Assembly: GCA_020137815.1 (NCBI GenBank)
Contig: CM035361.1
Span: 5,270,001-5,334,000, forward strand
Source: Hormiphora californensis
Taxonomy: Eukaryota > Animalia > Ctenophora
DNA length: 64,000 nt
Reading direction: 5' to 3'
The notes beneath the pieces are model-generated. The model did not search any database and was not told where the DNA came from. It worked only from the letters and a program-made list of their open reading frames with translations. A program made the translations under genes and the position numbers. This document shows positions 1-64,000 of the stretch, piece by piece; the first letter of the stretch is position 1; the number at the start of each line of letters is the position of its first letter.

Positions 1-434
1 ACCAGATGAGATAGAGACTTAATTTCTGCACCTACCCCCACTAATGCGAGGACGCTACACATTTTAGTGCCCTCGGTTTTCCCTCTTCTCCTTTCCTAAG
101 CCCCGTTTTGGGTTTCGTCAGAAGGCTAAAAACATAGGTAAAAGGGCGTGGCCCAAAAACCCAACTTCTTCATTGATAAAACCGCGGCCAATTTTTTTGG
201 TGTTTCTAGGGACCTAATAGAGCCTACTAGAAGTGAAATTAGCTTGATAACAATTATGCCCATTTTTAATTTATTTTGGCATCATATGCCCTGACTAACA
301 CCAACCTATCCAATAAGAAGGTGTGTTGATCCTGTAAATTATGACGTCATACACACCTCTCTATGACGTAATACATCCCTCACTTTCTATTTATAGCCAT
401 GATAATGTCTAATGACGTCATTATATTTTCAGCC

Positions 435-1856
435 ATGATAAAATGGTTCCTGTTATGTTCCCTAATTCTCGCTGTTAGCCCATCAGAAAACACACCATCA
501 CCCGAGACACAAGCCAGTGAAGGGCAGTTGGAGACACAAGAAAGTAACAGTCACCTAGAAGAGGGTCAGACAGAACAGAACAATGCGCTATTAGTTGAGG
601 AGGATCAGACAGAAGGGGAGACTGACGAGGGTCAGACAGAAGGGGAGAGTGAGCTGTCCAAAGAGGAAACACCAGAAGTAGATGTACAAGATACGGTACA
701 AGATGCAGTGGAAGAAGAAGAAGAAGAAGAAGAAGAAGTCCCTAGAACAAGCCCGGTTTTAGATTTCTGGGATGTTCTAGAATCGTTTCAAACGTGTACA
801 TTACAAGGGAATCACTCAACTTCAGGAGATCAGGGCTCGGTGAGTTGTTTTAGTCTTCAAACTGGCCATCCTGCTTTGTCTAATCTCTCCTATTAGGCCA
901 CCCTAGACTCACACTAATAAATCTTCAAATCTGTCCTATTAGGCCACCCAGGCCACACTAATAAATCTAATTCTCTCAGACTGAGGGAAAAGAACGACCC
1001 TCCACCAGAAAGGTATTTGGGCTCAAAGCGGTAATGTTGAAATACCTTGTCCATCCTATCCACCGAACACTCGCCTTAGTTTTCCAAGAGGTAACTCCAC
1101 AAGTTTACTATTTTGCTAAAAACGATTAATAATTGAGTCAAAGCGTGTTTGTGTACCTGCTGACCTAAATCTTTTCGAAACTTAGCAATTATTTCCCTAC
1201 ACAGACAGAGAAAGACGGACACTTTGTAGTTCGAAAGTCGGCCGATACCCCTGATAAAGTGTACCGGTGTAAACAAAGCAGTAATAATGGTGGAGGAGAG
1301 GAAGGAAGAGATACCGGCGTAATACAGAGTGGTTAGTGGGGACTGAGTGGTTAGGAGTGGTTAGTGGGGACTGGGTGGTTAGTGAGGTGTCAGGGTGGTT
1401 AGGAGTGGTTGTTGGGGTTGTTGGGAGAGGGAGGAGATACTGGCATAATACAGAGTGGTTAGTGAGGTGTCAGGGTGGTTAGTGAATAGTGGGTACTGGG
1501 CTGGGTTATTAGGGGTGCAGGTTAGTGGTGATTAGTGGGCCGATGTGGGGGAGCAGGGTGGTTAGGACAACGAAACGCCGATTGGCAGTACTGTAAAACA
1601 TTTCCTTAGTCCCATACGTACGGGACGGGACTAAGGAAATGTTTTACAGTATCTTGCTTGCTGCAAAATTCCGAACAGAGCAGCGTGAGATACACAATAT
1701 ATCTAATACCATTTTTTTTGGGGGGGGGGAAAAATTTAATTTCCCCAAAAAATAAACCAAATGTTTTTTTTTTTTATTTTTTCCCTTTTTTTTTTTCCCC
1801 CCCCCCCCTTTTTTTGGGGGGGTTTTTTTTTTTTTTTTTCCCCCCCCCTTTTTTTT

Positions 1857-1937
<81 letters not shown>

Positions 1938-3824
1938 CCCCCCCCCCCCCCCCCTTTTTTTCCCCCCCTTTTCCCCCCTTTCCCCCCCCCCCCTCTTTTT
2001 CCCCCCTTCCCCTTTTCCCCCCTTTTTCCCCCCCTCCCGCCCCCCTTTTCCCCTCCTCCCCCCCCCCCTTTTTTTTTCCCCCCCCCAAAAAAAAAAATTT
2101 TAAAAAACCCCCCCCCCCTCCACCCCCTCCCCCCAACCCCCCCCCCCTTTTTTTTTTTTTATTTTTTCCCCCCCCCTTCTTTTCTTTTATCTCCCCCCCC
2201 CCTTTTTTGCTCTTTTTCCCTTTTTTCCCTTCTTCCTCTTTTCCTTCCCTTCCCCTCTCCCTCCTCTTCTTTTCCCCCCTCTTTCCCCCCTCCCTCCCCT
2301 TCTTTTTTTATCTTATTTCCCCCCCCCTTTTACCCCTTTTTCCCCTTTTATTTTCCCTTCTTTTCCCCCTTTTTCCCCCCAAAAAATTTTTTTTCCTTTT
2401 CCCCCCTTTCCCCCCCCCCCTCCTTTTCCCCCCCTCCTTCCCCTTCCCCCTTTTCCTTTTTTACCCTTTCCCCCTCCCCCCCCCCCCGGCCCTTTTGGAA
2501 AGTTGGGTTTCCCAAACCCAAAAAAAAAACTTAAACCCCCCCAAAAAATTCCCCTTTAAACCCCCTTCCTTTTTAAACCCAAAATTTTTTAAAATCCCAA
2601 ATTTTCCCCCTCCCTACCCCCCCCCCCTTTCCCCCCTTCCCCCCCCCAACCACCCTACCCTCCCCCCGTTTGGCCCCCCCCCCCCCCCCTTTTAAAAATT
2701 TCAAGGGGTAAGGAAAAAGACCCCCCTTCCCCCCCTTTTTCCCCTTAAAACCCCTTAACCCCTTTAAAATTAAATTAAAAAGGGGGGGTTTTTGGCCCCC
2801 CCTAAATCCCCCCCCCCCCTTTTGGCCCTCGGTTGGGGGGAATCCCATTTTCCCCCCCCCCAAAAAAAAAAAACCTCCCCCCCCTAAACCCTTAGGCCCT
2901 CCCCGGCCCTTTTTTCGTAGGGGCCGTGGAACCCTACCCACTTCTTCCAAACTTTTGTCCCCATCTTCTAAAACCCTCCCTACCCCGGCTCCAGTTCGTG
3001 ACTTCCTCTCCCTCCCTTCCTCTAATCTCTATAACCAATACTCTTACCCCCAGTTCGTGTCTCCCTCCCTCCCTGACCCTATAACCTTGTCAGGCACTGA
3101 CTGTATAGTAACATGATCTGAATCTCTCACACCCTCTCTAATCCCTATAACCACTCTATAACCACTCTATAACCACTCCTCCAACTTGGAACCCCCCAGT
3201 TCGCGTCTTCCTCCCTGACCCTCTCTATAACCCCTCCCCCCCCCCCCAGTTCGTGTGTACAGTACGGTGCCGTTGGAACTCCCACCGTCCTTCTATTCCT
3301 CCCTCCCTCTCTATCCCTTTAACCCCTATAACCACTTCCCAACCACCCTATAACCACTTCCCTGACCCTCCCCCAGTTCGTGTGTACAGTACGGTGCCGT
3401 TGGAACCCCCACCGTCCTTCTATTCCACGAATCAAAAGTAGTAAAGAAGATACCCCATACCTATCGGAATATTACAGACCTTCATTCCTACATTGCAAAT
3501 ATCACCGGTAAGCTTCTGATCAATTCGATTTAGGGTGAAATAGGGTGAAAGAGAGAATGAAAAAACTGGTTCTTGGTAATAAAACTTTATTTACATTTTA
3601 TTAAAACTTCCCCCCTTTTTTCAGATCTCAAATCAGGCTCTGAAGTGGAAGTGGCAGTAACGGAAGCGGATAAATCGAATGTTGAACTTCTCCCCTCCCT
3701 CGATTACCCTCTTATCTTTTCAGTGACTTTTCTCTCTTGTAGTCTCGTTTATCATACGTCCGGTTATGTGGGTGCGGTCGTAAAAAACACTCCTTTCTTT
3801 AATTTCTTTATGAATCTGTTGTAA
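435..3824 (+). CDS. TXNDC15: TXNDC15-like secreted-pathway thioredoxin-domain membrane protein (multi-exon; middle exons unresolved)
   Basis: ATG 435 follows ttttcag; signal peptide MIKWFLLCSLILAVS and acidic N-terminus (exon to 839, GTGAG donor). Exons ~3377-3507 and 3625-3824 read SCVQYGAVGTPTVLLFHESKVVKKIPHTYRNITDLHSYIANIT-DLKSGSEVEVAVTEADKSNVELLPSLDYPLIFSVTFL, which resembles the TXNDC15 C-terminus (RFGTVAVPNILLF..NHTDRT...VVVTQAD...DWLLVFSLFFL) from memory. Exons at 980-1090 and ~1205-1280 have uncertain frame. Confidence 0.65.
1589..1651. mobile_element. 63-bp hairpin / tiny TA-flanked MITE
   Basis: Perfect 25-bp inverted arms tactgtaaaacatttccttagtccc / gggactaaggaaatgttttacagta. Confidence 0.6.
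1710..2990. other. Low-quality homopolymer-dominated sequence (probable consensus failure)
   Basis: Long runs of C, T, A and G with no structure; ORFs are poly-P/F/G/K. Confidence 0.85.
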
Positions 3825-4786
3825 CGTGCTGTCTTGTTGTTTTTTAATTTATTTTGTTTACAAATTAATAATTTAAATTTTGCTGTTTTTCTGTTTCCTA
3901 ACGGGTATATTGGCGGTACCACTTCTTAAGAAGTTAACGACTCAAGGTAGTTGTCTCGAACAGCGACAGAATTTCCAAAACTAGAGTGTGGCCGTATTCT
4001 GGAGCCCTACACGCTCCAAGGGTGTGAGACGCCGTGACAGACGTTCCAAACAAAGCACATCGGTGAAGCACTGCACAACTCAGTGCGCAGAGAAGAGACG
4101 CGCACATCTTGGTAACCTGTGTGCCGCTTGTCAGCGGAGAGTGTTCGGAGAGTTTAGCTGCAGGAGGGGGCGTGTCTCCCTGAGTAGCACATGGGTCTGG
4201 GTTCATGACTCATGGTGAGTAGTGTGATTTCAGATATGAGGTGCCATCTGACAGGTCCATTTTATGATAATGGGCCGCTGAGTACTACCAGGGTTTGTTG
4301 AGTAAGGGGGAACTCAACAAACCAGGGTAGGGTTGTAAATCATGACTGGACTAGTTCATTGCATTATTTTGAAATTGCAACTGAAAGTCATACCATTCAG
4401 TGGTGGGCCCATTGCAGTCTCGCAGGTAGCTCTACGCCTAGGCCGTATAAGAGTCGTAAACAGTGAAGCATGAGCCCAGTAAAAGCCCTACTTCAAAATG
4501 GTATAACTTTTGTTGATGAATTCTCATTCTGTATATTACAACTAAAAAGGCCAATATACTTTGAAAATTGGTAAAATGAACTTTACACATTGTGTTTTTG
4601 AAAGAAAATAAAATGGTTCTAGACACTTACAAAAAAACGTACAATTGTCATTTTCAAGAAAAACAAACTAATAAACTTTCAACTCGTAAAAACTAAGTTG
4701 TTCAAATGTGTTACATAATGGGATCAAAAAAATAATATTACACAACTAGGCACAGCCCGACTTTTTTGTCTTCTCCAATTTTACAT

Positions 4787-7700
4787 TTATTCCTTGGTCT
4801 CTGGGACAGGGGCCAGGTCGACTTCCACAGATTTAACTTTCCAGATTTCCTCAGCGTATTGCCTGGGGAGTTAAGAAGGGGGTTGGAAAATTATTTAATA
4901 AGGAAAATAGTGGTTGAAAGATTGATAAATAGAATTCGGGAACGAAGGGCATAATAAAACCTCTGTCCTCTACTGCTTCATTTGTTCTTGTAACTTGGGA
5001 TGAGAAAGAACAAAACGTTTTAGTTCTGTCTCATTATTAGTAAAACCAAAACAATCAATACTCACGTGATGGTCCTATCACTGGTAAACTTCCCGCTGCC
5101 AGCAATGTTCAGTAGACATTTCTCAGTCCATTGAACCCAAGTCCATGTAAAGCTCGCTCACTTTCTCCTGCTCAGTGACGTAGGCAGCGAAATCAGCAAT
5201 AACACAAAACCTGTGAGGAGAGGATAGGAGAGAGGGATGGTTTGAAGTGCTAATAAAAGTCAAAACTGGACTGGAGGAGTCAGTTACTAAAGTTACGGTT
5301 CGGGTTAGATTTAGTAACAACTACCAGTACCAGTGCTGAGTAAATGTTATAGCTGTGTCTATCTGTACCTGTCATTACTAATCAATTAATCAAATAATTA
5401 ATTAATTAATTACCTGTCATTACTAATGAGACCATCCACGAAACCCTCAAACTTGTGAGGCTCAGAGGAGTTGAAGAATCCAGTTTTAATTTGGTTGAAA
5501 GCAAGTTGTAGTTCAGGAAGGTTAGCTAGGAATCTGGGGAGGGGGGTTGAGATATTAATATAATGGTGAGGTTTGGGGGGGGGGATATGGTGAGGTTAGC
5601 TAGGAATCTGGGGGGGGTATGGTGAGGTTAGCTAGGAATCTGGGGGGGTGAGATATGGTGAGGTTTGGTGAGGTTAGGGTTGAGATATAATGGTGAGGTT
5701 TGGGGTGAGATATGGTGAGGTTTGGGGTGAGATATGGTGAGGTTAGGGGTGAGATATGGTGAGGTTAGGGGTGGTGATATGGTGAGGTTTAGGGTGAGAT
5801 ATGGTGAGGTTAGGGGTGAGATATGGTGAGGTTAGGGGTGAGATATGATGAGGTTTGGTGTGAGATATGATGAGGTTTGGGGTGAGATATGGTGAGGTTG
5901 GGGGTGAGATATAATGGTGAGGTTAGGGGTGAGATATGGTGAGGTTAGGGGTGAGATATGGTGAGGTTAGGGGTGAGATATGGTGAGGTTAGGGGGTGAG
6001 ATATGGTGAGGTTAGGGGGTGAGATATGGTGAGGTTAGGGGTGAGATATGGTGAGGTTAGGGGTGAGATATGGTGAGGTTAGGGGTGAGATATGGGGGTG
6101 AGATATAGTGAGGTTAGGGGTGAGATATGGTGAGGTTTGGAGTGAGATATGGTGAGGTTAGGGGTGAGATATGGTGAGGTTAGGGGTGAGATATGGTGAG
6201 GTTAGGGGTGAGATATGGTGAGGTTAGGAGTGAGATATGGTGAGGTTAGGGGTGAGATATGGTGAGGTTTGGAGTGAGATATGGTGAGGTTAGGGGGGAG
6301 ATATGGTGAGGTTAGGGGGAGACATGGTGAGGTTTGGGATTCAGATATGGTGAGGTTGGGGGGAAATTGATACATCGAGGACATTTATACTCATTTTGTT
6401 TAGAAATGTAGGGCATAACGTGTGCTCACTGCTCAGATCGGGTCGGCGCCGCCAGACACTGACATAACAACTCAACAAAAACATATCTCAGGTACTTACT
6501 TGCGAGTATCATATCCGTCTCTCCACAACTTTTCCACATCAGCAACTCTCATGCCGAAGATGAACATGTTTTCAATACCACATTCCTCTGACATCTCAAC
6601 ATTTGCACCATCAAGTGTTCCGATTGTAAGGGCACCGTTTAACTAAGTGGGAGGGGAGGTTTAGATTGTAATCGAATTCTATGCCCATGCCATTACTCCC
6701 TTGGGATTTCCGGCTAACGCTGTGTTAGAGTGTTCAAGTGATCCAAATAATTGATAGAATCATGGAACTCCTAAGAATTCCTACGAAGTATGTGATTTCA
6801 GGACCACCCAACGACCTGCCTCCCGTTGAAAAATCCGATTATCAGGCACCAGCTGATAAGATTTTCTTCCCACCCGCGCGGCAAACGCGCACAAGTCTTT
6901 AACTTTGTGTCATTGCGCGCTACACCCGAACTGTGTGAAGCTCCCTGTACTGTGTTCTGAAGCTGCAGTTTGTGTTACGTCTGTGTGGGCGAAATTCTGT
7001 GGGATGAACACGTACATTATATGTGACAATTATACTTCCTCTAGATGCGAGTATGTATGGGGGAGAGACGTATTGTTAAGTAGGCATGAGGGGAGTGAGA
7101 GAGAGGAATGGTTAAGTAGGGAGAGAGACACATGAGAAAGTAGGGACAGTAACCAGGGAGAGAGGGACAGAGAAAGAGACGTATGGTAACCAAAGTAGGG
7201 AGGACTCTCCATCTTAAGAAAGTTCGAGAAGTAATTGTACGAGTGTGGACTGCATGTTGATGAAATTAATGAAATTGTTCTCTGCTGCAGGACCAGTGAC
7301 TCCAATCTAACCAATTGAATATTACATCCAGTCCCAAACCCAATTCGAAGTTTCATTTATCTGCCAAACCGGTCATACTACAGGACACGAGATACCGGTT
7401 GTCTTCTAAGTTCTAATATAAGTTCTAATAAAACCCTTCTCTTAACTTTAAAAAAAGGTGCCGTAGTAAGGGTCGATCAGCCCGAACCACATACCATTCC
7501 TGCTCAAATATCATTACTGAATAGTATTCATACCAGGAACCGACCGAATCAGGAAATACTGGTCCCTGATTGGCTGATAACCAGTCACGTGACCTAAATA
7601 ACGAGTTCTGATTGGCTGTTTACTTAATTCGGTCGGTTCCTGCTGAATAGTATTCATACCATGAACTTCATATTTCCTGTTCCAGATGCCTCTGTTCCAG

Positions 7701-10700
7701 CGAGAGAGATCTGCTCGCTAAGGTCTGCTGCCGGCATTATCACTTCAGCCAGGGAACACTGGGGGGAAGAAAGGGTGTAAAAGTAGGGAGGAAAAAGTGG
7801 TAGGAATAGGAGAAAATAAAAGGATGGTTTGGGAGGGAAAGTGGTAGAATTAGGGGAGAAAAAAAAAGAAAGGTTTGGGAGGGAAAGTGGTAGAAATAGG
7901 GGAGAAAAAAGAAAGGTTTGGGAGGGAAAGTGGTAGAAATAGGGGAGAAGGAAGGAAGGAAGGATATAAATAGTAGTCAAGGATGTTCTTGAATGTTCGC
8001 TTCGGATATAAGTGGTAAGAATTTTAGTAAGGAGAGAGAGGCAAAGATTCTAGAAGTAATAACGCTAGGAATTCTCTCTCTCTCGGGGAAAGATAGATGT
8101 TATAAAGCACACTTCTCTCCGGCCAATTTAATATTCAAAGGTTCTCTTACGAATATTCTACATAATTCTTTGAACATGATATCTGTTCGAACACAACCAC
8201 GATTCCTTAGTAAACGTGATGAATGGTTATCCGGTTATCCTGGTTTAATTTCGGGTCAAATCCAGTATTTCTATTCTCTTCTCTACCTAATTCTTGTACA
8301 TGTATTTCATTACTGAATTATCTTACCCGGTAGTTAGATAGGAATACCACTTTTATCTTACCCGGTAGTTAGATAAGAATACCACTTTTATCTTACCCTG
8401 TAGTTAGATAGGAATACCACTTTGAGCCTATCCTTCATCATTGGATCGTTGTTAACTACATCGGCTACGTGACATATCAGGGATATGGTCTGTTTAGCTG
8501 TGTGGTATCCTGGCGCTGCCTGAGGGGAGATATGGTCTGTTTAGCTGTGTGGTATCCTGGCGCTGCCTGAGGGGAGATATGGTCTGTTTAGCAGTGTGGT
8601 ATCCTGGCGCTGCCTGAGGGGAGATATGGTCTGTTTAACTGTGTGGTATCCTGGCGCTGCCTGAGGGGAGATATGGTCTGTTTAGCTGTGTGGTATCCTG
8701 GCGCTGCCTGAGGGGAGATATGGTCTGTTTAGCTGTGTGGTATCCTGGCGCTGCCTGAGGGGAGATATGGTCTGTTTAGCTGTGTGGTATCCTGGCGCTG
8801 CCTGAGGGGAGATATGGTCTGTTTAGCTGTGTGGTATCCTGGCGCTGCCTGAGGGGAGATATGGTCTGTTTAGCTGTGTGGTATCCTGGCGCTGCCTGAG
8901 GGGAGATATGGTCTGTTTAGCTGTGTGGTATCCTGGCGCTGCCTGAGGGGAGATATGGTCTGTTTAGCTGTGTGGTATCCTGGCGCTGCCTGAGGGGAGA
9001 TATGGTCTGTTTAGCAGTATGGTATCCTGGCGCTGCCTGAGGGGAGATATGGTCTGTTTAGCAGTGTGGTATCCTGGCGCTGCCTGAGGGGAGATATGGT
9101 CTGTTTAGCAGTGTGGTATCCTGGCGCTGCCTGAGGGGAGATATGGTCTGTTTAGCTGTGTGGTATCCTGGCGCTGCCTGAGGGGAGATATGGTCTGTTT
9201 AGCTGTGTGGTATCCTGGCGCTGCCTGAGGGGAGATATGGTCTGTTTAGCTGTGTGGTATCCTGGCGCTGCCTGAGGGGAGATATGGTCTGTTTAGCTGT
9301 GTGGTATCCTGGCGCTGCCTGAGGGGAGATATGGTCTGTTTAGCTGTGTGGTATCCTGGCGCTGCCTGAGGGGAGATATGGTCTGTTTAGCTGTGTGGTA
9401 TCCTGGCGCTGCCTGAGGGGAGATATGGTCTGTTTAGCTGTGTGGTATCCTGGCGCTGCCTGAGGGGAGATATGGTCTGTTTAGCTGTGTGGTATCCTGG
9501 CGCTGCCTGAGGGGAGATATGGTCTGTTTAGCAGTGTGGTATCCTGGCGCTGCCTGAGGGGAGATATGGTCTGTTTAGCTGTGTGGTATCCTGGCGCTGC
9601 CTGAGGGGAGATATGGTCTGTTTAGCTGTGTGGTATCCTGGCGCTGCCTGAGGGGAGATATGGTCTGTTTAGCTGTGTGGTATCCTGGCGCTGCCTGAGG
9701 GGAGATATGGTCTGTTTAGCTGTGTGGTATCCTTAATCCTGGTGCTGCCTGAGGGGAGATATGGTCTGTTTAGCTGTGTGGTATCCTGGCGCTGCCTGAG
9801 GGGAGATATGGTCTGTTTAGCTGTGTGGTATCCTGGCGCTGCCTGAGGGGAGATATGGTCTGTTTAGCTGTGTGGTATCCTGGCGCTGCCTGAGGGGAGA
9901 TATGGTCTGTTTAGCTGTGTGGTATCCTGGCGCTGCCTGAGGGGAGATATGGTCTGTTTAGCAGTGTGGTATCCTGGCGCTGCCTGAGGGGAGATATGGT
10001 CTGTTTAGCTGTGTGGTATCCTGGCGCTGCCTGAGGGGGGATATGGTCTGTTTAGCAGTGTGGTATCCTGGCGCTGCCTGAGGGGAGATATGGTCTGTTT
10101 AGCAGTGTGGTATCCTGGCGCTGCCTGAGGGGAGATATGGTCTGTTTAGCTGTGTGGTATCCTGGCGCTGCCTGAGGGGAGATATGGTCTGTTTAGCAGT
10201 GTGGTATCCTGGCGCTGCCTGAGGGGAGATATGGGGCATAAAGGCTGCCTGAGGGGGAATGAAGATTGAAGGCTTCCTGAGGGGGGATATGGGGGTTAAA
10301 GAAAGAGAGAAGAGCTGCCTGAGGGGGAATGAAGATTGAAGGCTGCCTGAGGGAAGATAGGAGTGAAGCTGAGAAAATCCTAGTACAATTTAGGAATGGG
10401 CTAGGAATGCTAAACACTGGAATATGGCACGGTAATATAATTACAGTCTCCAGAGGACAAAAGGTGTACAGTGCAGTACAACACTAATGAGATATCTTTG
10501 GAGAACAGAGAGGAATTTGACGCTACATTTACTGCAGCTAAATGCGATCTAGAAAGATGTACACATTCTGGAAAGATGTCTATTCTCTAGAAAGTTCTAT
10601 TATATGTTCATTAGCGTGCACTGTGCAATGAATCTTAACAAGCTAGATCTGTCAGAAAAATCTAGTTAGACTAACATGGACCACCACTGAGAGAGAGCAT

Positions 10701-13700
10701 CGGCTTCGACAGAAAGATTCGAGCCGCAAAGGGAGTTATTAATAAATATATGTTCCAGAAAGAGAGAATCCCAATTCTCTGCTATCACACAAACATGACA
10801 AAGTTAAATATAATATATATTGACGGGTGACAAGTCCTGAGTTCACTAAAACTTTGCAGTCGTTAATATGACAAAACAAATATCTCTCTCCCAGGAAATA
10901 CTGGTCCCTGATTGGCTGATAACCAGTCACGTGACCTAAATAAAGAGTTCTGATTGGTTGTTTACTTGTTTAGGTCGGTTCCTGCTCTCTCCCTTACCTT
11001 TCCACCGAAGAAGACGGTCCTGGGTACGAAGTCTCCGTTAGGATTTGACCTGATCCTGTTGTAAAGGGTAATGACATGCAGCAGGTTCATAGTCTGTCTC
11101 TTGTACTCGTGTATACGTTTCACCTTTTAGAGGGAGAGAGGTTAGAAATCAGAATGTACTAGTGGATCTACATAATTCTGTGTGTTTGGGAGAGACATGG
11201 GGGTATAACTTGTGTCTTGTATACACTGTGTAACTATCAGAGTTATGGTGGCATGAACATAAAAGGTATAAACATCTTCCAGAATCAGGAACCGACCGAA
11301 TCAGGAAATACTGGTCCCTGATTGGCTGATAACCAGTCACGTGACCTAAATAACGAGTTCTGATTGATTGTTTACTTGTTTCGGTCGGTTCCTGCCCAGA
11401 ATCTAACAGGAAGGGGCGAAGTGTATACTTGGTAGAGTGTGCTGTGTGTATGACCGTGTGGGTATGAACGGAGAGCTAGGAAGTGCAAAACAAAGACCCC
11501 GGTACCCATGAGGTATGGGCAATACGTGGTCCTATCCTTGGTAATGAAATTACCCCTCCGCGAAAGCTATAATATGCAATAATAGGGGTGACTTTGTAAC
11601 CAACCATTTTCCTATTCGCTGTCATATATAGTTTCAAACTTTCGTCTTTCATCAAACTACAACGTAAAAATATTTCTTGAAAAACGAACCTGGATGTCAA
11701 AGAGACTACCAGTGTTTAACTCAATCCCGTATTGGTTGAACACATACTGTGCCAACTTTCTCTTGTTCTCTTGTTTCGTCTTGAAGATCTCCTGTTTTTG
11801 AAGAGATTATGAGATTACATGGTTTGATTGTTATGTTATAGTCCTCCTAGTTACTTGCGAAAAGTGGGTCGAGCTAGGCAAGGTTTGAGGTGCTCGAGAA
11901 CACGTAGCAGGAGGATGCTGAATACGAATAATACATGAGGAACAGTTATTCATCTGTGAATGAGCTGTATGTATGATTGTCTGTCTGTGTGTCACAGTTA
12001 TTATGTATACCTGAAAGAAAGATTTGTCTGTGTGTCTGTGTGTGTCTGTGTGTCTGTGTGTGGTTGTGCGTGTGTGTGTCTGTGTGTCTGTGTGTGGTTG
12101 TGTGTGTGTGTGTCTGTGTGTGGTTGTGTCTGTGTCTCTGTGTGTCTGTGTGTGTGGTTGTGCATGTGACGTCACAGTACCTGTAAGAAAGACTTGTCTG
12201 TGTGTGTGTCACAGTACCTATAAGAAAGATTTGTCTGTGTGTCACAGTACCTGTGTCTCTGTGTGTCTGTGTGTGTGGTTGTGCATGTGACGTCACAGTA
12301 CCTGTAGGAAGGACTTATCTCCCACGAATTCCCTCAGTTTGGTCAACTGCGACAGTTCCTTCACCCATCCCGCACCTACAATGAGGCCGGGGATTAAAAC
12401 AAACTCTTAACTTGGCCATTAAATTTATGGCGTATAATATTATTATATTATTATTATTATTATATTATATATATTATATATATTATTATTATATTATAAT
12501 ATGTGCAGTCGGACCCCCAAAGATAATAATCACCTATTTTCTCCGTGATAAGATGAGAGAGTGAGGGGTTACATAGGACCAGCCACCTCCTTGGTGTAAT
12601 ACCATTAGTTTTGTTTTGGAATTTATCAGGGGTCATCTGGTAGAAGTCACAGAACCTTAGGGAGAGATTTGGGTTAAACATTGTTAAAATCATGTAAATA
12701 ACTAATCATATACATCAGTAATCAATAACTAATTACTAACTGAGTATTATATGTACTTATTTCTTAATTAATAAATATGGATTAATAATATTAGTTAAGA
12801 AATAATGAATTAATTCTTCTTACAGAGAAGTGGTTAGTAGACCACTGTGGATTGCTGCTACACCGTTAACCGTGTGACTACTAACCACACTCAGATACGC
12901 CATATTGATCCTCTTTTCACCTTGAGAGAGAAATATGCGATAATATTAATTGTTTGAGAGAAATAGGAGAAATAGTGCCTGGTAGTCATGGGGTGGGTCA
13001 GAATGTCACCTTCATAGAGAGATTACAAAAAAAGAAGAAAATAGGTTTATTGTTCAGTTTATTTCCTCCGAAAAGAACAATGCCCCCTTTGTTCATCTTC
13101 GGGTCAATGACTTGCAAGAGGTGCAGAAATTGACTTTGTTCGCTTCCTATACTGATCAAAAAACTTATCCAACTACCCAGCGGCCATATCTTATTCACTA
13201 CCCTCCTGGACGTGCTGGACAATTTATCATCCAACACTCACCACACTCATCATATATAGTTATCTAAGTACTCACCACACTAATCATCTAATTATCTAAT
13301 TACTCACCACACTCCTCGACAACACTCATCCTCCTAACTCTGTCCTCATCTCCAGGGAATGCAGCCCTCACTTTCTCCAGATGATGATGGTTTATCTGGT
13401 AGATGATGTCCAGATGCCGAGGCAACACTGAAACAAGTAAACAACCAATCAGAACTCGTTATTTAGGTCACGTGACTGGTTATCAGCCAATCAGGGACCA
13501 GTATTTCCTGATTCGGTCCGTTCCTGGTTTTTGATCTACCGAACCCTCACATCGAGCACTCGTTATGAGAATGCGATGTGAGCCACATGCACACAATATT
13601 ATTTCTGTTTCTGGGGATTTAGTAGTTTGTTCTGTTTTTCTGTAATTTCTGTTTCTGTTTTTTTTCTCTCACCGTGTTCAAGCATAGCAACAGGCCACCG

Positions 13701-16700
13701 TTCCAGGGCCTCAGGTAGAATTGTGTGGTTGGTATAGGCAAAGGTCTCCCTACAAATCTTCCACGCCTGTTACGGGGGAGAAATAATAATTGGACTTTGA
13801 TAATTGGAGCCACAATTAGTTATCCGTTTTATTGTGTACCTACCGTATCCCACTCAATTCCTTCATCGTCCATGAGGATTCTAAGGAGCTCAGGGACAGC
13901 CAGAGAGGGGTGTGTGTCGTTCAGTTGAATGGCCACCTGGGGGTCGGGGATGTTAGAGAGATGTAGGGGAGGGTAGGGAGAGAGAGAGAGATGTTAGAGA
14001 GATGTAGGGAGAGAGAGGGAGGGAGAGAGAGAGAGAGAGATGTAGGGGGAGGTAGGGAGAGAGGGGGAGGGGGAGGTACGTTATTACATTAGTGCTGCAA
14101 GAAGCAGTAAAACAATTTTACTTTGAATATGATAAATTTTAGGCCTACTACCCATGATAACTTCATCTTCCCTTTTATTTCATTTTCAAGGAAACATTAT
14201 TTCATAACTCATTTTAGAGGAAAACGGGGGGAAAACACATCACGGAAAATGAGCTAAATTAAATTTCCCACTGCAAGTACTGGGACACAGATCACGCACA
14301 GATCACGCACACACACACTTTTCCGGTACATTCAAGAAAAAAGGAATACAACTAGAAGAAGGATAATTTTCAGAAATTCAACTCAAAAAACTTCAAAACT
14401 TCATAGTTGTACCTTATCAGGGAAATCGGCATACATTTCCAGTGCATTTGTAGGTGGAACAGTCTTGTTTGTCTTAAAACGCCGGATGATATCAACCAGT
14501 GTTGCTGCAACCATGAAGTACTCCTGCTTTAGACGGAGTTCCTTTCCTGAGGGAGATTAGGATGTTTTATGAAGGAGTAATGGCGTGTTTTATGAAGGAG
14601 TAATGGCGTGTTTTATGAAGGAGCAATGGTGTGTTTTATGAAGGAGTAATGGTGTGTTTTATGAAGGAGCAAACCTTCAAAGATGTTATCGTTGGGGTAC
14701 AAGACTCGGCTGATATTCTCGGCGTTGTTCCTATCCAAGACAGCATCAATGTAGTTTCCATGATTAACTAAATTATTAATTAATTAAAGGAATAAACATT
14801 TGATTTGCTTCACAATAACATATCGGGGATGCAATATATCAAACTCACAGTAGGAAAGATCGAAATCCTTGGGAGATTTGGCTGACCACAGTCTCAGAGT
14901 GTTAACAGTGTTGGTCTTGTACCCAGGTATCGGTGTATCGTATGGCATGGCTATGACGGTGGCATAATCAGTCCATTGGACCTTACCTGTAATAATGGGT
15001 TACAAAGGGTTACTTGTGCAGTTACACAAAGGGTTACATGTACAGTAGGTATATTTTAGTAATACTTAAAAAAATAGGTGGGGAATAGTCTACAGTTTGA
15101 ACCAGGGCACGTTAATTGGTAGAGTGCCAATCGGCGGAATTGCTGTCCGTCAGTCAAAGTTCAGATCAAAACGTTGGTTGTGAGAACTGAGCACCCAGAG
15201 ACATTACCAGGAACCGACCGAATTAAGTAAACAGCCAATCAGAACTCGTTATTTAGATCACGTGACTGGTTATCAGCCAATCAGGGACCAGTATTTCCTG
15301 ATTCGGTCGGTTCCTGCTACTTACCATTGACATGCTGAACCCGGCCATAGAAGTGGACTGGGATGGTATACTCAGGTCGTGCCTTCTCCCAGGGATTTCC
15401 AAATGTTAGCCAGCCATCCGGCTTTTCAACCTAAATAGTTTGAGGGTTTGAAACTGGGTCTGTATATAGTTGGGATATAGTTTGAGGGTTTGAAACTGGG
15501 TCTGTAAATAGTTATGGGTTCGAAACTGGGTCTTCCGATGTGATAAAACCCCAAACCCGTATCAGGAGGACAAGTGAAGAACGAACTAGATCGCTACAGA
15601 GAGTACGTTGTCCCATGTTTCATCTTAGTTTTCATAAGGAGGTGCCGCGTTTCCGCAGCACCCGCTACCACAAATTACACGCCCAGACTATGAACATTTG
15701 TCACAACTGCAAGCTTCATCGTACCGGTGTGCAATGGTACGACTCCACTCGGGGGTTGACCCTGAAAGATCGGCCAGATCCCCGGCGTCAGGTAAGTATG
15801 AGGATGAGAGGCAAGGAGGGTGATTTTAAATTTCAGAATAGAAACAAACCTTGTGTTTTAGTAGAGACACAGAACACTAATTAGTTTGCATGTTACCTGG
15901 TTGCAATTTGAGATGGCCTGGTTAAACAGACCGTACTCGTAACGGATGCCGTAGCCATATGCCGGATATCCTAGTGTAGCAAGGGAATCTGAAATGTAGA
16001 ACATATGTAAATATAGAATATAAAATGTAGAATATAGCGCTGGTTAGGGCCGATGTAACAGGAAGACAATAATAATAGGGAGAAAGGGAGAGATGTTTGG
16101 AGTAACGATATTGAGGAAGTGTGGGAGAGAGAGAGAGAAAGAGAGAGCGAGAAATAATATAAAGCCCCACGAAAGTGCTGGCAAGGGCCTCTGATCAGTG
16201 ATCGGCTACAACTTCTAACTAACCTAGGAAGCAGGCAGCAAGACGTCCAAGCTGCCCCTATTCTAACTAACCTAGGAAGCAGGCAGCAAGACGTCCAAGC
16301 TGCCCCCATTCTAACTAACCTAGGAAGCAGGCAGCAAGACGTCCAAGACCACCGTTTCCCAGCCCTGCGTCAGGTTCCTCGCTCTGCACATCCTCCATAT
16401 CTAATCCTAGTTGGTAGAGAGCCTCGTCACACGCACCCTGTAATATTAGTACACATCGTCACACGTTGTTTTGTTCAAGCGAAAGGAGGTCTAGACTCTA
16501 GCTAGGCAAGTCACACGCACCCCGAATCCCGAACAGATATAATTATTAGAGTTAGTCAACCTTTGACACACACAATATTCTAACTAACCACTTACTATTA
16601 AATTAGCCACTGATTATTTAATTAACCACTATTCCTAAATTTATAATTAACCAATAGTTATGTAATTAACCAGTAATTATGTAATCACTAATTACCTCAA

Positions 16701-17411
16701 GTGCAAGATTGACCATGGTATTGCTAAGTGCTCTTCCCATCATGAATTCAAGGGACAGATAGTAGACCCGCTTTACATCTTGCCTGTAGTAGCTCTGTTG
16801 GGTTCTAATCCATTTACCTACCAACCTGAGGAGATGGAATTAAATTAATATAATTAATAAATGATCAATAATTAATTAATGAATAACTAACAATTTTAAG
16901 TGTTCGTTTCGTGAAATGAGAAATATTATGGGGATATGGTGTTTTACAACTGCTAATATTGAATCTGCTAATGATAATTAATTCATATATGTATTCCCTA
17001 ACTACACTCACTTGTCCATAACAGTGTTAGCGAGAGCGAAGTAGAAATCTTTGTTTGTTGAAACGTTCCTGTCCTTTGCACACGTGTAATGGAGGTGCCT
17101 GGGATTAAATTATTTAATAATTTAATAATTAATTAAATAATTAACATTCATGAGATTAACAATTCTACAAGACACAAGTTGATACGATAGGTGGATTGGT
17201 AATTGGAATTTGGATGGTATTACTGTACTGGTAATCTAAACTTTAATTCAATAACTAATCTTTTTACATTGAAAAGTTTTTACATTAAAAAGTGTCATTA
17301 AATAATGTACCTGTTAAACGCAGTGATAACATCCTTGACAGAATCAATCTCTGGCAGACCCCTGAGTGAGATCTGCTTTCTCCTTAGGATGTCTTGTTCC
17401 TCGCTGCTCAT
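4787..17411 (-). CDS. PYG: Glycogen phosphorylase, 23 coding exons, ~843 aa
   Basis: Exons 17311-17411, 17012-17098, 16696-16825, 16320-16437, 15897-15988, 15325-15430, 14849-14986, 14675-14767, 14413-14546, 13844-13936, 13673-13766, 13308-13427, 12824-12920, 12534-12655, 12302-12375, 11690-11791, 10998-11123, 8397-8519, 7660-7758, 6500-6642, 5414-5533, 5066-5210, 4787-4862, all GT-AG. Motifs [49 protein letters not shown] (PLP lysine), GKFTSDRTI. One +1 G homopolymer frameshift near 5138. Confidence 0.97.
5520..6362. repeat. Intronic ~22-bp minisatellite (ggggtgagatatggtgaggtta) preceded by 3 copies of the exon-21 acceptor junction
   Basis: Direct reading; ggttagctaggaatctgggg occurs at ~5520, ~5594 and ~5626. 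Confidence 0.9.
7534..7642. mobile_element. 109-bp hAT-like MITE, copy 1 of 13 (others 10892-10984, 11286-11394, 13430-13526, 15208-15316, 31857-31965, 33213-33321, 36277-36385, 37222-37330, 44245-44353, 47554-47662, 63002-63109, 63218-63331)
   Basis: TIR caggaaccgaccga...tcggtcggttcctg; 8-bp TSDs ctctctcc, cagtaaac, gcatgtac, gtactcaa (perfect) and four with one mismatch; this copy has a 17-bp duplication. Confidence 0.92.
8319..8423. repeat. 35-bp x3 repeat spanning the donor junction of phosphorylase exon 18
   Basis: tatcttacccggtagttagataggaataccacttt repeated; contains exon end KVVFLSNYR plus GTAAG. Confidence 0.9.
8482..10235. repeat. 47-bp x ~37 tandem array, each unit = 3' splice site plus start of phosphorylase exon 18
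   Basis: Minus-strand unit CTCCCCTCAG|GCAGCGCCAGGATACCACACAGCTAAACAGACCATAT ([12 protein letters not shown]). Confidence 0.95.
11975..12315. repeat. (GT/CT)n microsatellite with duplicated donor junction of exon 15
   Basis: gtcacagtacct recurs at ~12171, ~12208, ~12241 and ~12292. Confidence 0.8.
16212..16348. repeat. 48-bp x3 repeat spanning the donor junction of phosphorylase exon 4
   Basis: ttctaactaacctaggaagcaggcagcaagacgtccaag; encodes LGRLAACFL plus GTTAG. Confidence 0.9.
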
Positions 17412-17497
17412 GTTAACCTAACACTGCAGGTACTAAATTAGTTGGAGATATAAAACATATAAAACGTTTATCTCACAAATGACTGCCAATTTCGCTA

Positions 17498-18141
17498 GGG
17501 TAGACTGGGGTAAAATGGTCCACTTTTTAACGTTTTAGGTTCTAAAATACGCAATTCATACAGCAGGAAGAAAAAAAATTATATAGGCTATCCAATGAAA
17601 CATTTTCCTTTCAGACGAGCTAAATTTTAAAATCTGAAAGTTTTATTTAGTAGGTTAATTAATCAATTCAAAAATTTTGGTAGGGCTTTTTTTGGAAATT
17701 TTGCACTGGGGTAAAATGGTCCAGCCAATAGCATTGCTCGATTTTATCACGTGCCTGGTGTTGTTAGAGCACTGGGGTAAAATGGTCCATGTTATCTTCA
17801 GTAATTTCTGTTCTGCTGGTATGGACCATTTTACCCCAGTGTGCTGGACCATTTTACCCCAGTGTGGTATCACGTGGTATTGGAGGCTCGATTTCATTGG
17901 TCCCAGGGTGAACCATTTTATCCCAGAGAGGGTGAACCATTTTACCCCAGTTTGACTAATTTGACAATTTAAAATCGGCCAACTCAAACAGAAATTACAG
18001 CAGTTTTAAAGCAAAATTTCGGAACAGAACGAGCAGGTCTCCGCTGGAGAAAAAGTCACGTGACTACATGTAATAATTAGGACCATTTTACCCCATACAT
18101 GTGCCATTTTACCCCGTGGACCATTTTACCCCAGTTTACCC
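17498..18141. mobile_element. TA-flanked Tc1/pogo-like non-autonomous DNA transposon directly upstream of phosphorylase
   Basis: TIR gggtagactggggtaaaatggtcca / tggaccattttaccccagtttaccc, TA on both sides, many internal ggaccattttacccc subterminal repeats. Confidence 0.85.
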
Positions 18142-18654
18142 TATGTAAAGTCCGTAAAAAGTCCAAAGGCCTGCGGGAGCTTCCATGTGACACAACTCAC
18201 AAGACAATGTCTTGAAGACATCATAAGAGTTACCTACCCGACCAAGACCCTCTCAAAGGCAAAACGTTACCTAACGGACCAAGATCCTCTCAAATGTTCC
18301 AGAAATTTAAACCATAAGTCTCTTTCTCTCCCAGGGGAGAGAAAGGGACTCAGCGCCATAGTTACCACATACCCGGGTTGGTATGGAGGTTTGCTGAGCG
18401 TATCCCATGGTTTAGTAACAAACAAACAAACAAACAGACATCATAAGAGGACTCAAATCTCATGTTCATCTCCGTCTCTTGGCCAGTGTGTGGCCAGGAT
18501 CTAAAGTCCGTTTCAAGCGACTTGACCCGTAATTCTTGGAATTTGGCGCATTGCGCGGGTATTTACAAAGGGGGAAATCCTGAATTTCTAGGAATCTCAG
18601 GTCAAGTCGTTTGAAATGCACTTTAGGGCGGGGCCTAACTTTATAACTTTGTAA

Positions 18655-18904
18655 GGGGAAACTCTAACTGAATGGCATCCCATTAATGGGATCCCATCAA
18701 CAGTAAAACTCTAACTGATAATGGACCACAGTGATGGTTCTTTCTCTGTATTCTCTCTGTAGGCAGTACATTGGGCATGCCCGGGCGCGGGCACGCACAC
18801 AGAGAGAATACAGAGAAAGAACCATCACTGTGGTCCATTATCAGTTAGAGTTTTACTGTTGATGGGATCCCATTAATGGGATGCCATTCAGTTAGAGTTT
18901 CCCC
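18655..18904. mobile_element. Foldback PIF/Harbinger-type MITE (250-bp near-perfect palindrome)
   Basis: ~106-bp inverted arms ggggaaactctaactg...; TAA on both flanks. Confidence 0.85.
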
Positions 18905-19145
18905 TAATTGACAAGGGTGCGGCGTGAAACGCCCACAGCGGAGTCTCCGGGCTGTTAGCTGAAATTTTTGGCCACGTGAGCGTGTTCTGACACTTCTAAT
19001 AATAAATAATAATAAAAATGACAGTTTATATCCCGCACTGACACAGTTTTCATTACAGACAACTCGTTTTCCTTCATTTGAAAGGGACTGCAGCAGACTG
19101 CCTGCTCCTAGCACGGTTCTCTGATAACGGTGAATTAGTCGGGAA

Positions 19146-20091
19146 CTATCCCACTTGGATAACATTGTTACGGATAAAATAGCAGCCGTCTGGATCTTCT
19201 AGTCGTATCCGTTTCAAAGTGGACCTGAGAGCTTTTTGCTCCTTCAGTTCAGAGGGCGTTAGATCCGGAGATAGATAAACAGCCGAAAACTGTTTGGAGT
19301 CTTTGAGGTTTCGTGCTTTTTTGAGAAGCGCCAGGAGAGTCGCTCTCCTCTCCAGGGATACTAAGAGCGGTCTAGGACGTTTCTCATTTCTTTCCCCGAT
19401 GCGTTTTATCGTTGTCACTTTCGGTTTCTCTTGCAGTTCCTCAAAAAGTTCGTCTAAAGTAGTTTTAGCTACTCTATCGGTTGTTTCTTGGAGACCAAAC
19501 ACAATCAGGTTCTTCTCTCTTCCGGGCTGTTGGACGGGAGTAGGGTGGTGCGACGTTAGTGGTTTTACCACTTTAGGGGAGGTTGCAGCACAATTCTGTG
19601 CAAGCACAGAAGAGTAGGCTTTCACCTTCTTCACCGAAGTTGACACTGCACTTAGTTGTTGCTTTTGGGCTTCAATAACCGTTTGCTGAAGCTCAATCAC
19701 GCTAAGACGGTGGCGATCAAGTTCTTCTTTGCATTCACGTAGTTGCTTCTCGAGTTTTTCTGCGCTGATAACATTTTCAAAATTGTTCATTGTTGCTCTG
19801 GCAAGTTTCATACTGGAGAGAAAAATACGCGAAGTAGCCTCAATAATTTCATTCGCAGTTAAGTCCTTGAGACAGTGACTGAAGTACGAACCCCAGTGAT
19901 TGCAAGGGGAAGCTACACTGTCGTTGGTTAACATTGAGTCGGGTGCAGCTTGGATACGTGGTGATACTCGTCGTGTTGGGATCATCAGCAGAGTTCAACC
20001 AGTAAACTTCAGAAACAAAGTCGTTTACTGTCTCTTCCAATCGTTTTATCGCAGGGTTATCGCCCTCGTACTTCGTTTCTGACATTATCAA
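19146..20091 (-). mobile_element. LINE ORF1-like protein (coiled coil plus RRM-type region), no adjacent ORF2
   Basis: REKNLIVFGLQE...RIGERNEKRPRPLLVSL...VYLSPDLT motif typical of CR1/L2/Jockey-group ORF1p; overlapping upstream ORF 19849-20091 probably joined by a frameshift. Confidence 0.75.
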
Positions 20092-20330
20092 CGTTTCGTT
20101 TTTCTGCCCTTTGGGGCTGTTACATCGGATTCATCTTCCTGCTCAAATTAATTTGTTTAAAGTAGTGTTGAAAAGTTTGAACTTCTGAGCGTATTCGAAC
20201 CTGAAAGGGGCTAAGAAGTTGGCAAACGCTGCAGCTGGCCCCGGGATAAGGCAGCGCTTTTCAAGCTAAGAAGGAACAATTGGCAAACGTTGCTGGCCCC
20301 CGATAGGCAGCGCTTTTCAAAAGGAACAAC

Positions 20331-20476
20331 ACTAACCCCAACACCGATTGGCATCACTTTCCAACAGCCGAAGAGAAGCTGCCGAAGAGAGAAAGGGGGT
20401 AACCGTATGAAGAGTTAATCGCGATGAGTCTCATTCACATTGGGTTCGATCATTTGCCCCCGGTGTTGGGGTTAGT
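20331..20476. mobile_element. Small element with 16-bp terminal inverted repeats
   Basis: actaaccccaacaccg ... cggtgttggggttagt. Confidence 0.5.
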
Positions 20477-20936
20477 AATAAATAAATCTTAAAATCACTC
20501 ACTCAAATAAACAATAAATATTATAAATAAAAAGTCAGTCAGTAAAATCACACATTGCAATGGGTGGTGGAGTGGTGAACTTTTTTCTCGTGCCCCTGAG
20601 TGAGACCAGAGTACTTCTGAGGAGACAGAATCGTATCCGCGTTCTCAGGAAATTAATCACTTCAGCATATTTATCCTTGTGTTTGGTAGAGATGCGTGAA
20701 GCGAGCTTTTTGATTAGTCGTTCTGCCTCTAGTCCGGAACCTCCGGAAGTAGCCATAACAAACGGGGTGAAAGCCCCTCTCTCCGATTCTCTGATTCTTT
20801 GTTGGTAATCACGTTTCTTCCGACTTTCATTCATTTTGTACAGAGATTTTGGGTCTTTTCCTCTGTAACTGGGTGCAGTAGGATGAAACACTGCAACGTC
20901 CACGTGGGCCCCCTGTAGTCCTCTCCAAAACCTCAA
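20477..20936 (-). mobile_element. 5'-truncated CRE-clade (RLE endonuclease) non-LTR retrotransposon, C-terminal fragment
   Basis: FWRG..AHVDVAVFHPTAPSY...ESRKKRDY...FTPFVMATSGG...LRTRIRFCLLRS..LRG matches the RLE C-terminus of metazoan CRE-like elements; AT-rich 3' tail. Confidence 0.75.
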
Positions 20937-21062
20937 AAACAGATTTTGGAGAAAAACAAAGTTCCATGCGAAAAAGTTTTGGCAGCGGTTTCATCATTTG
21001 TTCGCGCGTTACATAAACTGCGACACATATTTCAAATTATTCGATCCCGCGGCGTCGGAAAA

Positions 21063-21665
21063 GGAAAACGTTAAAATCTGGGTGCCTTTCATTGCTAACA
21101 ATTCGTAGTTTTGGCGCGCGCGACGGGTTAGGGCTATCCGTTAGGGTCTGGTTAGGGTTTGGTTTGGGGTTATCGGTTAGGGTTATCGATTCTCTAACTG
21201 ATACCGTTTAGTTTACTCAAATCGGCCATGTGGTTCCATGGCTATAGCCGGTTGAAAAAAGTCGGTCTAAGTATACTCTTTTGGTAGCGCGCACCTGTAA
21301 ACAGGCTGCAAGGCACCCAGATTATAATCGCGCCCGTCGGAAAACGCCCAAATTTTCATTTTTTTTAACCAACAAACAAAGGGAAAACGTTAAAATCTGG
21401 GTGCCTTCCATTGCTAACAATTCATCAATTTTGGCGGTCGAGACGGGTTAGGGCTGTTGTTAGGGTCGGGTTATGGTTTTGTTTGGGGTTATCGGTTAGG
21501 GCTATCGATTCTCTATCAGATACCGTTTAGTTTACTCAAATCAGCCATGTGGTTGCACGGCTATAGCCGTTTGAAAAAAGTCGGTCTAAGTGGTTTTAGG
21601 TGTACTTTTTTAGCAGCGCGCACCTGTAAACACGCTGCAAGGCACCCAGATTATAATCGCGCCCC
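21063..21665. mobile_element. Two tandem ~280-bp Helentron/DINE-like elements; third copy 22309-24200 carries nested insertions
   Basis: Subterminal inverted repeats aatctgggtgcctt / aaggcacccagatt, internal gggttaggg motifs. Confidence 0.6.
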
Positions 21666-22719
21666 AAACAAAGCCCTTTTCTGAGAGAATTGTTTCCTCA
21701 ACACTGTGGAGTTTGGACACCGCCTAGCGTCCCGACTTGCTTCACCCACGCGTTTCCTACCGGATCTTGCACTTTGCAGTTCCTGAGTCTACGTGTGGAG
21801 GGGGGGGGGGGGGGGGGGGGGGTGTCCGGACTCCCGCGACACCCCACGGGCCGTGATTGCCGACCTGGTCCCGGACGCAGAGGGAGGCTCTGGGCCGGAT
21901 GCCCAGCTTCCTTCCTGAAAACAAGAGGAACCGCGTGACCTGTTTTGTAGAACAGATTCAACTGTCACTCATGACTCGTGGGCAGCACGTCACTGGTATG
22001 TTGACTATTGAGCTGTGATTGACCGAAACAGGTTACAGGGCAAATCTGAAGTCTAAAAATTTCTGAGGAGTGAGGTTCCTCAAATATCTCTGACATTTCT
22101 TCACCAATTATTAAGATATTGGATTTGTTAATAGCTGAAATCATGTGGTGCTCTTTTCAAAAAACGGATATTTGGATATCGAAACAGACTTCAGGATATC
22201 AAAACAGCAAACATATTCAATCTTGAAATTAACATAGCGCGCAAAGAAGTACCCTAAAACTAAGATAGAATCTAAAATATCTTTAAATATTATAAATCTT
22301 GTTACGGTCGGAAAACGTTAAAATCTGGGTGCCTTTCATTGCTAACAATCCGTAGTTTTGGCACGCGCGACGGGTTAGGGCTATCCGTTAGGGTCTGGTA
22401 AGGGTTTGGTTTGGGGTTATCGGTTAGGGCTATCGATTCTCTAACTGATACCGTTTACGCTCCAGTTGCAGATTGGAGGCTGGCTCCAGTTTCTGGCGCC
22501 AGCCTCCAGTCTGCAACTGGCGCAAGCTGGGAGAGTCCCTGTGCGCGCCAAATCTTCGTTGACTAGCAGGGTTTTCGATGATAATTGCATTTAAAGTAGC
22601 GCGCGCGGCAGTGTCAGCAGTGTCAGCAGGGGCCTGCTTCATTGTAACTAACGTCAGTCGCAAAATCTCTAACTGGACCGTTAGTTTACTCAAATCGGCC
22701 ATGTGGTTCCATGGCTATA

Positions 22720-24109
22720 TGGTAGGAGGGGGTAATTCGGGTCACCTTTTTGATTAAAGTGGTATTCCCTTCGTTGTGGCAGAATGTCTGCACATAAAAT
22801 CTATTCAATTTATCCAATGTGACACTTGTTAAGATATTTGGACTGTTGAAGTTTTCAAATCCAACCTTTTTCACACATAAAAAAGCCCACGAAATCGTTA
22901 GTTTGCGTATTGTTGGTAATTCGGGTCAGTGGCTAAATCGGGCCACGCGCATATTCAGCCAATCACAGCCCTCGCAAACAAACACGTGACCAAATGACCC
23001 GAATTACCAACACAGCGTGTTGCCGCTGAAATCATGTGGTTAATTCGGGTCACATGTTTGTAATTCAGGCCAGCTGTTGGTTGGCTGATGGTTGGCTGTT
23101 GGTTGGCCCCCTAGAGGCCCCTAAAGGCCCCTTGAGACCCCTAAAGGCCCCTAGAAGCCCCTAGAGGACCCTAGAGGCCCCTAGAGGCCCCTAGAGGCCC
23201 CTAGAGGCCCCTTAGAGGCCCCTAAAGGCCCCCTAGAGGCCCCAAGAGGCCCCTAGAAGCCCCTAGAGGACCCTAGAGGCCCCTAGAGGCCCCTTAGAGG
23301 CCCCTAAAGGCCCCTAGAGGCCCCTAGAAGCCCCTAGAGGACCCTAGAGGCCCCCTAGAGGACCCTAGAGGCCCCCTAGAGGCCCCAAGAGGCCCTAGAG
23401 GCCCCTAGAGGCCCCTTAGAGGCCCCTAGAGGCCCCTTAGAGGCCCCAAGAGGCCCCTAGAGGACCCTAGAGGCCCCTAGAGGCCCCTTAGAGGCCCCTA
23501 AAGGCCCCCTAGAGGCCCCAAGAGGCCCCTAAAGGCCCCTAGAGGCCCCTTAGAGGCCCCCTAGAGGCCCCTAAAAGCCACTAGAGGCCCCCAAGAGGCC
23601 CCTAGAGGCCCCTAAAAGCCCCTAAAAGCCCCCTAGAGGCCCCTTAGAGGCCCCTAAAGGCCCCCTAGAGGCCCCAAGAGGCCCCTAAAGGCCCCCAGAG
23701 GCCCCAAATCGAGAAAAATATAAAATATGGGGCCAGAAATCACTCAAACTTGCTGATTTATCGCAAAAATAAGGTGACCCGAATTAGCCGCTTTGCCTGT
23801 GACCCGAATTACAAACATGACCCGAATTAGACACACTGTTTTATGACGTCATTTTGGTAAATCAATAATGACGTAATTCCTTCAAAAACTTAGCCAATAA
23901 GTGCTGAATTATCCCATTGGATAAAATCATATGTTTTCTTCTCGAAAAAATTCCGCAAATTCACGGGAACACCAATTGAATCCAAAATCGGGAAATGAAC
24001 GATATTCCGTATTTCAAATTTTCCCGCCAAATCTTGTTACATTAGAATGGCCCGAATTACAAACAAGTGACCCGAATTACCAACTGACCCGAATTACCCC
24101 CTCCTACCC
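22720..24109. mobile_element. TA-flanked DNA transposon derivative with internal 10-bp satellite (23106-23706), nested in the third DINE-like copy
   Basis: TIR ggtaggagggggtaattcgggtca / tgacccgaattaccccctcctacc; host ggctatagccg is split at TA; (cctagaggcc)n core. Confidence 0.85.
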
Positions 24110-25161
24110 TAGCCGTTTGAAAAAAGTCGGTCTAAGTATACTCTTTTGGTAGCGCGCACCTGTAAACAGGCTGCAAGGCACCCAGATTATAATCGTGCCC
24201 GTTACGGTCTGGAATGTCTCAAAATCTAACTATTGTTGATATATTATAACGTACAAAAAAAGTAAAAGCAGAACAGTTCTGAAGCCATTGTCGGTATCGC
24301 ACTGCTGCTTAAGGATTTTTCTTCAGATCGCTGTGTTTCCAAAGGAATCGTCGTAACAGTGAGATCAGTGGCCTTGCTGGACCCTGGGTCAGTGACATTG
24401 ATACCAAAGTGTTGACTCTGATTACAATTGTTTTCTGAGGTTCCTGTCAAAAAGGGAAATGTTACGCACCAGTTACAGATTGATACCCTGATATCAGGGG
24501 ACGTTCCCTGATGGCCGGGCATGCGGGAGGGTCTGTGGGAACCATGCTGCATTGCTGCACGTCAAGTAATTTGAATAGAAAGTAAAGCTGAACATGCATG
24601 TCAGCACTCACTTTATTCCCAGCCATGCATCCATTGATGCCTGGGAACGAATCTGTAACTGGTCCCTGAGTCGTGAGATGATATAGGTCTCTAATTGCAT
24701 TTAAAATATAAAAAATCATTAAAATTGATGAGAAATTGGCAACAGTTTCGCCAATTCCTCGTCGCCTGATTAACGCATCCATACCTGTGCCACAAGAGCG
24801 ATGTGAGATGTTGACATCACCGTACCATATTACACCATCAATCATATTGCCTACAGGTGGTGAATCCCAGTCTTGCTCAAAAAAAAAGTCAGATACTTCG
24901 CTTGCATTCATTTCTCTGCTAGAAAAGTACGGCTTCTGGATACGACCCGTAAACGGCAGATGTATAAATGTGTCAAATGTCGTTGCATTCCCCGGTTTGT
25001 CTTGTTCCTAGGAAGGTTTAGATTTTGAATTCTTATCGACATTCAACAATCATTCATCGAAAGGGTAGTTAGTTTTGTGCTAATTTGTTTTGGCCAGAAA
25101 ACATCTACAAGTGCAAGTGCTTTCTGGCACAGTGCACACGGGGCGGGGGAATGCCGGTACA

Positions 25162-25760
25162 TACCTTATTACCTCTATATAACGGAACCTCTTATTAGCG
25201 TACCTTTAATTAACGTACCTTTAATTAACGAAAATCAGTTTGGGTGAGCAAATTTTGACAAAAAGCACAAATATTGGGTTAAAATGGTGTTAAAATGGTA
25301 ATTAAGTTTTAAGGATCAACCAAAACATCAACCAGCTGATCATTTCTCGCAGATTCAACTGCAGAAGTCATACCCGATGCTCTCCAACCACTCTTGATAA
25401 TTTTGATTCCTTTACTAGTGCAGAAAAATTCGAAGGCTTTGTTCATGGTCTTAGCGTGCGGTTTTACTACTGACAGTTTAGTATCTACAACCACATCCTC
25501 AACACTACACTGCACCCTGGGTTCGACATTTGTTTTTTGATACAATTGGAATAATACTCCGAAAATTGTCTCATTTCCAAAGTTTTCATGGATTTATTGA
25601 CGGTCAAGTCCAACGGTTGAAATTTTTACCCTAAAAACAGCATTTTTTTAATTAAAGGAACATTAATTTAGCGGAACCCTAAATTAACGATACTTAAAAT
25701 TAACGAAATTTTTACCGATTTCGTTAATTAGAGGTTCCGTTAATTAGAGGTAATAAGGTA
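25162..25760 (-). mobile_element. Internally deleted pogo/Tigger-like transposon
   Basis: TIR taccttattacctcta...acggaacctct; remnant FQPLDLTVNKSMK...VDTKLSVVKPH of the DDE_1 C-terminus. Confidence 0.85.
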
Positions 25761-26145
25761 ATTACTTTGTTTTTACCTGACCGAAAACCAGATATCCCGA
25801 TTTGAGGATAGGATACACCTTTAAACCTTCATTTATCACTGAAAGGTATCCCTTTTCGTAAATGTTTATGCCATTTTTAGTACTGAATGTAACAGTCAAG
25901 AGGTGCCACTCGCCCAGTCCAAGTGTATATCTCGTGCCTGGAAACCAATTGTTAGAATTTAAACTTGAACAAATTAAACGACTAACTTTCTTTGTGGTTT
26001 GGACCCTATAGTCCCTGGAAAATGACTAAGGCGGTTCGAGGTGCCCGCCGCACAATGTTTCCTGCTATTTTTGAAAATTTAGTCCGCCCAATGTGTTCCA
26101 TTTCCAACATATAAAACCAATCCAGCCACACACCGTGTATAGTTA

Positions 26146-26405
26146 AGTCGGATTTTTTGAAGTTGTCGCCCCCCTTTTCACGCGTGGCGTCATTATTGCA
26201 TGTGACAGCCCCCACTTCCGCTCATTTTTCGTTAAAAAACTGCATATCATCGGAAAGAGCATAATTTTGTGAGTCTGTAAAGTTTTTGTTTGGCGAAATT
26301 GGTCAAGAAACAAAGGCGTGAGAGCCAAAACAAGTTTCTGGCACGCATATAAAACATCACACGCCACCCAGAGGGGGGGGGGTGACAACTTCAAAAAATC
26401 CGACT
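26146..26405. mobile_element. PIF/Harbinger-like MITE
   Basis: TIR agtcggattttttgaagttgtc; TTA duplicated on both flanks. Confidence 0.8.
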
Positions 26406-26460
26406 TTATCTCCCGTTTCCTGTTTGCTAGACCCCTGAAACTACCGGTAACACGCCTTAG

Positions 26461-27062
26461 TCATTTTCCAGGGACCCTAGTGTACTTACTAATTTTGTAG
26501 TTCTTAGCATAGGTAACATGCAGCTTTCTCAAGGCTTTGTTGTACACCACCCTAAGTGAATCATCATTCTCTCCTGCGCCCAAGGATATTGGACCAGACT
26601 CAACGCCTGTCGAGTAACTCATCACGCATTCATAGTCACTAGTAGGCCAGGAATCATATCCTACCCATAGAGCAAGGGTGAACTCGTCAAAACTTCCTGG
26701 CTCATCGAACTGCTGGATCGCATAGTTAACCGTGTTTGCCGTAGATGGAAACTGCATCTCTTGAATACACCTCTCTGGAAATAAAGATATTTAGAGGATC
26801 CAAACAGTGTGCCTCAACCAAAGGCTTTACCAGGTGATTTTTTCTTTCATACTTTAACCCAGCACAGCATAAGAGTGGGTAAACATTCAGCCGACAAAAA
26901 GGGGTAAGGGAACCACTTTGTCCACTTTAGTTCGAGTAAAATTCAAAATCAGGCATTATTACCTTTTGCATGGCTCCCTGGTAGCACAATCAAGAAGGTC
27001 GCCACAAATCCCAACAACATGGCTCTAGTAAGGCTATTACATACGAAAAGGGTTGATACCAT
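26461..27062 (-). CDS. Secreted pentraxin/LamG-like protein (exons 26963-27062 and ~26461-26774; 3' end uncertain)
   Basis: Hydrophobic signal MLLGFVATFLIVLPGSHA; MQFP...NYA...FDEFTLALWV...VMSYS resembles a pentraxin N-terminal half. Confidence 0.55.
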
Positions 27063-27633
27063 GATTACTCATTGTGACGCTGACGACTGAGTTACTGGTA
27101 TGAGTTATGACCCCTTATATGATAGTGTGCACGTGCGTATGAGAGAGGAAACAAAGGAGCATGTGATATTGTCGCGAATTGATCACGAGATTTTGAGCTT
27201 TACGGTTTTGCAGTAGCTTGTAGCATACAATGAGACAAAGGGATTACAGTACCTTTGCTTTTGACCAAGATATATTCTACACGCTCCCTTTTCTCGATAA
27301 ATGGCTTTGTTTCTATTGATAAAGATGCAATATCTGCTGACTTCTTGAACAATGAACAATCCGAGATTTTCAAGATGCAATATATGTTGACTTAAATACT
27401 GAATATGTTAACATTGTTCAAACAATATCAGAGAAATTCAAAATGAAACGAGTGCTACGATCGTTCAATCCAACGTCACTTTTCATGCATAAAGTACGAA
27501 ACTCAGATCAGCTACAATTATTTTCAAAAGGAACGGTAATAGAGTTTTGTGAATCTGCTACATAGACAATATTCAATAACGATATGAATGTCTAAAAGGT
27601 TTCTTGCGCTAGAAATCCGGTGATCGTACAGGT

Positions 27634-28226
27634 TTAACAGGCGTATCCCACAGCCACCCAAGTAATACTCCACTCAAGGTCCCTTGCTTCCTGTACAGAG
27701 GCTGTTGCACCCTTAATGTTGACATAGACTCGGAAGGATTTATCAGTAACATGAAATGTGGCAGATCCTCCTGCGGAGAGAAATAATGGCGATTTTTCTC
27801 TATTTCTCTATTTTTCTTTAAATTTCTTTTTCTCTCTCCATCTCTCTCTCTTTCGTTCATATAACTTTCTCCATACCTCTTGCCGTCCAATGTTTCCAAT
27901 TTCCGTTGAGAGTGGTCACCACGTTTGGTGCAGCAACAAATTCACATCTACTCATGTCGATATCGGTATGCATGCCCTCTGTACTAAAGTCAGTCCAGTT
28001 TGTGTCGCCTCTACCTGAAAGTGTGTTAGCATTGGAATGAGAAATATTTAAGTAAACTCGTATTGGTCAACCTATCGAAGTGATGAATGATGATTTTAAA
28101 ACCTGTCGTTCCGGAGCAAGTCCTCACGCAAATACTCCGTCCCTCAGTACCATCGTCGTCATTTAGAAGTACAGTATCACCGCGTACAAGCGCTATCGCC
28201 AGAAGAAGGAAAGATGCTCGTATCAT
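27634..28226 (-). CDS. Secreted 132-aa H-type-lectin-like protein, 3 exons (28103-28226, 27877-28014, 27634-27770)
   Basis: Clean GT-AG splicing, 399 nt. MIRASFLLLAIALVRG...CSGTTGRGDTNWTDFSTEGMHTDIDMSRCEFVAAPNVVTTLNGNWKHWTARGGSATFHVTDKSFRVYVN...EWSITWVAVGYAC*. Confidence 0.75.
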
Positions 28227-28862
28227 TGTCAAGAAATGAAAATAAAAGCGCATATTTCTGGGTTATATTTTCATCTCATTGGATAATCGAATCATAAGGG
28301 AGTTTTTGAATTTCACCAACCTCCGTAAATAAACATTCTCGTAGTACCCGAGCTAGTAAGGTCGAAAATAGGAGAGAGAAAAGAGGCGCCACCAGCGTCC
28401 AGCATGCCCAATAATGTTCCCTCTTTTGAGATACCTAGAGGCTGGATGCCCGGGAGCGTTAAAGAAAATAACGGTGGGATAAGGAATTCTAGACTGACCC
28501 CTTTTCAATGTAGAGTTCAGCTGCTCTCATTCCAGTACTTATGAGAGTGTTAAAAATGGTGCGGCTGAGCGCTAGAAATTAGCGCTCTGAATCTGTTGTT
28601 TTCGAATATTTTTCTACACGACAAAAAATCTGAAAAAAGAGAAGTAAAGATAAACTTGGGTTTATTAAAATATGAACGAACTTGGTAAAGGATATCTTGG
28701 TTGGTAACTTGTAATGGGGGGGGGGTATGACATGATTTGAGATGATGTTTTGAGGCTTTCTCTTTTCTTACCATTATTCGTATCCACTATAATATCAGCG
28801 AATACTATGCGTCCCGTGGATTTGTGCATCCTCACCGCATCCCCTTTGCTGTGACACAAAAT

Positions 28863-29214
28863 TGTAATAAACAAGGTAAACACGAGGTATTTTGGTACTT
28901 TGGAAAACAAATTTACCGTAGCTTTCAATTACACTGGGGTAATCTTCATCAGCGGAAAGGGTGAATGGGTTGAGTGGTGGGTATAAATACCCAGGGTGTG
29001 ATTGGATTGGGTGACAGGGTGGAGACGAGATAGGGTGGTGAGCTGGGTTGTTGTGGTATGATGAGAGGGGGGGATGAGAGCAGGGAGGGAGAGGGGGGCT
29101 ACAGCTGTGATACGTGAGACGGGTTAGTGGCAGGGGGAGTGGGGACGGAGGGAGACTGGAAGGCGGGGATATTGGCACTACGGGGGTTGAAGGAGGATGC
29201 AACAATGGGGAGGA
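28863..29214 (-). mobile_element. Penelope-like pseudo-LTR fragment / retrozyme-like insertion
   Basis: C-rich stretch, CCAAT, GGGTATTTATACCC, then a hammerhead motif; no GT-AG ends. Confidence 0.65.
28912..28958 (-). ncRNA. Minimal type I hammerhead ribozyme
   Basis: Minus strand TTTCCG-CTGATGA-A-GATTAC-CCCAGT-GTAATT-GAAA-GC-TA-CGGTAAA: conserved core, 6-bp stem II, palindromic AGCT stem III, stem I CCG/CGG. Confidence 0.7.
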
Positions 29215-29758
29215 TGTATAAATCTGTTCATTCTGGGTGAGACCTGTAGTGAGGGTCCCGCATAACTTTTGGCTAGATCCATTAGCAACTACAGACACTA
29301 ATACGTTGTTATGGTCTGCTATACAAGAATTCCAGTTGTTTAGAGAGGCATAGCACCATCCATTTCCAACATTAGCACTAGCCCACCAGTCGGTGTAAAA
29401 CCTGTAGTAAATAATGACTTTGTGGATGTAATGTAGAGCCCCTAAGTCCATCTGCACCCATCTAGATCCATCAGCTGCATATGTGGCACCACTGTTTGTC
29501 GAGACATCTTGATCTATAAAATGTGAAGGAGGCCGGTCCAGTGGATAGGGTGTATCAGAAACAGACACATTTTTAGGGGATATCTGACCAGAATTCAGCA
29601 GCAACTTTGGACCTGCGATGATATGATTGAAAAGACGTGCATTCATATTAATTTAATAATTTGATTGTGTATTCTTACCGAACAATGCTCCGACTACTAA
29701 GTTACTAATTGAACAAAATATCAGGAGATACGACATTATATTATTCAGATATATATAA

Positions 29759-30204
29759 CTAGAAAGCCCATTGTTAAGTCCTACAACAGCCACCCCCCCC
29801 CACCCCGTCTCTATGTCCCCCCTCTCACTGTTCGTCTCTCCATGTCGGGATAAAGAATACGGAGGTTGGTAGTGGTAGAGCGCTGGCGATAAACATCAAG
29901 GGAAATTCCGCTGAATAACATGTAGAATCGGGTGATAAAGATCCGTAGAATTGTAGCTGTGTAGAGAATCAAGGGGGTACGTAGGTAGAAAGGCTTTGGC
30001 AATCATGGCGGCCCCAGTAGTAGATCCCAAAACACCAACAACAACAACCACAGGAACACACAACAAACAACCAATAACATGCACGTGCAGTATCCCCCCT
30101 CCAATACCCCTCCCAAGCCACCTCCCAGGGCAACCCCCACTATTTGCACGTGTGGATACTACATCACCACCATCACGCCACGCATTTGTACTTTATAATA
30201 AGGA
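29759..30204 (-). mobile_element. Non-autonomous Helitron, copy A
   Basis: Minus strand A|TC...CTAG|T termini; near-identical to 30932-31380. Confidence 0.75.
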
Positions 30205-30630
30205 TAGAGGTTTGTCTGGTTTAAGTAAAGAGCAAGGCAAATAGAGGTCGTGATGCTCAGGAGCGTTAAGTGATTATCGGTGTCTATAACCGTTGCGTCA
30301 GAGTCAAAAAGAAGAAAAAAAAGAGCGGAAACTTTGAGAGTATTACACTTATCTCATTATCTTTATCTTTAACACTTACAAACTCAGTTTTATTAAGGAG
30401 GTTAGACATGATGATGTATAAAAGATGGTTTATAAAAACACGCTCCAGGGACAGTTCTCAAATTTACCTCACACACGTTCGTCGGTACACCTCAGTTCCC
30501 AAGTTTACCACACACTTTATACAACACCACTTCCAGTTCTCTAATGTTAATGCTCTGACCGCGGTTTGAAAGAAATGAGAATAGGGTCAGGCCAATGCTC
30601 TGACAAGTTCTCCACTTTACCGCACACAAC

Positions 30631-33600
30631 TCAGTTCTCCATCGGTTTCAACTGCAACTTCCCCTGCACTCGTTCCTTGTTAACCTCAAAAGTTGAAGGT
30701 GCCGTATCATGAAGAAAGTACTCCGGGTCAATGTGGCTGGTGATTGTACCCGCCCTTGAGCAGGTGTCCATTTCTAGGATCGTCCGGCCGTTCCGGGCAC
30801 CCGGCGGGTTCATTACTCCTGAGGGGGCGGGATAGTTTCAGGTGAAATTTACTGAGCAGATGAGAACTGGTGAAGAGAACTGGTGAAGAGAACTGGTGAG
30901 AATCATCATTGCTTATATCGGGTATATAATACTAGAAAGCCCATTGTTAAGTCCTACAACAGCCACCCCCCCCCCCCACCCCGTCTCTATGTCCCCCCTC
31001 TCACTGTTCGTCTCTCCATGTCGGGATAAAGAATACGGAGGTTGGTAGTGGTAGAGCGCTGGCGATAAACATCAAGGGAAATTCCGCTGAATAACATGTA
31101 GAATCGGGTGATAAAGATCCGTAGAATTGTAGCTGTGTAGAGAATCAAGGGGGTACGTAGGTAGAAAGGCTTTGGCAATCATGGCGGCCCCAGTAGTAGA
31201 TCCCAAAACACCAACAACAACAACCACAGGAACACACAACAAACAACCAATAACATGCACGTGCAGTATCCCCCCTCCAATACCCCTCCCAAGCCACCTC
31301 CCAGGGCAACCCCCACTATTTGCACGTGTGGATACTACATCACCACCATCACGCCACGCATTTGTACTTTATAATAAGGATAGTTTTTTATTAATCTTGG
31401 TAATACCTGACACACGGATGAACAAATCAATAAAGTAGATAACATAGCAGACCACCGTTACTATGACAACATAATCGTACAACGTCTCAGGTATGATCCT
31501 ATCGGAATACATTATCAGCATTAAGCAATAAGGTTAGAACTGTAGGAGCATTGGCCTGGTTGAAATAGAACTGCCACGTACTATAATTCAATTAAAAACA
31601 CTTTCACCTGTGCTTGTTTATTTTCTCATCCACTGTGGAATTTATTTTGGAGATTATCTTAATGAGGTCCTTTGCTAACTTTTCTTCGCGTATCTAACAA
31701 GTTTCAGTGATTAACAGTGCACGCCTTTAGTTGGTAATATAAACCCAAGTTGGGCAAAACATCATTTTGGTACGTTGAGTAGCATAGCGTCCATTCTAAT
31801 AATAAAAGTATGAAAATTCAGATATAATTTATCAATTGGTACACCATGGTATGGGCCAGGAACCGACCGAAACAAGTAAACAACCAATCATAACTCGTTA
31901 TTTAGGTCACGTGACTGGTTATCAGCCAATCAGGGACCAGTATTTCCTGATTCGGTCGGTTCCTGGTATAATGGACCTTACTGTGTCGTAGAAGTGTTTG
32001 GGGAGGGAGGGTATCGTCTCCGTGATTTCCTCATCAAGTTCATCTGCCAAGGTCAGGGCAGTCGCCAACGAATCGTTCGCTTTACTGATTCTGAAATTGT
32101 GGGCAGTCGTGTAGTTGGAATCTTGTCATATATTTGGAAATCAGAACAAAATTAAATTAAGTTAAAAGTAATTGAATTAATCAGGACTCGGAATCCCTTT
32201 GTTTTGAGTGTGGGATTCTTGTCTGGAGAAGGAATGCTTGAATTAAATCCAAAAACAGATTTCGGTGAATTTACATTGATTCAGCTTGTAGAGTTGATTT
32301 GTTGACCATTATACCAATTTCCCTTAGCTGGTTCTCGTAGTAGGTCAACAAGTGTGTGGCAGTTGTGTGACTTTTAGTTGCCTGGAAATTTGAGCTTTAT
32401 AAGGCAATGTCGACTAAAAGGGAAATGACTGTCAGGCCAATTGCAATGTGCTGACCACAGTTCTCGCACGCTCCGGGAATAGGGCCAGGCCAATGCTCTG
32501 ACAAGGAAAATGATGAACCCAGCATTTACCTTGTTCTTCGCTTGAGTGATGTTGATTTCTTTATCTTTGTTCCAGTTCATAAAATCAGTTTTAATCTTCT
32601 CTATACCGTCTTTTACTGCTTGTAAATCTGCACCCGAGTTAGTTGGCACCTGCAAATCTTAGCTCTGGTTTTGTTGGACATTCCCTTTTCCTAACAATCA
32701 ACAATTAGTTGTTTTGCGTCACATATAATATATGGTTTATTTACCAGTTCAATGTAAACTGCCGAGTTATAATCCGATGTTGAAGCGAGGGTAGCGGATC
32801 CGGTTGTCAAACTTAGATAATAAGGCATCCCTCCACCTGGTATAGCTGATAAAATGTTTAATACTCTTTTAGTGAGTGTCACACAGTATCCTAATAATTA
32901 TGGACTAAATTGTAGGTGGGTGTCGGGTGATGGTTACCAAAGAGTTCTACATTTAATTTAAGTTTAATTAGATTTACAAAGACCTACTTATCGTGAGAAC
33001 TGAGTTAGAAGAATCGAAATTCCAAACTACTACGGAGTTAGAGCTCCAATTTGGATCGCATATTCCCACATTCCTTGTCGAAGGAGCATCTGATTTTCCT
33101 CCTGCAATAAAATAAGATACATATTATGAAGACGTTTTAATCTGTGTCATTTCTAATTTTAAGTGATGATTCAACAACCATCTGTCTGACGGCGCCGACC
33201 CCGTTTTGACAGCAGGAACCGACCGAAACAAGTAAACAACCAATCAGAACTCGTTATTTAGGTCACGTGACTGGTTATCAGCCAATCAGGGACCAGTATT
33301 TCCTGATTCGGTCGGTTCCTGGTATATATCAAGAATGTTTGTCTGGTGACGCCGACCCGATCTTAGTGTGTACTGTCGCGAGTATCAAAACAGGGTCGGC
33401 GCCCTTTATATATGTATATAAAGTTCCAAAAAGTTTGCACAATACCGACACAGAGACACCACGGTTGGCCGGCCGTCGATTCACTCTGGCAGAACGTCCC
33501 AGCTGATTTATCCCATGACCACACACCAGGATAATTCGGGCCGATGTTTAGGACTGGATCTGAACCCGACTGAAGAGTAATCACTAATAATCCATATAAT

Positions 33601-35084
33601 AAATTCCATAATGTTAGTCAGTCTGTCCGTTAATTGGTTTTTCAAACACGGGTACCTTGGACCAAGGCGGATGTAAGTACGGGCTGAGATTTTTGATCCG
33701 ATCTTTACAGCAGTGACGTCACGGGGTGACGTCATTGCGACAAAAAGACTTACATTTTTCAAACGCTTCTAAGACCCTGAAAACGGCTCTAAATCAAAAA
33801 ACTAACGCCATAGTGGGGAAAGAGAATCGTTTGAACTTCATTTTACTTAATGGCGATTTCCCGTAACTCAATGTTTAAGGGTCGTAAATCGCGTCGGGAA
33901 AGTTAAAAATGCCAAAAATACGATATTTTTCACCGTAGCCACCCAAAATCTTATCCAATCGATATGAAACTTGGTCGGTATGTGAATTTTAATGTCCTTT
34001 GGCCAGGGGTTCCCGGAAAACGGATTGGCAAGATGAGAACTGACCGGAGTTCTTATAATTCACGAATTTGGAATTTTTCGTAGACTTTTTTTTGCGACAT
34101 AAAACGCGAGGAAATTTTCAATGAATTTTAAAATTAATTTTAGGTTCCGCGCGGCGTAAAAAAGCAGCGCTTTTTTGGGAAAACTCGCGCGTTACAGTAA
34201 ATGATTTACCCGCCTCGCCGTTTTCTCAAAAACCCAATGTGTTTGGGCACGTCGCGCCCCCCATGTTCGCGCGCCCGTAGGGCGATCCCCTCACGGGGTT
34301 GGTCGCTACGCGACCAACCAATGTGTATGATAGTAGGTAAGCGGTAAATACTCACTCGGTTCTTCACATTTTTTGGACGTTTTTGGCCATAACTCAGCCA
34401 TTTCTTGACCAAATTGCAAAATCTTGGGCTCATTGGAAAGAGGACATTAAGAGCTTTCCAATGAGCCCTAGAAAATGAAAATCGGCGCAAAATGCGCGGC
34501 GCTATAGCGAAAACGCGCATTTTGCGCCATAATGCCGCGCATTTTGCGCCAATTTTCGTTTTTTAGGGCTCATTGGAAAGTTCTTAACGTCCTCTTTCCA
34601 ATGAGCCCAAGATTTTGCAAATTGGTCAAGAAATGGCTGAGTTATGGCCAAAAACGTCCAAAAAATGTGAAGAACCGAGTGAGTATTTACCGCTTACCAT
34701 GATAGTAGGAGCGGTTAGATCACCACGTGGTTAAAGTCGCGTGCCACCCCTTTTTGCGCATTGTCATAGCTCGGGTACTCTAGTAACAATAAAGTGAATG
34801 TTTTTAAAAGTTCTTGCATGGATAACAGATAACATAAGATGGAGAACACACTGTCAGGCCAATGCTCTGACTGTTGTTCTCTTTGAAAGAAATGAGAATA
34901 GGGTCAGACCAATGCTCTGACAGCTACAGATATATGGATCTCATCACTTACCTTTGTATCCCAAGAGAGGGCAGAGTTTGTGTAAGGGTTGTATAGGATT
35001 ACATGTAGTGGATCACCCGCAGTTAGGCCCAGTAAACACAAGCAACACAACAACAAGGGGACACATTTTGGGGAACTGCATCAT
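30631..35084 (-). CDS. Uncharacterised single-pass membrane protein (multi-exon)
   Basis: Signal-like MCPLVVLLVFTG(L)TAG exon ending at the GTAAG donor near 34951; helical exons (~32530-32650, 31982-32090, 31608-31693); TM exon YVVIVTVVCYVIYFIDLFI (31407-31498); terminal exon to stop 30631; probable homopolymer errors. Confidence 0.55.
30932..31380 (-). mobile_element. Non-autonomous Helitron, copy B (intronic)
   Basis: Same termini; the only difference I could see from copy A is a poly-C run length. Confidence 0.75.
33591..34783 (+). mobile_element. Non-autonomous Helitron in intron 1 of the membrane-protein gene
   Basis: A|TCCATATAATAAA...CTCTAG|T termini. Confidence 0.65.
34336..34698. 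mobile_element. Mutator-like foldback MITE nested in the Helitron
   Basis: ~165-bp inverted arms ggtaagcggtaaatactcactc...; 9-bp TSD atgatagta. Confidence 0.88.
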
Positions 35085-35575
35085 GTGTACTGCACCAGGG
35101 GGGGTGTTTAGTTTCACAATTTAAAAGATAAGTCTGCTTTACTGTCACATATTGTACAAAGTTGTTGTACCACTCTTCCATTGGAGCCTGGAGCCAGTTC
35201 ACACGAGTCATGAGAAACCGTTGCATGCAGATGCTTGGGTTCTTATTTGATTTTAAAGAATCGATCATCAATCAAAACAAATTGATTTGAAAACAAATTG
35301 ATTTGAAAACAAATAACAATTCAACAGACACAAATCACAATATAACAATAACAAACGAATTTAAACATTTAATTTAGTCTTCTTGGAACAAGTGATATTT
35401 TTACTATTTTTACGGTGTTTACTCGCTAGTCTTGTTCTAACTTCTTATTCTAGTTTAGTTATTCAAATTTGGTAACAAAATAACCCCTTGTAGACTAAGG
35501 CATCGCGGTAGTAAGGCACGTTTTAGCGTGCCCGCAAGGTAAGGGTAATTTCGTTACCAATATTCAAGTCTACTT

Positions 35576-46406
<10,831 letters not shown>

Positions 46407-47134
46407 CTGATTTACCCGTAGTAGTGTTACAAACTCTGAGACATGTTTACAAGTTATGGAGCCAACTCAGCAGTCATTTGTTGAGTACTCAATAACCAGT
46501 CACATAATATTCTATATTGGGAAATGGGAATATATATTTCTATTGCGAGATGGGAAAGATCACAACAAGAGTTTATTTGAGAAATGTTTAGTTATGAGAG
46601 CATAAGTTTCCAAGATCTCTCTTTCTCTCACTGTCTCTCAGTCTCTATCTCTCACTAACTCTTTAACTATCACTCTCACCCTCTATCACTAAAGCTGCGC
46701 TAAAATAGTTGCAATATCCGGGAGCAGACAAATTTAACGTCACACCGTAAGTTCAATAAGGGTAGGCTAGACTGTTATATGGGAGAGAGAGAGGTAGAGG
46801 AAGAGGGAATAGTAGATGAGAAAGTGGAGGTGATATTGAGAAAAAATCGAGGTGATATATGTGTGAGAGGAACGGCAAGAGACTAATCGACATTGTAGTA
46901 CTAAGCGGAGAAGGAGAGATATAGAAAACGAGAGAGACTCAGACAGTGAGAGCGATACAGACAGAGAGTGGGATCAGAGAGAGTGAGAAGAGAGGAAGAG
47001 TGAGAGAAAGGCAGTGAGGAAGAGAGCAATCAAATTTATGATTGAAAACTTTCCTGACCTGGAGCGAAACTGTAATAGCAACGTCTGAGTTATTTAAAGA
47101 ATAAGCTTCTATCTTCATACTCTCCCCCCTCTCT

Positions 47135-47214
<80 letters not shown>

Positions 47215-48352
47215 AAGTTTCACACGTGCCCATACTTAACGTGGTAAGGCTAGGACACCGTGAGATCAGGACACTCTAAGAGAGAATTTCATCACACCTA
47301 CTACATCATTTCCAAGCTGTTATGGTGTTCTCCACCCTTTACTCGACAATTCCAAGTTGTTATGGTGTTCTAAGACCTAATGTGGACAGTTATAGATCGA
47401 ATTAAGATATGTTTAGCCTAATCGTCACATGGCACTGCAGTAGTAGTCACTAAGTTACAGGCCAGTTTGGAGTTGGTGACCAAGTTACCCCTCCCTTGCC
47501 GGCGCTCTTTAGCTAAAGTTTGGAGGTGCACCTGTTGAGTAAAGAGTACTCAACAGGAACCGACCGAACCAAGTAAACAACCAATTAGAGCTCGTTATTT
47601 AGGTCACGTGACTGGTTATCAGCCAATCAGGGACCAGTATTTCCTTATTCGGTCGGTTCCTGGTACTCAACAAGGAGAATTTGGATACCGGATGGATCGG
47701 ATGGTTCGAGCATCTCTCCCTGCATCCTTTTTATCTTTAATATTATCCCCATAAGCCCATAACATAACGGAATCAAAATGCATGCAAGGTTTTGTACAAT
47801 TGTGCCAAAACACAAAAGTGGGTGATTTTGATTTCACTTGTCACACACAATGACAGAAAGGTACGTTGACGTCGCGCGCATTGACACAGAACCAGTATTT
47901 ACCGCGCAGAGCACTGGCAAGTGACTGCAAGCGGGAAATGAGTGCTGATCATGCAGATTTCCCGGAAATGGGCATCTGCAATTTTCCGATATCTCGACAC
48001 AGAATGGGAAAGCCAACATTGATAATGTTCCAACAAAAGAAAACCCGGTAATCAAGATACACTACGGCCCTGACAGAAGAAGCAATTGGAGCATTTCACG
48101 ACCATCGACCAGTTCCGTTTTGTTATAAGAAAGGGAGACGGGTTTTAATTGCAGTAAATGAATCTGAACGGTTAATATACAATAATATACAAATATAAAC
48201 CTCTGGGCTTACAAGAAAAAACAAAAAATATTGTCTGATTTCAGTTAGTCTTTACATGAAATGAAACAGCTTCAAAAATTGTCTTTTTGTCCTCGACCAT
48301 GTCCAAACAATTGCTTTAATTTTCTCTCCTTTCCTCCTTTCCCTCCCTCCTC

Positions 48353-53105
<4,753 letters not shown>

Positions 53106-53266
53106 CTTTCAAACTGCTGAACTTTCTGTCAGGTTACATTGGCCTATACAATTTTAGACATGGTTAGATTTGAATTAAAAACTTATCTCGTGTTTTGACA
53201 CTAATTCAATGTGGAGACAAAAAATCCTTTTCTGGATGAATAAAAATTGAACCACCGAATAATAAA

Positions 53267-53668
53267 TTAACTCGACTTCTTCAGTTTCCTGACAGTACTC
53301 CTAATCTTCCTGTTCGATGCAGTCTTGGCCACTCGGTTCTTGAACCGGGCGAAATCACCGAGCTGAGCCTTGGCGTTCTTGGCGGCGAATTTCTTGACCA
53401 GGGAGGTAGCGGCCAGTTTAGCTTCAACTCCTTCCTTGGCAAGGGCAGTCCTGACAGTCTTGGTTTTGCATCCTCGGGGGATGTTGATTTTAATGTCGGT
53501 AAGGGCAACCTGGTTCAATCGAACGACCTTTCGGCCGAGTCCACCGGGTCCATCAACCATGAGATGTTTCTGGTCCACTAGATCGACGACAACTGCAGAT
53601 TTGCCGACATCATCGCCCAGTCGGATAAAACAAACCCGTCCAATCTCGATGTACCTCTTATACAGCAT
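53267..53668 (-). CDS. RPL14: 60S ribosomal protein L14 (eL14), intronless CDS
   Basis: YKRYIEIGRVCFI..GDDVGKSAVVVDLVDQKHLMVDGP...LGDFARFK. Confidence 0.96.
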   Translation of the reverse strand: MLYKRYIEIGRVCFIRLGDDVGKSAVVVDLVDQKHLMVDGPGGLGRKVVRLNQVALTDIKINIPRGCKTKTVRTALAKEGVEAKLAATSLVKKFAAKNAKAQLGDFARFKNRVAKTASNRKIRSTVRKLKKSS

Positions 53669-54077
53669 CGTTCGGTTTTGGTGAGGCTAATAAGAAGTGA
53701 AATATTAAATTAAACTTAGTAGGATCGGGTTTAGAAACTCAGAATTAATAATTCATGAAAAATTTACGATAAATGCCCCAAAAGTTAGACATGGTTGCGA
53801 GAAATCGAGCAGCCAAGACCTTTTAATAGAATGCTTAGTCAAAGATTTGGTACCAGAACGCCGGTTCAAAATAGCGGAGGCCTTCCCGGAAGACGGCTCG
53901 CGCATTCAGATTTTTGGTTTGCAGTGACTTTTTTCGGTTCCAAATTTCATTTTGCTTCACAAAATTGAATTCGCGCGGCGCGTCACGAACCCAAAATAAA
54001 ATGCAGTGTAAACATATATTTTTCGCGCGCTACAAATGCCCGCAACGCTCCAATAAAATCCCAGATGCTTCAGTTTT

Positions 54078-59306
<5,229 letters not shown>

Positions 59307-59600
59307 CTGTAGATTCAGAAAAATATGAAGAATCATAAAAAACGCTATATTGTGGAGATATTAGACAAGAGAAAGGGTGAGAAAAAAATAAAAATTGTGA
59401 GAGGGAGAGCTCACCATGAGCAGTTCTATTTTTAGTAACGTTATCTCCCTTTTTCTTTACTGCTTCTCTCCATGCATACTTACTCACTCTATTCTATTTT
59501 ATTGCTCATTACACCTAGTCATACTATTATAGCGACGAGAACCAGTTCTCTCTTTCTCTCTCTCTCCACTCCTCTTCTCTCTCTCCTCCTCTAGTCTCTC

Positions 59601-59640
<40 letters not shown>

Positions 59641-59859
59641 TCTCTCTTTTTCCCTCAATACATTGTCTTTATCTCTCCTGATCCGACTCTCTCTCTGACT
59701 ACTTTGGCAAGAACACGCCTCTTATTTTGCGTCTCACATTCTCTCACCATTTCATTTATAGCCTTATTTTGTTACTTAAGAACCACCCTACTAAAACCAG
59801 TTTATTGCTAGTCCTTTCCTTTAATCACCAAAGCAAATTGGGTTATCCGAGTTTAAAAA

Positions 59860-61200
59860 ATTGACCACCCCCTCCCGTCCCTCATCCTCCACATAAAAAA
59901 TAAGGGAGTTTGGTTGTTTTGGTTCAAAATTCGATTTGGTTATAAGGTTATTCTGGAACACTATTTATCCACTTTATAAAATATAAAGGTAAAAGGATTT
60001 AAAATTTTAAAAAAAGGTGTGTTTAATTTAAAGTCTTTAACGTGAAAAGGGAATGGGATACAACAGATCCCCAAAAGGGGAGGTTCGCCTTATTGGATAA
60101 CAGGAACGGCTGTCTTCGGGTCTCATAAACCTTAAGGGAAGGGGTAGGGGGGGGGGCCATGGAAAAGGGAAAGGGGAGGGGGGGAAAAGGAAAGGGGGGG
60201 AAGGAGTTTAGAAAGGTTGAGGAGCGGGGGAGGGGGGGGGGGGGGGGAGAGAAGGGGGAGGAGGAAGGGGGGGGGGGGGGAGGAGAGGGGAGGAAGGGAA
60301 AAAAAGACAGTGGGAAAAGGGGAAAAGGGGGAAAAAAAAGGGGGAAGGGGGGGGAAAAGGGGGGGGGAAAAAAAAATTTCCGTTTTTCCCGGGGGGTTAA
60401 AAAAGGGGAGAACAAGGGAAAGAGGGGGGGGGAAAAGATGTTTTTAAAAATTTTTTTTTCCCCTTTTTTTCCTTTTTGTTTTAAAAAAAACCCTTTTTGG
60501 TTAAAATTTTTTTTTCCAATTTTAAAAAGGGGGGAAAAAAATTTTTTTAAAAAACCCAAAAACTTTTTTTGGCTAAAGGGGGAACTGGCTAATATTAAGG
60601 GGTTTATAAAAGGGGCTTTTCCTTCCTTTTAATCCCTTAGTTCAAAACAAAAATTTATCCGGAATGGAAGAGGGGGTCTTGTTTTCCCCCTTTCCCCGGG
60701 GGTTTTAAAGGAACGGCTCTTTTTTTTAAACTGTGGGGTTTGGGTGGCTTTAAGGGGGGGGTTTTGGGGGGGAAAGGGGTTTTAGTTTTTATGGGCAATG
60801 GGGAAAGGGGGCGGGGCCTTGAACCGGTGAAGATCTAAAAAGTTTTAAAGGGGGGGGGCAGAGAGGGGGGGGGAAAAAGAGGGAGGAGAGGGGTGGTGGA
60901 GAGAGGGAGAGGGGAAAAGGGGGTGGTGGAGTGGGGACCGGGAGGGGAGATTTTTTGGGGACGGATGAAGAGAAGGAGAGGCGAGAGAGGGAGGGGGGGA
61001 AGGGGGAAAGGGGATTTTATTTCTTTTCCACCCCTTCTTTTCCCAATGCCCTTTTTTTATTAATTTAATGGGAAGGTTTTGGTAATTTTAAAGTGGCGGG
61101 AAGGAAGAGGGGGTGGCTTCAAAAATGGGCGCCCCCATAGAAGGCCCTGCAAAAGAAGCTGATTATTAAAACCTCCCTTTCCTCCTCTTCATTCTTTCTT
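59860..61200. other. Low-quality homopolymer-dominated sequence
   Basis: G/A/T runs; mirror image in composition of 1710-2990. Confidence 0.8.
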
Positions 61201-61815
61201 ATCCTTCTTCCTTCTCTTCTCTCTCTCTCTTTCTCTTCTCTTTCCTTTCTTTTCTTTATAGTGCGCCGGGACGGAAGCCAACTTTAGAGCAGCTACGTTA
61301 TACCCCCTAGGGTCAGCCAGCATACATTATCCAAATCTCTCCGTTTTCTCTCTCTTTCTCCGATGGTCTCTTTCTCTCTCGCTTTCTCTGATGGTCTCTC
61401 GCTGCGTGTTCGTTGTCTCAAAGTCATCCATTGGCCTTCTTTCATTCGCCCTATCTCTCCTCCTATAGTTCAGTTGGTTATCAATACTATAGCTTCTATT
61501 TGTTGGCATGGTATTTGGAGTATTGCCAAATCGATTGCTACACAGTCCATGATCTTCATTTCACTGTCCTTCAACTGCTTTCTTGGCACTTGTCCATATT
61601 GATAGAGCCCTCAAATATAAAATGACAGGCGACAGCTAAGTATTTATATATATTCCCAGACGATCATTTTAAGAGAAAGCTATCATACCAACGAATATAA
61701 ATAACATTGTCTGCAATCTACAGATCTTAGTTTAGCTCACCCACTCTCGAAGTAAATAATATGTATTTTCGTCTCCCCTCCGAGGTCACAGGTAAACTCT
61801 ATCATTATCTCCCCC

Positions 61816-61881
<66 letters not shown>

Positions 61882-62393
61882 CGTGACCCACTTTGACAAC
61901 CCTATGAAATAATTTAGAAATAATGATCGCTTTTATAAGCAAAGCTATCATCCTATCTTCTATATTTAACTTTTAAAACCTAAGTTTTGCTGATCGGACC
62001 ACCCTTGAAGGGTATTTTGTCTTGTTTAAAAGTAAGTCAGATTTAGTAGCCGATTTTATTTTGTACTACTATACTATCACCCGGTCCTATTACAAATTGT
62101 CCAGTGTCCTAAAACAAGTTGTTAATCAAAATTCCAAGGTTGGTCCCCAAGCGACAAGCACCCCCTTTTGGGTTTTATATATCTGCTAGGGTTGCTTACT
62201 CCGGCGTTTATACTCCGTTGTTTATACTCCGGCCTTGAACAGGTCACACCCGCTTTGGCAGTCTCCTGCCTGGCAGTTGAATAGGACAAACTGTTTGAAA
62301 GTGGCTTTGGCTGTCCCCTGGCGGCGGTCTCGGCTTCTTCTAGACGTTCTAGTGAGACGGTCACGGATACTATAAATACACATACCAGACGCT

Positions 62394-62478
<85 letters not shown>

Positions 62479-62577
62479 CTGAGCTCCCCTTCTAAAAATA
62501 ACCACCGCTTCCTTGCCTACCTCGCCACCAACTCTCCCTCAGACCTCCGTTTCTCCCACCCACAATTGGCCCTCCCC

Positions 62578-62670
62578 TCCCACGTGACTTTATCACGTGA
62601 CAACCACATCCTGTCCTCTCATTGGCTATCACAGGTCACGTGACTGAAATACTCCCTTCCCATTGGCTAT
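62578..62670. promoter_or_regulatory. Cluster of three CACGTGAC E-boxes and two CCAAT boxes
   Basis: ccacgtgac, tcacgtgac, attggct, gtcacgtgac and attggct within ~90 bp. Confidence 0.45.
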
Positions 62671-62800
62671 GTCTGCCCTGACTTCCTTCTCAGGCTAGAC
62701 TGCCAAACACTGCGCCGTCTCGAGGAGGAGCACCTGTAGATGAGAGACGGGGTTGTTGTTGCTTGTGGTGTTACCGGCCCCCCGATGTTATACTTGTTAC

Positions 62801-62926
62801 TGGGTCTCTTACTTGTTAGGTGTGGGTCATGTCTCTTACTTGTTCAATGTGGGTCATGTCTCTTACTTGTTCAATGTGGGTCATGTCTCTTACTTGTTCA
62901 ATGTGGGTCATGTCTCTTACTTGTTA
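62801..62926. repeat. 27-bp x4 repeat containing a minus-strand GTAAG donor
   Basis: tgggtcatgtctcttacttgttcaatg. Confidence 0.8.
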
Positions 62927-64000
62927 GATGTATGTCTGGTGTGTTTGAAACCATTAGACTAACAACACAGTCAAGTGAGAACCAGACTTGTTGGGACACA
63001 ACAGGAACCGACCGGACAAGTAAACAACCAATCAGAGCTCATTATTTAGGTCACGTGACTGGTTATCAGCCAATCAGAGACCAGTATTTCCTGATTCGGT
63101 CGGTTCCTGGGACACAGCTTGTCTGGAAACTGTTACTGTTACTAGCTAGTCAGTGTCTGGACGTGGGTATCCGAGTTTCCCTAAATACTGGAGTTTCTGA
63201 AGGTTGTTACCTCCAGGCAGGAACTAAACCGACCGAATCAGGAAATACTGATCCCTGATTGGCTGATAACCAGTCACGTGACCTAAATAACGAGCTCTGA
63301 TTGGTTGGTTACTTGGTCCGGTCGGTTCCTGCCTCCGGGCTCCGGTGCTTTCGACAAGTTTACGAGTTGTTCTCGTTACGTATGAAAGGAATATAAAGTA
63401 GGAAAGTCTAGTCTGAGAAAGATTCAACTTTTGCTACCAATTGAACCGTTGTTCCACCTTTCTGCAAGAACCAGTGACCCCTGATCAGTATCGGTAATAT
63501 ATCTGTATAGGCCTTGTTATGTTCTAACCCTCTACTCCTTTACATTTGGGGCACGGGGAAACAGGGTCGAGCAGGCAATATATAGACCCGGAAGCGGGGC
63601 AGTGGTGGTTCAGTAGTAGTCACGTTGTTACCCCTCTCACCATGTGTGATTGTTGTTTTAACACATTCCTCGGTCAGCCAGTAGGCCACAACACCACCCC
63701 CACCCCCCGCCACAACTAGGAAAATGCACCCCTCCCCTGGCCAAGCTCTGGGTTCATGGTTTGTCATGGCCTTGTTATTGTACTAACTTTATCCTAACAT
63801 AACTCTTCTGAAAGACAAAATCATGTGATCTTATAGAAAGGTTAGATCGATCTTGAAGACACATGCTAATAACTGTTCTTGTTGTAAGGTACGTGGCTTT
63901 GAAAAGAAAATTGAGAGTTTTATCATTTTTTAAGCATGTTGCCTTGTTAGTTTTTCTTGGAAATTGAGAACAATTGAGAACTTTTAGAGCATGTAACTGC

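Follow-up and report, generated by a model that had tools for sequence, protein, structure and literature searches.

A junction-spanning 47-bp minisatellite places 36 candidate decoy acceptors before exon 18 of the glycogen phosphorylase gene of the ctenophore Hormiphora californensis

The window considered here is a stretch of 64,000 nucleotides of the Hormiphora californensis genome (assembly GCA_020137815.1, contig CM035361.1, positions 5,270,001 to 5,334,000), and it holds on its minus strand the gene for glycogen phosphorylase. A six-frame search of the 110.7-Mb, 45-contig assembly with the PF00343 and TIGR02093 models identified it as the sole glycogen phosphorylase locus: the exon-by-exon profile matches, 14 for PF00343 and 18 for TIGR02093, all fall here, and this search of the whole assembly returned neither a retrocopy nor a second phosphorylase locus. 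The gene was modelled with 23 exons from open frames and candidate AG and GT sites, the exons being searched singly and the joined protein left out. This coordinate-built model agrees with the exon number (18) and with the upstream donor (10998) that had been assigned in an earlier reading made from the letters alone, hereafter the sequence-only reading. The exons surrounding the feature under study are the following, in window coordinates.

10998..11123, minus strand: exon 17, ending ...FFGGK followed by gtaaggga; its donor faces the acceptor choice across intron 17
8397..8519, minus strand: exon 18, 123 nt, of phase 0 on either side; the last unit of the array is formed by its first 38 nt
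7660..7758, minus strand: exon 19, CSLAEV...GNMKFM, to which the exon-18 donor is joined

Exon 18 reads AAPGYH...SNYR, corresponds to positions 490-536 of PF00343 and 580-627 of TIGR02093, and aligns end to end with residues 609-649 of liver glycogen phosphorylase in solved structures (E=1e-12). A protein word search with this exon for Hormiphora californensis fragments gave one unrelated 64-aa match only, and none of the metagenome contigs scanned contained the spliced exon 17/18 junction exactly. In the gene as a whole, 22 of the 23 exons are in frame with the conserved residues, the exception being exon 22, which the assembly shows with a +1 frameshift. The two halves of this exon align to phosphorylase residues 771-793 and then, in the next frame, 796-817; exactly two residues are missing between them, which places one extra base within the G-run at about 5137-5139. 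The shifted frame can be read on across exon 23 as far as a proper stop, so that the shift must be either very recent or an error. The only CCT-epsilon locus of the genome (C3:9163701-9165293) is likewise spread over three frames, one after another, which together score 838 bits with the epsilon model, and this indicates that single-base errors occur in the coding sequence of this assembly and are the likely cause of the exon 22 shift. We thus consider an assembly error considerably more likely than a null allele.

Intron 17 measures 2478 nt, and it would measure 779 nt if the array that it contains were removed. Its position, between GGK and AAPGY, is unchanged: the duplication spans an existing junction and merely lengthens the intron. 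Tandem Repeats Finder (TRF) describes positions 8482-10234 as a repeat of period 47 with 37.1 copies, 98% matches and no indels. When the minus strand is split at the unit starts, 37 units are obtained, namely 36 decoys, whose first 'exon' base lies at 10218, 10171 and so on down to 8566, and one unit that runs on into exon 18 from the real acceptor at 8519. The sequence-only reading had announced about 37 near-identical decoy acceptors; the array stands, with 36 decoys and one real site. It had also described the unit as the acceptor plus the first 37 nt of exon 18, which is right for the composition and short by one base for the length, since the 47-bp unit, read on the minus strand, joins the last 9 nt of the intron (TCCCCTCAG) to the first 38 nt of exon 18. 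As it had stated, only the last copy continues into the exon: past the 38 exon nt, the real site goes on with CCTGATATG and a decoy with TCCCCTCAG. The final 7 of these 38 exon bases are a repeat common to the intron and the exon. The donor end of exon 18 is indeed triplicated too, with the 35-bp unit that had been read (TRF, 8318-8423, period 35, 3.0 copies, 95% matches). The features of the array and of its vicinity are as follows.

8520..10234, minus strand: the 36 decoys, 47-bp units except for one of 54 bp, with CTAAA, the tract TCTCCCCTC, CAG and the first 38 nt of exon 18 in each
10248..10353, minus strand: four older, degenerate copies of the acceptor core, CCCTCAG joined to G(C/A)AGC, as a two-unit block repeated twice
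10228..10234, minus strand: intron copy of the CCATATC direct repeat, which bounds the array on its upstream side; -16 to -10 relative to the ancestral acceptor
8482..8488, minus strand: exon copy of the CCATATC direct repeat, at exon +32 to +38; downstream boundary of the array
8540..8544, minus strand: the CTAAA that precedes the real acceptor by 21-25 nt and resembles a branch site
8327..8396, minus strand: two extra 35-bp copies of the end of exon 18 and its donor, ACTACCGG joined to GTAAGATA, within intron 18

Of the 36 decoys, 25 are identical, seven carry one A>T change and four are singletons, one of these with a 7-nt insertion; the variant units are scattered irregularly, with no periodic pattern. 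All 36 have CAG followed by G and the same 16-nt junction with at most 2 mismatches. The array contains 173 AG dinucleotides and a single GT, at 8639 in one of the variant units. With head-to-tail tandem units in the range of about 10-100 bp, it belongs to what is called a minisatellite or VNTR. The older acceptor copies are covered by a TRF row of their own (10214-10301, period 30, 76% matches). A search of the whole 110.7-Mb assembly with a 141-bp query and a 17-nt junction pattern matched this locus only, and since the unit and its junction are absent elsewhere in the genome, the array is local, which excludes a mobile element as well as membership of a dispersed satellite. The idea of a satellite family spread through the genome and sharing CCATATCTC, which could have united the 47-bp array with a 22-bp array of the same gene, was discarded, as both arrays are local. 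A 9-bp RNA pairing that would join acceptor to donor units (GGAUACCAC with GUGGUAUUC) was likewise set aside: its fold has z=-1.7, and in about 15% of cases a match of this kind arises by chance.

An array of this kind immediately raises the question of the assembly. The Hormiphora californensis assembly was built with wtdbg2, arrow and pilon on noisy PacBio CLR reads (PMC8527503), and coding frameshifts, as at the CCT-epsilon locus, are found elsewhere in it, so that long-read assembly and polishing might have inflated or misplaced a much shorter array. We hold this to be very improbable, given that the variant units are scattered aperiodically, that both flanks pass cleanly into unique sequence, with no N in the window, that 1.7 kb is well inside the span of a single read, and that arrays of the same kind are numerous in the window.

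What would a transcript become if a decoy were used? From each acceptor, the reading was continued past the exon 18 donor into exon 19, up to the first stop. In the frame of exon 17, the 36 decoys and one of the older copies all run into a stop after 57 codons at most, most often at codon 40, and only the acceptor at 8519 keeps the frame open; the two extra donors, at 8362 and 8327, lead to an immediate stop. The claim that any upstream acceptor would shift the frame or truncate the enzyme, 47 not being a multiple of 3, is thus upheld for all the decoys. UPF1, the core helicase of nonsense-mediated decay (NMD), is encoded in the genome; a domain search of the genome for UPF2 gave no match, and its control likewise gave none. 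These closed frames also bear on the idea that unpaired acceptors in the array could receive a trans-spliced leader and start 5'-truncated messages, which we regard as extremely improbable: every frame through the array is closed, the genome holds no retrocopy or second phosphorylase locus, and a normal donor lies upstream in the same intron, an arrangement that, from what is known in nematodes, favours cis-splicing. The idea draws its appeal from the biology of the host, in which at least 56% of the mRNAs carry such a leader (PMC8527503).

The competence of the decoys can be judged against the other introns of this genome. Consecutive profile matches in phosphorylase, CAD, ten myosins and the CCT chaperonins were used to infer, automatically, a set of 93 introns (dynein was omitted, its Pfam model being too short), and this procedure recovered all of the 12 phosphorylase introns that were attempted. 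With a weight matrix derived from these introns, the exon 18 acceptor scores 12.6 bits, which puts it at the 75th percentile of the 93 real acceptors and makes it the highest of the 12 phosphorylase acceptors scored. In the interval from -40 to -8 of 92 real acceptors, CTAAT and CTAAC are enriched 5-7 fold; upstream of real acceptors, YTAAY is present in 41% against a background of 10%, and CTAAA in 10% against 4%, with the branch A clustering at -16 to -26. In the array, every unit has CTAAA at -25..-21, contributed by the exon codons GCT AAA CAG of the preceding unit, so that the motif at 8540..8544 stands for the codons Ala-Lys and recurs in every unit. The AG that lies 3-4 nt past this motif is too close to be used, given the spacing between branch and AG.

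Each unit is a complete 3' splice module, made of the CTAAA branch-like motif, the C-rich tract of the next unit and CAG, and the decoys look competent. The real acceptor would have lost its ancestral branch region, CTTTATG, at the first duplication, and would now depend on the exon-derived CTAAA. As this dependence is common to the decoys, either all 37 sites are competent from upstream, or none of units 2-37 is. The worry over decoy use that the sequence-only reading expressed is thus justified at the level of the sequence. The real site would be distinguishable by downstream information only, namely what follows in exon 18, including a GAUGAAGGA run rich in purines, and the donor, which lies 123 nt further on. 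With a single GT in the array, no internal exon is definable inside it. The median length of the inferred introns of this genome is 242 nt, and with introns this short, splicing may be mostly intron-defined, which would favour the first decoy over the last. Exon-wise pairing would not clearly exclude the last few decoys either, which would make exons of 170-310 nt.

These observations give some weight to the view that the assembled allele is damaged or weak, with most transcripts being spliced to a decoy, the first or any other, and little enzyme being made; such an allele would be recent and covered by the other haplotype. The decoys equal the real site in strength and share its upstream context, the short introns suggest pairing across the intron, and exon 22 has its frameshift in the assembly. 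The reference is moreover a composite of both haplotypes, in a species with a heterozygosity of 3.2% and many intronic indels (PMC8527503). We nevertheless see a weak allele as rather unlikely: apart from exon 22, all exons are intact and well conserved, the CCT-epsilon locus in its three frames makes assembly errors the likely cause of the exon 22 shift, and the older degenerate copies show decoys that have long been carried at this junction. A further point in favour of a weak allele, the excess of duplicated junctions in the phosphorylase gene, comes from the survey below.

How often are splice junctions duplicated in this genome? Tandem repeats make up 13% of it genome-wide (PMC8527503). 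Those of period >=10 account for 31% of the phosphorylase gene, mostly because of its two big arrays, as against 11.6% of the remainder of the window and 10.3% of the 191 kb surveyed at other gene loci. TRF reports many other arrays of the same kind in the window. We took 16-mers at the junctions as probes and sought for each a copy, with at most 2 mismatches, in its own intron; interior probes lay 30-90 nt inside introns (for phosphorylase), and exon probes 30 nt inside exons. For 81 introns of 16 other conserved genes, 2 of the 162 junctions were duplicated against 41 of the 432 intron interior probes (Fisher p=1e-4), an approximate value like the other p-values given here, because interior probes of one intron are not independent. 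Probes 30 nt inside the exons of the same genes were duplicated in 1 case out of 162. In these genes, then, a junction is about 8 times less likely to be duplicated than an intron interior, as expected if decoys are a cost, which implies that such copies are usually selected against. The survey provides a first estimate for this genome, with about 10% of near-junction intron positions and about 1% of splice junctions being duplicated, and the difference between the two rates measures how costly decoy splice sites usually are. At close to 1% per junction, one or two duplicated junctions are to be expected in a window.

The phosphorylase gene is an outlier in this respect. Its junction probes are duplicated in 6 cases out of 44, to be compared with 30 of its 122 intron interior probes and with the 2/162 junctions of the other genes (p=0.001, or p=0.02 without the two exon-18 junctions). 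The duplicated junctions are listed here, all on the minus strand.

16213-16347, minus strand: exon 4 donor, 48 bp x 2.8, found with the 16-mer probe
12171-12302, minus strand: exon 15 donor, found with the 16-mer probe
5574-5665, minus strand: exon 21 acceptor, three copies, found with the 16-mer probe; adjoins a 22-bp x 32 array
Exon 19, minus strand: donor, copied in the 17-nt flanking duplication of a MITE
Exon 18, minus strand: donor and acceptor, both found with the 16-mer probe
13236-13313, minus strand: exon 12 donor, seen by TRF only and outside the 6/44 count

This is the excess that speaks for a weak allele; chance together with tolerance accounts for it weakly. The notion that junctions attract tandem repeats was set aside, as junction probes are duplicated less often than intron probes in phosphorylase, and far less often in the other genes.

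The depletion of duplicated junctions weighs directly on the most attractive interpretation of the array, which would make it a selected regulator, a brake on phosphorylase whose force depends on the copy number and which operates through unproductive splicing and NMD, or through intron retention brought about by the decoys. The junction CAG followed by G is intact in the 36 decoys and in the 4 older copies, the length of a human VNTR that includes a splice donor, in ABCA7, alters splicing (PMC5954066), and decoy splice sites can drive intron retention (PMC6097662, PMC7373989). This uniformity is, however, that of a young array without any selection, junction duplications are depleted 8-fold in the other genes, and the units are devoid of the 5' splice site that published decoy exons need. 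A selected regulator is therefore decidedly unlikely in our eyes. The sequence-only reading had proposed that correct splicing needs strict exon definition or heavy NMD, and that the length of the array could tune expression; the context argues against a designed role, because of the slippage signature detailed below, of the roughly 10% of tandem repeats in gene loci and of the 8-fold depletion at junctions. We would put as quite unlikely the broader proposition that the array is either a variable-length brake on the sole glycogen phosphorylase, or harmless owing to a strict ctenophore rule of choosing the 'acceptor nearest the next donor'. Were the brake real, each added unit would divert more exon 17 donors to unproductive splicing or intron retention.

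We consider the feature real, and its best reading is that of a non-adaptive minisatellite spanning a junction and tolerated by the gene. The array runs exactly from the exon copy of CCATATC to the intron copy, and the extra copies are all on the intron side. These boundaries, which lie 47 nt apart in the ancestral sequence and also within a single unit, point to an origin by slippage; boundaries of this kind are classically left where short direct repeats slip or exchange unequally. Such an event between the two CCATATC copies would have duplicated the 47 nt, after which the array would have expanded to 37 copies while remaining 98% uniform. The older, degenerate acceptor copies upstream imply that the junction had been duplicated in earlier rounds, and that the gene outlived them. 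The gene would still work because only the last copy has more exon, with the GAUGAAGGA purine run, and a 5' splice site within 123 nt; with a single GT in the array, exon-wise pairing would favour this copy, and transcripts spliced to decoys would be cleared by nonsense-mediated decay. The net effect of the array would be neutral to mildly harmful. Most likely, then, the array is a tolerated accident of a repeat-rich genome and not a regulator, and we lean, with somewhat better than even confidence, towards the full statement that it is a young, locus-specific minisatellite born across the intron 17/exon 18 junction of a single-copy gene, and not a device.

The main value of the array is that it offers a ready-made test of splice-site choice in a ctenophore, a lineage that split off near the base of the animals. 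With 36 copies of a strong 3' splice site placed before an essential exon of a single-copy metabolic gene, nature has set up a competition experiment in which use of the last site would mean pairing across the exon, and use of the first site pairing across the intron. What is new here is the CCATATC-bounded origin of the array, its uniqueness to this locus, the branch-like motif and the acceptor of 75th-percentile strength in each of its units, the survey of junction depletion, the outlying position of the phosphorylase gene in it and the frameshift of exon 22.

Several known systems can be set beside this locus. Gao and Lynch, in 2009, reportedly described tandem duplications within genes by which splice sites are spanned or created. 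In the intragenic tandem duplications of the potato RdRp gene (PMC4974935) and of Drosophila (PMC2891723), as in the ctenophore, splicing hides the duplication and leaves the protein unchanged, the duplicates carry premature stops and NMD is invoked. Those cases, however, involve one or few copies and a new or shifted intron, whereas here an existing intron is lengthened by 36 copies. The Rogers model, in which the duplication of an exonic AGGT generates a new intron, describes something else, as no new intron has appeared in the ctenophore gene. The decoy exons of Parra et al. 2018 (PMC6097662; see also PMC7373989) are similar in that intronic sites could engage real sites with no productive splicing as a result. 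Published decoy exons are cryptic exons with both 3' and 5' sites, and the ctenophore units, with one GT in 1.7 kb, fall outside this definition. NAGNAG acceptors are spaced by 3 nt, in frame, and give protein isoforms. They resemble the array as adjacent duplicated acceptors, and differ from it in that the ctenophore spacing is 47 nt, with every alternative being out of frame or stopped.

Nearest to the array among known systems is the intron-18 VNTR of human ABCA7, of which it is the acceptor-side counterpart. The human repeat has a 25-bp unit in 12-427 copies, with its first two bases being the exon 18 donor (De Roeck et al. 2018, PMC5954066); use of the donor of the next unit adds 25 nt and a premature stop, and the length of the array alters splicing (PMC5954066). 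In both genes, a minisatellite abuts an exon, the terminal unit holds the canonical splice site, which recurs in all the units, and use of a neighbouring unit's site results in a frameshift or a premature stop, as calculated in silico for the ctenophore, with all decoys stopped within 57 codons. The ABCA7 repeat is on the donor side, contains no exon sequence and has measured effects, whereas the ctenophore array is on the acceptor side, and each of its units, unlike those of ABCA7, carries 38 nt of coding sequence and a branch-like motif of its own.

The exon 21 acceptor is a second decoy-acceptor case within the glycogen phosphorylase gene, smaller than the exon 18 array. Two tandem copies lie upstream of this acceptor and run into a 22-bp x 32 array, which is derived from part of the exon 21 acceptor unit.

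Window 5574-6362, minus strand: exon 21 acceptor array, acceptor ccccag/ATTCCTAGCTAACCT (the slash marks the splice junction).

Donors are duplicated as well, and in exons 4, 12 and 15 of the same gene each donor is followed by at least two tandem copies of the exon end with its GT, all of these copies being intronic without exception.

Window 16213-16347, minus strand: exon 4 donor copies, 48-bp unit.
Window 13236-13313, minus strand: exon 12 donor copies, 32-bp unit.
Window 12171-12302, minus strand: exon 15 donor copies, 37-bp unit.

The exon 19 donor also has a second copy, through a MITE that lies directly after the first one. The element is bounded by a 17-nt direct duplication, GTATGAATACTATTCAG, and as this duplication starts at the donor GT, the insertion created another copy of the exon 19 donor 126 nt downstream. 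The window holds further copies of this MITE, including those around 10890-10980, 13460 and 36330.

Window 7524-7660, minus strand: MITE with ends CAGGAACCGACCGAAT and ATTCGGTCGGTTCCTG.

At exon 18, the repeated acceptor unit (window 8482-10234) is complementary to the repeated donor unit (8318-8423) over 9 bp, pairing GGAUACCAC with GUGGUAUUC, a match for which the chance expectation is about 15%. The fold predicted by modelling would nest three helices between acceptor and donor units across this exon (z=-1.7).

Other tandem arrays of the window lie in intron 8 of phosphorylase, whose repeat ends 5 nt past the donor and 16 nt short of the acceptor, and elsewhere. The unit of the 43-bp array reads, on the minus strand, as ATG, 9 codons and GTGAGT, so that by its sequence the array resembles four copies of a start-codon exon together with its donor.

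Window 14547-14674: the 128-nt intron 8 of phosphorylase, nearly all of it a 23-bp x 4.7 tandem repeat.
Window 36412-36582, minus strand: perfect 43-bp x 4 array.
Window 37763-38923: large minisatellite, 61 bp x 19.
Window 57174-58230: large minisatellite, 41 bp x 25.8, with GTGAGT in each unit.

We also observed an apparent +1 frameshift in phosphorylase exon 22 (window 5123-5145, minus strand), where one extra base lies within a G-run between the segments ...SELYMD and QWTEK..., which align to phosphorylase 771-793 and 796-817, respectively. The shifted frame is open across exon 23, and the frameshift reflects an error of the assembly or else marks a null allele.

The sole strong CCT-epsilon locus, which is intronless, passes through three reading frames one after another, covering model positions 40-151, 156-434 and 434-528; in this essential gene the frame thus changes twice, by a single base each time. 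Both changes are probably assembly errors, and they call for caution in frame-based calls across this genome.

Contig C3:9163701-9165293 of the assembly (L040:511-1983), minus strand: CCT-epsilon.

On the same contig, two neighbouring exons of a myosin gene (C3:7946061-7946521) each match head-domain positions 105-167, and probably represent a mutually exclusive pair of alternative exons.
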